Origin: a virus | Taxonomy: Duplodnaviria > Caudoviricetes | Reading direction: 5' to 3' (one strand) | Length of the DNA: 62,655 nt | Virus record (IMG/VR): IMGVR_UViG_3300034006_000003 | Span: 1-62,655 of that record | Shown here: positions 1 to 62,655 of the stretch, piece by piece | Layout of the letters: each line of letters begins with the position of its first letter | Numbering within the stretch: position 1 is the stretch's first letter | Made by a program: the position numbers and the translations under genes | Notes under the pieces: model-generated | Database searches by the model: none | Told to the model about the DNA's origin: nothing | Seen by the model: only the letters and a program-made list of their open reading frames with translations

Positions 1-480
1 CCAAGACTCGAAGCCGTGCGCGGTCAACGTGCTCGCGACGCTAGACGGCTCTGGGATAGGGGATGCTGCCACTATGGCGGCGGCGCGCTCCAGCGGCGAC
101 TTGCAGCCGAGCGTGTCCCTTGCGTCCGCCAGAGCGGCAGAGACCATGGAAGGGAAATAATGGCAGATGCTGACATTGTCGCCGCGCGCCGCTCGCATCA
201 GTGAACAGTTGCGGTTCATGGGATCAGCGGACCGATGGTCGGTCCAGAACTCGGACACACGGTCGGCATGGTAGACACTACCGGACAGCGAGTCAGAGCC
301 GATGACGTGCCCATTGCGGACGATTTCGACAAGGGAGTCGAATGCTACCATTTCGCCGCTGTCGAGCGCGCTCTGGATTTCGCCGCCTTCGTCGTCGCCG
401 TCGAAGCGGTAACCGTAGTCATATTCGATGCGAAGCCGAGCGGTGATGCTGCCAACGGCAAAGGTCCAGACAGTGTCCAT
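1..480 (-). CDS. Hypothetical early protein, 5' part (continues across the junction into 62655..62404)
   Basis: Manual translation from ATG at 480 (MDTVWTFAVG...AHGFESW) gives 160 codons with no stop; GAGAGGGAA RBS upstream; not in the ORF track. Confidence 0.8.
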   Translation of the reverse strand, partial: MDTVWTFAVGSITARLRIEYDYGYRFDGDDEGGEIQSALDSGEMVAFDSLVEIVRNGHVIGSDSLSGSVYHADRVSEFWTDHRSADPMNRNCSLMRAARGDNVSICHYFPSMVSAALADARDTLGCKSPLERAAAIVAASPIPEPSSVASTLTAHGFESW

Positions 481-494
481 TTCTCAATTCCCTC

Positions 495-752
495 TCAGAA
501 TTCCCAGATCAGCGCGCCGCCTTCATTGTGAAGGCTGACTCCAGTGTTCGTCCGGCTGTTGACGATGGTCACGCTATCCCATGCCGTGCGCGTGTAGCTT
601 AGGACCGTGATGCAGTCCGTTTCGAGCATATCAGCGGCAAGGGATGCGGCGGCTTCATCCAGCACTCTAGCGTTGCTCGCCTCATAGCGGTTCACGCCCA
701 GGACGGATGCGGCGCAGAATGCGACGTCGCGCGCTGTAAGAGCCGTTCCCAT
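495..752 (-). CDS. Hypothetical protein
   Basis: ATG at 752 directly after the stop of 754..1002; fills the operon. Confidence 0.6.
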   Translation of the reverse strand: MGTALTARDVAFCAASVLGVNRYEASNARVLDEAAASLAADMLETDCITVLSYTRTAWDSVTIVNSRTNTGVSLHNEGGALIWEF

Positions 753-753
753 C

Positions 754-1002
754 TCAGCGGTTCGCATCATAGCAGACCAGATGGTCGAAGCTGTTCGCCA
801 TGGTGACGTCGTAGCGGATTTCGCCGCTACGATTCTCAGCGTCCATCTGCCGCTCGAATGCCATGGCATTGTCGAAGAACTGAACGACCTTGCATTCGCG
901 CTCGGTAGCTTTGCGGATGGGGACTGCTGCCGCCTGCATAGCGGCGATGCCTGCTACTGAGACCAGAGCGGCGATAAGACCATATTCTATTGCAGATGCC
1001 AT
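754..1002 (-). CDS. Leaderless Flp/Fap (Tad type IVc) pilin-like protein
   Basis: N-terminus MASAIEYGLIAALVSVAGIAAM matches the mature Flp motif (A)TAIEYGLIxALI; GAGAGGGAA RBS upstream. Confidence 0.8.
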   Translation of the reverse strand: MASAIEYGLIAALVSVAGIAAMQAAAVPIRKATERECKVVQFFDNAMAFERQMDAENRSGEIRYDVTMANSFDHLVCYDANR

Positions 1003-1055
1003 GTCGGCGTTTCCCTCTCTCTGTTGCGGCTGGGCTGTTCCCTGCCGCGAATCAG

Positions 1056-1092
1056 TATCTAACGCCTTTCATCCTATCTGGCAATCATTGCC
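1056..1092 (-). promoter_or_regulatory. Putative leftward early sigma70-type promoter overlapping an inverted repeat
   Basis: Minus strand TTGCCA-N17-TAGATA; palindrome GGCAAT-C-ATTGCC at 1080-1092. Confidence 0.4.
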
Positions 1093-1174
1093 GAAAGATA
1101 AATTGCAACGCTCGGCGCGCTCGGCGCGGCGGCGGCGGGTCGTCGGCCTGGTCGCGCCGGCCTCGAGCAGCTGC

Positions 1175-1220
1175 GGGTCCTTACCTGGTCTCCCCGGAGG
1201 GAGAGCGGTGGGGGACCGCT
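1175..1220 (+). other. Putative cos packaging site (cosQ-like plus cosN-like dyad)
   Basis: GGGTCCT at 1175-1181 (lambda cosQ sequence), then dyad AGCGGT-GGGGG-ACCGCT at 1204-1220, in a divergent intergenic gap; terminase is GpA-type. Confidence 0.5.
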
Positions 1221-1316
1221 AAACTCGCGAGGCTCGCACAAATTTCGGACACACGAAGCGACAAGGGCCGGCTGGTCGTTGTAGAAGACGGATCTCGAGC
1301 ATGGAAAGGATGACGA

Positions 1317-2138
1317 ATGGCGAGCGCAGCTGAAAAGGGCACGGGCTACAAAGGGCTGCTCGGCGACCATCGCGACTTCATGTATCGCGCGGCGAAGGAC
1401 GGAATTGACCAGACGGTCGCGCTACCGCCTCGAGCCGTTGCAAAGCGCTTCTATGACCAGCCCATCTTCGACCAGGAGCAGCGGAGCAACTGCGTCGGCC
1501 AGTCGATCGCTCGCCACGTCGCTTCCGTTCGCAAGGTGAGCCCGCGGTCGGCCGCCTTCGTCTACTGGGGAGCTCGGCTGCTCATCAATGAGACCCATCT
1601 GGACCAGGGCGCTTACATCCGCGACGGCTTCAAGAGCGCAGCGCACGAAGGCGTCCCGCGCGACGATCTCTGGCCGGACGTCGACGCCAATCTCTTCCTC
1701 GATCCGGTCGAGAAGGCGGACAGGGACGCGCTGAAGCGCCGGATCCTTAGCTACATCCGCCTGAACGGCGCTCCAGACTATCGCGCCTGCATCGCAGCTG
1801 GCTTCTCGTTCGTCGCCGGCGTGACGCTCTATAGCCAGATGATCTCGAGGCGGACCTGGGCGAGCGGGATCCTGCCGTTTCCGCAGTCTGGGGAGTATCA
1901 GATCGGCGGTCACGCGCTCGAATTCGGGGAATATGACGACCATTTCCGCGACAGCGCCTGGGCAAAATGGGCTCGAGATCGCGGTTTTCCGGACGCGATG
2001 ATCCCCGAGAGGGTCTATATCGCCGCCAATTCCTGGAGCGAGAAGTTCGGAAAGGGCGGTTATCTGGCCGTCGACGCCACCTACATCGACCATCCGTGGC
2101 TCGCTGCGGACGTCCAGACGGCCCGTCCGAAGGCCTAG
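1317..2138 (+). CDS. Papain-like C1 family cysteine peptidase
   Basis: DQEQRSNCVG (oxyanion Q, catalytic C), GGHAL (H), AANSWSEKFGKGGYL (N, NSW motif). Confidence 0.9.
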   Translation: MASAAEKGTGYKGLLGDHRDFMYRAAKDGIDQTVALPPRAVAKRFYDQPIFDQEQRSNCVGQSIARHVASVRKVSPRSAAFVYWGARLLINETHLDQGAYIRDGFKSAAHEGVPRDDLWPDVDANLFLDPVEKADRDALKRRILSYIRLNGAPDYRACIAAGFSFVAGVTLYSQMISRRTWASGILPFPQSGEYQIGGHALEFGEYDDHFRDSAWAKWARDRGFPDAMIPERVYIAANSWSEKFGKGGYLAVDATYIDHPWLAADVQTARPKA

Positions 2139-2199
2139 CCGATAGAAATTGCGGCCCAGCTATGCGATGGAACGGTCATCGCAGGGCTGGAGCGCGCTG

Positions 2200-2502
2200 A
2201 TGCCGACCGTTTCCGACACTCTCATCGCCATCCGTGACGGCGCGGAGGTCAATCGGCTCGCCTTCGAAGGCGTGATCCAGCAGTTGGAAGCGCAGCGCGT
2301 CGCTCTCGCCGCAATGCCGTCCGGATCCGCTAAGAATTCCATGGTCGACCGGCTCGAGCGCCACCAGGCGCGCCTCGCCAACATGCGGGACGATGCGATC
2401 GCTCTTCGAGACGCCGCGGCGCGCGAAGCCGTCTCGCTCGGCGCCGCTCTGCCGCCTCTACCGCTGCCGCCAGCCGGAAGCTGGTCGACCGACCAATGGT
2501 GA
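2200..2502 (+). CDS. Hypothetical coiled-coil protein
   Basis: GGAG RBS then ATG at 2200; operon context. Confidence 0.6.
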   Translation: MPTVSDTLIAIRDGAEVNRLAFEGVIQQLEAQRVALAAMPSGSAKNSMVDRLERHQARLANMRDDAIALRDAAAREAVSLGAALPPLPLPPAGSWSTDQW

Positions 2503-2506
2503 GACC

Positions 2507-2851
2507 ATGACAGCGCTCTCATTCCACAAGCTTCTCGCTCCCCTGCCGGCCCCGCCGCTCCAGCCCGACGCGCTCTATTTCGTGAAGGACGGCTCATCCG
2601 TCCGCGCTTACATCACCGACGACGCGGGGACGCCGCTGCCGTTCGGCGGCGGGGGAGAGCCCTACGTCCACAACCAAGCGCAGGCGGCCGCTCAGTGGGT
2701 CGTCAACCATAATCGCGGTTACCGGCCGAGCTCGGTTGCCGTTCTGAGCGTCGGGGGAGTAGAAGTCGACGCAGCCGTCACGCACGTCTCGGTAAATCAG
2801 CTGACCGTGGACTTCGCCGTCCCATACGCCGGCCAGGTTCTCGTCGCATAG
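2507..2851 (+). CDS. Putative virion fibre-associated protein
   Basis: C-terminal WVVNHNRGYRP...VSVNQLTVDF beta domain, similar to the C-terminus of the next gene. Confidence 0.55.
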   Translation: MTALSFHKLLAPLPAPPLQPDALYFVKDGSSVRAYITDDAGTPLPFGGGGEPYVHNQAQAAAQWVVNHNRGYRPSSVAVLSVGGVEVDAAVTHVSVNQLTVDFAVPYAGQVLVA

Positions 2852-2861
2852 GAGTGAAGAC

Positions 2862-3656
2862 ATGGTAGCTAAGCCCGTTCTCGCCGATCAGGACCATGGC
2901 GGCGTCGCCCGCATCACGAACCTTCCGGCACCGGCATCGGCGAACGAGCCGGCCCGCCTCGCCGACCTGAACTCCGCGGTCGAAGGGCTGGCGTGGAAGG
3001 ACAGCGTCCGCGTCCGCACCGCCGCAAACGTCAACCTCGCGGCCCCAGGCGCTAATCTGGACGGCATTGCGATGGCGGCGAACGACCGCTTTCTCGCCGG
3101 CGCGCAGACGACGACGTCCCAGAACGGCATCTACATCTGGAACGGCGCTGCGGTGCCGGCGACGCGCGCCCTCGATGCCAACAGCGCGAACGAACTCGAG
3201 CAGGCCATCGTCCCCGTCGAAGAAGGGACCAGCGCCGGAACCCAGTGGCGGCAGACGCAGGTCAACTTCGTGCTCGACACGGATCCGATTGCCTTCGTCT
3301 CGTTCGGGACGTCGGCTCCAGCCGCCACTGAGGCAGCTGCGGGCATCGCTCGAGTGGCGACCCAGCCGCTGACCGACGCGGGTGCGAACGATACCGACTT
3401 CTTGACCCCGCTGAAGCTGGCGAATTGGTCCGGCCGCGCTCGGCGAGCAGCTGGCACCATCGGCGACGGCGCCGCGACGTCGTTTGCGCTCAACCACAAT
3501 CTCAACACGCGGGACGTGACGGTGTCCGTCTACCGCAACAGCGGCGTCTATGACGACGTGATCTGCGGCGTCGAGCGCACGACCGTCAATCAGATTACCC
3601 TCACGTTCGCGAGCGCGCCGGCGCTCAATTCGCTCCGGGTCGTGGTTACCGCGTAA
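2862..3656 (+). CDS. Putative virion fibre/decoration protein
   Basis: WKDSVRVRTAANVNL..LDG...DRFL...QNGIYIW segment typical of phage fibre proteins; C-terminal HNLNTRDV domain. Confidence 0.7.
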   Translation: MVAKPVLADQDHGGVARITNLPAPASANEPARLADLNSAVEGLAWKDSVRVRTAANVNLAAPGANLDGIAMAANDRFLAGAQTTTSQNGIYIWNGAAVPATRALDANSANELEQAIVPVEEGTSAGTQWRQTQVNFVLDTDPIAFVSFGTSAPAATEAAAGIARVATQPLTDAGANDTDFLTPLKLANWSGRARRAAGTIGDGAATSFALNHNLNTRDVTVSVYRNSGVYDDVICGVERTTVNQITLTFASAPALNSLRVVVTA

Positions 3657-4792
3657 TGGCTGACAGGCCGGTCTTCGAGGATCTGGACTTTGGCGGCTCG
3701 GCCAGGATCCTCGGTCTGCCGACGCCGGCGACCGCCTCTGAGCCAGCGACGAAGGCATACGCCGATGCTCTGAGCGCAGCCGAGCGGATCCGGATATTCG
3801 GCGACGGGTCCGACGGCGACGTGACGGTCTCGAGCACCATCACGCTCACCCGCGATATGTTCTACAACAACCTGACGATTGACGCCGGCGGCGCGATCGT
3901 CACGGGCATGAACAAGATCTATGTCGCCGGCACCCTCGATCTCACGAATGCGGTCGCTGGAGCCATCCGGCCGCACAGCAACGCGGCAGCCAGCTTGGGC
4001 TCCGGAAACGCGACTGGCACCAACGGCGTCACGGGCGGCACCGCGGCGAGCGCGGGTTCATCCGCCTCGGTCGGCGTCGGCGGCGGCGGCACGGCAGGCG
4101 CAACAGCGACGACGGCTGCCGGCGCGAATGCTGCCGCTCCGAGCGCGCTGAATGCGGGCGGCGGGCAGGGCGGGCAGGGCGGCGGCATCGGCGCAGGCAC
4201 GGGCCGCGGCGGCGGTGTCCTGACTCCGGCGATGGTGCGGCGGCTGGCGGACGATCTCACCCGCGGCAACGCATACATTTTCGGCGGCACTGGCGGTGGT
4301 GGCGGTTCGTCTTCAGCTGGCGATGGAACGAACACGGGCGCGGGCGGCGGCGGCGGCGGACCTGGTGCACCTGTCACTTTCACGTCGGCATACAACGTGA
4401 TCGTCGGCGCGGCCGCCGGCATCTTCCGGTCGAACGGCGGCAACGGCGGCAACGGCGGCACGATAACCGTAGGAGTCCTTTCCGGCGGCGGCGGCGGCGC
4501 TGGCGGCGGCGGCGGCTGGCACTACTTCGTCTTTGCGACGAAGACGGGAGCCAATGCCCAGCTGTTCGAAGCGAACGGCGGCACCGGCGGCACGGGCGGC
4601 ACCGGAACCAATGGCACCGGCGGACGCGGCGGACAGGGCGGACAGGGCGGGCGCGTGACCATCATCGACGCGCTCAATGGGCTCCTCACTGAAGTCCCCC
4701 CAGGCACGATGCCGGCCATTCCAGCATCAGCAGCTGGTTCGAACGCCGGCAGCGCCGGCACGGCCGGCGGCCAGACCTACGGCGGCCTCTAG
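3656..4792 (+). CDS. Glycine-rich fibre/adhesin-like protein
   Basis: FGDGSDGD motif and many poly-Gly tracts (GGGGGAGGGGG) as in polyglycine-sandwich adhesins. Confidence 0.75.
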   Translation: MADRPVFEDLDFGGSARILGLPTPATASEPATKAYADALSAAERIRIFGDGSDGDVTVSSTITLTRDMFYNNLTIDAGGAIVTGMNKIYVAGTLDLTNAVAGAIRPHSNAAASLGSGNATGTNGVTGGTAASAGSSASVGVGGGGTAGATATTAAGANAAAPSALNAGGGQGGQGGGIGAGTGRGGGVLTPAMVRRLADDLTRGNAYIFGGTGGGGGSSSAGDGTNTGAGGGGGGPGAPVTFTSAYNVIVGAAAGIFRSNGGNGGNGGTITVGVLSGGGGGAGGGGGWHYFVFATKTGANAQLFEANGGTGGTGGTGTNGTGGRGGQGGQGGRVTIIDALNGLLTEVPPGTMPAIPASAAGSNAGSAGTAGGQTYGGL

Positions 4793-4807
4793 GATGGGAA
4801 TTATCTG

Positions 4808-5548
4808 ATGCCAGGTCGCAGCTTCATCGACCGCTTCAATCGGACCGTGACCGAAATAGGGTCGGACGTCTGGGAAACCCAAGGCGTGAGCGCGAAGACC
4901 GCGACCATGTCAAAGGCTCGAGAACTCTTCGATGCCTCGGCACCCGCGTCATACGTCCCGCCCGCTCCGGAGCCGGCGCCAGCCGAGCGACTGGACATCA
5001 TTGAGCGCGCCGTCCGCCTGCCAGCTGGTTCGTCCGCCGACGCGCCCATCCAGATCTACTACGCGCCTCGAGATATTATCGCCGATCCTCTCGGCACGAC
5101 GACCGGCCGCTGGAGGGTCCGCGACGAAGGCCATTCGGAGCGCTTCCTTGCCACTCGAGCCGCCGGCATCCCTGACAAGGCCCCGCTGGTCTGGAACGAC
5201 ACGCTGGACGTCATCGAAGCGCTCGCTAAGCCATATCAGCAGCGCATCGCCGGCGGCCGCGCGGTCCTGAACAATCTCACGGCCGTCGCGAGCTCGGATC
5301 TCGTCGGCTTCTCTGGCATCACCCGCGTCGCCATCGGTCGCTATCGCTTCACGTTCTCGACCGCCCAGTTGACCCTGAATTTCGACGCGATTCCGTTCAT
5401 TCTGGACACGACGGCGGTCGTGAAGACGGCTCGCATCTTCGCTAAGACGTTGACCTACGTCGAAATCGGGGTGAATTCTCTCGCCACCAACTTTCCGGCA
5501 GCAGATCCCACTGAGGTCGGCGTTGTGGTCGAAAGGAACATCAAATGA
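4808..5548 (+). CDS. Putative fibre-associated protein
   Basis: C-terminal ITRVAIGRYRFTF motif resembling fibre C-terminal beta domains; operon context. Confidence 0.5.
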   Translation: MPGRSFIDRFNRTVTEIGSDVWETQGVSAKTATMSKARELFDASAPASYVPPAPEPAPAERLDIIERAVRLPAGSSADAPIQIYYAPRDIIADPLGTTTGRWRVRDEGHSERFLATRAAGIPDKAPLVWNDTLDVIEALAKPYQQRIAGGRAVLNNLTAVASSDLVGFSGITRVAIGRYRFTFSTAQLTLNFDAIPFILDTTAVVKTARIFAKTLTYVEIGVNSLATNFPAADPTEVGVVVERNIK

Positions 5549-5826
5549 AGTTCGTCTATGGATTGGATGGGGACGAAACGCTCCCCGTGACTGCCACGAC
5601 CGACGATACGACGTCGACGCCGGTCGAAGCCCTGAAGTCCCTCGTCGGGGTGAACAACAGCTTCTATGCGTTCGCGAACGACGGCATCCCTGCCGGCTAT
5701 GAGGGGAACATGACCGTCGACTTCACCGATGCGCCGAAGGTGAAGGGCCGCGATGCGGACAACCAGGCTGCGATCGACGCGATGCTGGCGAACCCGCCCG
5801 TCGACAAACTGACGATGAACGCCTGA
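5545..5826 (+). CDS. Hypothetical protein
   Basis: ATGA overlap with upstream gene; ends before the terminator. Confidence 0.7.
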   Translation: MKFVYGLDGDETLPVTATTDDTTSTPVEALKSLVGVNNSFYAFANDGIPAGYEGNMTVDFTDAPKVKGRDADNQAAIDAMLANPPVDKLTMNA

Positions 5827-5846
5827 TCGCTCTTACCAGCAGCTAC

Positions 5847-5885
5847 AAAAAGAGGGCGGGGGATCCGGAGATCTCCCGCCCTTTT
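5847..5885. terminator. Bidirectional intrinsic terminator
   Basis: AAAAA-GAGGGCGGGGGATC-CGGA-GATCTCCCGCCC-TTTT between convergent operons. Confidence 0.8.
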
Positions 5886-5915
5886 AGCTGGACCCGCGGG
5901 CTCAATGGGGCAAGC

Positions 5916-6107
5916 TTAATGCGGGTCGCCGCCGACTGAGGGAAGCGGCTCGAATCCATCTGGTGCGATGCTGATGTCGATGCGAACGCGGCTGCGCCCA
6001 ACTGCCTCAATTATGGGGACAAGCGCCTCAGACAGCGCGCTCTGCTGCTGCTCGAGGGTGCCGAAGATGTGCTCGGCGGGGATCGGGCCGGGGTTACGTC
6101 CGTCCAT
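5916..6107 (-). CDS. Hypothetical protein
   Basis: ATG at 6107 (MDGRNPG...), last gene of the leftward block. Confidence 0.55.
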   Translation of the reverse strand: MDGRNPGPIPAEHIFGTLEQQQSALSEALVPIIEAVGRSRVRIDISIAPDGFEPLPSVGGDPH

Positions 6108-6109
6108 AT

Positions 6110-6280
6110 TCAGTCCTTCCTCAGATCGTCCCTGAAGCGCCATTGCTTCACGGTCTTCCATTCCAGCTTCTCGCCGAAGCCGGTTTCCTTCAGCCCGCCC
6201 CGCCGCTCGATCTCGACCAGCCGCCGGCCCGCGCCAGCTGGCATGCGGCCTTGGCCGGCGTAGGGGAGCCAATCGGTCAC
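6110..6280 (-). CDS. Hypothetical protein (56 aa)
   Basis: Manual: GTG at 6280 (MTDWLPYAGQG...) overlaps the upstream stop as GTGA. Confidence 0.55.
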   Translation of the reverse strand: MTDWLPYAGQGRMPAGAGRRLVEIERRGGLKETGFGEKLEWKTVKQWRFRDDLRKD

Positions 6281-6711
6281 GCCGGCCGGACCGGCTTCCC
6301 GTCGACGAGCTCCACCATCAGCGTCTTCCGGCCGAAGATGGTCATAATGCTGCCGTCGGTCTTCAGAAGCACCGCGTCGCCCGCCCAGGCGGTCTTCCCG
6401 TCGACATAATGGGTGCCGGGGACCGGCCGGACGACGCCTGCCATGGATTCGACGGGTCCAGTGACCGCCAGCCGCTGTTCCCAGTCGATTTCGGCGACGA
6501 TCTCGAGCGGGACGAGCTCCCCACGGTCGTCATAGGCGGCTGGAGAGCCGAACGGCAGCGCGCCGGCGGCGATGGCGGGAATTTCGGCATGTTTCATGGT
6601 TTCAGGCCCCTTCTGGATCAAATGGTCATATTCCCCGCGATGAAAGGCGCGGAATCCCTCGAAAAAGTCGTGACAAGCGCAATAATCGGGCTCGCAACGA
6701 CCGCATTTCAC
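6277..6711 (-). CDS. Hypothetical protein
   Basis: GTGA coupling at 6708-6711; alternative ATG at 6597. Confidence 0.55.
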   Translation of the reverse strand: MKCGRCEPDYCACHDFFEGFRAFHRGEYDHLIQKGPETMKHAEIPAIAAGALPFGSPAAYDDRGELVPLEIVAEIDWEQRLAVTGPVESMAGVVRPVPGTHYVDGKTAWAGDAVLLKTDGSIMTIFGRKTLMVELVDGKPVRPA

Positions 6712-6932
6712 GTCGTTTTTACCCCTTTCAAGGCCTCTTCCCGGAGCCTCGGCCACTCGGAAATCAGCCGTTCCATCGCCTCTGGACAGACCTGAACCCG
6801 CTCAATGGGCCCTTTCGCGTGTCCGGATTCGACCGTGTAGGTGCCGCAATCATAGCGGATTCGGAGCCTTCCGGCGCTGTCGGACCAGATAATCCGGCTC
6901 GAGATGAGGACTTTTTGCGTTTCGGCGACCAA
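6708..6932 (-). CDS. Hypothetical protein
   Basis: Fills the gap after the methylase; TTG start. Confidence 0.45.
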   Translation of the reverse strand: MVAETQKVLISSRIIWSDSAGRLRIRYDCGTYTVESGHAKGPIERVQVCPEAMERLISEWPRLREEALKGVKTT

Positions 6933-6944
6933 TTTATGCAGATC

Positions 6945-7841
6945 CTATGCGGGAATTGCGAAAAGCGGGCCGTGAACTCTCTTGTGAGCGTCCAGCGTGG
7001 CCGCAGCCCTGGGATTGAGCCATAGGATCTCGAGGCGCGGCCGTCCGCCGTCCGCATAGGCTTCAATCTCGACCCGCCGCCAGCTGGAAAGCGCCTGGTC
7101 ATAGAGTTCGGACGGATAGCCGGACAGGACGACCATCCCGACGAGACCCTGAAGGAATTCGAGCAGTTCGACGTGCTGCTCGGTCGTCAATTCGTGGTTG
7201 TAGACGTGATAGCCGGCACCCTTGCGGCGGTTCCCAGCCGAGCGCGTCGCCGGCAGGTAGGGCGGGTCGACATAGAAGAGGGTCTGGACCGCGTCCTCGC
7301 GCCGCATCAGTTCCAGCGCGTCCATGTTCCGGACCATGACGCCGCTCTGGATCCGAGCGACGATCTCGCGCAGCGCGACGGGATAGTTCGCCCATTCCTG
7401 CGCCGGCACCGCCTCGCCCTTCCGAGCCTTGCCGCGGAAGCCCGTCTTGTAATTCATCATCGCGCCGTCGGCACCGTGCCCCATGAAGGACCGGACGACC
7501 AGCGCCCAGGCGCGCTCGACAGGATCTTTGCTCGGCCGATAAGCGTCGTCGAAGAACTCTTCCGAGTAGGGGGTGAGCTCGACGCGCCTTATCAGCTCTG
7601 CCGCTGTTTTCCGCTCGAGCAGGACGCGGAAGACGTTCACGATCTCGCTGTCCAGGTCGTTGTAGATCTCGACCGCCGACTTCGGCTTCCGGATGAGGAC
7701 GCTGCCGCCGCCGCCGTAGGGCTCGACATAGACGAGATGCGGCGGGAAATAGCTGATGATCTGGGGCGCGAGGACGAACTTGCCGCCGTGCCAGCGGACT
7801 AGCGGCCGCGCGCGGGCTGCTCGGCGCTTCTTTTCGATCAT
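6945..7841 (-). CDS. DNA adenine methyltransferase (Dam/D12 class)
   Basis: RWHGGK, YVEPYGGGGSV (motif I), YNDLD, FYVDPPY (motif IV); ATG at 7841 overlaps the upstream stop. Confidence 0.92.
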   Translation of the reverse strand: MIEKKRRAARARPLVRWHGGKFVLAPQIISYFPPHLVYVEPYGGGGSVLIRKPKSAVEIYNDLDSEIVNVFRVLLERKTAAELIRRVELTPYSEEFFDDAYRPSKDPVERAWALVVRSFMGHGADGAMMNYKTGFRGKARKGEAVPAQEWANYPVALREIVARIQSGVMVRNMDALELMRREDAVQTLFYVDPPYLPATRSAGNRRKGAGYHVYNHELTTEQHVELLEFLQGLVGMVVLSGYPSELYDQALSSWRRVEIEAYADGGRPRLEILWLNPRAAATLDAHKRVHGPLFAIPA

Positions 7842-9678
7842 TCGCCGCGCTCGCGCAGGATCTGGTCGACGATCTTGATGCCGTGACCAATCCATCGCGG
7901 CACGTTCCTCGAGAAGCTGTTGCCGAGAACGCGGTAGCGCGGGCTGTCCGTGCATAGGTGCCGCATCTCGTCCTTTGTGAGATCCGGCCGCTGCGACAGC
8001 CAATAGGCCTCGAGATCGGCTGGAATGAGCGTCCGCTGCCGCTTCTTCATGGTGATGTGCGTGAAGCAGTCCGGCACGTTCTGAAGGCGCTCGCACTCGA
8101 CCGGCGTCAACCGGCGGACAGCCCAGCCGGTCGCGACGTTGATCTCGTTCCGCCTACCGCCGGCATCGGGGCTGGTGAGCGCATAAGCGACGTCTTCCTG
8201 ATGCTCGAGATTGCGGCCGCCCTCTCGCCCGCGCTCCTGAAACGCGATCGCGACTTGCCCGCCGCCGTTCGCATGGCTGTTCTGATGGTTCATCGACCGG
8301 AGAGTCGGCGCCAGCTGCTCGGCCGCATCCTGTCCGCCGTCCTTCGACGTGAAGGCCAGCAGGACCGTGTCCTGGTCGCCCTTGTCGGTGTCGGCGGTGA
8401 GCGGCGGTGCGATTTCGGACGGAGCGCCATCCTTGTCGCGGGTGAAGTGGGACGGCTTGAATGCGACCGCCATGGGGTTCGTCGCGCCGAGCGTGAGGGA
8501 CACGTCCTCGCTCTCGAGCCTCACCGCCTGGGTGCCGCTCATATACTCGGGGAAGGCGATGCAAGGCGGGTGCGCGTCCGCGGCGAGGGAGTGGCAGGGA
8601 TCTCCGCTCTTCGGATTGGAGCGGTTGTTCGGATTCGTGATCTGCGTCGTGTCGAAGGGGATGAAGGTCCCGTTGTCGAGATCGTTCTGCCAGCCGCTCT
8701 CCGGTCCGCCGGCGCGCAGCGGCGCGGCCACTTCAGGGACATAGGTGCGGGAACCGTCGTCGGTCGACTGCCGGCTGGATGTCAGGGGAGAAGCGACAGC
8801 TGGTCCGTAGATGAGGTCGGTGGCATCTTTGAAGTCGCGGGCTTTGACGGTCGAGGCTGTTCCGTCTTCCTCATATTCTCCGAAGGCGAGCATTCTGGCG
8901 GTGACGAGGCTTCCGCACTCGGCTTCATTGACCCCGCCACGCTTTCCAGCACTTGCCTTAATAGATCCGGCAACCGTTTGGCCCGCCCGACGGCTCGGGC
9001 GAGGATCCCCGCGCAGGCTTTCGGGGTCAAATAATACCGCTGCGGCAGCTGCTGCGTTTCCAAGACGTCCGACAACGAACACACGCCGTCGTCGCTGGGG
9101 GACAGCCCTCTCGGCGCCGTCCACTCGGATATATTGAGCGTCAAGCACTCGGTAGGCCCACCCATACCCGAGTTGCCCCAAGAGCCAGAAGAAGGCTCCG
9201 CCGTTCGTCCCCCGTCATGCGACAGGAATCCGGGGACATTCTCCCAGACCAGCCAGTCGGGCCGAATTCGCTTAGCCAGCGCCAGGAACTCAAGCGTGAG
9301 GTTGCCGCGCGGATCAGCCAGTCCGAGCCGAAGCCCCGCTTGCGAGAAGGATTGGCAGGGGGTTCCCCCGATGAGAAGCTGAACAGGTCCGACATCTTCG
9401 GCTCCTATGGTAGTGAAGTCCCCGAAATTCGGGACGCGGTCGCTCCAGTGATAGTCGCGAAGGTTCTTGATCGCCGTATGGCGCAGCTTGCGGTCTATTA
9501 GCTTCAGATCGGGCGCATCGGGATCCGGCATCCGCATCGGCATCGTCGCCCCGTGGCGCTGCGCGAGCACTCCAGCGGCGAACGGGTCGATCTCGGCATA
9601 GCCGGCCGGCTCCCAGCCGAAGTCATGCCATGCGAGAGAGGCGGCGGAATAGCCGCTACAGACGTCGAGATAGCGCAT
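7838..9678 (-). pseudogene. DNA cytosine-5 methyltransferase, interrupted by a 1-nt frameshift near 9200 as written
   Basis: Motifs I (LDVCSG), IV (GGTPCQSFS) and VI (WENVPG) in the 9678 frame; motifs VIII (PQRRRRVF), IX (RRLTPVECERLQ) and X (LGNS) in the 9181 frame. Confidence 0.85.
8782..9395 (-). CDS. Nested alternative-frame ORF within the C5 MTase (M.EcoHK31I beta-like), broken by the same frameshift
   Basis: AGGAG RBS 7 nt before ATG 9395; GRMSPDSC...SSGSWGNSGM...SLSDVLE...YYLTPKACAGIL segments. Confidence 0.6.
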
Positions 9679-9848
9679 TATTTTACTCTGCCGCCTCGGG
9701 CCCGAATATCCTGCTCAATGCGGTCAGCTTGGGCATCAAAGGACTGATATTCGAATCTGAGGCGCGCAATCTTGTCGCGCCGGCTCTTCGCCTTCCGCCT
9801 GAGAGAGCGCATTCGTTTCCGAAGGTCCGTGATCTCGGGATCAGGCAT
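9678..9848 (-). CDS. Small basic coiled-coil protein
   Basis: ATG 9848 (MPDPEITDLRKR...); stop overlaps the MTase start. Confidence 0.6.
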   Translation of the reverse strand: MPDPEITDLRKRMRSLRRKAKSRRDKIARLRFEYQSFDAQADRIEQDIRARGGRVK

Positions 9849-10353
9849 CGGGCTTCGGCTCGGGGATGTCGTTGATGGCCTTGTCGAAGCCGTCGACGGT
9901 GAGTTCGCCAGGCGCGGGAAAGACGATGAATTCGCGCAGCCATGCCTCGTCGGCGGGGAAGTCGGCGGCGCCGCTGCCGGCATTGCCGAAGAGGACGCCC
10001 TTGCCGCGGACCGGAAGCCCGTCGCGGATCCGCCAGATGGGGCCGATCTCAGCCTGACAGTTGCAGCAGACCCATATCTGGATGCCGGTGTTGTCGACCG
10101 TCGCGACGTGCTGCTGGCCGACGTGCTTCGCGCCGACCAGCCGCCGGATCTCGCTCATCTTCGCTTTGATGCGAACGATCGCAGAGCGGCGGGTGAACGG
10201 GTCGACGCGCGCAACGCGGATCCAGTCCGACCCTTTCGCCGACGTCTTCGGCTGGTCGATGGTGATGACGGGCGGCTTCGGCACTTCCAGCTGCGGCAGT
10301 TCGATCTTGAACTCGCCGTTGGGGACGAAGGCGGTTTCCATGGGCATCTTCAC
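9841..10353 (-). CDS. Hypothetical protein
   Basis: GTGA coupling at 10350-10353. Confidence 0.65.
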   Translation of the reverse strand: MKMPMETAFVPNGEFKIELPQLEVPKPPVITIDQPKTSAKGSDWIRVARVDPFTRRSAIVRIKAKMSEIRRLVGAKHVGQQHVATVDNTGIQIWVCCNCQAEIGPIWRIRDGLPVRGKGVLFGNAGSGAADFPADEAWLREFIVFPAPGELTVDGFDKAINDIPEPKPDA

Positions 10354-10556
10354 GGCAGAAGGCTTCCTTGTGCTGGCGGCGGGACGTGGGTCTCGAGAAA
10401 GGCGACGATGCCCTTCATCAGCGAGATCTCGCGCTTCATCTTGTCGCTGGTCATCTTGCCTTGGTCGACCCAGCGCGGATAGACGTGCTCGCGCATGCCG
10501 AGCTCGCGCTTGGCGCACTTCAGCATCTCTTCGACACTATGTTCCTGCTCGGCCAT
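10350..10556 (-). CDS. Hypothetical phage protein ending in QGSLLP
   Basis: RELGMREHVYPRWV..GKM motif; coupled to neighbours. Confidence 0.75.
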   Translation of the reverse strand: MAEQEHSVEEMLKCAKRELGMREHVYPRWVDQGKMTSDKMKREISLMKGIVAFLETHVPPPAQGSLLP

Positions 10557-10900
10557 TATGCGGTCCTCAATTCGATGCGAAGCTGGGCCATCGCGTCGTC
10601 GAGCGGGTCATCCCAGTTATCGCCGACCGACTCCTTCCACTCGTCATGGACGCGAACGACTTCCCGCGCGGCCCTGATGACGGCGCTCTCGTCGACCGCG
10701 GGCCGGACCGCGCGAACGGATCGCGAGACGCCTGCCTGCCGCGTGATGAGACCGCGCTGCTCCAGCCCGTCTAGGATCCGCGAGACGTTCGCCTTCGAGG
10801 CGACGCCAACCGCAGCGCACATCTCGGAATAGGACGGACAGACAGGGTCGTCGATGCGGCCCATCAGATACTTGTGAAGCTTTGCCTGTTGCTCGGTCAT
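10556..10900 (-). CDS. LexA-like winged-helix DNA-binding protein without the peptidase domain
   Basis: MTEQQ...PSYSEMCAAVGVASKANVSRILDGLEQRGLITR...RSV matches the LexA N-terminal domain pattern. Confidence 0.8.
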   Translation of the reverse strand: MTEQQAKLHKYLMGRIDDPVCPSYSEMCAAVGVASKANVSRILDGLEQRGLITRQAGVSRSVRAVRPAVDESAVIRAAREVVRVHDEWKESVGDNWDDPLDDAMAQLRIELRTA

Positions 10901-11250
10901 GTGATCCTCCAGCAGCGGACCCAGCCGCCTCGATGTTGCCTGGTCGTGAACTTCATGTGCGGATTGTTCCGGCTGAAGAGGCTGGCCGCACCAGAGACCA
11001 TGTTCTGGCATTGGATGATGTGCTGGCCGGGGAGAGGATCCTGTCGGAAGCTTTCTCCGACGCGCATCTCGGCGAACGGGAACTCGGGCTTCTCCCAGCT
11101 GGAGCGCTGCCGCGGCTGCTGGTCGGTCGAGACGGGGATGTCGCTGCTCAGCACATAGCCGCCGACGACGCGCTCGGGTGCTCGCGCGGGTTCCGGACGC
11201 GGCGCGCCCTTCCGCTGCTCGGGGAGCTCGGAAAACAGGGCACTCATCAT
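10897..11250 (-). CDS. Hypothetical protein
   Basis: FPFAEMRVGESF...VRCWRI motif; ATGA coupling. Confidence 0.7.
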   Translation of the reverse strand: MMSALFSELPEQRKGAPRPEPARAPERVVGGYVLSSDIPVSTDQQPRQRSSWEKPEFPFAEMRVGESFRQDPLPGQHIIQCQNMVSGAASLFSRNNPHMKFTTRQHRGGWVRCWRIT

Positions 11251-11606
11251 TGCCTCGTCGCCGATGCGGCTTCCATCATTCGAGCCGTTGCCGCTGCAAC
11301 CTCATTCGAGATCGTGAGGACGCTGGCGTTGTAAATGTCGCGGCAAGTGGTGTTCACCAGCGTCGGGACGGGGACATCCGGAAAGGCGGAAAAAGCGCTC
11401 AACGTCGTCATGAGTCCGACCCGAACCGCAGCAGCGCTCAACACCGATACTTCGAGAGCCGCGCGCTGCTCGTCGCTGAAGCTGCGCTCAGCAGCAACCT
11501 CGGCAGACTTGGCCTTAAACTTTTCGAGAAGCGCGGCGAGTTCTTCGTCCAGCGGCGTCATCGGATCAATCAGCCATTCCGGCATCTGGGTATAGGGGGT
11601 GTTCAT
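11247..11606 (-). CDS. Hypothetical protein
   Basis: ATGA coupling on both sides. Confidence 0.65.
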   Translation of the reverse strand: MNTPYTQMPEWLIDPMTPLDEELAALLEKFKAKSAEVAAERSFSDEQRAALEVSVLSAAAVRVGLMTTLSAFSAFPDVPVPTLVNTTCRDIYNASVLTISNEVAAATARMMEAASATRQ

Positions 11607-12220
11607 GGGTTGGCCCTTTCAAGTTTGTCGATGTTCCTCTGATCGACGCGGAAGACGAAGGCGACGACGTAGGGATTGTCTTCCCAACGCTCGCCGGACT
11701 TTTTGTGAAGAGACCGCCACAGGCTCTCGTATGAGTCTCGCGGGTTCCAGCAGCAGCGGTCGCTATGAAGATAATCCTTCCACCGCTCGACTTCCCCTTC
11801 GTTCGGAAGAGCCTCGATCCCTTCGGCGAGCGCGTCGTCGTGAGAAATGCCCTTCAGATGCTCGAATTTCACTTCCTCGACGGTGAGGGTGAGGCGGGAC
11901 GCCCAGCGCGGCATGTGAATGGCGGGGACCCAAGATCCAGCCGGGCGCCGCTTGTGATCGTAAGTGTATAGGTCCAACCATCGGCTGGCCGCTCCGATCT
12001 GGTCTTCGTTACGGATGAAGGCGTCGTTCGCTCGGTATCTCACGCCGTTTCCCTCGGATTTCGAGTCCTCGGCTCGGCACGTCTCGCGGACCCAGAGACG
12101 ATCGCCGAAGTTGACGCGGCTTCGGAGAGGGGATGTCCCCAGCCGGCGCGTCTGCGTCTTCCGGCCTGCGATCATGGCGTCGACCATGGGCTTAGAGAAA
12201 ATGATGCCATGGTCAGCCAC
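11603..12220 (-). CDS. ASCH/PUA-like phage protein
   Basis: IIFSKPMVDAMIAGRKTQTRR, GDRLWVRET, IHMPRWASRL, WEDNPYV motifs. Confidence 0.8.
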   Translation of the reverse strand: MADHGIIFSKPMVDAMIAGRKTQTRRLGTSPLRSRVNFGDRLWVRETCRAEDSKSEGNGVRYRANDAFIRNEDQIGAASRWLDLYTYDHKRRPAGSWVPAIHMPRWASRLTLTVEEVKFEHLKGISHDDALAEGIEALPNEGEVERWKDYLHSDRCCWNPRDSYESLWRSLHKKSGERWEDNPYVVAFVFRVDQRNIDKLERANP

Positions 12221-12413
12221 TGGTCTTCCCCACAAATTCACGGAAGCCGGCACCCTGCCGCGTCCGCCCGGTAAGAGCATGCTGGAGCGCCAGCGGCAGA
12301 CCGCAGAAGGCGCACTCGGCGGTGACATTGCGGACCCACCAATTCGAACGGTCGCAAGTCGGGCAGCGGGTCTTCGGCCCGCGGTAGACGACGAGGGAGA
12401 AGCAGCCGTTCAT
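12213..12413 (-). CDS. Small zinc-ribbon protein
   Basis: CPTC...CAFC; ATGA coupling. Confidence 0.6.
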   Translation of the reverse strand: MNGCFSLVVYRGPKTRCPTCDRSNWWVRNVTAECAFCGLPLALQHALTGRTRQGAGFREFVGKTSG

Positions 12414-12985
12414 TTCCGCGTCGCCTTTGCGCTCTCGCGAGCCGCCCGAAGCCGCTCATATTCCCATGTGTCAGCGCCGCGCTGCTCGACTTCCCGCATC
12501 AGTTCGCGGAAGGCCGCTTCGATGGTCGGCCAGGGCGCGGTCTGCGACACGCCGAGCACCTGCCACCACTGTTCCGGCGCCGGCAGCGCCTCGAAGGCGG
12601 TGAAGGCGCGGTCCAGGAGATCCGAAGCGCCCCAGCGCTCAATCGACCGCATCGCTTCGAGTGTCTTCCCGATGGCGCGGATGTTCTCATGGATCTCTTG
12701 ATACTGGTCGCAGGCGAGGACGACCGGCTTCCCCTTGCGGGTGAAGTAGACGGCGATGCCGGTGTCGTAGATGGACTGCCGCGCGAGGCTGAGCGTCCCG
12801 TCCCTGTTGGCGCGCTGGTTCGACGAGATGACGACGTCGGTCGCGTCCATCCGGCCGAGCTCCAGAAGCATCGCCTGCTTCGCTATGCGGGGCTCGACTT
12901 TGAACTGGGATGCAACCCGCCAGGCGGACCGCTTCCAGCCATCCGGCCAGCGCAGCGGAGACTCATATTTGTAGACGGGGATCAT
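12410..12985 (-). CDS. Phage protein with a degenerate C-terminal J-like domain
   Basis: PLRWPDGWKR, VVISSN, GIAVYF, LACDQY, WWQVLGV; HPD absent. Confidence 0.75.
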   Translation of the reverse strand: MIPVYKYESPLRWPDGWKRSAWRVASQFKVEPRIAKQAMLLELGRMDATDVVISSNQRANRDGTLSLARQSIYDTGIAVYFTRKGKPVVLACDQYQEIHENIRAIGKTLEAMRSIERWGASDLLDRAFTAFEALPAPEQWWQVLGVSQTAPWPTIEAAFRELMREVEQRGADTWEYERLRAARESAKATRK

Positions 12986-13239
12986 GCCATTCCTCTCCAG
13001 ATCATCGCCGCGGTGAGCCGGCCTTCATCGGCCAGCCGGACAAGGTTGCGGATCTTCGTGCCGGCTGGCGCCGCCGGCCAGCACTCCGGAAGGTTTTCCG
13101 CGATGGTCGTCACCAGGCGCGGGGCAAACTCGCGCAGGCTATTGAGTTCGTCGCGACCCATCCGTCCGCTCGCCGCGCATTGGCACAGGATCCGGCCGAC
13201 GTTGTCGAGTTCGTCGCGGGGCGGCGGCAGCGCGAGCAT
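12982..13239 (-). CDS. Hypothetical protein
   Basis: Coupled ORF in the operon. Confidence 0.55.
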   Translation of the reverse strand: MLALPPPRDELDNVGRILCQCAASGRMGRDELNSLREFAPRLVTTIAENLPECWPAAPAGTKIRNLVRLADEGRLTAAMIWRGMA

Positions 13240-13502
13240 CAGATGAGCCGCCCTTGCCGGTTGCGCTTCGCTTCGGCCGTCGCGACTTCGGCGGTCGCCA
13301 GCCTCACGGCTTCGCGGTAGGTCTCGGTTGCGCCAGCCTCGCGCCGCTGGACCGCGCGCCAGGCGGTCCAGACTTTCGTCTGGGTGACGCTCGAGACCAT
13401 CCGCCAGTGAGAGAGGCAGAACAGCTTGTCGACGCCCTTGGAATTCTCGCAGCCGTCGATGGGGCAGATGCTGGCTTCAGCCATTGGAGCGCTTCCTTTC
13501 AT
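13239..13502 (-). CDS. Small Cys/His (CPIDGC...CLSH) protein ending in QGRLI
   Basis: Putative zinc ligands; coupled ORF. Confidence 0.65.
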   Translation of the reverse strand: MKGSAPMAEASICPIDGCENSKGVDKLFCLSHWRMVSSVTQTKVWTAWRAVQRREAGATETYREAVRLATAEVATAEAKRNRQGRLI

Positions 13503-13842
13503 CGCGTTCGGTCTCGACCATCAGCAGCAGGACGAGTTCGAAGATCGTGAGCGTCTGCTGGCAGTCGTTGCAGACGTTCACGCCCTTGTTCTCGCTCATC
13601 ACCACGACAGGCTCGACCTTGGGCCCCATGATGCCCGCGAGGACCAAGCCGTCTCGGCCGGGTGCCATGGAAGCGGCCAGCCCCATGTGCCGCCGAACCT
13701 CGTTTGCATCGATTCCGCAGCGCTTCACGTCGAGCCGCGCGAACAGGGGAAGCCCGGTCGCCAGCATGACGCGCTCGCACTTGATGCACGGCCCGAGCGC
13801 CGCCTGGTCGAGCCGCGGCAGGCCCTTCAGAGCGTCGTCCAT
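13477..13842 (-). CDS. Hypothetical zinc-binding protein
   Basis: ATG 13842 overlaps the recT stop; CIKC...CNDC. Confidence 0.65.
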   Translation of the reverse strand: MDDALKGLPRLDQAALGPCIKCERVMLATGLPLFARLDVKRCGIDANEVRRHMGLAASMAPGRDGLVLAGIMGPKVEPVVVMSENKGVNVCNDCQQTLTIFELVLLLMVETERDERKRSNG

Positions 13843-15038
13843 CAGCCTTCCTCCCCCTCGAGATCCAGCCGTTTGTCGAGAAATTCCTTCTCGGTCGCCT
13901 CGCGGATGGGCTTCGGGGCCGCTTTGATGATCGCCAGATTGCGGGTCTGGAGATCGGCCAGACTGGCGCTGTCGCGGCACTTGCCGATGTCCAGCTTCAC
14001 CTGAGTCTGCCACGTCGACCAGCCCTCGGGATCGTTCGGGATTGCCTGCTCCGACGGTCCAGCGGTCTCGGTCGCCGCGGCCGGCTGTTCCTTCGCCTTC
14101 GTCGCAGTCGCAGGCTTGGCGTCGGTCTTCTGCTCCACTTCCACCGTCTCGCGCTCTTCCTCGGCACCTTCCATGAAGCCGGACAGGTCCAGTCCATCGG
14201 ACGTGCGGTCTTCCAGCTGCGCGAAGTCGGCGGCGGCCGGACGAGGCGGCGCGGATCCTTGCGCCGGCAGAGCCGCATGCCCCTGGTTCGCGAACTGCGG
14301 AAACATCTCGAGCGCTTCGGCGTCGCGGATCGGCCGCGCGGTCGGCAGCGCCTTGGAGTGACGCCGCAGGACGGACTTCCGCCACATCTCGGCCGGCCAC
14401 TTGTCCCAGACGTCGGTCGTCATCGCGACCGCCTTCACGGCCATGACGTCGCCCTTCGTCATCACTTCGAAGACGCGCTCCCCGTCCGGCAGGGTCGCGA
14501 CCGAGTAGACGGCCCAAAGGTCCCCGCGACGTTCGTCGTCGAGAATGGGTTCGTGCTCTAGAATCGGATTGAGACCCTTCGAGTAGCGGAAAGGCTCATT
14601 CTTGTAGACGACGGTCGCCTCGATGTGCTTCGCCGCGCCGACTTCGACGATCTTCTTCCGAAGCCCATAGGCCATGGACTGATAGTTCGCCTCGAGCCGC
14701 TTTTCCTTGTTGTTCCAGCGGTAGAGGATGACGGCTTCCTTGCCGTCCGGCATCAGCCCGTCATAGGCGGATTGAATCGCCGCTTTGATGAGGGACGGAC
14801 CGTAGCATTCGAGAAGCTTCGGCTCGCGCCGGATAGCCATGGCGAGACAGGCTTCGAACTTCTGGAACGGGATGTCCGTCGGAAGGACCGCTTCGATGTG
14901 ACCGCGCCGCGCTTTGATGTCGCGGAACAGGGCCGTCATCTGCTGCTGGCGCTTCTGGTCCAGGCTGACCTTTTCGTTCTCGGTGAGCTCGCGCTGCTGC
15001 GGGCGGTTTCCGCCGCCGGATCGTCTCTGGTTCATCAT
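13842..15038 (-). CDS. recT: RecT/Redbeta-family single-strand annealing recombinase
   Basis: LLECYGPSLIKA...GLMPD, VYSVATL, WDKWPAEMWRKSVLRR.SK.LP. Confidence 0.88.
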   Translation of the reverse strand: MMNQRRSGGGNRPQQRELTENEKVSLDQKRQQQMTALFRDIKARRGHIEAVLPTDIPFQKFEACLAMAIRREPKLLECYGPSLIKAAIQSAYDGLMPDGKEAVILYRWNNKEKRLEANYQSMAYGLRKKIVEVGAAKHIEATVVYKNEPFRYSKGLNPILEHEPILDDERRGDLWAVYSVATLPDGERVFEVMTKGDVMAVKAVAMTTDVWDKWPAEMWRKSVLRRHSKALPTARPIRDAEALEMFPQFANQGHAALPAQGSAPPRPAAADFAQLEDRTSDGLDLSGFMEGAEEERETVEVEQKTDAKPATATKAKEQPAAATETAGPSEQAIPNDPEGWSTWQTQVKLDIGKCRDSASLADLQTRNLAIIKAAPKPIREATEKEFLDKRLDLEGEEG

Positions 15039-15748
15039 CCACCTTTCCTGATGCTGTCGCCGGTCGACCATTCGAAGGACGCGCCGGGGATGTCGTCTCG
15101 AAGCTTCGAGAGTTGCTTGATCGCGGCGAGCATCGCGTCGCGGACCTTCGGAGCCTTCAGGATCTCGTCGGGCAGCTGCCGCGGTTCCGTAATGGTCCAG
15201 ATCTTCTCGCGCTTGTCGGTGACCTTCGCGCCGTAATCGCCGCGAGCAGCTGGAAGCGAGATTTCTTCCGGCCGGACGGGCTCGACGACTGGCGCCGGCT
15301 CGACCGCCAGCTGGCCTTTCTCGCGGGCCGCAGCCTCGGCGCGAAGCCGCGCTTCTTCCTTCCGCTGCTCTTCAGCCTGCTTCCGGGCCCGCTCACGCGC
15401 TTCGGAGCGGAACGTCTTGATCCGCTGCTCGACCGTCTGGACGGCGAGCAGGACCGGATCCGCGAACGCCTTCGTCCGGCCTTGGATGACGTCGATCGCC
15501 TCGTCGTAGGGCTTCTTCACGGCCTTCCGCTCGCCGTCGACGTCGTCTAGCCACAGGTTCGCCTGGTTGACGAAGTCGGCAGCGTTACCGGCCGTCGCGT
15601 TGTCCGTGACGATGACCTTCGGAAGCCGGTCGATGATCGCGTCGCGCCGAGCCGCGAGCGGCATCAGCTTTTCCTCGAGATCGACGCGAGCCTCTTCGCG
15701 GAGCGGCGGCCGGTTCGAAATCAGATAGTCGGGACGTTCGTCGGTCAT
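15035..15748 (-). CDS. Coiled-coil protein next to recT (Gam/Gp157-like, tentative)
   Basis: ERKAVKKPY coiled coil, C-terminal IPGA; position beside the recombinase. Confidence 0.55.
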   Translation of the reverse strand: MTDERPDYLISNRPPLREEARVDLEEKLMPLAARRDAIIDRLPKVIVTDNATAGNAADFVNQANLWLDDVDGERKAVKKPYDEAIDVIQGRTKAFADPVLLAVQTVEQRIKTFRSEARERARKQAEEQRKEEARLRAEAAAREKGQLAVEPAPVVEPVRPEEISLPAARGDYGAKVTDKREKIWTITEPRQLPDEILKAPKVRDAMLAAIKQLSKLRDDIPGASFEWSTGDSIRKGG

Positions 15749-15948
15749 TGCGGCCTTGCTCTCGAGATTGCCATGTTCAGACCCATCACGCGGTCCTGAT
15801 TGCGATGGCGGTATGCGAGCGCCTGATCCTCGTCACAGCCGAGCAGCAGCATCAGGCCTTCCGTCGAAAGGAAGGACGCGAGCAGCAGACCGCGGATGTT
15901 CTCGACGTCGTGAGACTGCGATGCAGGCGGCAGGGACGGGGCGGTCAC
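15745..15948 (-). CDS. Hypothetical protein
   Basis: GTGA/ATGA coupling. Confidence 0.5.
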   Translation of the reverse strand: MTAPSLPPASQSHDVENIRGLLLASFLSTEGLMLLLGCDEDQALAYRHRNQDRVMGLNMAISRARPQ

Positions 15949-16259
15949 TTTTTGCGTTCCGATTTGAGGCGCACGACGTCGCCGGCCGGAGCGATGACGG
16001 TGTCCTGCTCGAGACCGCGCGCAACGATGGGGCACGGGACCGTGATCCAGTCGAAAATGTCGGACTGCGGAATGCCGATCTCGAAGCGGGTCCGCTCGCG
16101 CGGCTTCTTCAGCTTCACCTCGCGCACGTCCCAGTTCGACCGATGCGGATAGCGGTGCCGGATCGTTGCCAGCTGCTGGTCGGTGAAGCGCTGCTCTGGG
16201 TCCGTCTTGGTCCCGTTCCAGCGGTCGGCACCGTGCCCCGTCGGCGTGATCTTATCCAC
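15945..16259 (-). CDS. Hypothetical protein
   Basis: Coupled ORF. Confidence 0.55.
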   Translation of the reverse strand: MDKITPTGHGADRWNGTKTDPEQRFTDQQLATIRHRYPHRSNWDVREVKLKKPRERTRFEIGIPQSDIFDWITVPCPIVARGLEQDTVIAPAGDVVRLKSERKK

Positions 16260-16674
16260 TGATCGCCTCAGACCGCGGGCATTCGGCCTTCATCTGCTCT
16301 TCCAGCTTCACCGCCGCCTTGTTGTAGACGATGGACATACCGGCGAGCAGAACGGCGTTCTGCGGATCCGCGTGAAGCGACGACTCCTCGGCGAAAGCGT
16401 CGGCCAGGACGCGTATCGCTTTGATGTGGGCGAGAAGCGCAGCCTCTTCTATCGTCTCGTCCCGAGTGGATGCGGCGGCCAGCACATTCGAGACAGTGCG
16501 GCGGTGCGCCTCGACGAAGAACTTCTGATCTGGACAGGCAACCATGTCATCCCAGGAATTGCTAAGATACAGACCACCTTCCGTATTGACCGGCTCGAAC
16601 CCCTCGCCGTGCCAGCTATCTCTGCAAATGCGCTCGAACTCTCGCTCCCGCGCTTGTTCAGCTTGGTTGGACAT
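16252..16674 (-). CDS. Hypothetical protein
   Basis: GGAGGG RBS; operon context. Confidence 0.6.
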   Translation of the reverse strand: MSNQAEQAREREFERICRDSWHGEGFEPVNTEGGLYLSNSWDDMVACPDQKFFVEAHRRTVSNVLAAASTRDETIEEAALLAHIKAIRVLADAFAEESSLHADPQNAVLLAGMSIVYNKAAVKLEEQMKAECPRSEAISG

Positions 16675-16863
16675 TCACTTGCCCTCCTGATTGGCAGGCG
16701 CCGTGCGATCGAACATATCTTCGCCGTTGACGCGCCGGGTCTCGAGCCCGCAACGGGGGCACTCAAAGAAGCTCTCTTTGCGAACCATCCGAACGAGGCT
16801 CGGGCATGCACCGCAATATGGAAGGTAGCCGGACTCGCCGACTGAAGCATGGACGCTCATCAC
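16675..16863 (-). CDS. Small zinc-ribbon protein
   Basis: CGAC...CPRC; GGAGGG RBS. Confidence 0.6.
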   Translation of the reverse strand: MMSVHASVGESGYLPYCGACPSLVRMVRKESFFECPRCGLETRRVNGEDMFDRTAPANQEGK

Positions 16864-16900
16864 TTGCCCTCCTCGCGGTCGATCGCTTCAGGATCGTTGC

Positions 16901-17080
16901 TCACAGGACTTCCACCACGCGGATGCCCTTGCCGGCTTCCTCGACGATGCGGGTCCAGGCCTTCTTCGCCGCGCCGCGCCGGCGATAGCCTTCCGCGCTG
17001 TCGGCCATGATGTTCCCGTTGCTCGCGACCAGCCGCCAGCCCCAGTCTTTGTCCTCGCGCTTGTAGATCTCGACGAACAT
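16901..17080 (-). CDS. YegP/DUF1508-like protein
   Basis: EIYK...WGWRLVASNGNIMADSAEGY. Confidence 0.8.
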   Translation of the reverse strand: MFVEIYKREDKDWGWRLVASNGNIMADSAEGYRRRGAAKKAWTRIVEEAGKGIRVVEVL

Positions 17081-17081
17081 T

Positions 17082-17264
17082 TCAGTCCTTTCGTGCTGGA
17101 AGGTGCTCATTGAGCCAGGCCGAGATTTCCGCAGCCTCGCCGGCGGGAAGGGTCACTTCCCCGATGGAGTGCCCAGACTTCTCGTCGCGCAGGCCGACCT
17201 TCATCACTCCGTCGGGGAAGAGTTGAAGCCGGCCGCCATAGAACGAGAGAACGGGCGTCCTCAT
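17082..17264 (-). CDS. Hypothetical protein
   Basis: TGATG coupling. Confidence 0.5.
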   Translation of the reverse strand: MRTPVLSFYGGRLQLFPDGVMKVGLRDEKSGHSIGEVTLPAGEAAEISAWLNEHLPARKD

Positions 17265-17422
17265 CAGCTGATCGCCCACTTCACGCCGGCGGCGATGATG
17301 AAGACGACGGCCGCGAAGACGAGCAAGGCGCATCCGGCCATGCCGCCGAAGATCTTGAACGCGAACTTCACATCGTCGTCGGGACTGTCGTCCTTCTCGA
17401 AAGGTAGCGGTGCTTTAGCCAT
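17264..17422 (-). CDS. Small single-pass membrane protein
   Basis: GGAGG RBS; hydrophobic C-terminal helix. Confidence 0.6.
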   Translation of the reverse strand: MAKAPLPFEKDDSPDDDVKFAFKIFGGMAGCALLVFAAVVFIIAAGVKWAIS

Positions 17423-17430
17423 GGGGCCTC

Positions 17431-17841
17431 CTATCCGAACGGCAACGGCGCCGTTCTCAGATCTATTTTGCGGTCCGGCCGCGCGAACGGATGTTCCGGG
17501 TCGTGCTGCCGCGCATGACGGATGCTCGCGACCAGATAGGCGTAGTGCCCAGGCGCGATGGGACTGCCCGAGCATTGCGGCCAGACGTCCCCCCACCATG
17601 GCGCGTAAGGGTCGCCTTCAGGCTCGCGGAAAGTCGGGTCTGCGGACACTGGCTCATCGTTGAGCAGCATGTTCCAGCGATGCGAGCGTTCCAGCGGCTG
17701 GCGCGTGAGCGGATCCAGCGGGGGACCGAACCAGATCTTAACCGGCTGTTCCGGCCGCCCGCGACGATACAGCTGAAACAGACCAGGCCGCGGCGCATCC
17801 GCACCCTCTGGCGATGGGTCGAAGAGATCTTCAACGGTCAC
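17431..17841 (-). CDS. Hypothetical protein
   Basis: Pro/Trp-rich ORF filling the operon. Confidence 0.65.
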   Translation of the reverse strand: MTVEDLFDPSPEGADAPRPGLFQLYRRGRPEQPVKIWFGPPLDPLTRQPLERSHRWNMLLNDEPVSADPTFREPEGDPYAPWWGDVWPQCSGSPIAPGHYAYLVASIRHARQHDPEHPFARPDRKIDLRTAPLPFG

Positions 17842-18103
17842 GATCCGGACCAGACGTCTCGTCCAGCATCTTCTTCAGATCGGCGCGGGTGACTGGCATC
17901 ACCATCATCTTCGGTCGAAGAGTAGCGGCGACGAGCCCGTGAAGGACTCCGACGATGCCGAAGCCGATGAGCGTGTAGATCATCAGCATCGGGTCGAGCT
18001 CTTGGTTCGAAAGCCAGAAGCAAAGCGCGACGCCCGTGAGCGTCCAGACGGCTTCGCAGATGCGGTGAAAACGATAACGGAACGAGCGCTTGTGATGCGA
18101 CAT
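17831..18103 (-). CDS. Two-TM membrane protein, first gene of the leftward block
   Basis: Two hydrophobic helices; AAGGGG RBS. Confidence 0.6.
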   Translation of the reverse strand: MSHHKRSFRYRFHRICEAVWTLTGVALCFWLSNQELDPMLMIYTLIGFGIVGVLHGLVAATLRPKMMVMPVTRADLKKMLDETSGPDRDR

Positions 18104-18250
18104 CGAAGGTTGGCCCCTTGCGAATCAGTGATGACATCTTGTGGAACATCGCGACGACGGCGGCAATGGGGCTTGGAAAAATATTTCCAGCGTCCATTGA
18201 CGTAAGCCGCATCCGCGACCTACCCATAGGACGATTCACAAGGGGCCAAT
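18104..18250. promoter_or_regulatory. Divergent promoter region with an operator-like palindrome
   Basis: TGGAAA-AATA-TTTCCA at 18174-18189; TTGACG at 18197. Confidence 0.5.
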
Positions 18251-18520
18251 ATGACCGACCAGCCTTCCCAGGCGGACTATATCGTGGGGCTCTGGCCCGG
18301 CGAAAACCTCGTCGAAAAGCGCAGAGCACTCGCCGCATCTCTCGGCCATCCGGACGATGAGAAGGTGCGCTATTGGCAGAAGCGCGGCGAGATCCCGCAG
18401 GCCTATTGGCAGAGCATCATCGACGCCGGCGCTCGCGATCGCATTCGCGTCCGCCCCACCGACTTCGTCCGGCATCTGAGGGTGCCGTCGAAAACCCCAG
18501 CTGCGGCCGCAGCTGGTTGA
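18251..18520 (+). CDS. Cro-like HTH regulator (carph-isopro/YdaS-like)
   Basis: LAASLG....VRYWQKRGEIPQAYW pattern; first gene after the divergent promoter. Confidence 0.75.
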   Translation: MTDQPSQADYIVGLWPGENLVEKRRALAASLGHPDDEKVRYWQKRGEIPQAYWQSIIDAGARDRIRVRPTDFVRHLRVPSKTPAAAAAG

Positions 18521-18554
18521 ACCGCCGCATCAGCGGCACATCAGGAGAAGACCA

Positions 18555-19247
18555 TTGGCTCAGTCAGCGAGCAAGGAATCGGTCGAACGCGCGGACAGCG
18601 GTCCAGACGTCGCCGAAGCGCTACTCATCATCCAAGGCATCCACGGCGAGCAGAGCGAAGCGTCCAGCGTCGCCCAGAGCATCGGCCAGATGTGGGAGCG
18701 CATCGAAAAGCAATGCGGTCTCAATCGGCAGGGCGCGAAGCACTTCTCCGCGATCCTGAAAAAGCCCGTCGATAAGCGGAAGGACGAGTTCCGGACCTTC
18801 ATCATGCTCGCGAGGCAGGCGGGATGGTTCGACTGGATGAACGATCTGGTCGACCGCGCGCAGGGGAACTCGCCGGCGGTTGCAGCGGCGCCGAAAGCGC
18901 CGAGTGCGCCGAAGCCCGTGGAGCAGCCGGCACCGCCGCCGCCGGCAGATAGCAGCGACCTTTCGGACGCCGGCTATCCGACGAAGGAAGAGGTCAACCT
19001 GAAGACGGGCATGGTCGAGACCTGGACCTACATCACCGAAGTCGAAGACGGCGAGGAAGTCGACGTCCTTCAGAAGATGCTGAGCGAGCGCGCAGCGAAG
19101 CCAGAAGAACTCGCGAAGGCGCGCGAAGAGCAGGCGGACTTCGACGATGCGGAAGTCGCTCCCGATCTGGCCGAGCCCGCCGCCGAGCCGCCGACACCGG
19201 AGAAGCCAACCCGCGGCGGCCGTCCGAAGCTGAAGGCGGTCAACTGA
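18555..19247 (+). CDS. Possible GapR/DUF2312-like protein with an acidic, Pro-rich tail
   Basis: Helical pattern IGQMWERIEKQCGLNRQGAKHFSAILKKPVDKR resembles GapR; TTG start after AGGAG. Confidence 0.45.
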   Translation: MAQSASKESVERADSGPDVAEALLIIQGIHGEQSEASSVAQSIGQMWERIEKQCGLNRQGAKHFSAILKKPVDKRKDEFRTFIMLARQAGWFDWMNDLVDRAQGNSPAVAAAPKAPSAPKPVEQPAPPPPADSSDLSDAGYPTKEEVNLKTGMVETWTYITEVEDGEEVDVLQKMLSERAAKPEELAKAREEQADFDDAEVAPDLAEPAAEPPTPEKPTRGGRPKLKAVN

Positions 19248-19249
19248 GC

Positions 19250-19834
19250 ATGACGACTGTCCTCGCATTGGACATCGGGACGAAGACAGGCTGGGCGCTC
19301 CATCAACCGGGCATGGAGCGCCCCTTCTTCGGCACCCTGCCGCTTCCAGCGTCGCCGCTCGAGGTCGGGGCTCCGATCTTGGCGCTTCACGAATTTCTGA
19401 GCGACCGGCACCAGATGCACGGCGGTCTCACCGACATCGTCTTCGAGGCTCAGCACATGGGCACTCCGGGGAAGCCGGATCCCGAGACGGGGAAGCGGAA
19501 GGGCGGCATCGACATGAACGTCGTCTACAAGCTTTGCGCTCTGGGCGGTCACGTCGAGTATTTCGCGCATTGCGTCCATGCGAAGTGCTTCAAGGTCTAC
19601 ATCGGAACCTGGCGGAAGCACTTCTGCGGCAGCGGGCGGCTGAATCGCAAACAGGCGAAGATGTCAGCCATCGACGAATGCAATCGCATCGGGATCGACC
19701 CGCCCGACGACAACGCGGCGGAAGCCATGGGCATTCTCGACTATTACCTGTCGCTGAAGCGGATCGACGGGAAGCCATACCCGCGGCCGTGGCGCGACGC
19801 CGGCTTCTTCACTCCGCTCGGACATCACGCATGA
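19250..19834 (+). CDS. RuvC-like Holliday junction resolvase
   Basis: VLALDIGTKTGWA, IVFE, TWRKHFCG.G, DDNAAEA.GI acidic motifs. Confidence 0.8.
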   Translation: MTTVLALDIGTKTGWALHQPGMERPFFGTLPLPASPLEVGAPILALHEFLSDRHQMHGGLTDIVFEAQHMGTPGKPDPETGKRKGGIDMNVVYKLCALGGHVEYFAHCVHAKCFKVYIGTWRKHFCGSGRLNRKQAKMSAIDECNRIGIDPPDDNAAEAMGILDYYLSLKRIDGKPYPRPWRDAGFFTPLGHHA

Positions 19835-20031
19835 CGACGTTCAACCCATATTTCGAGCGCAAGCGGAAGCCTGCTGCCGTGCCCGCGCACTACGACAAAT
19901 GGTCCCCCAAGGATCTCGAGGAAGTCCGGCGCCGCCGAGCGAATGGCGAGAGCCGCGCCGACATCGCTCGGGCGATGGGCAGGACCGAGAAGGCGGTGAA
20001 GCACAAGCTGTTGAAGAAGGGGATGCAATGA
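19831..20031 (+). CDS. GcrA-like N-terminal HTH protein (66 aa)
   Basis: WSPKDLEEVRRRRANGESRADIARAMGRTEKAVKHKL. Confidence 0.6.
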   Translation: MTTFNPYFERKRKPAAVPAHYDKWSPKDLEEVRRRRANGESRADIARAMGRTEKAVKHKLLKKGMQ

Positions 20032-20720
20032 CGAGCGAGCAAGGGGCCAACCGCGCTCGCTATCTGTTTCCAGCCGAGCTCCAGCCGCCCGTGCGGCCGT
20101 TCGCTCCGCTGCCGACGACAGATGGCGGCTGGGCATGCGTCGAAGCCGACCCAGCATGGAATTTCCGGCAATGGTCGGATCCAGAGACCGAAGAGCAGAA
20201 GCGGATCTCGAAGGCGGCCGAGCGCCACTATCCGACCATGTCCGTCGAAGAAATCATGGCGCTTCCCGTGAAGGACGTCGTCGCGAAGGACGCGCATCTC
20301 TGGCTCTGGATAACGGGTCCATTTCTCGTCGCCGGCACCCACGTCGACGTGATGCGATCGTGGGGCTTCGAGCCGTCGGCGACCGGCTTCGTATGGATCA
20401 AACTCCAGAAGCGCCGCGACGCCTATCAGCACCAGCTTATGACCATCGAAGAGATGATCCACTACCTGCATACCGGCACGGGTAAAACGACGCGGAAGAA
20501 CGCCGAGTTCTGTCTGCTCGGCCGCCGCGGCAAGCCCCAGCGGCTGGCGGCAGACGTTCACGAAGTCATCATCTCGGCTCGGCGCGAACATAGCCGAAAG
20601 CCCGTAGAATCCTTCGAGCGGATCGAACGCTACTGTCCTGGTCCCCGCCTTCAGATGTTCTCGCGCCAGCCGCGCGCCGGCTGGACGACATGGGGCAATG
20701 AGACGGAGAAGTTCGCGTGA
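20028..20720 (+). CDS. MT-A70 family adenine methyltransferase
   Basis: ADPAW, HYPTMS, LWLWIT, FVWIK, TRKNAEFCLLG, HSRKP, WGNE. Confidence 0.9.
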   Translation: MTSEQGANRARYLFPAELQPPVRPFAPLPTTDGGWACVEADPAWNFRQWSDPETEEQKRISKAAERHYPTMSVEEIMALPVKDVVAKDAHLWLWITGPFLVAGTHVDVMRSWGFEPSATGFVWIKLQKRRDAYQHQLMTIEEMIHYLHTGTGKTTRKNAEFCLLGRRGKPQRLAADVHEVIISARREHSRKPVESFERIERYCPGPRLQMFSRQPRAGWTTWGNETEKFA

Positions 20721-22213
20721 TGGACGGTCGCGACGGAGAAGGCCGCGATCAGGACAAGGGCTTCCACAACGTCGACGCAGAGTATGCGCTGCTCGGCGCC
20801 ATGCTCATCGACAATCGTGTCATCGGCAACGTGTCCGAGCGGGTGAAAGGAGAGGACTTCTTCGACCCGCTCCATGGCCGGATGTTTCACGCCATCGTTC
20901 GGCTGGCGGGGATGGGTAAGACGGTAAGCCCGATAACTCTGGTTCCGATGTTCCAGAACGACGCTGGCTTCGAAGGAGAGGCGTCGCGAGCGCGCGACTA
21001 TCTCGTCGGCATGACGTCGTCTTCGGCTGCGCTCATCGGCGCCCGCGACTTCGCCGACCAGATTGCAGAACTGAGCCGGATGCGGTCGATACACCGCGCG
21101 ATGGAAGCCGCGCTGGGCAAGTTCCAGCAGGGGGAGCCGATCGCCGACGCTATTCAGGATCTCGAGGCTGAAATCTGGCGAGCCGCCGACGTCCATAGGC
21201 CTATCCGCGTTCTCGACGCCGGTGAGATGATCGGTCTGGCGCAGGAGCGCATCGACAAGATCCAGTTGCAGGCGACCGCTTCTGTCGGAGCGATGTGCCG
21301 CACCATCCCAGAACTGAATTCTCTGCTCGGCGGGCTCGAGGCGGCGCAATACACCATCCTCGCCGGTCGGCCGTCCATGGGGAAGACGACGACGGCGCTT
21401 TCCGCCGCCTGGGGCTACGCGGCGAACGGTCACCCGACGCTCTATTGCCACGCCGAGATGTCGTCAGAGCTGATAGCGCTGAAGGTCGCGAGCGACATCA
21501 GCTTCAGCCGCGGCAAGGGCATTCTCTTCGAGACGATCAAGAAGGGGCAGACGACCCGGACTGAGAACCAGTGGCTCGACGAAGCCAAGGAACTCGCGGC
21601 GCAGCTGCCGCTTCGATATGCCGACATCGGCCGCGCCGACATCCTGCGTCTCGACTCGATCATCGCGCGCCAATGCGCCTACTGGAAATCGCAGGGACGT
21701 CGTCTCGAGGTCGTCTTCATCGACTATATCGGGCTACTTCAGGTCGAAGGGGTGAAGGCAGGCGACGACCGCGCCCGTGTCAGCAGGATCTCGAAGGCCT
21801 TGCTCGACATGGCCGCGAAGTATGGCGTTCACATCGTCGCCCTGGCCCAGCTGAGCCGCGCGCTCGAAAGCCGGACGGACAAGCGGCCGATGCTTTCCGA
21901 TCTCAGGGACAGCGGAGATCTCGAGCAGGACGCGGACATGGTCGTCTTCGTCTACCGGCACGAATGGTATCACGCGAAAGAGAAGCCGAAGCGCGAGAGC
22001 GAGGTCCCCGACTGGGAAATCGAAATGGCCGAGTGCGCCGGCAAGGTCGAGATCATCGCCGAGAAGAACAGGCTCGGCCAGCGCGGTTACCGCAAGGCCC
22101 GCTTCTTCGGTGATTACAGCGCGGTCCGGAGCCTGACCAGCCGCGGCTATGTGAACGATGACGACGAGTATGAGGGCGAAGATCTCTTCGCGAACTGGGG
22201 GACGGCCGGATGA
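20717..22213 (+). CDS. dnaB: DnaB-like replicative helicase
   Basis: AGRPSMGKT, FIDYIGL, ALAQLSR, RPMLSDLRDSGDLEQDAD, KNRLG. Confidence 0.95.
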   Translation: MMDGRDGEGRDQDKGFHNVDAEYALLGAMLIDNRVIGNVSERVKGEDFFDPLHGRMFHAIVRLAGMGKTVSPITLVPMFQNDAGFEGEASRARDYLVGMTSSSAALIGARDFADQIAELSRMRSIHRAMEAALGKFQQGEPIADAIQDLEAEIWRAADVHRPIRVLDAGEMIGLAQERIDKIQLQATASVGAMCRTIPELNSLLGGLEAAQYTILAGRPSMGKTTTALSAAWGYAANGHPTLYCHAEMSSELIALKVASDISFSRGKGILFETIKKGQTTRTENQWLDEAKELAAQLPLRYADIGRADILRLDSIIARQCAYWKSQGRRLEVVFIDYIGLLQVEGVKAGDDRARVSRISKALLDMAAKYGVHIVALAQLSRALESRTDKRPMLSDLRDSGDLEQDADMVVFVYRHEWYHAKEKPKRESEVPDWEIEMAECAGKVEIIAEKNRLGQRGYRKARFFGDYSAVRSLTSRGYVNDDDEYEGEDLFANWGTAG

Positions 22214-23142
22214 GTAGCAAGGCAACGACATGGGCATGGGAGCAGCGTCACATCCGGGGAGCGCAGAAGCTTCTCCTGCTGGCGCTGGCGGACTGCTGCA
22301 ACGCCTGGACCGGGCTCGCCTTCCCAAGCGTCGAGCAGCTGATAGACATGACGGGGCAGGACCGGAAGACGATCCTCGCCAATCTGCGGCGGCTCGAGGA
22401 TGCCGGCGTAATGACCGACACGGGCAAAAAGACCGGCCGGACTCAACAGATAATCGTCTGGCGGATGGCCGTTCCGAAGGATCCCAAAAACGGGACCGTT
22501 AAACAGTCCCAAAAACGGATGGCAAACGGTCCCAAAATTCCGTCGAAACAGTCCCAAAATTGGGACACGGAACCTAGTAAGGAACCTAATAAGGGAACAG
22601 ACTCTAATCATTACGACGACAATTCTCGCGAAACTGATCTCTTCGGCGAGCCGATCAAGAGCCCCGAGGAAGTCGCTGCCGAGCGTCGTGCTGATGTCAT
22701 CTCGAAGATCGAAGAAGGGTGGGCGGCGCTGGTCGAGAACGCGCCGAACGTCGCACCGCTTCGTGGCGGGAAGCTGGACGACACCCGCGCCGAAGCCGCT
22801 CTAGCCCGCGCCGCGAAGTTCGCCGGCGAGGACGAGACCGAGGCGGACGTCTGGGCCGCGATCTTCGAACAGATTCAGTCCAGCCATTGGCTCTGCGGAG
22901 AGACGCGGCCGCGCGACGATCGCGGTCCGTTCAAGCTTCAGATGACGTGGCTTCTCGAAAACCGTAATTTCACAAAGGTTCTGGAAGGGAAATTCAGCGA
23001 TGGGCGCTCTAATGGTGGAACGGCACGGGCTGGCGACGCGAACAACGGAACTGGGCCCCAGCGATACAGCCCAGGCGGCTCAGTTGCTTCTCGCATCATC
23101 GAACGCAATCTCGCTCGCGGACAGCGGAGCGCCCGCGGATGA
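22210..23142 (+). CDS. Phage replication initiator (N-terminal wHTH)
   Basis: WAW...KLLLLALAD...AFPSVEQL; internal iterons; C-terminal WLL...NFTKVLEGKF. Confidence 0.8.
   Translation: MSSKATTWAWEQRHIRGAQKLLLLALADCCNAWTGLAFPSVEQLIDMTGQDRKTILANLRRLEDAGVMTDTGKKTGRTQQIIVWRMAVPKDPKNGTVKQSQKRMANGPKIPSKQSQNWDTEPSKEPNKGTDSNHYDDNSRETDLFGEPIKSPEEVAAERRADVISKIEEGWAALVENAPNVAPLRGGKLDDTRAEAALARAAKFAGEDETEADVWAAIFEQIQSSHWLCGETRPRDDRGPFKLQMTWLLENRNFTKVLEGKFSDGRSNGGTARAGDANNGTGPQRYSPGGSVASRIIERNLARGQRSARG
22480..22597 (+). repeat. Iteron-like repeats, probable replication origin
   Basis: AAAC(A/G)GTCCCAAAA at 22501, 22524 and 22546, partial copy at 22480; GGAACCTA(G/A)TAA twice; AT-rich. Confidence 0.75.
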
Positions 23143-23530
23143 GATCGCGGCGGCTCTCACGTCGGCGGAACGCGCGGCGCTGCCGGTCGCTCTTTCGGCG
23201 GCTCGGCGCGAACTGATGACGGTGAAGGACGTCTTCGTCCGCTCGGAGCAGGCGATGCACCAGCTGGTCGAGAAGCTGACAGCCGCGTCGGTCCGGATGC
23301 AGCCGCATCTGGACGAAGGGAAGCGCGAGGACTGGATCATGGTCCAGCAGGACGACGTCATGGACGAGCCGTTCCTGCTGGTGCTCGAAGGCATCGCGGC
23401 CGCTAAGCGGGTCTGCAAGTTCCCGAGCGAATTCCTTCCGACCGTGCTGGAGCATGTCGAGCCGCGGAAGGCGCGCATTCAGCGCCGTGTCGACCAATAC
23501 GAGAAGATCATTGCAGCAGGAGAAAAGTGA
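23000..23530 (+). CDS. Hypothetical replication-associated protein
   Basis: Follows and overlaps the initiator; start uncertain. Confidence 0.55.
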   Translation: MGALMVERHGLATRTTELGPSDTAQAAQLLLASSNAISLADSGAPADEIAAALTSAERAALPVALSAARRELMTVKDVFVRSEQAMHQLVEKLTAASVRMQPHLDEGKREDWIMVQQDDVMDEPFLLVLEGIAAAKRVCKFPSEFLPTVLEHVEPRKARIQRRVDQYEKIIAAGEK

Positions 23531-23531
23531 A

Positions 23532-23861
23532 ATGGAACGGGGCCAACGCATCATCTACGAAGAACTCTGCCACGCGCATCAGACCGGCGTGAAAACGGAC
23601 ATTGAGACCGACCCGAAGAACCATCAGCCTCTCGGCAACGGCACGGCGGCGTTCGACGTCTTACGCTACCTGAAGCATCTCCGCGTCGGCATAGACGGGG
23701 CCCTAGTCGAGCAGTCCGCGCTCGCAAAGATCCTGATGGATAAGGGCATCTTCACCGAACAGGAGTATTTCGACGCCATTGTCGCCGCGCGTCGTGCGGA
23801 AGTGGCCCGTTACGAGAAGATTCTGAGCGATCGGCTGGGCGCTCCGGTCAAACTCGGCTGA
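23532..23861 (+). CDS. Hypothetical protein
   Basis: AGGAG RBS; TGATG coupling to terS. Confidence 0.7.
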   Translation: MERGQRIIYEELCHAHQTGVKTDIETDPKNHQPLGNGTAAFDVLRYLKHLRVGIDGALVEQSALAKILMDKGIFTEQEYFDAIVAARRAEVARYEKILSDRLGAPVKLG

Positions 23862-24571
23862 TGGCGAAGAGCGTCGAGCAGCGTAAGTCAGATCTCGCGG
23901 CGGCGAAGGACCAGTTCCGGCGCCGCCCGAAGGCGCTGCTGTCGCTCGACGAGCTCGCGGTGCTCTACGGCCTCACGAAGCCAGCCTTCGTCAATCTGCG
24001 GAAGACCATCGACGGCTTCCCGGATCCGGCGAAGCGCGAAGGCAACGCCTACTTCTATCCGGCATACAAGGCCGCGTCCGCGCTCCACGAATATGTGATG
24101 CGGAACGAGCAGCAGGCGCTCGACCGCGGCCGGCGCTTCGAGGCGCTGGTCCGGCCGCCGGCATCGAATGGACACGACCATGCCGGCCTTACCATGTCGG
24201 CCCAGGAGCAGCTACGCGCCTATGAACTTCGCGAGCGCTTGCAGAAGGAAGCGCTGGCGCAGGGACAGCTTCACCGCTCGGCCGACTGCGCCGCGACGAC
24301 CGAGCGCGTCTTCAGTCACATCTCGAGGACGTTCGGGAAGCCGACCACGTCGATGGACCCGACCGGCCAATGGCCGGCGGATGTCCGCGAAGCCGTCGAC
24401 AAGGCCGGGCAGGCGCTGGTATTGCGTTGCTATGCCGAACTGAGGGATATGCTGGGCGGCCATGCTCACCAGCAACCAAGCGGATCTCCGGACACTGGAG
24501 CAAGAAGGGCTCGCCCTAAGCGCTCAGCAAAGGCTCGGAAGAGCAGAAGACCCGTGGCTTCAAAGCATTGA
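23861..24571 (+). CDS. terS: Terminase small subunit (Nu1-like)
   Basis: N-terminal wHTH (LSLDELAVLYGLT) then coiled coil; immediately upstream of TerL. Confidence 0.65.
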   Translation: MAKSVEQRKSDLAAAKDQFRRRPKALLSLDELAVLYGLTKPAFVNLRKTIDGFPDPAKREGNAYFYPAYKAASALHEYVMRNEQQALDRGRRFEALVRPPASNGHDHAGLTMSAQEQLRAYELRERLQKEALAQGQLHRSADCAATTERVFSHISRTFGKPTTSMDPTGQWPADVREAVDKAGQALVLRCYAELRDMLGGHAHQQPSGSPDTGARRARPKRSAKARKSRRPVASKH

Positions 24572-26660
24572 TTTCCTCCAGCCGGCGGTCTCAATCTCGA
24601 CCGCCGACTGCGCCGAGCAATATCGGTATGTGAAGCTGACCGACGGCGATGAGCCCATCAAGTTTCACCATCACGTCATCCCCTATTTGCGCGGCATCGA
24701 GGACGCCTGCGATGAATACGGGGTGACGGTCGTCGCAGTAAAAGGACCGGCGCGCTCCGCGAAGACGACCGCAGCCGAGAACAAGGTTTTCAAGAACTGG
24801 CGCTACGGCCCGAGCCTCGATGTCATCTGGTATATGCAGACGAAGGACGACGTCGAGGAATACTGCGAAGAGCGCCTGGAGTGGATGCTGAAGCACCACG
24901 AAGAACTCAATCGCCATGTGAACTGGAACGATCGCCGGCACCGCCTCACCCGCAAGCGCATCCGCGGATCCTTGGCGCGTTTCCTCGCCGCCACGCATTC
25001 GACGCTCCGCGGCAAGATGGCGCCGATCATCGTCGGCGACGAAATCGACGGCTATGCGCCCAAGGTCCGCAAGGGCTTCCTCACCATGGCGCGGAACCGC
25101 CAGCGCGAACTCGGTCTCGGCGCGCTCCTGTATGTCTGCTCTCACCCGGACGCTGGGCCGAAGGAAGGCGTCGACGCGATTCTGAAGCTGTCGCTCCAGC
25201 ATCTCTGGCATTGGAACTGCGTCCACTGTCATAAGGCGAGCTCACCGGCCGCCGAGGCCGAAGTGCGGATGAACTGGAACGTGACCCAGTTGCTCGAGGG
25301 GATGGAAGACATTGAGCGGTCGGACTTGCTCGACATGGTCGAGCAGGAAGCCGCCCTCGTCTGTCCCCATTGCAAGGGGAAGATCGACAACAACCAGAGG
25401 CTCGAGATGTCGCGACGCGGGAAGTGGCTCCAGCCCGGCCAGACGCTGGACGAAAAAGGCGAGATCGTCGGCGCGCGCTCGACAGAGAAGATCATGGGAT
25501 TCGTCATCCACGCCTTCATGTCCCCTTGGCTCACCATCGGCGAACTGGCGCGCGAGTTCGTGTCGGCCAAGCTGAATGCGGAAGACACTCAGGACGAGAC
25601 GAACCTGAAAGAACACGTCTGCAAAACGATGGGCGAGACCTACATGGGCGCGAAGCCCGAAGAGCAGATGGAGAATTGGAAGACCGTTCAGGCGCGGCTT
25701 TCGGATCCGGGCTACCGTATGGGGACGGTTCCGCATTGGTGCCGCTATCTCACCGCCTTCGTCGACGTGCAGGGCGACCGCTTCGAAGTCGTGGTTATCG
25801 GCCGAGGACGAGCGAAACAGTCGGCGCTGGTCGACCGCTTCGCCCTGAAGCAGACGGCCGGTTTCCGGAACATCGACCCGGCGAACAGGCTCGGCGATTG
25901 GCGCGTCATCGAGGAAGCCGTGCTGGAGCAGTCATGGCCCCTCGCCGTCAACCCGGAGCGCGAGAAGGCGGGGCTTCCGCCGCTCTTCCTGTCGGTCGCG
26001 AAGACACTGGTGGACGCGCACGGCTCGCCTGGCGTCCACATCAACGCCGTGAACTGGGTCGCGAACATCACCAATCCGCGCAGGCACGGGAAGCAGCCTG
26101 TCGAGTCATGGAAGATCCAGCTGACAAAGGGTGACGCGCACAAGAACAGCGCGTTCGTCGGCGCCTGGCGCAAGCTTCTGAAGGACGACAGGGGCAAGGA
26201 ACTGGAGCACGGCGTCATTGAGCGGACGATCAACGTCCATCACGGCAAGCTGATTCTGGCGCGCCGCATGAAGATCTCCGAGCCCGGACCGGGCCGGATG
26301 CACCTGCCCTATGACCTTCCCGCCCGTTACGTCCGCGAGCTCACGTCGGAATCGTTGGTGAACGGCGTCTGGGTCGCGAGCGGCCGGAACGAGACCTTCG
26401 ACGGCTGGGTCTCGAGCGAAGCGGCGGACGTCCTGCTGATGCCGGAACGGCCGGGAATCGACTGGGCGGATCCGGACACCTGGCCGATCTGGGCGACGCC
26501 GCTGCCGCGGTCGAAGCCGGGCGAACCGACGTCGCCGAATGCCGAGGTCGCGCCAACGCCGAAATCATATTATGACCGCATGCTTGAAGCGAGCGGGCGC
26601 GGCGGCGACCGGCCGGACGAGGGTGATGACGATGTCGGCGATTTATACGAGCCTCAGTGA
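24462..26660 (+). CDS. terL: Terminase large subunit, lambda GpA family
   Basis: KGPARSAKT (Walker A variant), IIVGDEID, CVHC/CPHC, LTAFVDVQGDRFE, GRNETFD. Confidence 0.92.
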   Translation: MLTSNQADLRTLEQEGLALSAQQRLGRAEDPWLQSIDFLQPAVSISTADCAEQYRYVKLTDGDEPIKFHHHVIPYLRGIEDACDEYGVTVVAVKGPARSAKTTAAENKVFKNWRYGPSLDVIWYMQTKDDVEEYCEERLEWMLKHHEELNRHVNWNDRRHRLTRKRIRGSLARFLAATHSTLRGKMAPIIVGDEIDGYAPKVRKGFLTMARNRQRELGLGALLYVCSHPDAGPKEGVDAILKLSLQHLWHWNCVHCHKASSPAAEAEVRMNWNVTQLLEGMEDIERSDLLDMVEQEAALVCPHCKGKIDNNQRLEMSRRGKWLQPGQTLDEKGEIVGARSTEKIMGFVIHAFMSPWLTIGELAREFVSAKLNAEDTQDETNLKEHVCKTMGETYMGAKPEEQMENWKTVQARLSDPGYRMGTVPHWCRYLTAFVDVQGDRFEVVVIGRGRAKQSALVDRFALKQTAGFRNIDPANRLGDWRVIEEAVLEQSWPLAVNPEREKAGLPPLFLSVAKTLVDAHGSPGVHINAVNWVANITNPRRHGKQPVESWKIQLTKGDAHKNSAFVGAWRKLLKDDRGKELEHGVIERTINVHHGKLILARRMKISEPGPGRMHLPYDLPARYVRELTSESLVNGVWVASGRNETFDGWVSSEAADVLLMPERPGIDWADPDTWPIWATPLPRSKPGEPTSPNAEVAPTPKSYYDRMLEASGRGGDRPDEGDDDVGDLYEPQ

Positions 26661-26886
26661 CCAGGAACTGACCGACGACATCGCTGCCTTCCGGTCGGCG
26701 CGACGGGAATTGATGCTCGGGGCCGGCGTCGCCGTCGTCGCCGGCGAGGGCCGCAGACTGGAATTCACGCGGGCGAACCAAGGCTCACTCGACGCTGAAC
26801 TGAAGAACCTCATCGCCGAGGGCCAGCGCCGCGGCCTCATCCCCTACTCGCCGAGCGGCGGGTCGATCAATCTGGAGTTCGAATGA
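26632..26886 (+). CDS. gpW-like head-tail adaptor
   Basis: ARRELMLG..V.V...GRRLEFTRAN; between TerL and portal. Confidence 0.8.
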   Translation: MSAIYTSLSDQELTDDIAAFRSARRELMLGAGVAVVAGEGRRLEFTRANQGSLDAELKNLIAEGQRRGLIPYSPSGGSINLEFE

Positions 26887-28586
26887 TGAAGGATCTCGAG
26901 GGGACGACCGTCGGCGCTCAGACGGCCCCGAACATGGGCACGGTCGCATCGCCCGTCGGCGGCGGTCTCGGCATGACGGCCGGTCTCTATGAAAACCTCG
27001 AGACCTACCCCGGACAGGTTTTCGTCACGCCGTCCCTGATGGACCCGAACACCGAGCTCGCCGCGAGCCGGCTTCAGGCGGTCCGCGCTGCGCGACAGGT
27101 CGAGCGCATCAGCGCGCACATGCGCTCGGGCTTGAACAAGAAGACGAACATGGTCGTCGGCGCGACGCTCCGGGTCTCGTCGACGCCGGACTGGCGCAGC
27201 CTGGGGATGGAGCGCGACGCCGGCGTGAAGTGGGCGCGGGACTGGGGCCGGCAGGCGGAAGGGCTATTTCACAGCTGGGCCTATGATCGCCGCATGCTCT
27301 GCGACGGCGAGGGGCACTACACGTTCGGCGGTCTGATGTGGATGGCGTTCCGCAACCTGGTCGGACCGGACGGCGAGTTCGCGACCGTCATCCAATACGA
27401 TCGCCGCCGCGCCGAGCGCTACCGCACCCGCTTCGCGACCTTCATCAACGTCATCGATCCGCAGCGCATCACTACGCCGGCGGACCGCGCCATGGACCCG
27501 AACGTCTATGACGGCCGGCTGCTCGACCCGAACGGCAGGATGATCGGTTTCTGGGCCGAGAACCGCCGGTCCGAGCAGCGCATCACGGATCCGCGCGACA
27601 CGCATGCCTTCGTTCCGCGCGAAGTCGCGGCTGGTCCGCGCGGGGCTTACAGCCGGCCGATGGGCATTCACTGGTTCCAGAAGCACCGCGGCGCCGCCCA
27701 GCGCGGCATTACGCAGATGGTGAACACGCTGAAGCGGCAGACGATGCTCGACCGCTTCGACGGCGCGCAGCTGGGAGCGGCAATCGTCGGCGCGGCGATG
27801 GCGACCTACGTCAAGACGGCGAAGAGCGCGGAAGCCGTCGCGAACGATCTCGCTCCTGGTGCACCGCGCAACGGGGAAGCCCAGTCGGTCCTGTCGAAGC
27901 CGGATTACTACAAGCGGCTCAATCTCAGGATCGGCGGAAACCAGATCCCCGTGCTCGACATCGAGGACGAGATCCAGATTGCGGCCGCCAATGCGGCGAC
28001 CATCGACGCGAAGACGTTCCGGAACGGGTATCTCCGGGAATTCGCCAATGCGCTCGAGATGGACTTCGAGCAGTTCGCCGGCGATTATTCCGAGACGAAT
28101 TATTCGAGCGCGAGGTCGGCGCTGGTCAACATCTGGCGCGGCGTCATCAGCGAGCGGAATATGTTCACGGCGGCCGGCCCGAGCGTCGTCTTCGATGCCT
28201 TCGTGGAAGAGTGCATCGTCATGGGCTGGCTTCCGACGCTCACCGGCGACGTCCGTCACTTCTATGAGAACCGCGAACTTTATACGCGGTGCACCTGGAC
28301 TGGGCCCGCGATGGGCTGGGTCGATCCGAAGAAGGAAGCCGAGGCAGCTGCGGTTCGGACCGATCCGGCGCGGCCGCTTTCGACGCTCGCGATCGAAGCC
28401 GCGACGCAGGGCCAGACCATCGACGAACTCATTGAGGCTCGAGCCGAAGAGCAGGATCTGATGGTCGAAGCCGGTCTCATTCCGCCGACATGGAACCAGC
28501 CGGCCCCGCCGCCCGGTTCTGCACCTGGCGGTAACGACGATCCCGCCGAAGAAGACGAGCCCGAGCGTCGCGAGGAAAGGAACTAG
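26883..28586 (+). CDS. Portal protein, lambda family
   Basis: DGE, QRGI, GDYSETNYSSAR, WVDPKKEAEA. Confidence 0.93.
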   Translation: MMKDLEGTTVGAQTAPNMGTVASPVGGGLGMTAGLYENLETYPGQVFVTPSLMDPNTELAASRLQAVRAARQVERISAHMRSGLNKKTNMVVGATLRVSSTPDWRSLGMERDAGVKWARDWGRQAEGLFHSWAYDRRMLCDGEGHYTFGGLMWMAFRNLVGPDGEFATVIQYDRRRAERYRTRFATFINVIDPQRITTPADRAMDPNVYDGRLLDPNGRMIGFWAENRRSEQRITDPRDTHAFVPREVAAGPRGAYSRPMGIHWFQKHRGAAQRGITQMVNTLKRQTMLDRFDGAQLGAAIVGAAMATYVKTAKSAEAVANDLAPGAPRNGEAQSVLSKPDYYKRLNLRIGGNQIPVLDIEDEIQIAAANAATIDAKTFRNGYLREFANALEMDFEQFAGDYSETNYSSARSALVNIWRGVISERNMFTAAGPSVVFDAFVEECIVMGWLPTLTGDVRHFYENRELYTRCTWTGPAMGWVDPKKEAEAAAVRTDPARPLSTLAIEAATQGQTIDELIEARAEEQDLMVEAGLIPPTWNQPAPPPGSAPGGNDDPAEEDEPERREERN

Positions 28587-28588
28587 CC

Positions 28589-29503
28589 ATGTCCGACTTC
28601 ACGTTCTCACTCCAGCGGCTGCTCAATACGCCGCTGGCGACGACGCCGCGCCATGCCGCGATGATCGTTTCGGCGGTCCGTTCGCGGCTGGGCTTCACCG
28701 GCCTCAAACTTCCGGAAGGCGAGATGGACGGAGATGCCATGGACAGCATGGCGTTTCTCGGAAAGGTGATGGCGGTCGACTCCGTCCAGCAGCGCCAGCG
28801 CCGCACCAATACGTTCGCCCAGGCCGGGCCCATCGCCATCGTTCCCATCCATGGAACGCTCACGAAGACGCAGGAAGCGATGGACCCGGACAGCGGCATG
28901 ACGGGCTACAACCGGATTGAGCAGAAGATCGCCGACGCCTTCGACGCCTGGCAGCGCAAAGAGATCAAGGCATGCTGGCTCGACGTCGACAGCGGCGGCG
29001 GTGAAGTCGGCGGCATGCTCAGCCTCGCGAACTTCATTTCCAGCTGCTCGCAACGCGCCGGCGGCATGCCGATCTGGGCCTATCTCGGCGACTATGGATA
29101 TTCCGCCGCTTACTGCCTCGCGAGCGCAGCGGACCGCGTCATCACGTCGCCGACCGGCGGCGCCGGAAGCGTCGGCGTCATCGCGCTCCACGCCGACTAT
29201 TCGAAGGCCTATGCGAAAGAGGGCATCACGGTCACCGTGCTCCGGTCCGGAAAGGACAAGGCTCGCGCCAATGAGCACGAACCGCTTGAGGACCGCGCCC
29301 GCGATCATCTGTTGGAGCAGATGGACGAGATCCGAGACCTGTTCGCGGCCTCCGTCGCGCTCTTCAGAGGCATTGATAAAAACAGGGTTCTCGAAACTGA
29401 AGGGCTGGACTATATGGGTCGACACGCAAGGGCCATCGGTTTCGTCGACGACGTGATGTGGGAGCAGCAAGCTTTCGCATCGCTATTGCAGCTAGTCAGC
29501 TGA
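28589..29503 (+). CDS. S49 prohead maturation protease (gpC-like)
   Basis: IPIHGTL-like segment, LDVDSGGGEV, YSAAYCLAS, GSVGV. Confidence 0.92.
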   Translation: MSDFTFSLQRLLNTPLATTPRHAAMIVSAVRSRLGFTGLKLPEGEMDGDAMDSMAFLGKVMAVDSVQQRQRRTNTFAQAGPIAIVPIHGTLTKTQEAMDPDSGMTGYNRIEQKIADAFDAWQRKEIKACWLDVDSGGGEVGGMLSLANFISSCSQRAGGMPIWAYLGDYGYSAAYCLASAADRVITSPTGGAGSVGVIALHADYSKAYAKEGITVTVLRSGKDKARANEHEPLEDRARDHLLEQMDEIRDLFAASVALFRGIDKNRVLETEGLDYMGRHARAIGFVDDVMWEQQAFASLLQLVS

Positions 29504-29515
29504 TCGAGGGAACAC

Positions 29516-30127
29516 ATGGCCAACTTCCGCTCCGGACTCCTCTCTGCTCTTCTCGGCACCGCCGCCACCGCACCGGCCGCAGCCGCCCCCGCCCAGCCCG
29601 CCGCATCGGCCGCCAATCCCGGCGAAGGCCTCGAGCTCACCGACGAGCAGCGGACGCAACTCCGCGGCGACGTCGAAGCTTACGGCACCGACCAGCGCGC
29701 CGAGGGTCACGCCGCCGGCTTCAAGGCCGCGACCGACCGCTTCAGCGCCGTGATGAACAGCGACAAGGGCAAGGCCAATCCTTCCGCCGCGCTGACTGCG
29801 CTCGCCAATCCGAAGGCGTCCGACTGGACCGCCGACGAGATCATCGCCTTCATTCCGGAGGCGCCTGCCGCAGCCGCGCCCGCCGCGCCCGCCGCATCCG
29901 CAGCCGATGCTTCGCGCGCTTCGGCGCAGCAGCAGCTGGAAGCGACGCCGACCGTCGCGCTCGGCAACGACGCTGGCGCGGCTCGCGCCGCTGGCAACCA
30001 GAACGACGTCGTCGCTGGATCCGAGGAAGCCGTGTCCGGCTGGGGCAAGGTCCAGTCGGAGTCGGCCAAGGCGCTCACCGCTGGCGGCTATAACTGGGGC
30101 CGCGGCAACCAGCAGGCCGCTCACTAA
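29516..30127 (+). CDS. Capsid scaffold protein (Nu3-like)
   Basis: Ala-rich; in frame after the protease; before the decoration gene. Confidence 0.7.
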   Translation: MANFRSGLLSALLGTAATAPAAAAPAQPAASAANPGEGLELTDEQRTQLRGDVEAYGTDQRAEGHAAGFKAATDRFSAVMNSDKGKANPSAALTALANPKASDWTADEIIAFIPEAPAAAAPAAPAASAADASRASAQQQLEATPTVALGNDAGAARAAGNQNDVVAGSEEAVSGWGKVQSESAKALTAGGYNWGRGNQQAAH

Positions 30128-30151
30128 GATCTCGACGAAAGGACGACGCAC

Positions 30152-30532
30152 ATGCCCAGGCGAGTTTTTGGCGAACGTGTTCTCGACACCGACTGGCTCA
30201 TCTCCGAGGGGAATGGCGAGCAGTCGCGCGGACAGGGCGTTCTCGCCGCCGATGCGGTCAACACCCGCCTGTCGGGCACCGTGCTCGGCAAGGTCACCGC
30301 GACCGGCCAGCTGGCACCCTACAATCCGGCTGGCGCCGACGGCACCCAGAACTTCGAAGCCATCCTTCTGCTTCGGCAGGAAGCTTCGGCGACCACGACG
30401 CGCGTCTCGACGATTGAGCGCAACGCCGAGGTCAACGACTGGAAGCTGACCTACGTCAACGCGCTCACCGCACCGCAGAAGGCGACGCTTGTCGCTGCCG
30501 CTGCCGCGAAGGGCATCCTGATCCGCACCTAA
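30152..30532 (+). CDS. Head decoration protein (gpD-like)
   Basis: LISEGNGEQSR, GTVLGKVTATG..APYNP...DG. Confidence 0.85.
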   Translation: MPRRVFGERVLDTDWLISEGNGEQSRGQGVLAADAVNTRLSGTVLGKVTATGQLAPYNPAGADGTQNFEAILLLRQEASATTTRVSTIERNAEVNDWKLTYVNALTAPQKATLVAAAAAKGILIRT

Positions 30533-30595
30533 CGGTCGGATCGACACGAAGAACGTCCGGCAGGGGCCGGCGGATAGGGAGTAAGGGACCGTCCC

Positions 30596-31651
30596 ATGCT
30601 TGAAACACTCGACATCTTCCGCGGCCCGGAATTCCACGCTTCCACGCTGGATCGCGTCGCCGACAACATCACCTATGTTCCCCAGGCGCTCGACCAGCTT
30701 GGGATCTTCAACGGTCTCAATTCGAAGGGCATTCGGACGACGACCGTCGAAGTCTACATGGAAAACGGGACCATCCGTCTCGTCCCGACGACCGAGCGCG
30801 GTGCGCCCGAGCCCCTGCCGCGCCGCAACACGTCCGAGATCGTCTACCTGAAGACGACCCGTATCGCCGAGCGTGACCGGATCTACAGCTACGAGATCCA
30901 GGACATCCTCTCCGACCGCATCCCGCTCGCCCAGCGGCTTCACTCTGCTCAGCAGGAAGTCAACGATCGCGCTTCGATCCTGCGCTCGAATAACGAGATG
31001 ACGATGGAGTTCCACCGTCTCGGCGCGCTTCAGGGCAAGCTGCTCGACGCGGACGGCACGACCGTCCTTCGGAATTACTTCACCGAGTTCGGCGTGTCCG
31101 AGCCGGCTGCGGTCTCGGTCAACTTCTCGACCATCACGGCAAACGGCATCGTCGAGTTCTTCCAGTCCAACTTCGTGCGTCCGATGATGCGCGTCCTGAA
31201 GACCCGGAAGAATGCGGCGACCCGCGTCGCGGCGCTGGTCGGCGACAACTTCTGGGCCGGTCTCATCAACCATCAGGGCGTCGTCCAGACCTACCTGAAC
31301 ACCCAGCAGGCCTATCAGCTGCGGCAGGGCGTCGCGCCGCCGTGGGGACAGTTCGACTTCGCGGGCATCACGTTCATCAATTACATGGGCACGGACGACG
31401 GCACGACCATCGCCATTCCCACAAACGATGCGCGCTTCTTCCCGCTGAACGCGACCGACGTCTTCCGCGTCTGGTGGTCGCCTGGCGAGCGCCTGCGCGA
31501 CGTCAACCAGGTCGGCCAGCCGGTCTACTTCATCGTGTCGCCGGACAACCGGCCGAACCTCGAAGAGTGGGTCGATGTCCGCGTCCGCAGCTATCCGCTC
31601 TACGCCTGCATCTTCCCCGGCGCGCTGATGAAGGCGACGAGGACCGGCTAA
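30596..31651 (+). CDS. Major capsid protein (lambda gpE family)
   Basis: LVPTTERGAP, TMEFHRLGALQGKLLDADG, SYPL; 351 aa. Confidence 0.9.
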   Translation: MLETLDIFRGPEFHASTLDRVADNITYVPQALDQLGIFNGLNSKGIRTTTVEVYMENGTIRLVPTTERGAPEPLPRRNTSEIVYLKTTRIAERDRIYSYEIQDILSDRIPLAQRLHSAQQEVNDRASILRSNNEMTMEFHRLGALQGKLLDADGTTVLRNYFTEFGVSEPAAVSVNFSTITANGIVEFFQSNFVRPMMRVLKTRKNAATRVAALVGDNFWAGLINHQGVVQTYLNTQQAYQLRQGVAPPWGQFDFAGITFINYMGTDDGTTIAIPTNDARFFPLNATDVFRVWWSPGERLRDVNQVGQPVYFIVSPDNRPNLEEWVDVRVRSYPLYACIFPGALMKATRTG

Positions 31652-31690
31652 GGGCTGATCGGCGAGGCAAGAGAAAGAGGAACGACGAAA

Positions 31691-32413
31691 ATGGTGAGCA
31701 GGGCGACGATTGCGGCTTCTCTGGCGATGGGTCTGTCCTGCCAGATGAAGGCGATTGCTTTCGGGACCATCCCCGGCGAGCGCAGCATCCTCCACACGGA
31801 CCCGAACAGCCATGATCCGGCGGCCGCATATCCGCTGGTGACCGCGGCCGACGGGACACGGCTGCGGAATGCGAAGCTGGCCGAGGATTACGACGGCGAA
31901 GTTCCTTCGAACGAGGAACTGGCCGACCGGGCGAATGCCTTCCAGCAGGAAGTCTATGAGGCGAACATGGAGCGCTTCAAGAGCGGCCAGCCGGTCGCGG
32001 CACCGCCGGCACCGCCGCTCACCCTCACTCCGCTTGCGGGCGGCGACACCGTCACCCGCGCCGCGGCGAACAAGGTCGGCGAGGACTTCGTTCGCGAGGC
32101 GGACCAGTCGGTCCCGCAGGCGACGGGTCTCGACTATCGCCAGACGACCCACTTCCCCGAGGACCCGAACAAGGCGGGCCTTCAGGGCAACGATCTCATC
32201 CTCTCGGCTGGCGCTGGCGCCGGCGGTGCGACCATCTTCTCGAAGACCGAACTGGAGGAAACCCAGCAGGCCGAGAGCGAGGCGAGCGAGAGCAACGGCC
32301 CGTTCACGGCCGAGGGCGAGGTCGCGCCTGGCACCGTCGCCGAGGACGACCCCGACGCAGCGCCGGCGGGCGAGACCAGCGGCCGCCGGACGCGCCGTTC
32401 GTCGAAGCCCTAA
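31691..32413 (+). CDS. Hypothetical head-associated protein
   Basis: Follows the capsid gene; low-complexity acidic C-terminus. Confidence 0.6.
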   Translation: MVSRATIAASLAMGLSCQMKAIAFGTIPGERSILHTDPNSHDPAAAYPLVTAADGTRLRNAKLAEDYDGEVPSNEELADRANAFQQEVYEANMERFKSGQPVAAPPAPPLTLTPLAGGDTVTRAAANKVGEDFVREADQSVPQATGLDYRQTTHFPEDPNKAGLQGNDLILSAGAGAGGATIFSKTELEETQQAESEASESNGPFTAEGEVAPGTVAEDDPDAAPAGETSGRRTRRSSKP

Positions 32414-32425
32414 CCGGAGCGGGAC

Positions 32426-32749
32426 GTGGCTGATTACGCCACGCTCGCGGCAAAGATGGACGCCCAGGTGGACAACCGCCTGGGCGATTCCATTTCCTAC
32501 AAACGCGAGGAAGACGCCGACTATCTGACGGTGAAGGCCTTCCTCGTCTTCGACGCCGCTGACAGCGTCGGATATGCGCCTCGAGATCCCGTCCGGCAGA
32601 TTGTTCGCCTGAAGATCGCGAAGAGCGTCCGGACGCCTAAGATGTCGGACCGCATTCGCTCCCCCTTGCTCGACGGGACCTATCGGCCCATCAACGGCAC
32701 ACCGCTGACCGCCGGCCGATATTGGCTCGCGGATCTCCAGAAGGTCTAG
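32426..32749 (+). CDS. Head-tail joining protein (FII-like)
   Basis: Size, position and beta-rich pattern. Confidence 0.6.
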   Translation: MADYATLAAKMDAQVDNRLGDSISYKREEDADYLTVKAFLVFDAADSVGYAPRDPVRQIVRLKIAKSVRTPKMSDRIRSPLLDGTYRPINGTPLTAGRYWLADLQKV

Positions 32750-32751
32750 CG

Positions 32752-33294
32752 ATGCCGCTGCCGAAGCCGCCCCGTATCATCGTCCTCGATGCCGTGATGC
32801 AGACGCTGCTCGAGGCGGAGCTGCCGACCCTGCTGGAGCAGCCCGATCTCCGGATCCGTTGGATGCGGAACCGCTACACCAGCATCGAAGAGCGGCCGTG
32901 CATCGCCATTGCGTTCGTTTCGGACGAGCCGACCGACGTCCGCGAGCAGTATATGACGACGTCGGAAGCGCAGCGGACGCTCGCAATCGACATCATCGCC
33001 GACGTCGAACTGCCGACCGAGACCGAAGCCGAGACCGACGTGTCGGACATCGCTCGCATCGAGATCCTTAGCCATTTCGTCGACCAGCCGCTCTATGCGC
33101 TGAAGCGGGGCTTTCAGGACCCAGCTGACAGCCCGACGCCGCTGAGCCGCGTCGCCCACTGGGTCGAAGACCTGGGGATCGACGACGACGAGGATCTGGC
33201 CGATGAAAACGGAAGACTCGTCTGCCGCCTCAATGTGCTATATCGAGTCCGTTCTGACGATCCCACCGTCCTGCTGACCAACTTTACGGAGTGA
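32752..33294 (+). CDS. Putative tail terminator protein
   Basis: Acidic; ERPCIAI motif; upstream of the tail tube gene. Confidence 0.55.
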   Translation: MPLPKPPRIIVLDAVMQTLLEAELPTLLEQPDLRIRWMRNRYTSIEERPCIAIAFVSDEPTDVREQYMTTSEAQRTLAIDIIADVELPTETEAETDVSDIARIEILSHFVDQPLYALKRGFQDPADSPTPLSRVAHWVEDLGIDDDEDLADENGRLVCRLNVLYRVRSDDPTVLLTNFTE

Positions 33295-33297
33295 ACG

Positions 33298-33867
33298 ATG
33301 GCCGAGAGCAAGCCGAAGAACCGCCCTACCCGCAACCGGGCCGCGTCCGCTCCAGGCGCACGGGTCGAGCCTAACCATGCTCCGGTCGCCATCCCGGTCG
33401 GTTCCTACGATCGCGAGAAGCTGGACGAGGGTCTGAGCAAGGCCGTCGACACCTACGGCACCAATCGCGAACAGGAGCTCGACCGCGCTTTCTCCGCTGC
33501 TCGGCTGGGCGAGGGCACGGCGGTCACCGCCAATCCGGCGACCCTGCCGGATCACAAGTTCGTCGAAGTGCCCTGCGAAGTCGACGATGCGGGCAAGCCC
33601 ACGCGCTTCGAGACGATTCAGGTCTATGACCCGACCAAGGCGGACCAGCACATCGCCTCGCAACAGCCCATCATGGGACAGGTCGAGATGCCCGTCGACG
33701 AGAAGGGCAAGCCGACCGATCTCGAGCGGGCCCGGATGGCGGCCGTGAAGGCTGCTCCGGTCCAGCAGACCAATACGGCGCCGCGCGCTCCAGTCGTAGA
33801 GCAGCAGGCGCAGGCCGAACCCCCCGCGGGGCCAGACGCTGGGAAGACCGAAGAGAACGCCGGCTGA
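33298..33867 (+). CDS. Hypothetical protein
   Basis: GGAG RBS; operon context. Confidence 0.65.
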   Translation: MAESKPKNRPTRNRAASAPGARVEPNHAPVAIPVGSYDREKLDEGLSKAVDTYGTNREQELDRAFSAARLGEGTAVTANPATLPDHKFVEVPCEVDDAGKPTRFETIQVYDPTKADQHIASQQPIMGQVEMPVDEKGKPTDLERARMAAVKAAPVQQTNTAPRAPVVEQQAQAEPPAGPDAGKTEENAG

Positions 33868-33893
33868 GCCGCGAACGAAGGGAGTAGCAGCAA

Positions 33894-35087
33894 ATGACCT
33901 GGAACCATCGCAGCCGGATTGCCATTGTCGGCATCGCGATTCAGCCGACACCCGGCACGTTCGTCCAGCCCGGCGTCAACGATCTTCTGGCCGTTTCCGC
34001 GCCGGCGAACGCCGACGAGATGATTTCGGCGGACGATCCGACCCTCACCGGCGGCATGTTCGCGAGCCCGCGCGTCTATCTCGGCCGCGTCGGCACGGCC
34101 GGCGCGACGTTCCCGCTCCGCGGCTTCAGCGGCGCTCTGCCGGCGGCGAACGCCAACGTCTGGGGCCGCATCCTTCAGGCTTTCGGCTTTGCCGAGATCC
34201 GGCAGGGCGCGGACGTGACGGCCGAAGTCCTTCAGGCTGGTTCGACGACGAACTCGCTGGTGCTCGCCACTACGCGGCCGTCGACGGACGACCAGCTTAT
34301 CGGAGTTCCGATCTCGCAGGCATCTCTCGGCGCGGGCTTCCAGTCCTACACGATGATCTCGGACTATGTCGGCGCGTCCCGCACCGCCGTCATCCCCGAG
34401 ACGGTCGTCGCACCGGCGGCTGGCGCGGCTTACACGATCCCCGCCCATCTTCTCTATCAGCTGGGGACGCTCGCAACCGAGCCGACCCTGCTCAGCATCT
34501 CGGTCTGGCGCGACAAGAAGCGCTATGACTATCGGGACTGCCGCGGCACGACGCTCAATTTCGACCTTCCGGTCGCGAACGAGCAGAACCAGGTCTTCCC
34601 GTCCTGCGACTTCGCGCTTCGCGGCAACAAGCACGCGGTCGTCGACGATCCGGCGCCCATCGTGCCGCAGTCGCAGCTGAGCGTCGGCATCCCCGTCCTT
34701 CGCGGCGGAAAGTTCGTTCTGGACCGCGTGAAGCTGGGCCATGCCAGCATCCGCGCCGGTCTGGATCTGGACGTCGCGGCCGCTTCGAACGCCAACCAGG
34801 CGGCCGGACAGGACGGCTATACGACGACGGGCGCGACCCGCCGGGTCGAGACCGACCTGAACCAGATGAACGTGACCGATTTCGACATCGACACGCGCAT
34901 CGACAACCAGACGCTGATGTCGATGTTCACCAGCTGGGGATCTTCGACGTTCAACCGCTTCGGCTTCCTCGTTCCGGAAATGTCGCTCGACCCGCACAAT
35001 CCGGGCGACCGCAACGGCTTCGTGAACCTCACCGGCGCGGCGAACCCGACGCAGGTCGACAAGTCGATGGCGCTGGCCGTCTGGTAA
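33894..35087 (+). CDS. Major tail tube protein
   Basis: Position before the chaperone and tape measure genes; followed by a terminator. Confidence 0.75.
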   Translation: MTWNHRSRIAIVGIAIQPTPGTFVQPGVNDLLAVSAPANADEMISADDPTLTGGMFASPRVYLGRVGTAGATFPLRGFSGALPAANANVWGRILQAFGFAEIRQGADVTAEVLQAGSTTNSLVLATTRPSTDDQLIGVPISQASLGAGFQSYTMISDYVGASRTAVIPETVVAPAAGAAYTIPAHLLYQLGTLATEPTLLSISVWRDKKRYDYRDCRGTTLNFDLPVANEQNQVFPSCDFALRGNKHAVVDDPAPIVPQSQLSVGIPVLRGGKFVLDRVKLGHASIRAGLDLDVAAASNANQAAGQDGYTTTGATRRVETDLNQMNVTDFDIDTRIDNQTLMSMFTSWGSSTFNRFGFLVPEMSLDPHNPGDRNGFVNLTGAANPTQVDKSMALAVW

Positions 35088-35134
35088 AAGAGACACCGGA
35101 GAGGGGATGACTCGAGCATCCCCGCATTGCAGGG

Positions 35135-35172
35135 AGAGGCGGGAGGGGCAAGCTTCCCGCCTCTTCTATTTT
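35135..35172 (+). terminator. Intrinsic terminator
   Basis: AGAGGCGGGA...TCCCGCCTCT stem then TCTATTTT. Confidence 0.7.
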
Positions 35173-35185
35173 GTGGCATAGGCGC

Positions 35186-35295
35186 GGCGTCGATACGGGC
35201 ACCAAACTGGTTGCCGCTGGTGTCCGCCCAGCGGTTCGCGGTTCGAGTCCGCAGGGTGTTAGGGCCAAAGGCCACGGCCCGTCCGTGTCGACACC
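35186..35295 (+). ncRNA. Candidate tRNA-like structured RNA element
   Basis: Closing stem 35186-98/35283-95; AAACTGG D-loop-like segment; 7-bp hairpin; GCGG-TTCGAGT-CCGC T-arm; no CCA. Confidence 0.45.
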
Positions 35296-35344
35296 TTCTC
35301 CGCATTGTGGCATCCCAGCGGCTCCACCAACCAAGGGGCCTCAG

Positions 35345-36340
35345 ATGACCGACCGCATCCCTCTCTCTTCCAAGAGCACCATTGAGTTCCGCCAGCATTC
35401 GTTGAACCCGCGCCACTTCGCCGGAAGTTCCCAGGAATGGAAATCCCTGAAGGACAGGATCGGCGACAGGGACATCGTTTTCCGCCTTCATGTCCCCACC
35501 TATGCCCAGCGGGACACGCTCGGCTCTCTGCTCTTCCGCCACGGCATGATCCCGCTCACCGTCGAGCACGGTCGCGCGGTGCTCATCTCCGAGATCTATG
35601 AGGTCTATGCGCTCCCCGACGAGGACGGCACCGTGCCGGCCGGAAAACAGAAAGGGGATCCGGACGAAATCGCCGGCTTCCTGGAAAGCTATTGGCAGCG
35701 CGCCGAGATCCACAATCAGGCGGTCGAGCAATGGCAGATGCAGGAGATCGAACGCTTTAAGGATGAGCTCGCCGGCGCGCCCGCTCGGGAGGGCGACCCT
35801 GCGCCGATCCCACCGTTCACGACGCGCGAAACCGCTCGAGCCCAGATGCTCGCGATGGATATGCTCGAATGGTCGGAGCGCTACCGCGAGTGCCAGTCCC
35901 GCTATGGCGAAGAAGAAGCGAACGAGATGCTGATGCTCTTCCGCGTCTTCACGGCCGGCTGGGAAGGCCTCAATACCCTCGTCGTCGTCGACACGCTGGG
36001 CAAGCTGACAGAGGCGACCGTCGAAGCGCTCCGCAAGGAATTGGAGGAACTGGGCGCTCCCCAGGTCTATCGCGAGGTCGTGGCCGAGATCCGGCGGCAA
36101 TGCGGGGTGTCGAAGGAACTGGAAAAAAACTCCGAATCGCCGCTCGGTGTCGACTCCAACCCGAGTGGCTTGAACGAACGGAGCGTCGAATTGGACGCCA
36201 GCGCTGGGAATTCGACGACATCGTCTACTACACCAGCCCCTCGCTCCGCGTCACGCCGAACCTCAAGCACGTCGTCGAGCTCGCGTTCCGGAGCCGGCAC
36301 CAAGAAGTCGAAGTCTTCCCGGACGGCGGCAGTCTCTTAG
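35345..36340 (+). CDS. Tail assembly chaperone (gpG-like)
   Basis: AAGGGG RBS before ATG 35345; between the tube and tape measure genes; slippery site at 36121-36130. Confidence 0.75.
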   Translation: MTDRIPLSSKSTIEFRQHSLNPRHFAGSSQEWKSLKDRIGDRDIVFRLHVPTYAQRDTLGSLLFRHGMIPLTVEHGRAVLISEIYEVYALPDEDGTVPAGKQKGDPDEIAGFLESYWQRAEIHNQAVEQWQMQEIERFKDELAGAPAREGDPAPIPPFTTRETARAQMLAMDMLEWSERYRECQSRYGEEEANEMLMLFRVFTAGWEGLNTLVVVDTLGKLTEATVEALRKELEELGAPQVYREVVAEIRRQCGVSKELEKNSESPLGVDSNPSGLNERSVELDASAGNSTTSSTTPAPRSASRRTSSTSSSSRSGAGTKKSKSSRTAAVS

Positions 36341-36486
36341 ACCAGCCCGAGCGGCTTCTTCGGGCCCGGCAGATCGTTTGGGATTACATCGAGGAATTCG
36401 AGGGAAACAACCGTGCTGCGGATCAACGTAAAGGAGCCGCCAAAGGGCAAAATAGCGTCGGAGGGTCGGCGCGTAGCACGGGCTGA
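36121..36486 (+). CDS. -1 frameshift extension of the tail chaperone (gpT-like)
   Basis: G GAA AAA AAC slippery run; -1 frame open to 36486 with FPDGGSLLDQP. Confidence 0.7.
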   Translation, partial: GKKLRIAARCRLQPEWLERTERRIGRQRWEFDDIVYYTSPSLRVTPNLKHVVELAFRSRHQEVEVFPDGGSLLDQPERLLRARQIVWDYIEEFEGNNRAADQRKGAAKGQNSVGGSARSTG

Positions 36487-37108
36487 GAAGCGCGCCATTC
36501 ACAATGCGGTCGACCGCGCTTCGAAGGACGGACAGAAGAACATCCAGGCGACCATGAAGGCGGTCGGTCTGGGCCGTCTGGGGAACGCGGTCGGCCATAC
36601 CAGTTCGAAGCGGAAGGGGCGGACGGACGAGCGCACGGCATGGGGGACGGTCTATGCCAGAGGCGGCGACCAGAGCCTCGCCGGCGGTGCGCTCGAATCC
36701 TACACCCGCGGCACGACGATCCGGCCGACGACCCAGCAATGGCTCTGGTTTCAGACGAAGGCGCTGCCGCGGCGCATCAATCGCTACCGGACGACGCCGG
36801 CACGTTACAATGCGTCGACGCTGGTCAACACCATTGGCCCCCTTCACTTCGTCCGGCTCTCGGCGAACAGGGCGCTTCTGGTCGTTCGGAACGTCTCGGT
36901 TTCGCCGAAGACAGGCCGCGCGAAGGCGATGGGCCCGAGGAAGACGAGGACCCGGATTCCCATGAAGGAACTGGTCGCGTTCGTCGGGATCCGGATGACG
37001 CGCCGCGCCAAGCGCGTCGACCATCTCCAGCTGATGAACAGGGCGAGCGAGATGGTGCTGACCTATTATCCGCAGGAACTGGAACAGCTTTTGTCCCGCG
37101 CGGCCTAA
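36413..37108 (+). CDS. Basic tail-completion-like protein (DUF6441-like, tentative)
   Basis: Arg/Lys-rich; GTTIRP...WLW motif; before the tape measure gene. Confidence 0.55.
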   Translation: MLRINVKEPPKGKIASEGRRVARAEKRAIHNAVDRASKDGQKNIQATMKAVGLGRLGNAVGHTSSKRKGRTDERTAWGTVYARGGDQSLAGGALESYTRGTTIRPTTQQWLWFQTKALPRRINRYRTTPARYNASTLVNTIGPLHFVRLSANRALLVVRNVSVSPKTGRAKAMGPRKTRTRIPMKELVAFVGIRMTRRAKRVDHLQLMNRASEMVLTYYPQELEQLLSRAA

Positions 37109-37162
37109 ATGGAGTAAAGGGGTCGAAGGCCAGCCCGTTCCCGTCGTTTCCGGGAGAGCATA

Positions 37163-40100
37163 GTGGCGCGCGGACAGACCTTCACCAGCTACATCAACGC
37201 TGAGATCCCCGCCAATACGGCGCAGGAGTTCCAGCGCCTCGAGAACATGGCGACCCGGACGTTCGGGAAGATCCGGCTCGAGGCGGCACTTGTAGCCCGT
37301 TCCACCGCTGGTCTCGTCGGCGGCGGCCGGTCTGCGGCCGGCGGCTCCGTATCAGCTGCTGCCGGCGGCGCGGCTGGAGCATCGCGTGTCGCGGCCGCGA
37401 ACACCAACGTCGCCCGCAGTTCGGCGGCGGTCACGGCGCAGATGGAGCGCCAGCGCATTATGACGGCGCGGCTGGAGCGCCAGAACAGCGGCCTCGTCCG
37501 AGGGCTTCAGGCGACCGCGACGACGCTGAACATCGTCCAGGGCCCGCTCGGTCCGATCGCCGGCCGCGTCAACGCGCTGTCCGGAGCAATCGAACGGCTC
37601 ACCGGCTTCCGGCTGGGTCTCGCGGCCGTCGGCGCGTCGATCTTCGCGCTCGCCAGCGCCGGCAATCGCGCCGCAGAGGTTCGTTCGAAGCTTGCGCCGC
37701 TCTATGAGACGCAGGAGGAAGTGAACCGCGAGTTCAGCCGCACCGCGCGCATCGCCCGTGATGCTCGCGTCGCGCTTGAGCCAGTTGTGGATCTCTACAG
37801 CCGCCTCACCCTCACCGGCCGGGACATGAACCTGTCCCAGCCGATGATCGAAGCGACGACCCGCGCGGCCTCTCTCGGCGCCCGCCTGTCCGGCGGATCG
37901 TCCCAGGCCCAGGCGGCGGGTCTAACCCAGCTGGCACAGGGTATCGGCTCCAATAAGCTCGGCGGCGAGGAATTGAAGTCCATCCTCGAGAACACGCCGC
38001 GCGTCGCGAAGGCGCTCGCCGACGGACTCAGCAACACCGAGAACTTCGGCCAGGTCACCATCGGGACGTTGCGCCAACTGGGCGCTGAAGGCGAACTCAC
38101 CGCCGAGCGCGTGTCCCGTGCTCTCGGCCGGTCGCTGAAGGATCTCGAAGAAGAGGCCCGCCGTGTCGGCCCGACGTGGCAGAGCAGCACGGCCGCCTTC
38201 AACACCGAATTGACGATGACCGTCTCTAAGATCGACCAGGCGCTCGGTCTCACCCGCCTTCTGGCGACCGGCCTCACGTTCGTCGCTGACAACATGCGCG
38301 GGATCGCTGCGCTCGCAATCGGCGTCGCCGCCGCGTTCGGGACCGTAAAGCTGGGCAAGATGGCGGATGACATCGGCCGGGCCCGGACCGAGGCGCTGGG
38401 CTTCAAGCGGCTGGGCGACGCGATTGCGACGGCGACGGTCGCGCAGGCTCGGCAGCAGTCTCAGACGGCGAATGCGCGGCTGGCGCAACTGCGCGCGGAG
38501 AAGGCGGCGCTTCAGGAGAATGTTCGCATTCTCCAGCAGGAGCAGGTTGAGGCGCGGAACGCGGTTCGCGGCGTCCAGATGTCGTCGGTCAACGGCCAGA
38601 GCATCCGCCCGTCGGCCGCCTTCATCCAGCGCGACATGCAGGCGACGCAGCGCTTCGCCGTGTCCGTCGCCGATCTGAGGCGGAAGAAAGAAGAGCTTCG
38701 CATCGCCACGGCGGCCGCAGCGGCTGCGAGCGCCAACTTCGGCGAGGTCCAGCGTATCGCCGGCGTGAAGGCTGGCGGCTTCAAGAATGCCGTGATGGCG
38801 CTGGTGAACGCCTTCAATCCGCTCGGTCTCGCGGTCGCGGCCGTGACGACGGCGCTGATCGCTTATGCGACGGCCGAGAGCCAGGCCGAGAAGAATTCGC
38901 GGATCCTCGAAGAGACGACGTTCCGGCTGGCGAATGCGATCGACTATCAGACCGGCAAGGTTCTCGAGAACAACGCGGCCAAGATCGCAGGGCTGAAGCT
39001 GGATGCTCAGCAGGGCGTCAATGCCGCGAAGGGCAACTATGACGCCGCTCGCAAAGAGGTCCAGACGACCGCGGCGAACTATTTCCGAGCGGCGCAGGAG
39101 CGGGTCCGCATCGGCGGCGGCGGCACGGGCTTCATGCGCGGCGAATACACGACGACGCGAGGTCGGCTTTCGGCGCAGCAGCAGGAAGCCCAGCGGCTGA
39201 CACAGGCCTATGGACGCGGGCAGCTGCCGGGCGGCATCGGAGCGCTGGTCGAAGGCCTCAATCGGCTCGCGCAGGCGGACCCGAAGCTTCGCGGCGTTGC
39301 GGAATCGATCACGCGCATCGCCAGCCGGCCGGACACCGGCGTCGTCGACGCGGCTCGGAAGGGCCTTCAGCTTCAGGCCAACCAGGCGGTTCTCGCCGGT
39401 GACACGTCCGAAGAGAATCTGCGTCGGGCGAATGGCGACTTCAGCGGCGGCATCCCCATCCCCCGTCGCGGCCAGCGTCCCCGGACCGAAGCGGAGCTCA
39501 CCGCGGCGGCGGACAAGATGGCCGCACAGCTGGCCGACAAGCGTCACGCTGCCGAGGTCCAGCGCGACGAGGCGCTGGCGCGTCTGAAGGCTCGCAAGTC
39601 GAAGATGACCGAGGATGATTACATCCGCGAGCAGGCCCAGATCAAAGCGACCTACAACAGCGAGATCCAGAGCATCGGCGCGACCGAGGCACGTCACGCC
39701 GCGTCCGAGAAGCGGAAGGGCGAAGCGGCCGCGCGCCGAATCGCCGCCGAAGAGAAGCGGGAAGCGGCCGCAGCTGAAAAGGCTCGAGACCGCAGGGACC
39801 GCCTCGAAGGCGTGATGGACCGCTTCACCGAGGACACGCCGGTCCGCCGCCTCGAGAAGCTTCGCGACGAAGCCGAGCGCGCGAAGACGGCTATCCGGGA
39901 TCTCATCGGCGAGAGCGTCGCGGGGAAGGGCACGTTCACCCAGGCGGACTATGAGGCGAAGGCGCGCGAGATCGACGCCAGTGTCGCGCGTGAGACGAAT
40001 CGTCCGATCACGGACGCTCGGCGCGATGACGACCGCCAGCTGATGGCGCAGCGCCTGCTGCTTCAGGGCCGCGAGGACGAAGCCCGCGCTCTGGAGCGCA

Positions 40101-42289
40101 TGTTCGAACTTCAGGATGCGGTCGGCGACGCCGCGAAGGACGAATATGGCCGCCTGGTCCAGAACGAGGCAGTCCAGCGCCAGATCAATTCCCTGCTGGC
40201 CGAGCGCGAGCGCATCGTCGGGAACCTGATGAGCGCGGTCGAAGACGCCCGCGGCATGCTCGAAGGCTTCCTCGCCAACGTGACCAGCCGTCCCGTGAAG
40301 GCGGTGAAGGATCTCGCGAAGCAGGCGTTCGAATCCTATACCCGCATCGGCATCCGCCAGGTCGTGAACGATCTTCTGGCCGGCACCGACGAGCGCGTCC
40401 GCAGCCTCATTAACGGCACCACGAAGGTCGACACCGCCGTCGGCGCCGTGACGTCGGGCATGGAGAGGGCCGGCAGCGCATCACTCAGCCTCGCGCAAGT
40501 GCTGGAGCAGGCTGCCCAGCGAATCGGTGCGCTGCCGGGAACGACTGGGGTGACAGATTCTGTCGTCCCTGCATCCGGTATCGCCGGCGCGGCCGCAGCG
40601 GTCGGCGGTCTCACGCCAACGGCCGGCTTCCTTGGCGCAATGGCCGGCGTGATGAAGGATCTCCGCGGCGAGATCGAATATGAGGCGCGCCGGGACGAAG
40701 CGCCGCAGCCCATGAACGAGAAGAAGGGCGGCGGTCTGCCGGGCGACATCGTCGTCACGGCTCAAAAGACGCTCCAGACCGCCCAGCGCTTCATCACGAA
40801 CCCGCCGAAGGTGAAGGGCCAGCCGACGGTAAAGGAGATCTACAACACCATCGGCGAGAGCGTCGGCGGGAAGATCGACGCGGCGCTCGGCACGAACTTC
40901 TTCAAGGGCATCGGGAAGCAGTTCGGGACCGCGCTCGAGGGTGCCGGCAAGGGTGTCATGGCGAGCAGCGTCGCTCGCGCGGTCGGCATTAAGCAGTCGA
41001 CGACGGGCGCGGCCATCGGCGGCGCGGCCGGTAACTTCATCCCCGGCTTACCTCCTGGAGTGGGCGCGGCCATCGGCGGTCTGATCGGCGGCACAATCGG
41101 CGGGCTCTTCAAGAAGGTGAAGAGCGGGTCCGCGACCATCGGCGGCACCGGCAGCAATCTCTCGGTCACCGGCACCGCCGGCAACTCGAGCGGCTTGCAG
41201 AAGGCGGCGAGCGCCGAAGCGGACAGCGTCATCGGCATCGTCAACCGCATCGCCGAGAGCCTTGGCGGCAGCGTCGACGCCTCGCGCGGCAGCGTCACCA
41301 TCGGCAAGTATGGCGAAAGCTACAAGGTCAACACGACCGGCGGGAGCAAGCTGAAGAAGGGGACACCCGGCGTTCTCGACTTCGACGAGGATGAGCAGGG
41401 TGCCATCGCGGCGGCCGCGAAGGATCTCATCAAGGATGGTGTCATCACCGGCATCAGCCAGGCCTCACAGAACATCCTTCGCGCCGGCAAGGATCTCGAG
41501 ACGGCGCTGATGAAGGCGACGGTCATCGAATCCATTCCTCGCCGCCTGATGCAGCTAACGGATCCGGTCCGATATGCGGTCACCGAACTCAATCGCGAGT
41601 TCGTGAAGATGATCGAATATCTGAAGGAAGGCGGCGCGACGACCGAGCAGTTCGCCGACGCCCAGAAGCTTTACGATCTCGAGCGGGCCCGCGCGATTGA
41701 GACGGCCATGAACCAGGCGAAGAGCGCCATTCAGGGCTTCCTCGACGACATGACGGCTGGTCCGCAGTCGCCGCTTCGGAAGCGCGAGGTCTATGCGAAC
41801 GCGAAGGCGAACATCGACAAGTTCACCGGCGACGTCGCAGCTGGAAAGCCGGTCGACCAGCAGGCGCTGCTCGAAGCCGCGAAGAACTTCCAGGATGCCA
41901 GCCGCTCGCTCAATGGGTCGAGCCAGTCCTTCTTCTCGGACTTCAACTTCCTGTTCGATCTGCTCTCGAAGGCGCGGGACACGGCCGGCGCTGGCGTGAC
42001 GGGCGCGAACGGTGCGCCGCTGCCGCCGAGCCCGTTCGTGTCGGACCCAGCCGTGAAGGGTGTCATCGAAGCCGCCAACGGCACGACGACCGCCATCACG
42101 GACCAGACGAACGTGCTGGGCGGTCTGCTCGGAGCGCTGATCGACCGCTTCGACAATCTGCCGGCGGCGGCTGGTGGGCCGGCGAGCTCCATCGCCTACC
42201 TGCCAGGCGTCTCGACCGGCCGGACGGGCGGCAGCGGCGGTGCTGGCAGATCAAGCGGGCGCATCGAGAACAGCGTTGCTATGGTGTAA
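37163..42289 (+). CDS. Tape measure protein
   Basis: 1708 aa, Ala-rich helical; QLAQGIGSNKLGGEELKSILEN tape-measure motif. Confidence 0.92.
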   Translation: MARGQTFTSYINAEIPANTAQEFQRLENMATRTFGKIRLEAALVARSTAGLVGGGRSAAGGSVSAAAGGAAGASRVAAANTNVARSSAAVTAQMERQRIMTARLERQNSGLVRGLQATATTLNIVQGPLGPIAGRVNALSGAIERLTGFRLGLAAVGASIFALASAGNRAAEVRSKLAPLYETQEEVNREFSRTARIARDARVALEPVVDLYSRLTLTGRDMNLSQPMIEATTRAASLGARLSGGSSQAQAAGLTQLAQGIGSNKLGGEELKSILENTPRVAKALADGLSNTENFGQVTIGTLRQLGAEGELTAERVSRALGRSLKDLEEEARRVGPTWQSSTAAFNTELTMTVSKIDQALGLTRLLATGLTFVADNMRGIAALAIGVAAAFGTVKLGKMADDIGRARTEALGFKRLGDAIATATVAQARQQSQTANARLAQLRAEKAALQENVRILQQEQVEARNAVRGVQMSSVNGQSIRPSAAFIQRDMQATQRFAVSVADLRRKKEELRIATAAAAAASANFGEVQRIAGVKAGGFKNAVMALVNAFNPLGLAVAAVTTALIAYATAESQAEKNSRILEETTFRLANAIDYQTGKVLENNAAKIAGLKLDAQQGVNAAKGNYDAARKEVQTTAANYFRAAQERVRIGGGGTGFMRGEYTTTRGRLSAQQQEAQRLTQAYGRGQLPGGIGALVEGLNRLAQADPKLRGVAESITRIASRPDTGVVDAARKGLQLQANQAVLAGDTSEENLRRANGDFSGGIPIPRRGQRPRTEAELTAAADKMAAQLADKRHAAEVQRDEALARLKARKSKMTEDDYIREQAQIKATYNSEIQSIGATEARHAASEKRKGEAAARRIAAEEKREAAAAEKARDRRDRLEGVMDRFTEDTPVRRLEKLRDEAERAKTAIRDLIGESVAGKGTFTQADYEAKAREIDASVARETNRPITDARRDDDRQLMAQRLLLQGREDEARALERMFELQDAVGDAAKDEYGRLVQNEAVQRQINSLLAERERIVGNLMSAVEDARGMLEGFLANVTSRPVKAVKDLAKQAFESYTRIGIRQVVNDLLAGTDERVRSLINGTTKVDTAVGAVTSGMERAGSASLSLAQVLEQAAQRIGALPGTTGVTDSVVPASGIAGAAAAVGGLTPTAGFLGAMAGVMKDLRGEIEYEARRDEAPQPMNEKKGGGLPGDIVVTAQKTLQTAQRFITNPPKVKGQPTVKEIYNTIGESVGGKIDAALGTNFFKGIGKQFGTALEGAGKGVMASSVARAVGIKQSTTGAAIGGAAGNFIPGLPPGVGAAIGGLIGGTIGGLFKKVKSGSATIGGTGSNLSVTGTAGNSSGLQKAASAEADSVIGIVNRIAESLGGSVDASRGSVTIGKYGESYKVNTTGGSKLKKGTPGVLDFDEDEQGAIAAAAKDLIKDGVITGISQASQNILRAGKDLETALMKATVIESIPRRLMQLTDPVRYAVTELNREFVKMIEYLKEGGATTEQFADAQKLYDLERARAIETAMNQAKSAIQGFLDDMTAGPQSPLRKREVYANAKANIDKFTGDVAAGKPVDQQALLEAAKNFQDASRSLNGSSQSFFSDFNFLFDLLSKARDTAGAGVTGANGAPLPPSPFVSDPAVKGVIEAANGTTTAITDQTNVLGGLLGALIDRFDNLPAAAGGPASSIAYLPGVSTGRTGGSGGAGRSSGRIENSVAMV

Positions 42290-42292
42290 GCC

Positions 42293-45200
42293 ATGAAGAC
42301 GCTTCTCATCCAGGTCCGGCCGCTGGATCCGATCACGGGGAACAGGGTCGACGTCTATCTCGGCACCGGCCCCTATTCCCCAGCCTTCGGCGCCGGCGGC
42401 ATAACGTGGGAAGCGGCCGTCACCCGCCGCCCGACGATTATGATGGACCTGATGTCGCCCGACATGGACGGAAGCGTCCAGCAGGCGCGCGCGTCGCTCG
42501 GTCTCAATCTGAGCAAGGTGCGGAACGTCCCGAACGTGCTGCGCTTCGTCTGGGCGGGCGCACCCATCATCATCTATGTCGCCGACCGCATTCGGACGTT
42601 CCCGGTCGAGTTCGTCGGCGTCGTCCGGCAGGGCCAGCTGGACATCTTCACGCAAGGGGTCTCGCTCGACTGCATCGTCGATCGCTCGCGGCTGGAGCGG
42701 CCGCTGCTCACCGGCGAGTTCACGGGCGGCGGCGGCATGGGCGGGGATCCGGCCAAGAAGGGGACGCTCTACCCGTCGGGCTTCGGCGTCTGCAAAAACA
42801 TTGAGCCCGTCTGGTTCGAAGAGAGCCGCAACATCGGCATGCTCGATGGCTACGGCCGCCTCACGTCGGTCCAGTCCGTCTTCGAAGGCGGCAACGACAT
42901 GGGCCCGAGCGTCGGCGACTATGCGACCTATGCTCTTCTGGCAGCTGCGCTCGACAATAAGACGATCCCCGACGGGCGCTGGGGGACGTGCATCGCGCAG
43001 GGCATTATCGGCATGGGCGCGCCGCCGGCTGGTCGCGTCACCGTTCATGCGACGTTCCTTGGACCGACGACGAACTTCAACCGGCTCCCCGGCTCGACGA
43101 TTTACTATGCGCTCGGTCGCGCCGGCATTCCGGACGCCGACATCGACATTACGTCGCTTGTCTCGCTCAATAACTGGGCAATCGCGGACCTTCCGAACGA
43201 CGGCTATGTCCACTACTGGACGAAGGACCAGCGGACAGTTCTCGACTTCTGCCAGGCGCTCGCCGCCAGCTGCAACGCGAGCCTGCTCATCCTTCCAAGC
43301 GGCAAGATCGCGGTGACCAGGATCTTCGGCGGCACCAGCATGGGCACGGTCGACCGCGGCCGGACGTCGAACCCGGCCTATACGGACTGGCGTCTCGCCG
43401 ATCCCATTGAGCCGGTCTGGCGGATGCGAGCTCGGGTCGCGCGGCCAGGCGTCGTCCTCTCCTACGACGAGGTCAATTACGAAGACGATCTTGAGGACCG
43501 CGGGATCTACAAGACGACCGAGACCTACCGGCAGGGGCATCTAGTCTGGCATGCGAGCGGCGCCCAGTTCCTCTACATCAACGCCGTCCCTGCGGCCGGA
43601 CAGGCGCTGCCGACGCCGACCTACCCGCCCGCCGCGCCAGCCGCGAACGCTTACTGGCAGCAGACCAAGCCGCCCTCATCAGCTGCGGATCTCGTCTATT
43701 CGGACGGGACCAGCATTGAGGCGCTGAAGCCGCAGGAAGCTGGATCGAACAAGACCGAGACTCGGACCGCGCTCGCCATAGCTGGGCAAGGCACCGGCGC
43801 GACTGCCAACAATCTCGGACAGTTGAATGCCACTGAGGGGACGAAGTTCGGTTCGATCGCCTTCGGCGCGACCCTCGGCGATAACTTCTTCAACAATGGT
43901 TCGCTCATCAACGGGCTTGCCCCATGGACCGGCGGCGTAAGGTCCGCTGGCGGAGCAGGGGATCCGGTTCCGTTCTATGTGACGCTGGGGGCTGGCGCTT
44001 CGATAAGCTACCCAGTGAATGCCGCCCCGCCGGTCGGGAATCTCTTCTTCAGCGCGTTCGTCTTCCAGCCTGTTGCCGGCCAACAGATGCAGTTCGGGCT
44101 TCAGTGGCAGAATTCCGCCGGCGTCCAGATCGCGCTTTCGGTTCACAACGTATATCCGGTCGCCGGCTGGAGCTTCGTCGAATATCCTGTCGTGAAGCCG
44201 GCCGATGCGGTGACCTTCTCGGCCTATGTCCTCATCGCCGCGGCGAATGGTCGCGTCGGCGGTCTCAGATTTTCGTCCTCCCAAGCTGGAGCGACGTTCG
44301 GCGCCGACATCAACAATGTGAACCTATTCGACTCGTTCGACGGGACATTCCTTACTCGCACTCTGGTCCGAACGCCGCTCGGCACCGCAGCTGCTATCGC
44401 GGGCCAAGGCACCGGCGCGACGGCCAACAGCCTCGCGCAGATGAATAGTTCGGAGGGCACCAAATTCGCGGGCATCTCGCCTGGTGCGGGTAAGACCCTA
44501 AACCTCTTCACCCGCGGCGGTGTCGTCGGGACCATGTCCTACGACGGCAATAACATCACGCGAGCGACGGGAGGGCCGGGGTGGAACATCTCCGGAATGG
44601 CCGAAGAGAATTACGGCCGCGGTGCCATCGTAGGTGGAAATCTCGGGCTCCTGACCGTGATGGGTCTCTGCGACAACCCAGACGTGCGCCTCGTCGTCGG
44701 AGAAGAATTCCGAGACGTCGATTATTATTGGCACCGTGACGGTGCCGGAAACTATGTAACCTCGCTTGGCGGGTCGAGTGAGATCAATCACGGCCAGCTT
44801 GTTCAGGGCGGCCGTTGCTATGTCCATTACGACGACGCAGAGGTCCATTTCGTCCAGCAGAACACGATCATTCGCTCGGTCCCGACGACGCCGAACCGCC
44901 GCTTCTGGCCGATGGTCTGCATCTTTAACAATGGTGGGACGGTCACGAACCTCCAGTTCGCGCCTGGTGTCGCTCGCTCGGACCTTGCCACCAACATCAT
45001 CGACAGCGCATCCGGCGTTTATTCGTTCGTCCCCCGCGGCGAAATCCGGACGCCGCTCGGGACTGCTCTCGGCATCGCGGGACAGGGTGCGCTCGCCACG
45101 CTGAACGCGCTCGGCTTTGGCAGCGGTTACTTGACGGGCTTCGGATCGCTGGCCGGCCGCAACAAGATCAATCTCGGCGTCCCAGGGGATGGGACGGCTT

Positions 45201-46030
45201 ACCTTGCCGATCAGACTGACAGCTTTGTCGTGACTAACGCGCATGCCATCACTTCTCAGGGGACGGCAGCAGGCATCGCCGGCCAAGGCACCTTCGCCAC
45301 GAAGAGCACCGCCGATCTCGAGAGCGAGATCACGAACAAAACGCGCATCTCGAGGCTGGGGCCGAACGGCCAGGCGCTCGGCACGTTCATCGACGTGACC
45401 GGCCGCTCATTCGCTCGCTTGACGCTGGCAGGCACGGCTCGAGACGGCGACAGCGTCTCGTTCGGCGGGGCCCTGCCTTCTGTCCCGAAGATCGTTTTCC
45501 TACCAGGTGGTAACGCGGCCACGGCCGGCCGAAACATCAAGATCCAGGCGGAAGGTCTCTCGGTCACCGGCTTCACGATGCGGGCGAAAGAGCAGGCGGT
45601 CGTCCCCGGCTCGACCATCACGGACGGCTCGCCTTATGCCGGCGGCGCCGGAAACCCGACGACGGTCATCAACCGGAGCAATTCGGGCGCGCCTTTCGAC
45701 AACACCTTCCGCTTCAACATCTCGTTCAACGTGGGGAACATCGCTCCCGGCGAGCCGGGCAACGTCGAAGTCATCCTCTACATGAAGCGCGGCGGCACAT
45801 GGGTCGCGGTCCAGTCGGACTCGTCGAACGGCACCGCGAACCATACCATCAATGTCAGCGGTCCAGCGGACGGCAGCGGCGCGGTCTTCGGCATGTCGAT
45901 CGCCAGCGCGCAGGGTGCCGGCTCGACCGCCAGTCTGACGTCGGTTTCCTACACGCTCGGCTCAGTGAGCGAGACCAGCCTGACGCCGGTCGGCGCATCG
46001 GATATTCCCTATCTGGTGCTGCTCCAATAA
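42293..46030 (+). CDS. Tail tip/central fibre protein with modular C-terminus
   Basis: GFGVCKNIEPV baseplate-like N-terminus; repeated TAxxIAGQG motifs; 1245 aa. Confidence 0.8.
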   Translation: MKTLLIQVRPLDPITGNRVDVYLGTGPYSPAFGAGGITWEAAVTRRPTIMMDLMSPDMDGSVQQARASLGLNLSKVRNVPNVLRFVWAGAPIIIYVADRIRTFPVEFVGVVRQGQLDIFTQGVSLDCIVDRSRLERPLLTGEFTGGGGMGGDPAKKGTLYPSGFGVCKNIEPVWFEESRNIGMLDGYGRLTSVQSVFEGGNDMGPSVGDYATYALLAAALDNKTIPDGRWGTCIAQGIIGMGAPPAGRVTVHATFLGPTTNFNRLPGSTIYYALGRAGIPDADIDITSLVSLNNWAIADLPNDGYVHYWTKDQRTVLDFCQALAASCNASLLILPSGKIAVTRIFGGTSMGTVDRGRTSNPAYTDWRLADPIEPVWRMRARVARPGVVLSYDEVNYEDDLEDRGIYKTTETYRQGHLVWHASGAQFLYINAVPAAGQALPTPTYPPAAPAANAYWQQTKPPSSAADLVYSDGTSIEALKPQEAGSNKTETRTALAIAGQGTGATANNLGQLNATEGTKFGSIAFGATLGDNFFNNGSLINGLAPWTGGVRSAGGAGDPVPFYVTLGAGASISYPVNAAPPVGNLFFSAFVFQPVAGQQMQFGLQWQNSAGVQIALSVHNVYPVAGWSFVEYPVVKPADAVTFSAYVLIAAANGRVGGLRFSSSQAGATFGADINNVNLFDSFDGTFLTRTLVRTPLGTAAAIAGQGTGATANSLAQMNSSEGTKFAGISPGAGKTLNLFTRGGVVGTMSYDGNNITRATGGPGWNISGMAEENYGRGAIVGGNLGLLTVMGLCDNPDVRLVVGEEFRDVDYYWHRDGAGNYVTSLGGSSEINHGQLVQGGRCYVHYDDAEVHFVQQNTIIRSVPTTPNRRFWPMVCIFNNGGTVTNLQFAPGVARSDLATNIIDSASGVYSFVPRGEIRTPLGTALGIAGQGALATLNALGFGSGYLTGFGSLAGRNKINLGVPGDGTAYLADQTDSFVVTNAHAITSQGTAAGIAGQGTFATKSTADLESEITNKTRISRLGPNGQALGTFIDVTGRSFARLTLAGTARDGDSVSFGGALPSVPKIVFLPGGNAATAGRNIKIQAEGLSVTGFTMRAKEQAVVPGSTITDGSPYAGGAGNPTTVINRSNSGAPFDNTFRFNISFNVGNIAPGEPGNVEVILYMKRGGTWVAVQSDSSNGTANHTINVSGPADGSGAVFGMSIASAQGAGSTASLTSVSYTLGSVSETSLTPVGASDIPYLVLLQ

Positions 46031-46039
46031 GGTGCGGCC

Positions 46040-46303
46040 ATGCCGCAGCCCGACGACCAGCCGCAGGACCCGACGCCGCCGACGAGGCACAATCTCCACA
46101 AGGGGACGAAGGCCGAGCGCGATCAGCACAAGAAGGTGCCTTCACCGCCTGGTGCTGATACAGAGCTCTATGAGTGCCCCGGATGCGGGACACCGCGGCC
46201 GGCGTTCTGCATCAGCCGAGTGAAGGGCAACCAATGGCTCGGCGACTGCTGCATCTCCGAGAAGCGGCGGAACGGCAAGGGCCATGAAGTCGACGACGAC
46301 TAG
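46040..46303 (+). CDS. Small Cys-rich protein
   Basis: CPGC...C...CC. Confidence 0.55.
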   Translation: MPQPDDQPQDPTPPTRHNLHKGTKAERDQHKKVPSPPGADTELYECPGCGTPRPAFCISRVKGNQWLGDCCISEKRRNGKGHEVDDD

Positions 46304-46313
46304 GAGTAGGTAG

Positions 46314-46778
46314 ATGGACACATTCGACAGCGCCGGCGCCGCCATTGACGCCATCGTCCAGTTCGATCGCGAGAAGTTCGCGGACCTTCCGGAGCATACC
46401 CAGAAGGAACTCACCCGCCTTGCCGGCGTCGGCATCTCGCCCGTCGACCGGATCGTCCGGACCGCCGAAGCGCTCTATGCCGAGCGCTCGAGCCTTACGC
46501 GCAAGTCCGACAAGCTTCTCGTCGCCCAGCTGGTCCAGTTCGCAGGATTGAACGGCTGGCACGGGCTCAATGAGAACGGCCGCGCTCAGAAGATTGAGAA
46601 GACGATGCGGAAGGCGGCCGGGGAGTCCGTGACTATCGCCGACGCCGACGTCCCAGAGCCGAAGCCGGAATTCGTCGCGCCTCCGACGGACACGCCGACA
46701 CCGAGCGCGCTTGCCGCTCCAGCCGGCACCGCTCCAGCCGCCACGCCTAAGCGCTCGAGCGCCAAGAAGCGGACCTAA
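46314..46778 (+). CDS. Hypothetical protein
   Basis: AGGAG RBS. Confidence 0.7.
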   Translation: MDTFDSAGAAIDAIVQFDREKFADLPEHTQKELTRLAGVGISPVDRIVRTAEALYAERSSLTRKSDKLLVAQLVQFAGLNGWHGLNENGRAQKIEKTMRKAAGESVTIADADVPEPKPEFVAPPTDTPTPSALAAPAGTAPAATPKRSSAKKRT

Positions 46779-47159
46779 ATGCCCGCAACGCCCGCCTGGA
46801 TCGGAGAATTCACGGTCGACGGTGTCGTGCTGAGCCGCGTCGACACGGCCATTCGCGCAGCGGATCCGGCGGCGGTGGATCTCGGCGACCGCGAGATTGA
46901 GATGTTCTTCGACTTCGCGGCCGACGGCGACATCGTCCTCGATGAGCGGTGGAATCTTCAGAAGCAGCGCGGCCGGTTTCACGAAGCGGTCGAATTCGAG
47001 ATCGGCGCGCTGCCTCTCGGCACGTTCGTCGCGCTCACGCCGGCGCTGCCGACGATCAACGTGACCGACCGAGCGCGAAGCATCAGCGTCGTTCCGCGCA
47101 CCCGTGCCTATGTGAACGACTATCAGACCGAGCGGTCGAGCATCGAACTGTTAGCCTGA
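46779..47159 (+). CDS. Putative minor tail protein
   Basis: Tail operon context. Confidence 0.55.
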   Translation: MPATPAWIGEFTVDGVVLSRVDTAIRAADPAAVDLGDREIEMFFDFAADGDIVLDERWNLQKQRGRFHEAVEFEIGALPLGTFVALTPALPTINVTDRARSISVVPRTRAYVNDYQTERSSIELLA

Positions 47160-47203
47160 GCCGAGTTCGGTTATAGGCTGGGGCTCGCCTCTCGGAGAGC
47201 CTG

Positions 47204-48286
47204 ATGGTCGCGCAGCTGACAGTGAATTCGGTGACATCGACGACCGCCACGCTCGGCATCACGGGCATTCCGGCTGGCGGCAGCGCGGAAGTCGAGATCT
47301 CCGACAATCCGCGCTTCGCCGGCATCGTCACTCGCCAGAACTATACGACGTCGCCGCAGACGGTGAGCGGTCTGAACCAGGGCGGCACCTATTTCGCCCG
47401 CGCGGTGGGGAAGAGCTCGGGCGGTGTCTATGAGGAATACGGGGCGACGGTCTCGTTCTATAACCCCATCACGACGACGCCGAACACCGCAACTGCCGCG
47501 ATCATGGTCACGCCGGCGATAATCGTCCCGCCCGAGCCCATAATGACGGTCGTATCGGCTGGTGCGCTCGCCGGCTATCCTGCCACCAATCTTCTTCGCG
47601 ACGATCCGAACATGCAACTGGTCGGGACATCGGGGAGCATCACGTTCCAGCACTCGGGTGCGCCAATCGACACGGTCGCCCTGCTCGGCACCGCCTATGA
47701 TGAGACGGCCGCCTGGTCGATCCATGGTGGAGCGACGCAGGCCGCAGCTGAAGGCGGCGCTCCAGCCTTCACGCTCGCCAGCAGTCAGTTCCGAGCGTCG
47801 GCCAATCTCAATGGCAACCGGCAGGCTGGCTTCCATGGGCTGGCGCGCTTCGCGACACCGCAGTCCTATCCCTGGTGGAACATCCGCTTCACGGGCGGCT
47901 CGCAGCAGGGACAGTTCCTCTCGACCTACCTCGTCGCAGGCCTCGCGCGCACCGCGAAGAACATCTCGGCCGATAAAGTCGAGCAGCCACTTGATCTAGG
48001 TGGTATAGACCGCGTTCGGGATGGCACGGCGGACCGAGTCTATGGTCACAGAATGCGCCGTGTCGATTTCGAGATTTCCCTGCTGACCGAAATGCAATGG
48101 GAAACGCAATATGGCGATTTATGGCGGAAAATAGGGCTGAACGAGCCGGTGCTGGTCGTCCCGAACAGCAAGTCGGGAGCGTTTTTGCACGACCGAATCC
48201 TGTATGGGACGGTCGCGCAGTCTCGAGCGACGAATGTTATGGCGCCGCGGACGACGCACGGCTTTTCAGTGGAGTCTCTGATATGA
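47204..48286 (+). CDS. Putative tail protein (FN3-like N-terminus)
   Basis: TVSGLNQGGTYFARA FN3 pattern; YPATNLL; ILYG C-terminus. Confidence 0.65.
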   Translation: MVAQLTVNSVTSTTATLGITGIPAGGSAEVEISDNPRFAGIVTRQNYTTSPQTVSGLNQGGTYFARAVGKSSGGVYEEYGATVSFYNPITTTPNTATAAIMVTPAIIVPPEPIMTVVSAGALAGYPATNLLRDDPNMQLVGTSGSITFQHSGAPIDTVALLGTAYDETAAWSIHGGATQAAAEGGAPAFTLASSQFRASANLNGNRQAGFHGLARFATPQSYPWWNIRFTGGSQQGQFLSTYLVAGLARTAKNISADKVEQPLDLGGIDRVRDGTADRVYGHRMRRVDFEISLLTEMQWETQYGDLWRKIGLNEPVLVVPNSKSGAFLHDRILYGTVAQSRATNVMAPRTTHGFSVESLI

Positions 48287-48885
48287 GCAGCAAGCACGTC
48301 CGGATCTGGGTCATCTCGCTCGCCGCGGTGGCGCTCATCTTCGGGATCTGGAAGTTCTTCGTCGACGCTACTCCCTACAGCGCGCTCAATGGCATCGCGC
48401 GGGCTCATTCCTTCCCCCCGTCCTTCGACGAGCACCGCTGGGTCTATGCGCTGGCGCTGGCTGGCCTGCTCGCCATCTCGAGCCTCGCGACGAACGTGCT
48501 CATCGAGGACGTCCGCTTCCTGAAGTCGTTCGCCAGCAAGTGGAAAGAGCCGGCCAAGCTGGCGACGATGACCGAGACGGCTTTCCTGCTCACAATCGTC
48601 ATGGGCTTCGTGCCGGACACCATAATCCTGCTCGGCTGGGGAGATCCTGGTGCACCGTCGGCGGCGACGATGACCGACATCGACCGCTTCTTCGACTTCT
48701 TCTGCATCGTGCCGTTCATCGTCGGCTGGCTGCTCAGAGCTAGGACGAAGCGGGTCGTCCAGCACCAGCTTCTGCGCTACCCAATCCCCACAAGTTTGAC
48801 CCCTAGCTGGGTGTTATTGCGGCCTAAATTGTTTATGCTGCTTCTGGTCGTGGCCGTTTCGTTCGGAGTAGCACTTGGCAAATGA
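48283..48885 (+). CDS. Multi-pass membrane protein (lysis cassette)
   Basis: About 5 hydrophobic helices; ATGA coupling. Confidence 0.7.
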   Translation: MSSKHVRIWVISLAAVALIFGIWKFFVDATPYSALNGIARAHSFPPSFDEHRWVYALALAGLLAISSLATNVLIEDVRFLKSFASKWKEPAKLATMTETAFLLTIVMGFVPDTIILLGWGDPGAPSAATMTDIDRFFDFFCIVPFIVGWLLRARTKRVVQHQLLRYPIPTSLTPSWVLLRPKLFMLLLVVAVSFGVALGK

Positions 48886-49265
48886 GCAGACAGGCGATCG
48901 TGGCGGCGGCCGGACCTTCCTTCGGTCCCGCGATCGTCACCCTCTTCGGAGTCGACATCCCGATCTTCGCGCTGGCGCTTAGCGTCGCCGCATTGATCCT
49001 CGCGCGCCAGATCGCGAAGCCGCCAGAGCGCAAGCTTACGGCGCGGCAGGAGTTTTCCCTGACTGTCGTCCTCATCATCGTTCTCTTCCTCGTCGTGACC
49101 GGCCAGCTGTTCGGAACGAAGATGCTCGGCGCCGGCTGGGCGGTCGTCTGGGCCATCGGTCTCGGCATGACGGGCATCCTCATCCTCGAGATCTTTGCCG
49201 ACTATGTGACGGGCTTCGTCCGCCGCTTCCTGGAGCTCTTCAAGTTCCAGCCGCCGAAGGAATAG
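48882..49265 (+). CDS. Holin-like membrane protein
   Basis: About 3 TM helices, charged C-terminus, upstream of the endolysin. Confidence 0.6.
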   Translation: MSRQAIVAAAGPSFGPAIVTLFGVDIPIFALALSVAALILARQIAKPPERKLTARQEFSLTVVLIIVLFLVVTGQLFGTKMLGAGWAVVWAIGLGMTGILILEIFADYVTGFVRRFLELFKFQPPKE

Positions 49266-49287
49266 CCGAGCGGCCGCCTCCCGTGGT

Positions 49288-49872
49288 ATGAGCAGGCCCG
49301 AAAGGGGTCCGCCAATGCTTCAGCATGAAAAGCTATGGACGATGCTCATTCTCGTCCTCGCCGTCGTTTTCCTCGCTTACGCGCCTGTCTTCGCGCCTTC
49401 CGCCTTCTATGTCGCCGGCAAGAACGGCGTCCTCGAGGCTACCGGCGCGCTCCGGATCCTAGACGTCGCGGTCGGCGGTCTCATCGTGGCGCTCGGTCAC
49501 CAGGCGGCCGGCACAAGGTCGTCGACCGAGCAGGGCGCGGTGAGTGCGCTGGCGGACAGCACACCGAGCGCCCATTTCGCCGCGCTGGTGGCAGGCTCGC
49601 CGAAGCCTGCGGAAGTGAAGCAGGCTGTCGAGCAGGGCGCGGAAGACGGGACGAGGCAAGGCGTCGAAAGTGCCCTCAATGATGGGACTATAGCGGCTGG
49701 TCGGCAGGCGATGGACCAGTCTCGAGAGCAGTTCGGTCCAGCCGCACAGGAACTCTTCTATCAGGACCGGCGGTCCGTCTCGGAACTGATAGGAAAAGAG
49801 CCCCAGCCTTCGTCGCGCAAGGGCGCGCTGGAAACGACAGCCGCAGAAACTCCGGAGTGGACCGATGAATAG
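49288..49872 (+). CDS. Membrane protein (possible holin/antiholin)
   Basis: Two N-terminal hydrophobic segments; alternative start at 49315. Confidence 0.55.
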   Translation: MSRPERGPPMLQHEKLWTMLILVLAVVFLAYAPVFAPSAFYVAGKNGVLEATGALRILDVAVGGLIVALGHQAAGTRSSTEQGAVSALADSTPSAHFAALVAGSPKPAEVKQAVEQGAEDGTRQGVESALNDGTIAAGRQAMDQSREQFGPAAQELFYQDRRSVSELIGKEPQPSSRKGALETTAAETPEWTDE

Positions 49873-50575
49873 CTGGCTGGCCGCGTATCAGCGCCGCGGC
49901 AAAGCGCTGGGCTTCTATGACGGGCTGATCGACGGGGAATATGGTCCTGCGTCGGAGCGGATGTTCAGCGCTGTCTTCGCGGTCGCCGAGAAGGCGAAGG
50001 GCATCCGGCCGCCGCTCTTCCCGCAGCTGGATCCGAAATATCGGTTTCTTCTGGATCTCACGCCGCTGCCGCTCATCGTTCACGAAGGGCTGAAGCTGCT
50101 CGGCACGATTGAGACGCCTGGGCCCGGCAACTCGCCGGTCATCATGGGCTGGAAGAACGAACTGCTCGCCGCCGGCCGGGACGACGTCAAAGGCTTCACG
50201 GCCGACAGCATCCCGCATTGCGGTCTCGGCATCGCCATCATGGCCTTCCGGGCTGGGAAGGACATCTCGCCGGTCCCGAACGTGCTATGGGCTCGAGACT
50301 GGCTGAAGTTCGGCGTTCCCGTCGACGAGCCGATGCTGGGCGACATCGCGGTCTGGCCGCGCGGATCGGGCGGACACGTCAACATGGTCATCGCGCTCGA
50401 CCCAGCTGGCTATGTTCACGGACTTGGCGCCAACCAGAGCGATGCGGTCAACATCATGCGGAAGCATCGGGACCAGGCGCTCGGCTTCCGCCGGCCGGCC
50501 TACCGCAACATGCCCGCGACGGTGCGCCAGTATATCGTCCAGCCGAACGGCCAGATTTCGACGAGGGAAGCATGA
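49865..50575 (+). CDS. Endolysin, TIGR02594/CHAP-like with an N-terminal peptidoglycan-binding motif
   Basis: GFYDGLIDGEYG; ETPGPGNSPVIMGW, IPHCG, GGHV, LGANQSDAV. Confidence 0.85.
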   Translation: MNSWLAAYQRRGKALGFYDGLIDGEYGPASERMFSAVFAVAEKAKGIRPPLFPQLDPKYRFLLDLTPLPLIVHEGLKLLGTIETPGPGNSPVIMGWKNELLAAGRDDVKGFTADSIPHCGLGIAIMAFRAGKDISPVPNVLWARDWLKFGVPVDEPMLGDIAVWPRGSGGHVNMVIALDPAGYVHGLGANQSDAVNIMRKHRDQALGFRRPAYRNMPATVRQYIVQPNGQISTREA

Positions 50576-50817
50576 AGACGCTGGAATTGAAGCTTCCCCT
50601 CACACCAGAGCAGGAAGTGCTCTGGAACGATCTGGAGCGCGAGCAGCGGCTTTACATGGCTCTGGTCTCTCCGCTCGCTCCGGACCGGCTGGACCGCGAG
50701 TTCATCGACCGCCAGCGCGAGCGCGAATTGGTGAGCCTCGAGCAGAACCTTTGCCGCATCCGCATCGCCCATCTCGAGACCCAGTTGCTTTCCCTAGAAC
50801 ACCAGAAGGAGTCCTGA
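50572..50817 (+). CDS. Hypothetical coiled-coil protein
   Basis: ATGA coupling. Confidence 0.55.
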   Translation: MKTLELKLPLTPEQEVLWNDLEREQRLYMALVSPLAPDRLDREFIDRQRERELVSLEQNLCRIRIAHLETQLLSLEHQKES

Positions 50818-50820
50818 TCT

Positions 50821-51231
50821 ATGCGCCGTCTCTCTCTCATCGCCGCAGCTGCCTCGCTCCTGATGGTGGCTTGCACTCCCGCCCAGGTCCGTCCGGATCC
50901 GTTGCCGAATCCAGCGACGCCGGTCGTCCAGAAGCCGAAGGTCGACGTCGACGCCGTCGAGGACCGCGTCATCCTCGAAGCCTCGAAGGCTCTGACGCTG
51001 GCCGCGATCACCTATGAGGGGATGATCTACCTGCTCAATCCCATCGTCGACGCCGGCGCGATCAAAGGCAACACGGCCGCCACGGTCCAGACGGCGAACA
51101 AGATCATCCTCGAAGCGCTCGAAAGGGGCTATAAGGCGACATCAGCGGCCGATAAGGCGCGATACGCCGCGACGGCGATGCGCTGGATCGACCGGGTGAA
51201 GGAACTGGCTGGCATCGCCACGCCGCATTGA
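50821..51231 (+). CDS. Lipoprotein, possible spanin component
   Basis: Signal peptide with lipobox LLMVAC; Pro-rich after the Cys. Confidence 0.65.
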   Translation: MRRLSLIAAAASLLMVACTPAQVRPDPLPNPATPVVQKPKVDVDAVEDRVILEASKALTLAAITYEGMIYLLNPIVDAGAIKGNTAATVQTANKIILEALERGYKATSAADKARYAATAMRWIDRVKELAGIATPH

Positions 51232-51243
51232 GGGGACGGGACC

Positions 51244-51504
51244 GTGAACATCATCAAGAAGCTTTCCGACGTCGGCACATTCGAGCAGCTGGGAAGGCTG
51301 TCCGCTTTCGAGCGCCTGAAGAGCCTCGCCGAAGCCGGCGCCGACATCTTCGAGCGGATCGAACGCGCTCGGCAGGAAGTGGGGGACACCCTGTCGGCCG
51401 ACGAGATCGAGGAAATCCGGCCGCTGATGGACCGGATCGTTCCTCGCGCTATTGCGGCTGGCCGAGATCTTGACGCCAAGCTGGAGCGCGCGAAGAACAG
51501 TTAG
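51244..51504 (+). CDS. Hypothetical protein
   Basis: GAGGGG RBS; last gene before the terminator. Confidence 0.65.
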   Translation: MNIIKKLSDVGTFEQLGRLSAFERLKSLAEAGADIFERIERARQEVGDTLSADEIEEIRPLMDRIVPRAIAAGRDLDAKLERAKNS

Positions 51505-51542
51505 CGGCTGGTCGGCCCTGAACAGCGGCCAGTCGTGTAAGA

Positions 51543-51586
51543 GAAGAGGCGGGGAAGGACAGCCCTCCCCGCCTCTTCTTTTGTTT
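51543..51586 (+). terminator. Intrinsic terminator ending the late operon
   Basis: GAAGAGGCGGGGA...TCCCCGCCTCTTC then TTTTGTTT. Confidence 0.8.
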
Positions 51587-51601
51587 CAGAGCTGCTACGG
51601 A

Positions 51602-51763
51602 TCAGCGGCAGGGCTGTCCGTCCGCCCGCGGGCATTCGTCGACATCGTTGGCCGTCTCATTCGCAGGCGGCACGTTCACGACGACGTCGTCATTCTTCGG
51701 GCTGTCGCAAGCCGAGATGCCGGCGACGATCGCCAGGGCGGCGAGAGCAGAAAGAGCCTTCAT
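51602..51763 (-). CDS. Small lipoprotein (53 aa)
   Basis: Manual: MKALSALAALAIVAGISAC-DSPKNDD...CPRADGQPCR; AAGGGG RBS; below the ORF-track cutoff. Confidence 0.7.
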   Translation of the reverse strand: MKALSALAALAIVAGISACDSPKNDDVVVNVPPANETANDVDECPRADGQPCR

Positions 51764-51901
51764 GGTCATTCCCCTTGGTTGAAGCCGACGAGGCGGCCGC
51801 AGCCTTATACGCCGCTGGGCCTGGAATCAGAAACGCCGCCGAAGTTTCCTCCGACGGCGCTTCCTTTTAGGAGCAAGGGGCCAACCCAGTCCCGACCCGG
51901 A

Positions 51902-52087
51902 CTATATGTCAGAGGACGGCGGCGGTGGCAACATGCGCCCGCTGCGGTCCGAGCGGATGCCGCCTTTCCGCCACGTCACGCGGTATCGCCGGCGCCGCCA
52001 TCGCCACCATGCCGGCGGACCATGGATGACCAGCGCCAGCGCCAGCAGCAGGGCCCAGTAGAATAGTAAGCGCTCTGCGTTGCTCAT
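51902..52087 (-). CDS. Small membrane protein
   Basis: ATG 52087, hydrophobic helix then Arg/Trp-rich segment. Confidence 0.5.
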   Translation of the reverse strand: MSNAERLLFYWALLLALALVIHGPPAWWRWRRRRYRVTWRKGGIRSDRSGRMLPPPPSSDI

Positions 52088-52407
52088 TCGACCAGCCCCA
52101 GCCGCACCGCGTCCGCATAGGACCAGACGATCCAGTCGGGACCCGTGCTGAAGACGCCGGCTGGAGCCGCGCCAGCCCGATAGCTGTAGGACATCATAAT
52201 CGGCCGCGTGATGTCGAACGGCTCGAAGAAGTCCGGCGACACTTCGGCATGGCGCGCGCGGACGAAGTCCTTCTTCTCGGCCCAGGCGGCTCGAGCGGCT
52301 TGCTCCAACTGCCGCTCGAGATTGTCGAATGCGACCCGGCTGGCCTCGTTCACCAGGTCCGGCGGCTGGTCCATGTCGGGGAAGAGATAGGGATAGGGGC
52401 CGCTCAT
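52084..52407 (-). CDS. Hypothetical protein
   Basis: ATGA coupling. Confidence 0.55.
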   Translation of the reverse strand: MSGPYPYLFPDMDQPPDLVNEASRVAFDNLERQLEQAARAAWAEKKDFVRARHAEVSPDFFEPFDITRPIMMSYSYRAGAAPAGVFSTGPDWIVWSYADAVRLGLVE

Positions 52408-52670
52408 CGTTGCACCACGTTCTGGCAGGGGCATAGGTCGTCACTCCCCATGCAGCCGCATCGCGCGCCTTGCTCGCGCTGCTGCTGAGACGTCGGGATG
52501 CCAGGGTGCGGAGGGTCCATCTCGGCCAGAGCGACGGCGAGCGCGTCCGCCTCGCGCTGGTGCTTCCTGCCGACGTCACGGCTCAGACCGGACGTCCGCG
52601 GCGCGTCGGCCAGAACTCGCTTGACCGCCAGCATCCGCCGCAGGACGGCGATAGCCTCGTCGCGCGTCAT
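52404..52670 (-). CDS. Hypothetical protein with a Cys cluster
   Basis: CGC...CPC; ATGA coupling. Confidence 0.6.
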   Translation of the reverse strand: MTRDEAIAVLRRMLAVKRVLADAPRTSGLSRDVGRKHQREADALAVALAEMDPPHPGIPTSQQQREQGARCGCMGSDDLCPCQNVVQR

Positions 52671-52762
52671 GTCAGCGCCCTCGACAGAATCCAGATTATC
52701 AGCAGCGCCGTCGGCAGCAGCAGCACATACCAGCCGCAGGCGTCTTCGAGCAGTTCCTTCAT
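52667..52762 (-). CDS. Micro membrane peptide (31 aa)
   Basis: Manual: MKELLEDACGWYVLLLPTALLIIWILSRALT; fills the gap with ATGA coupling. Confidence 0.45.
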   Translation of the reverse strand: MKELLEDACGWYVLLLPTALLIIWILSRALT

Positions 52763-52763
52763 C

Positions 52764-53699
52764 TCACTTCCCTTTCAATTCGACGAACCGCGCCTCGCGC
52801 ATCAGCCCGCCTTTGGTTTCACCAGCGAATTCGATGACCGCCATGGCATTCATCCCGAGATGCGACGCGGTCGGCTCCAGAACGAAGGACCGCCGCTGCT
52901 GCTCCGTAAAGCCGACGCCGATCTTCTGGGTTCTCCCGTTGTAGGTGACCAGGAGATGCCGCATCGACTTCCCGTCCGAGCTCCGTCCGACGTCGACGAT
53001 CCGGCACTCGGCTCGGAACAACTGCTTCAGCTTCCACCAGTCGTCGGTCGACCGGCCGCGGGTATAGGGACGGTCCCCTCTCTTCACGAGCAGGCCCTCG
53101 AAGCCCAGCCGCCAGACGTCCCTCGCCTTTTCCAGCGTGTCGCGGCCGTTAAGCCGGAACGGCTGGAACGCGCCGAGGCTGTCGTCCATCTCTAGGATCC
53201 GGCGACCCTTCTCCAGCAGCAGTTCGCGCCGACGGACCAGCGGCGCCGTGAGGCTCGCTTTCGACCATTGCTCCAGCGGCACGGCATCGAACAGCCAGAC
53301 CCGGCCCGTCCCCTTCCCGCGCTTGAAGTCGGCGTTCGCCGCATCGAGCCCGTCGTCGTGGATATACTCCCCGTCGAAGAACATCGGCTTGCCGAACTGC
53401 CGCTCCAGTTCCAGCAGCGCCGGCCGGACGTGGCTCGCAGCTGAAAAGGGAGTCCCCTCGCGGGTGACTTGCTGGCCGCCGATCCAGAGATGCCGGATGC
53501 CGTCGCCTTTGATGTCGACGAGAGCGTCCGCTGGATGATCGTCCGGGCACCATCGCTCATTCGATGCCAGCTGACAGAGTTCGGGCGCCGCGCCAGCGCC
53601 AGGGATGACCGCAGGCTTGAAGAACACGTCGTCCGGCTGGTGCGGCTTGACCCGCAGGCGACCGAACAGCGTCCCGAAGTCAGGAAGGAGTCTGGGCAT
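52764..53699 (-). CDS. Minimal ATP-dependent DNA ligase
   Basis: KGDGIR (motif I), FFDGEY, LFDAV, FEGLLVK, WWKLK, C-terminal OB domain. Confidence 0.9.
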   Translation of the reverse strand: MPRLLPDFGTLFGRLRVKPHQPDDVFFKPAVIPGAGAAPELCQLASNERWCPDDHPADALVDIKGDGIRHLWIGGQQVTREGTPFSAASHVRPALLELERQFGKPMFFDGEYIHDDGLDAANADFKRGKGTGRVWLFDAVPLEQWSKASLTAPLVRRRELLLEKGRRILEMDDSLGAFQPFRLNGRDTLEKARDVWRLGFEGLLVKRGDRPYTRGRSTDDWWKLKQLFRAECRIVDVGRSSDGKSMRHLLVTYNGRTQKIGVGFTEQQRRSFVLEPTASHLGMNAMAVIEFAGETKGGLMREARFVELKGK

Positions 53700-54270
53700 T
53701 GGCGCGGTCCTTCTGGAATGCGTCGCGGTCGAAGTAGCGCAGCGACGAGATGAACGCCTTCTGCCAGCCCGTGAGCGGCTGGCCGCTTTGCTCCTGATCC
53801 AGCGCATGGGCGACGGTCCGACGAGGAACGCCGAAGTCGTCCGCCAGCCGCTGAGCCTTCCCCGCCTGCGCGTCGCCGTAGAGCCAGGCGATGGCTTGCA
53901 GCAGCGTCGTCCCCTGATAGCCGAACTCGCCGCGCTCGATCTGCCGCAGGCGCAGGACGTCCGCCTTCACCCGCTCGCCGTTGCGATCCCACCAGTCGAG
54001 CGCTTCGACGCGCACGTTCTGCGTCGCATCGCTGTCCTGGTCGAATAACTCGAGAGCCCGTTCGACGCTCGAGACGCGGACGCTGCGCCGCTTCGTGGTC
54101 TCGCCTTGCATCGTGCTATGGCCGGCGACTTCGGCGATGAAGCACCGCTGGTCGGCCGCCGGCGCATAGGCGATGGTGAGCTCGGTCCAGCGCGGCTTCC
54201 CGCGCTGCCGTGTCGAGACCGATGCGATGATTTCGCCCGGACTCGGAGTGATTGCAGTCGGAGTGTCCAT
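53680..54270 (-). CDS. Hypothetical protein (possible C-terminal HTH)
   Basis: LADDFGVPRRTV; purine-rich RBS. Confidence 0.65.
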   Translation of the reverse strand: MDTPTAITPSPGEIIASVSTRQRGKPRWTELTIAYAPAADQRCFIAEVAGHSTMQGETTKRRSVRVSSVERALELFDQDSDATQNVRVEALDWWDRNGERVKADVLRLRQIERGEFGYQGTTLLQAIAWLYGDAQAGKAQRLADDFGVPRRTVAHALDQEQSGQPLTGWQKAFISSLRYFDRDAFQKDRANAQTPS

Positions 54271-54271
54271 T

Positions 54272-54757
54272 TCAGCTTCCCTTCCCTTCGTTGAGGCTCG
54301 CGGCCAGACGTCCTTCAGGATGCGCGTTCAACGCAAGCGCGATCAACTTGGCGCGCTCCCGACCCTCTTTCCTGTTGTTCTGCCGCGGCGCTGGGCACCA
54401 GCAGAAGATGTGTCCGTTCGGATGATGGACGCTGTCGCCGTCGGCGATGAACGGTCCCTGCGTCTGGCCGGCGAACGCCTGCTCGCGCGATCCCTGTCCC
54501 ATGTCGCAGCTGGCAGGCGGTTCGGTCGCCTCGCTGCGGCTGGTCGCCTCACCGAGCATCGGCTGGCGCGAGACGTAGTGCTGGTGCATCTCGCGGACGA
54601 GACCGCAGAGCAGGCGCTGATGGTCCATGGTGCGTTCGATCACGCGCTCCAGCCCGTCCACGTCGCCCGATTGTCCGTTCGCCCAGCGCGCCTGCGCTTC
54701 GTTCATTTCGGTGTCGAGCCAGCCCAGGCGCTTCTCGATTGATGGTGTCTCGGTCAT
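54272..54757 (-). CDS. Hypothetical protein
   Basis: ATG 54757 after an AAGGGAA RBS. Confidence 0.6.
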   Translation of the reverse strand: MTETPSIEKRLGWLDTEMNEAQARWANGQSGDVDGLERVIERTMDHQRLLCGLVREMHQHYVSRQPMLGEATSRSEATEPPASCDMGQGSREQAFAGQTQGPFIADGDSVHHPNGHIFCWCPAPRQNNRKEGRERAKLIALALNAHPEGRLAASLNEGKGS

Positions 54758-54758
54758 C

Positions 54759-55925
54759 TCAATTCCCTTCCTCTTCGGCGGGAACAGCCGCCATCTGGTT
54801 GTCGTGGATTTCGCGGTGCGCTTCGGCGATGCGGTGCACTTCCGGATCGTCGACCAGCACTTCGAACTCCTGGACGGTCGCCCGTTCGTCATTCTCGCGG
54901 TCGAGATAGAAAAGGTCTTCCGGATCGGCGCAGTCGATGTCCGAGTCGGTGACCAGCGCTTCGACGGGCACGGTCGACACGATGCGATAGACCATGCCGT
55001 CGCCGACCATGACGACGATCTTCGGCGGCTGGACGGTGCGCTGAGTCTCTTCGACAATGGTCGCGATCCATTCCTTCCCATCGTCGCTCAGTTCGTCCCA
55101 CTCGCAAGAGGCATAGACCCGCAGAGCGGCTTCGCTGTCGACGACCCGCCGCGCCGTGAGATAGCGGCCCTGCCGCGCCGAATAGGGCTCGGGGATCAGA
55201 TCAAGCGGCCCAGGCGGAACGTAGGTCCCAGGAGTGCTCTCTATCTTCATCGCGACGAAGTCCCGAACCGGCTTCGTCTGGCCGACAGAGACAGGCATCG
55301 GCAGCACTTGCGGGTGGCGCTCGCGAATGCGGGCGACGAAATGCCCAGCCTCGATGCAGTCCTCTTTCGCCGCTTCGACCGAGCCGATGAACTCGCGCTG
55401 TTCCGGCTCCCCGTTCGGCAGGCATTCGGCGACCGTGTCGAGCATGTCGCGGGCGCCAGCCAGAGCCTTGTCGATCATGCCCAGCTGGCGCTGAACTTCC
55501 GCCGCGCGCTCGACCGTGAAGGCTTCGACCGCAGCCAGGACGAACGTCCGGACGCTGTCGAACTCGGCGGCGCGCGCATCCGCCTCTTCCTTTTCGATGC
55601 CGTCGATTTCCTCGTCCGACGTCCAATGATCCAGGAAGGCGCGAGCGAAGTCCATGAACTCGTCGACAGCCGCGACCGACTGGAGCTCAATCGGCTCGCG
55701 GATCGTCCGCCGGCGCTCGCATTCGGGGCATTCGCAGCCGTCCAGATCGAAGCTGTCGCTGGGGCTGATGTCCTTCCCGCATTCGCCGCATTCGTCGTCG
55801 CAGCCGCAGTCCCAGACGTCTTCCCAGCTATTGCCGCAGGGGCACTCATAGATGTTGCGATAGAGATGGGCCGTGTCGTCCAGGCCCTTCGGCAGATCGG
55901 TCCGTGCAATGGTCGTCGTGTTCAT
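54759..55925 (-). CDS. Acidic hypothetical protein with a Cys-rich N-terminus
   Basis: YECPCGNSWEDVWDCGCDDECGECG; GAGAGAAAGGAA RBS. Confidence 0.75.
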   Translation of the reverse strand: MNTTTIARTDLPKGLDDTAHLYRNIYECPCGNSWEDVWDCGCDDECGECGKDISPSDSFDLDGCECPECERRRTIREPIELQSVAAVDEFMDFARAFLDHWTSDEEIDGIEKEEADARAAEFDSVRTFVLAAVEAFTVERAAEVQRQLGMIDKALAGARDMLDTVAECLPNGEPEQREFIGSVEAAKEDCIEAGHFVARIRERHPQVLPMPVSVGQTKPVRDFVAMKIESTPGTYVPPGPLDLIPEPYSARQGRYLTARRVVDSEAALRVYASCEWDELSDDGKEWIATIVEETQRTVQPPKIVVMVGDGMVYRIVSTVPVEALVTDSDIDCADPEDLFYLDRENDERATVQEFEVLVDDPEVHRIAEAHREIHDNQMAAVPAEEEGN

Positions 55926-55951
55926 GTTCAATTCCTTTCTCTCTCTCGGTT

Positions 55952-56590
55952 TCAAAGTTGGCCGCTGCCGTCGCAGACCGGACAGGCCTCGTCTTCCATG
56001 TTCGAAGCGGATTGCGTCCGCCCCGTCCCTTCACATTGGCCGCAGGCGCCGTCTTCCTCTTCGTCGAAGGCGATGCCGCGCCCGCAGCCGCGCTCTTCCG
56101 CCAGAGCCGCGCGGAAGGCGCGTTCCAGTTGCGCCGACTGCATCGCGCAGTCGTTCGCGAGCGCTTCCGCTGCGCGCATCAGCTGATGCGTCGGACCGTT
56201 GCCGTTGCCAGCCTGATCCGGCGACAGCGCTTCAACGCATTCCTTCAGATCGCCGACCAGGCGCGAGGCTCGATCCAGAGCCGCCGCCGCCAGATAGTCC
56301 CGCCGCGCCAGCTGAACCGCCGCGTCGCTGAGCGCTTCGGCGCCAGCAGGGATCAGATGCCGCTCCAGCCAGCGGTCCCATCCCTCGTCGACCCAGACGT
56401 CCTCATATTCGCCTTGGCGGCTGGTCCGAAGCTGGACCGTTTCCCAGTCGTCATCCGGCCCGTCGGTCGCATAGTCGCCTTCCCCGCTCGGGTCATTCTC
56501 GGACCAGCGGAATTCCCATGCGCCTTCACAAGCCTGAAGCGACTTCACTTCGGACCCGTCCGGCGACAGCATCACATAATCTTCGTCCAT
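55952..56590 (-). CDS. Acidic protein with a C-terminal DnaJ-type zinc finger
   Basis: CGQCEGTG and CPVCDGSG. Confidence 0.75.
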   Translation of the reverse strand: MDEDYVMLSPDGSEVKSLQACEGAWEFRWSENDPSGEGDYATDGPDDDWETVQLRTSRQGEYEDVWVDEGWDRWLERHLIPAGAEALSDAAVQLARRDYLAAAALDRASRLVGDLKECVEALSPDQAGNGNGPTHQLMRAAEALANDCAMQSAQLERAFRAALAEERGCGRGIAFDEEEDGACGQCEGTGRTQSASNMEDEACPVCDGSGQL

Positions 56591-56617
56591 GTTCGTTCCC
56601 TCTCTCTCGTTTGATGT

Positions 56618-57142
56618 TCAGCGGTAGCGAAGCCAGCCGCCGTCGCCGATGGACGCTTCCAGCCGGTCGACTTCGATGTTCATGGCGAGCCCGCCTTCCC
56701 CGCCCCAAAGGACGCGCGCGGTGCGGTCGCCGATGTCCTGGATGACGCCTTCAGCGGTGAGACAGGACAACAGCCGGACCTTTGCGCCGATGCGGAACGG
56801 GCTCTGCGGCTCGTCCTCATCGCGCGGCGGCTGGGTAAGCTTCACCACTTCCTCAAACGTCGCGCGGTCCAGCCCGACATCGCCTTCGTTCGACCGATTG
56901 CCAAGCTGCCAGGCGTTCTCGCGCACCATCTGGAGCACGTTCTGCTGCGGCGACGGATCATCCCATGGGTAGAGCCGGACCGGCTCGCCTTTCCCCGCTT
57001 CGACAGGCGGATGGACCGGCATGACGAACTCGCCGCCTTCCCCCATGTCCTCGCCCCATTGCATCGCGTCCGCTTCGGTCGGGAAGGGACCATGAATTTT
57101 GAAGCCGCCGCAAGGCGAGCCGTAGAGAACAACGTGCTGCAT
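56618..57142 (-). CDS. Hypothetical protein
   Basis: GAGAGGAAAG RBS before ATG 57142. Confidence 0.65.
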   Translation of the reverse strand: MQHVVLYGSPCGGFKIHGPFPTEADAMQWGEDMGEGGEFVMPVHPPVEAGKGEPVRLYPWDDPSPQQNVLQMVRENAWQLGNRSNEGDVGLDRATFEEVVKLTQPPRDEDEPQSPFRIGAKVRLLSCLTAEGVIQDIGDRTARVLWGGEGGLAMNIEVDRLEASIGDGGWLRYR

Positions 57143-57199
57143 CTGTCTTTCCTCTCGAATGCGGGACGGCAGCACGGCGCCGCCGTCCCATGGTGAAGC

Positions 57200-59182
57200 T
57201 TAGGCGGCGACCGGCTGGCGCATGGGACGCGCCATGCTGGCGATGATCGAAGCCGTTGCCGGTCGGGACGAAGCCGAGACCCGCGCCAGCCCGTTGAACG
57301 GCTTGGGCTTGTCCCCCGTCCGCTCGGCGACCAGGCGGCGCTCTGCCGACTTCAGGCGGACGCGCAGCCGCTGAGTCCGGTTCGCGCTCTTCCGCAGCAT
57401 CTTCCGCAGCGCTGCGTTCTCGGCTTCGAGCGCGGCAAGCTTAGGATCCGGCGAAAGATCTTGGACCACGTCCGCGGCTGGGGAGATCTCCCCTTCCAAC
57501 ATCCGCTCCAGCCTCGCCACGCGCTCGCTGAGCGCCGCAAGCGCGTCCGGCTGGGGCTCTGGAGCCTCAACGGCTTCCTGCGGCTCCTGGACGGGCTCTG
57601 GAGCGGCTTCGATCGCAGGAACGGGCTCGGGCTCGGGCTGCGGTTCCAGCTGCGGCTCGGGCTCGGGCAACGGCTGGGGCTGCGGTTCGATTTCGACCGG
57701 CTCCGATGCCGGCGGCTCGAAACGATGGTCCGGACCCGCCGCGAGCGCCGGCCGCGCGCCGGTCTCAGCCCAGTCGCGAAGCTGGCGGAAGCGCTCGGCT
57801 GTCGCATCATCCCCGCTCGCCAGCGCAACGATGACCTTAATGCGGCACCGCGCGACATAGTCGGAGCCGAGACAGTCGCGAGCCTTGCCGACCAGGGCGC
57901 GCACGGTCGCGATGTCGCCGCGCCGAACGGCTTCCGGCAATTCCTCGTCGACGATTTCGAGCGGAGTCCGGTTCAGCTTCCGGACGTCTTCCGGAGTGAC
58001 GGCGGCTGGGTCGCAACGCATCGGCATCACGACCGAAAGGAAGCGGTCGCGGTCCTGACAGAGCAAGGCGGGTCCGGCTTCGTCGCTGAGCTCCATTGTG
58101 ACGGGCTCGGCTGGATCGAACAGCTTCAGAGCGGCGGACAGATAGGCCGCATTGAAGCCGATGGCGACCGGCTCGCCTTCATAGGCCAGAGCCTGCGAAA
58201 CGACCGCCGCGCTGCCGTTCTCGGGATCGGAAGCCGAGAGGACCAGATAGTCGGGATGGGCCGAGATGACGACCGCCCGCGCCTTTGCCGAGCAGATGCT
58301 GGCGACGCCTTGCGCCAGCTGGGCAAGGTCCGGCGCGTCGACCGTTAGGCGCTTCGCGTTCGACGAAGGGATGACTCGGGCATAGTCGGGGAACGTGCCG
58401 TCGACCAGTTTCGAGACCAGCCGGAACGCGCCGAACTCTGCGAGCATCATGGACGGGCTGAAGGCAAGCCGGACCGTGCCAGCCGCCTTTTTGCCCATGA
58501 TGCCGACCAGGACGCCGACCGCCTTGCGCGGGACGATGGAGTCGCCGATGTCTTCCGCGCCACTCGGAAGCGGGACGGTCGCGACGTTCAGCCGATGTCC
58601 GTCGGTCGCCGCAAGGCGCAGCTGCTCCGTTCCGTTCAGCCGATGGAAAAAGACGCCGTTCAAATAGTAGCGGGTCTCTTCCGTCGAAACGGCTGGACCG
58701 ACGCGCTCCAGATCGGCGCGAAGCGCGGCAGCGTCCATCTCGAATGCGGCGCCGTCGACCGGCTTCGTTCCGCGCTCCAGAATGTCGGCAAGGTCCGCAG
58801 CTGGAAGCGTCGCAAGCCGGACCGTCGCGCCGGTCTCGACATCAGAGACCGCAAGCCGCCCGCCGATGTCCTGAAGGCGGACGCGCGTCCCCTTCATCTT
58901 TTTGACGGCAGCGGCCAGCGCCTTCAGTTCCGCCGTGACGCGACCAGGCGCGGAATGCTCGACCGTGACCATCTCGAATAGATAAAGGTCCAGATCGGTC
59001 GCGCCGATGGTCAAGACACCGTGCGCGTCGCAACTGAGCAGAACATGGCTGAGAACGGGGATTGTGTTGCGCGCTTCGACGACCTTTCCGGCGCGCGCCA
59101 GAGCATCAACAAACGGCTTGCGCTCGACAGTCGCGGCGAAACCAATGGCGGCGGCGGCAGATGCGGCAATAACTCGGTTCAT
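57200..59182 (-). CDS. dnaN: DNA polymerase III beta sliding clamp homologue with a long C-terminal extension
   Basis: NTIPVLSHVLL, ATDL, STEETRYYLNGV, AATDGHRL, SKLVDGTFPDY.RVIP, IGFNAAYL, VVMPMR, then ~270 extra aa. Confidence 0.92.
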   Translation of the reverse strand: MNRVIAASAAAAIGFAATVERKPFVDALARAGKVVEARNTIPVLSHVLLSCDAHGVLTIGATDLDLYLFEMVTVEHSAPGRVTAELKALAAAVKKMKGTRVRLQDIGGRLAVSDVETGATVRLATLPAADLADILERGTKPVDGAAFEMDAAALRADLERVGPAVSTEETRYYLNGVFFHRLNGTEQLRLAATDGHRLNVATVPLPSGAEDIGDSIVPRKAVGVLVGIMGKKAAGTVRLAFSPSMMLAEFGAFRLVSKLVDGTFPDYARVIPSSNAKRLTVDAPDLAQLAQGVASICSAKARAVVISAHPDYLVLSASDPENGSAAVVSQALAYEGEPVAIGFNAAYLSAALKLFDPAEPVTMELSDEAGPALLCQDRDRFLSVVMPMRCDPAAVTPEDVRKLNRTPLEIVDEELPEAVRRGDIATVRALVGKARDCLGSDYVARCRIKVIVALASGDDATAERFRQLRDWAETGARPALAAGPDHRFEPPASEPVEIEPQPQPLPEPEPQLEPQPEPEPVPAIEAAPEPVQEPQEAVEAPEPQPDALAALSERVARLERMLEGEISPAADVVQDLSPDPKLAALEAENAALRKMLRKSANRTQRLRVRLKSAERRLVAERTGDKPKPFNGLARVSASSRPATASIIASMARPMRQPVAA

Positions 59183-59202
59183 ATTCGATTCCTTTCTCTC
59201 TC

Positions 59203-59260
59203 TCGGGACCTATGCGTCCCCATGGCGGCTGGAACGGGTCCAGCGGCGACGGGGACGGCG
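59203..59260. repeat. Structured intergenic element, copy 1
   Basis: TCGGGACCTATGCGTCCC-[hairpin]-GGGACGGCG. Confidence 0.7.
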
Positions 59261-59299
59261 CGACGGCAGACCCGCCGCGCACGTCCATCTCTGATCGTT

Positions 59300-59611
59300 T
59301 TAGCTGGAGCTCGAGGCTGGCGGCGGCGGCAGATCGTCGCTGTCCGCTTCCCATTCGGAGTCGTTGTCGAAGCCTTCGAAGGCTTCGGGGAACGGCTGGC
59401 CGCGCCACTTCGGCTGGAACGGCGCGCAGATGCCAGCGAAGCCGCTGCCCTGGTCGGTCGCTTCCCCGCCGATAATGTCCAGATGCGCCGCCAGCGCGCC
59501 AGAGAGCAAGGTCCCGAGCGCTTCCGCCATGGCGGTCAATTCCGCCGCCAGCGGATGCTCGCAGATGCGAAGCGCTTCGGTCATTTCGTCAAGCTTCAGT
59601 TGAACGCTCAT
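59300..59611 (-). CDS. Hypothetical acidic protein
   Basis: GAGAGAGGGAA RBS, ATG 59611. Confidence 0.7.
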   Translation of the reverse strand: MSVQLKLDEMTEALRICEHPLAAELTAMAEALGTLLSGALAAHLDIIGGEATDQGSGFAGICAPFQPKWRGQPFPEAFEGFDNDSEWEADSDDLPPPPASSSS

Positions 59612-59804
59612 TGTGCTTCCCTCTCTCAATAGTCGTCGAACGGTTCGACAGCTTCATTGCCTTCGCATCGGTCCGCATCCGCCGCCTCTCGGCTGTCGAA
59701 CCGTCGCGCCTTAAAGCGGTCCCGAGTATAAGCCTTCCGGCTTCCGGCTGGCGCGACGAAGCCGCCGCCCTGGTCCAGCCGCCGAATGATCCAGCCGCCG
59801 CGCA

Positions 59805-60536
59805 TCAGTTGAAACTCGCCGCAAGCGCAATCTCGGACATGCGATCATCCCCGAGACCGGCGCGGAACGCGAGCGCGATAGCCAGACACTCGCGATAGGT
59901 GGACTCAGCCGTCCGGCTGTCGCTGTCGTAACCGTGATCTGCGGCCCAGTCTTCGAAGCTGGCATAGTTCAGGACGGCAGCGTCCATCGCCAGAGATTGC
60001 AGGACGTCGCCGATTGAAGGCGGCGCAATGGGCTTGCGCGTGTCCCTCAGACCCGTCCGGCTGTCATACATCAAGCCTTCCCCGAACTGATGAATCCGGC
60101 CGGTCTCAATCTCGGCAGCTATGGCGCGCTCTTTCATGGCGGCTTCATAGCGGGACGATGGATTCTTCAGCTTCAGCGCATAGGCTGGAGCGTGTCCCGT
60201 CCCTTGCGAATAGTCCGTTGACAGGATGTCGCGTCCGCCGCGCTGGAGCGTCACTTTCCAGTTGAGGGACTCCCATGGCTTTTCGCTGCCATGGCGCGGC
60301 TGGGCATTGCGGGACCGGCTGAAGGGGACGAACTCCGCTGCCATGGTCAAGCCGATGCGGTCTGCAATGCCGCAGAGCAGCGCGTCGACGTCGCGGCAGT
60401 CCGGCTCGCCTTCCTCAGTCGTGAAACCGCCAGCGTCGCCGCCTGCGTTGTCCTGAAACCATGTCGAAAGCTTGGCTTCGTCGTCAACGATTCCAACTGG
60501 CGCGATGCCGTCCCGCTTGATGATATGAACGCTCAT
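59805..60536 (-). CDS. Hypothetical phage protein
   Basis: DVLQSL..DA....SFEDWAADHGYDSDSR.AE..Y motif; RBS. Confidence 0.8.
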   Translation of the reverse strand: MSVHIIKRDGIAPVGIVDDEAKLSTWFQDNAGGDAGGFTTEEGEPDCRDVDALLCGIADRIGLTMAAEFVPFSRSRNAQPRHGSEKPWESLNWKVTLQRGGRDILSTDYSQGTGHAPAYALKLKNPSSRYEAAMKERAIAAEIETGRIHQFGEGLMYDSRTGLRDTRKPIAPPSIGDVLQSLAMDAAVLNYASFEDWAADHGYDSDSRTAESTYRECLAIALAFRAGLGDDRMSEIALAASFN

Positions 60537-60561
60537 TGTCTTTCCCTCTCTCTCGGATGTC

Positions 60562-60693
60562 TTAGAAGCCGCCGAACGGCTGGCGCGTGTCGAGCAGGAT
60601 CATCAGCCGAAGCGCTGATGCGGTGCGGCGGTCATTGCGGCGCGTGACGGTGCGAGCCTTTGCGGCGGCGGTGCGGCTGTAGTCTTTCCTCAT
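60562..60693 (-). CDS. Arg-rich micro-protein (43 aa)
   Basis: Manual: MRKDYSRTAAAKARTVTRRNDRRTASALRLMILLDTRQPFGGF; GAGAGAGGGAA RBS. Confidence 0.6.
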   Translation of the reverse strand: MRKDYSRTAAAKARTVTRRNDRRTASALRLMILLDTRQPFGGF

Positions 60694-60714
60694 CTCGAAA
60701 TTCCCTCTCTCTGG

Positions 60715-60768
60715 TCGGGACCTAAGCGTCCCTCGGAACGTCGCTAGGCGGCGCTCTGAGGGACGGCG
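60715..60768. repeat. Structured intergenic element, copy 2
   Basis: TCGGGACCTAAGCGTCCC-[hairpin]-GGGACGGCG. Confidence 0.7.
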
Positions 60769-60799
60769 GACCAGTTAGGCGGCTGGTCCGCGCGTCCGG

Positions 60800-62356
60800 T
60801 CACAAGGCGTTGGCGCGCGCGTCCCTGAAGGCTTCCAGCTTCGCTCGGTCGGTCTCAGTCAGGAAGGCGGCTTTTGCCGCATCCCATGCAGCATTCCAAA
60901 GCTTCAGAACGGCTTCAGGCATGGAGTCGGTGTCCGGCAGTTCCGCGCGGTAACTGGGCATGGTCTCAATTCCGACCGACTGCATCGCGGCTTCCATGAC
61001 CATATTCGCGTCGCAATGGTCGTGCGAAGCGCAGATGCCTTCGTCGGGTCTATAGTCGGCATTCACCAGCCGGACCCGCTGGAACCGATCCGCGCCGATG
61101 TCATCGAATAGCAAGTCGGCGAATTTCCCTGCGACACGTCCGATCAACTCCAGATGCGTCATGGGGACGGCTGGCAGAGCGTCGGCAAGGTCCGATCCAA
61201 TCCGAACCGCTTCGGTCAGCGTGACACGCTCGCAATCGCGCGGATGGTCATATTCCGAGCCGGATTCGTCGAAGGCGGACACGACCCACGTCGGCGCGTA
61301 GGTGTCCGGATGATCGAATAATTGACCGTCGAAGCGCTCGCATTCATTGCCGAGTCGGACTCCAGCCTTGCCGAGCGTTTCGCGCTCCAGATACAACGGT
61401 TGTGCGCCGCCGCCGCAGATACGGAAGCCGAAAGGCGCCGCCATGCTAACGATGTCCCGCCTTGCCTCTCGGCTCGCGTCTTCGTCCCCGTCCATGTCGG
61501 CGCATTCGCCGATGACGTGCTGCCGGACCAGCGCGCGCCGCTGGTCGTCGGTCAAGTCGTTCAGCCAATGCTGGCCGAATTCGTCGCCATTGTCGGCAGT
61601 CCCGCTGTAGATCAGCGCGGCGCGGTCACCATGTTCGACGCCTAGAGCGTTCTGGATAACGCGCGCGGCGGCATCGGTCGTCCCCATGCTGGCAGCGAAG
61701 GGAATGAGGGACCACGCGCGGACGATCCGCAGAATTCGCGTCCAGTGATTGGTTGAGCCGAGGCATTCGACCAGATTGCCGACTTCATCCATCCGATGCG
61801 CGGTGAAGCGTCCGCCTTGCGGGAATTCGCGCTGGGCTGGGTCTGCATAGTCAATCCAGACGGAAAGGCTGTCGCGCTCGTTCTCAGGACGTGCACGGCT
61901 GGCGATGAAGCTAGGGCAGACGTCATTGTGCCAGCTGGTGTCTTCCCATCCCGCGACGGCTGGCGGCATGAACTCAGCGGCGAAATCCGGAAACTCGCGC
62001 TGCCATTGCGGGACGAAGGCTAGGGCGCCTTCGATTGCCTCTCTGAGCGTCTTTCCGCTGTCCTGCCGGACGTCATAGGGGACAGGCTCGCCGTCCCAGT
62101 TTGGCGGATAGTAGCAGACGCAAAAGGACTCGTTCGTCGGCAGTCCAGAGCCGTCCCCGTCCGTAATGTAGACATGCGAGCCGTCGACGAAATAGCGGGA
62201 CAAAAAGACCGCGCCGCCGCCGCCGACTTCGTCGCCGAAGCCGTTGCGCTTAGCGAACCGCACCGCTTCGCATTCGGCTTCGGAATGCGGCTGAATCGGC
62301 GCAATGGTGATTTCATTCGACAGCGGCTGGCCGCACGTTTTGCAAAAGTCGGTCAT
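60800..62356 (-). CDS. Multidomain hypothetical early protein
   Basis: 518 aa; GWEDTSWHNDVCPSF and CASHDHCDANMVM motifs; GAGAGGGAA RBS. Confidence 0.8.
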   Translation of the reverse strand: MTDFCKTCGQPLSNEITIAPIQPHSEAECEAVRFAKRNGFGDEVGGGGAVFLSRYFVDGSHVYITDGDGSGLPTNESFCVCYYPPNWDGEPVPYDVRQDSGKTLREAIEGALAFVPQWQREFPDFAAEFMPPAVAGWEDTSWHNDVCPSFIASRARPENERDSLSVWIDYADPAQREFPQGGRFTAHRMDEVGNLVECLGSTNHWTRILRIVRAWSLIPFAASMGTTDAAARVIQNALGVEHGDRAALIYSGTADNGDEFGQHWLNDLTDDQRRALVRQHVIGECADMDGDEDASREARRDIVSMAAPFGFRICGGGAQPLYLERETLGKAGVRLGNECERFDGQLFDHPDTYAPTWVVSAFDESGSEYDHPRDCERVTLTEAVRIGSDLADALPAVPMTHLELIGRVAGKFADLLFDDIGADRFQRVRLVNADYRPDEGICASHDHCDANMVMEAAMQSVGIETMPSYRAELPDTDSMPEAVLKLWNAAWDAAKAAFLTETDRAKLEAFRDARANAL

Positions 62357-62403
62357 CTCAATTCCCTCTCGTTAAAAATATAATTAAATCCAGGGCGCGC
62401 GGT

Positions 62404-62655
62404 TCAGATGTCGCCGCGCCGTCTTGCGCTCTGTTCCATGTCCAGAGTTTCCGCCTTTTCGATTGCGCCGCGCAAAGCGGCTTCAAAGGTCAAGCCGGAC
62501 GTCTGGTCGACACAGTGTCCGTCGTAATGCTGGTCGTCATCATAGACACCGACCAGCCAATCGGAGTCGGTCGGATAGTCCGCGCCGCCGCCATCAGTAA
62601 CCAGAATGTAGACTTCGGGCCCGAAGCTTTTCGCCATGGCAACGCATCCGCCGCC
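62404..62655 (-). CDS. 3' part of the junction-spanning hypothetical protein
   Basis: Frame open to the window end (GGGCVAMAKSFG...), in frame with 480..1. Confidence 0.75.
   Translation of the reverse strand, partial: GGGCVAMAKSFGPEVYILVTDGGGADYPTDSDWLVGVYDDDQHYDGHCVDQTSGLTFEAALRGAIEKAETLDMEQSARRRGDI

Follow-up and report, generated by a model that had tools for sequence, protein, structure and literature searches.

The gene at the head of the leftward gene string in this phage very likely encodes a real, leaderless membrane protein derived from Flp pilins. The carrier is a siphovirus-like soil phage with 64.5% G+C, and the window is the whole stretch of its DNA that was analysed (62,655 nucleotides). 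Judged by its sequence, this small protein crosses the membrane once, its sole hydrophobic helix being the N-terminal helix of mature Flp without the leader, and we place the protein in a wider set of leaderless Flp-type proteins, so far undescribed. Within the library and terms covered, a literature search returned nothing on Flp pilins that lack a leader or on phage proteins that mimic pilins. Leader cleavage by a dedicated peptidase is, to our knowledge, considered a precondition for the assembly of every type IV pilin, Flp among them. A gene for the processed form is a direct test of whether this cleavage serves only to remove the leader.

The gene and the elements that define its start are the following:
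754..1002, minus strand: leaderless Flp-type coding sequence, 82 aa, stop codon included (ORF list and translation)
934..1002, minus strand: start codon and Flp-like hydrophobic helix, residues 1-23 (Pfam Flp_Fap and six-frame match)
757..933, minus strand: orphan tail, residues 24-82, with Cys37 at 892-894 and Cys77 at 772-774 (homologue searches empty)
1069..1071, minus strand: in-frame TGA by which the frame is closed ahead of the ATG at 1002 (sequence)
1011..1019, minus strand: GAGAGGGAA, an extended motif of Shine-Dalgarno type, 8 nt upstream of the ATG at 1002 (7 exact copies in the window)

The initial annotation described a protein that begins M-ASAIEYGLIAALVSVAGIAAM and continues into a tail with two Cys. 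The ORF list and translation confirmed this start for the 82-aa protein; the two Cys are C37 and C77, and the tail extends about 58 aa beyond the hydrophobic stretch. The protein was also said to lack a leader, and this was borne out, as the in-frame TGA lies 23 codons upstream and none of the 22 sense codons between it and the ATG is ATG, GTG, TTG, CTG or any other ATN codon; a leader therefore cannot be encoded. A ribosome-binding site had been placed directly before the Met, and here the motif GAGAGGGAA is indeed present but at a spacing of 8 nt, not directly adjacent. We regard M1 as the true start because of this motif. Met1 lies exactly at position -1, the site of the cleavage-site Gly in canonical Flp, and its removal would therefore leave E5/Y6 (E6/Y7 of the precursor) at the positions that they have in a processed Flp. 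This register is observed in the sequence, and we infer the removal of Met1 itself.

The proposed Flp origin of the N-terminus was supported by three comparisons. Residues 2-23 of the 82-aa protein matched profile positions 8-29 of 46 of Pfam Flp_Fap (PF04964) with an E value of 1.4e-5; this is a match beyond chance, but its 25.2 bits are below the Pfam curated cut-off of 32.2 bits. A six-frame Flp_Fap search of the whole record matched 934-999 (E 2.1e-7, 27.5 bits), and the nearest ESM Atlas clusters were Flp/Fap pilin families, with a score of 0.86 that counts as a lead only. Flp_Fap alone was listed in a Pfam scan of the protein at E <= 10, NCBIfam and PHROGs gave no match to it, and the ESM Atlas structure matches were all under the bar. 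After Met, the sequence reads A-S-A-I-E-Y-G-L-I-A-A-L-V-S-V-A-G-I-A-A-M, with Glu5-Tyr6 and a hydrophobic helix of ~20 residues. When the helix was compared with that of a leader-bearing Flp (L064), 17/20 residues were identical, whereas only 4/17 of those codons were, and we read the conservation with this Flp as residing in the peptide rather than in the DNA.

The window protein thus shares with Flp/Fap pilins such as Caulobacter PilA the post-cleavage helix A-x-A-I-E-Y-G-L-I-A-A-L followed by hydrophobic residues to a total of about 20, with E5/Y6 in register after Met removal. The prepilin peptidase site is G/XXXXEY, with requirements for Gly-1 and Glu5. Flp/Fap pilins have a short basic leader with Gly at -1, whereas the window protein has Met at -1 and no leader. 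It is also longer (81 aa after Met, compared with 39-60 aa in 24 complete leader-bearing Flp, a 25th sequence being cut by its contig end), and its orphan tail, its reversed charges and the location of its gene outside a tad locus set it further apart. When the record was searched in six frames, neither TadE (PF07811) nor Peptidase_A24 (PF01478) gave a match at E <= 0.1. Among 25 distinct leader-bearing Flp, the mean number of K+R was 3.24 in the leader and 0.64 in the 15 residues past the helix, and the leader had more in 23/25; in the window protein this order is inverted relative to real prepilins, with 0 K+R ahead of the helix and 4 behind it. Under the positive-inside rule, the reversed flanking charges predict an inverted N-out/C-in topology, which would prevent the protein from polymerising like a pilin. 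The Caulobacter Tad pilin, according to the portion of the source available, loses a 14-aa signal peptide and then consists of one helix of 45 aa, the C-terminus of which points outward (PMC11067988). TadE/TadF pseudopilins and modular minor pilins resemble the window protein in having, behind a pilin-type N-terminal helix, a larger C-terminal portion that would be exposed on the fibre or at its tip; as described in the available text, minor pilins with variable domains functionalise Tad pili, and functional minor pilins depend on the prepilin peptidase (PMC12075869). These proteins carry leaders and need that peptidase (PMC12075869, same portion), whereas the window protein cannot have a leader.

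We defined the leaderless Flp-type set in this analysis by pattern scans, and it is not a curated family; its members have a start codon at -1, a frame that is closed or without a plausible upstream start, a ribosome-binding site and a two-Cys tail. The 82-aa window protein shows both this start, frame and ribosome-binding pattern and the two-Cys tail. In IMG/VR, in scans that may omit the window's own record, the pattern M-x-x-AIEYG gave 29 matches, among which one was a hydrophobic leaderless Flp-like gene (L007). These counts by register are small; the neighbouring registers gave none (0/40 for M-x-AIEYGL and 0/36 for M-xxx-AIEYGL, where the sole hydrophobic match was a normal prepilin with the Met inside its leader). 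In a register-free scan of IMG/VR, 31/31 hydrophobic matches were leader-bearing, with G at -1 in 29 and A in 2. L007 was thus the one other phage case found; its tail is unrelated to that of the window protein, and it is alone in its cluster. Scans of genomes and metagenomes added L134, L127, L220, L232, L235, the L241 family and L257. The cellular cases are mostly in CPR-type genomes, which are small and of roughly 50% G+C, and lie beside housekeeping genes, whereas the window gene is carried by a phage of much higher G+C.

Besides Met at -1 and a good ribosome-binding site, members of the set have an A-x-A-I-E-Y-G-L helix, and their tails are 49-99 aa long. The E5/Y6 motif was built into the search patterns, and its retention across the set is therefore not independent evidence. 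When the complete tails of at least 49 aa were compared by BLASTP, with Hint-domain proteins set aside, they fell into 9 mutually unrelated families. Exactly two tail Cys, 19-40 residues apart and with the second usually near the C-terminus, were found in 9/9 of these families; this pattern fits a disulfide and suggests an exported, pilin-like head. The same leaderless helix is also fused to a Hint_2 domain in the L124 family and lies within a long RTX-like ORF in L126. The cellular leaderless genes adjoin genes for grpE/dnaK (in a grpE-X-dnaK order of the Parcubacteria type), a tRNA synthetase, a ribosomal protein and DNA polymerase I, and neither a tad locus nor a prophage was found around them. 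Four carrier genomes were tested, and in each of them the sole Flp_Fap match was the leaderless gene, no canonical Flp was found and an A24 prepilin peptidase was present; the design thus occurs where no Flp is resident for it to mimic and no peptidase is missing that it could bypass. It is therefore no anti-pilus device specific to phages, because it also occurs in cellular genomes in which neither a canonical Flp nor a tad-locus context was found. The leaderless two-Cys Flp-type proteins of CPR-type genomes may represent an overlooked protein class. In these small genomes they are annotated, if at all, simply as Flp pilin.

In its genomic setting, 754..1002 opens a string of leftward genes with a common ribosome-binding motif, and the following features surround it:
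62362..62370, minus strand: copy of GAGAGGGAA ahead of a 518-aa gene
60701-60709, 60542-60550, 59617-59625 and 56596-56604, minus strand: more copies of GAGAGGGAA
495..752, minus strand: next gene, 85 aa, no family (sequence)
1..480, minus strand: third gene of the string, running off the contig end, with GAGAGGGAA before it at 488-496
1003..1316, no strand: divergent intergenic region, with the Flp-type gene reading leftward from it and peptidase-like and fibre-like genes reading rightward (ORF map)

All seven exact copies of GAGAGGGAA in the window are on the minus strand, where every copy sits 5-8 nt ahead of the ATG of an ORF; 0.70 copies were expected, and 0/100 shuffles reached 7. The string headed by the Flp-type gene includes clamp and ligase genes. 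The gene at 495..752 is probably translationally coupled to the Flp-type gene because its ATG begins 1 nt past the preceding stop; a Shine-Dalgarno motif of its own was not found, and its product had no match in Pfam, PHROG or NCBIfam. Ahead of the Flp-type gene lies the 314-bp divergent region, in which the repeats are short ones only, and a scan of positions 400-1500 found neither a sigma-70-like promoter nor an intrinsic terminator. The fibre-like genes on its other side match phrog_2647 and tail-fibre families. The putative cos end that had been placed beside the gene found no support: the record is classed as linear, end repeats are absent, and the leftmost ORF (>160 aa) continues in frame into ORF 62404-62655 when the contig ends are joined.

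How such a protein could act on a pilus can be outlined in a few steps. It would insert with its tail outside the cytoplasm, and methionine aminopeptidase would take off Met1, as is expected because Ala follows. The N-terminus would then equal that of a peptidase-processed Flp pilin, with TadV/CpaA not required, and the host Tad platform would take the protein as a pilin or minor pilin. Its oversized tail would block or re-decorate the pilus, and a surface structure able to serve as a phage receptor would thereby be shut down or altered. That the window protein acts in some way on the host Tad or type IV pilus machinery is a real but tentative possibility, and mimicry directed against Tad pili is plausible, though doubtful. 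A poison or capping subunit that specifically gives superinfection exclusion seems unlikely. We give an equally low likelihood to the fullest form of the proposal, in which a pre-processed, peptidase-independent Flp-type subunit would be accepted by the host Tad machine and cap or poison the pilus, as the phage branch of a group of leaderless, disulfide-headed pilins that dispense with the prepilin peptidase step. Should the phage protein gain entry to the Tad machine or obstruct it, no earlier phage inhibitor would be known that mimics a pilin or that targets Tad pili; capping or poisoning, if true, would add a new way to shut down a receptor or exclude superinfection. Small phage proteins that disable a receptor pilus include Tip, Aqs1, Zip and, as a further phage inhibitor of type IV pili, PfsE, and their likeness to the window protein lies in the proposed role only. 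The targets of Tip, Aqs1 and Zip are either PilZ or the ATPase PilB, in type IVa pili, and none of the three resembles a pilin; the available portion of the review that describes them reports no inhibitor of Tad pili (PMC11656802).

Two alternatives concern whether the 82-aa protein is made at all. One public gene call (P0001) begins at M22 and gives a 61-aa form, which would be a soluble protein, the Flp-like stretch ahead of it then being a leftover of a captured flp fragment that is not translated, and the drop in GC3 from 0.75 in the rest of the gene to 0.38 in codons 1-21 is compatible with such a boundary. However, canonical flp helices in loci of 52-62% G+C also have a low GC3 (0.35-0.85), M1 carries GAGAGGGAA at the usual distance whereas M22 has neither this motif nor a Shine-Dalgarno core, and the 82-aa form is present letter for letter in the ESM Atlas. 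A relic, moreover, would not be expected to retain a stop-free, in-frame helix conserved to the extent seen against L064, with an ATG exactly at -1, and we consider a start at M22 very improbable. A spurious ORF or non-functional remnant would account for a tail without a homologue in our searches and for a poor AF2 single-sequence model of the protein (pLDDT 52.4, low confidence). This reading is hardly credible either, given the significant Flp_Fap match, the ribosome-binding motif in common with other genes, the tight coupling to 495..752 and the composition of codons 22-82, whose GC1/2/3 of 0.61/0.38/0.75 is typical of coding frames in this genome.

The other alternatives accept the protein and differ on its task. 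The Flp helix may have been captured once as the uncleaved signal-anchor of a small early protein with a job unrelated to pili, such as a block of DNA entry, another envelope target or, if the topology is N-out/C-in, a cytoplasmic task. The charge bias predicts that topology, the cellular look-alikes lie among housekeeping genes in genomes without a canonical Flp match, the Hint_2 and RTX-like contexts suggest a portable module, and the tail is an orphan; we regard this alternative as a serious contender, although still short of probable. A mere anchor, however, does not need a start exactly at -1, a register whose IMG/VR neighbours were empty of leaderless genes; the two tail Cys in all nine families argue for an exported rather than a cytoplasmic tail, and the helix peptide has been kept relative to L064 while synonymous sites differ. 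An improbable alternative is cargo of the lysogenic-conversion type, a functional minor or modular pilin that would alter the adhesion of the host pilus with no block. Vibrio harveyi prophages phi345 and phiGANI1709 likewise have a Flp-type gene in a tailed phage genome, and in the available part of that report the proteins are homologues of normal Flp pilin and are read as adhesion factors (PMC12482185). The variable-domain minor pilins that functionalise Tad pili (PMC12075869, in the portion available), the Cys pair in the tail and the moron-like G+C of the gene (0.562 compared with 0.645 for the genome) also fit this proposal. Against it, the gene has its ribosome-binding motif in common with the replication-type string and is therefore not an independent moron unit, and the reversed charge bias applies here as well.

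Searches for relatives returned the 82-aa protein itself and no other homologue, whether in phage genomes (tblastn), in IMG/VR, in a word search of 5.8 billion proteins or by phmmer against 1.8 billion representatives, and the tail had no detectable homologue among the latter proteins. One phmmer hit, P0002 (E 3.4e-15), was rejected as a homologue, as the match comes from a single 15-aa motif, of which this 2460-aa repeat protein has 15 copies. No RNA run is among the sequencing runs listed, and run X2 gave no identical cover of the Flp-type gene. Run X1 contains a 151-nt contig that matches 954-993 at 34/40 bases and reads as a leader-bearing flp; it was set aside as a pointer to donor or host, which it does not name because unrelated flp genes reach 30-32/40. 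With the peptidase-like neighbour gene as anchor, no related phage was found, and with the 518-aa gene one distant fragment was recovered (L258, 31% identity over residues 122-214), in which a Flp match was not found. Of 401 genomes from the class to which an alphaproteobacterial MAG belongs, 19 had portal relatives, compared with 0/401 from the class of a Streptomyces genome. No leaderless Flp gene was present in five alphaproteobacterial genomes that contain distant portal relatives, and Flp matches were present in only one of the five, where they were canonical and located on another contig.

The Flp-type gene of the window is a single leftward frame:

1002 to 754, minus strand, Flp-type coding sequence, ORF of 82 codons

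The window protein starts M-ASAIEYGLIAALVSVAGIAAM and ends in a polar 58-aa tail, in which C37 and C77 are the two cysteines. Reading 5' of ATG 1002 in frame, we find 22 sense codons without ATG, GTG, TTG, CTG or ATN before the frame closes at a TGA (1069-1071). Because no start codon occurs before this stop, a leader peptide cannot be encoded; the leaderless N-terminus described in the initial annotation is correct, and the upstream start that might have supplied a leader does not exist, the in-frame TGA being reached first. One public gene call (P0001) starts at the internal Met22, which has no Shine-Dalgarno core, and gives 61 aa; the 82-aa form is present in the ESM Atlas. M1 is very probably the translation start, because the motif GAGAGGGAA precedes ATG 1002 at the usual spacing, which we regard as the decisive evidence. 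Codons 22-82 (GC1/2/3 of 0.61/0.38/0.75, GC3 of the long window ORFs being 0.62-0.87) show the GC profile typical of coding frames at the 64.5% G+C of this genome. In codons 2-10, GC3 is 1/9, versus 4-8/9 at 22 other window starts. Because the helices of canonical flp genes in loci of 52-62% G+C likewise show low GC3 (0.35-0.85), a non-coding reading was set aside, and the low GC3 near the start is read as characteristic of flp or as a trace of capture. The Flp-type gene is real.

At the sequence level, our comparisons demonstrate both the Flp origin of the leaderless protein and its exact register. The Flp likeness proposed earlier was borne out by the Pfam Flp_Fap profile, in which residues 2-23 match positions 8-29 of 46 (E 1.4e-5; E 2.1e-7 in a six-frame search of the whole record), but the score of 25.2 bits is under the curated cut-off of 32.2 bits, the shortfall corresponding to the leader and the short C-terminal profile part, both absent from the window protein. 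The helix shares 17 of 20 residues with a leader-bearing Flp from IMG/VR (L064), with the same codon at only 4 of these 17, indicating that the peptide is conserved and the DNA is not. Met1 occupies the position of the cleavage-site Gly in canonical Flp sequences. Methionine aminopeptidase is expected to remove Met before Ala. Given this specificity, Met1, with Ala as the next residue, would be cut off, and the product would carry Glu5-Tyr6 in the register of processed Flp.

The 9-nt GAGAGGGAA has seven copies in the window, all on the minus strand (0.70 expected; seven reached in 0 of 100 shuffles), and the structural genes and the plus strand contain none:

1011-1019, minus strand, motif 8 nt before ATG 1002
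488-496, minus strand, motif before ATG 480
62362-62370, minus strand, motif before ATG 62356
60701-60709, minus strand, motif before ATG 60693
60542-60550, minus strand, motif before ATG 60536
59617-59625, minus strand, motif before ATG 59611
56596-56604, minus strand, motif before ATG 56590

Every copy lies 5-8 nt from its ATG, each ATG opens an ORF, and the motif may be a module-specific translation signal. The seven starts so marked belong to one leftward gene set. The next gene (495-752) is probably translationally coupled to the Flp-type gene, because it starts 1 nt past the Flp-type stop and has no copy of its own.

No relatives of the tail were found by tblastn in 50,697 phage records or in IMG/VR, and a search of 5.8 billion proteins returned only the window protein itself. 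A phmmer search of 1.8 billion representatives returned it with one further match, which was rejected as false. Since homologues were lacking, analogues were sought by sequence pattern. Scanning IMG/VR for M-A-x-A-I-E-Y-G gave 29 matches, one of which was hydrophobic and Flp-like (L007:3386-3703, on a phage fragment of low G+C); relaxing the pattern to M-x-x-A-I-E-Y-G-[LF] again gave 29, with L007 still the sole case. The L007 product has 105 aa (Flp_Fap E 2.7e-4) and is like the window protein in residues 1-21 only; its ATG is directly preceded by a stop codon and has an AGGAG-type RBS. In this 40,548-bp record the ORFs around the gene are, judged by eye, PhoH-like and thymidylate-kinase-like. 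An identical protein was seen on 14 contigs under the source name 'Flp pilus assembly pilin Flp', and DUF6440 weakly matches its tail (E 2e-4). The register-free pattern A-I-E-Y-G-[LF]-I-A gave 74 IMG/VR matches, of which 31 were hydrophobic; none of these 31 was leaderless, all having an in-frame start at least 8 codons upstream and G (29) or A (2) at position -1. Shifting the Met gave no leaderless Flp-like protein in IMG/VR either with M-x-A-I-E-Y-G-[LF] (40 matches, two hydrophobic, both inside a longer frame) or with M-xxx-A-I-E-Y-G-[LF] (36 matches, one hydrophobic, a normal prepilin with Met within its leader). Leaderless forms were thus seen in IMG/VR only in the processed-pilin register, in tiny numbers.

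The leaderless architecture is recurrent: a second phage and cellular genomes also have it, and two cysteines are a striking rule. A pattern scan of 185,579 species genomes gave 18 matches; leaderless Flp-type proteins are carried by a Parcubacteria record (L134, 95 aa), an Adlerbacteria record (L127, 123 aa, Flp_Fap 36 bits) and two Pseudoxanthobacter MAG records (L124 and L138, 235 aa, 37 bits, with a Hint_2 domain after the Flp_Fap match). The Hint_2 fusion (E 6e-41) occurs in the Pseudoxanthobacter-type MAG records L124 (1653-2360), L138, L224 and L254, whose genomes contain no other Flp_Fap match. Metagenome contigs gave 40 matches, 13 hydrophobic, and two more Hint-family members fell under the hydrophobicity threshold. 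As the search patterns demanded A-I-E-Y-G, Glu-Tyr retention across the set is not independent evidence. In a Phyllobacterium genome (L126, from 5613 onward), a helix M-A-T-A-I-E-Y-G-L-I-A-A-G lies in a long RTX-like frame, open for 358 codons upstream and with Gly/Asp-rich RTX-like repeats after it. Seven further records of 0.71-0.77 G+C, two titled Acidimicrobiales (L132, L136, L219, L226, L243, L248 and L252), share a frame ending ...L-A-F-V-L-L-M-P-T-A-I-E-Y-G-L-I-A-G-x-x-F/L-N-x-L-D-stop; here the Flp-like motif stands at the C-terminus of a membrane protein.

Two CPR-type records with small genomes (L134:2317-2604 and L220:1866-2159) carry the leaderless gene between grpE and dnaK; the two tails have two Cys each, yet are unrelated by BLASTP. 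Other leaderless genes adjoin tRNA synthetases (L231, L257), ribosomal proteins (L235) and DNA polymerase I (L241), the neighbours in L124 are an aminotransferase and a histidine kinase, and no tad locus or prophage was found in the neighbourhoods of the examined cases. Four carrier genomes were tested; each has A24 prepilin peptidase and T2SSF platform genes but no Flp_Fap match other than the leaderless gene, indicating that the design exists without a resident Flp to mimic and without a lack of the peptidase. These settings count against a pilin-like role.

Complete proteins with a tail of at least 49 aa, Hint proteins set aside, formed nine tail families by BLASTP at E <= 1e-3 (window; L007; L134; L127/L221/L231; L220; L232; L235; L241/L242/L251; L257). 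All nine have exactly two tail cysteines, 19-40 residues apart, the second usually within a few residues of the C-terminus; the identical 44-aa L225 and L256 (no Cys), L218 and L250, cut by contig ends, and the Hint family lie outside this count. By a rough estimate, with Cys at about 1% of residues, between a tenth and a quarter of such tails would have exactly two. The conserved pair suggests a disulfide, which would place the tail outside the cytoplasm, the pilin topology. The positive-inside rule relates charge bias to membrane topology. In 25 distinct leader-bearing Flp, K+R averages 3.24 in the leader versus 0.64 in the 15 residues past the helix, and is higher in the leader in 23. In the window protein, no K or R precedes the helix and four follow it (R30, K31, R35 and K38), a distribution that under this rule favours N-out/C-in, the reverse of a prepilin; after the helix, L007 has three, L127 four, L134 two and L124 one. 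Behaviour as a ready-made pilin would depend on topology, on which the Cys pairs and the charge bias disagree.

In Caulobacter, 14 residues are removed from the Tad prepilin, and the 45-aa mature pilin is a single helix whose N-terminus lies in the core of the fibre while its C-terminus points outward (PMC11067988). Without Met1 the window protein would be 36 residues longer than this pilin, so the extra residues would lie on the fibre surface or prevent packing. Tad pilus tips are formed by minor pilins with added domains, for which prepilin peptidase is required (PMC12075869). Known phage inhibitors of type IV pili target PilB or PilZ (PMC11656802), and Flp family pilin genes of Vibrio harveyi prophages are interpreted as adhesion factors (PMC12482185). 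Within a limited literature search, no leaderless Flp pilins or pilin-mimicking phage proteins were found. We tentatively consider that the window protein might act on the host pilus machinery, and that it poisons or caps the pilus, as first proposed, seems unlikely. A membrane role unrelated to pili is about as likely as action on the pilus machinery; it would agree with the N-out/C-in charge bias and with cellular leaderless genes beside housekeeping genes in carriers with no other Flp_Fap match, but not readily with a tail held outside the cytoplasm by the putative disulfide of all nine families.

The window spans an entire IMG/VR record of 62,655 bp. The phage is siphovirus-like, in a record classed as linear with a CheckV completeness of 100%:

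24462-26660, large terminase, then portal, protease, major head protein and 1708-aa tape measure
1317-2138, plus strand, peptidase-like gene, 273 aa
2862-3656, plus strand, fibre-like or decoration-like protein

No isolate has a terminase more than 26% identical to this one. Neither a TadE-like nor a prepilin peptidase gene is present in the phage. A 314-bp intergenic region separates the Flp-type gene from the rightward genes, starting with the peptidase-like gene (phrog_16701, E 1.6e-4, weak; no Pfam match at E <= 0.01). By eye, its product has papain-like Gln/Cys, His and Asn-Ser-Trp motifs, and it lies directly before the fibre-like genes. Beyond it are fibre-like or decoration-like genes (phrog_2647, E 2e-50; tail-fibre families). 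The 2862-3656 product (52% identity to a protein of a Microcystis phage, 48% to one of a Thermus phage) is far nearer to isolate proteins than any other gene product of the phage. Receptor-blocking and receptor-binding genes side by side would be reminiscent of T5 llp and the cor genes. Leftward of the Flp-type gene lie two genes without a family assignment; in a circular or permuted record, the right-end motif-bearing genes, a clamp-like gene and a ligase would come next in the string. The cos end placed at the left by the initial annotation is unsupported: the record has no end repeats, and a minus-strand ORF crosses the left end, 1-480 joined simply to 62404-62655 staying open for 243 codons. 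The Flp-type gene is the first of the leftward module by position, whereas its early timing is presumptive. A public copy of the same contig has 62,677 bp, 22 bp more than the window.

Portal relatives, at most 34% identical, were found in 19 of 401 genomes in the class of an alphaproteobacterial MAG and in 0 of 401 in that of a Streptomyces genome. The record's DNA is present in a biocrust run, possibly its source, and parts of it occur without differences in a soil run from a different study. In the biocrust run (X1), one 151-nt contig shares 34 of 40 bases with the helix-coding stretch 954-993, only slightly above the 30-32 of 40 for unrelated flp genes, and reads on as an ordinary flp in which S-G-A-T precedes A-I-E-Y.
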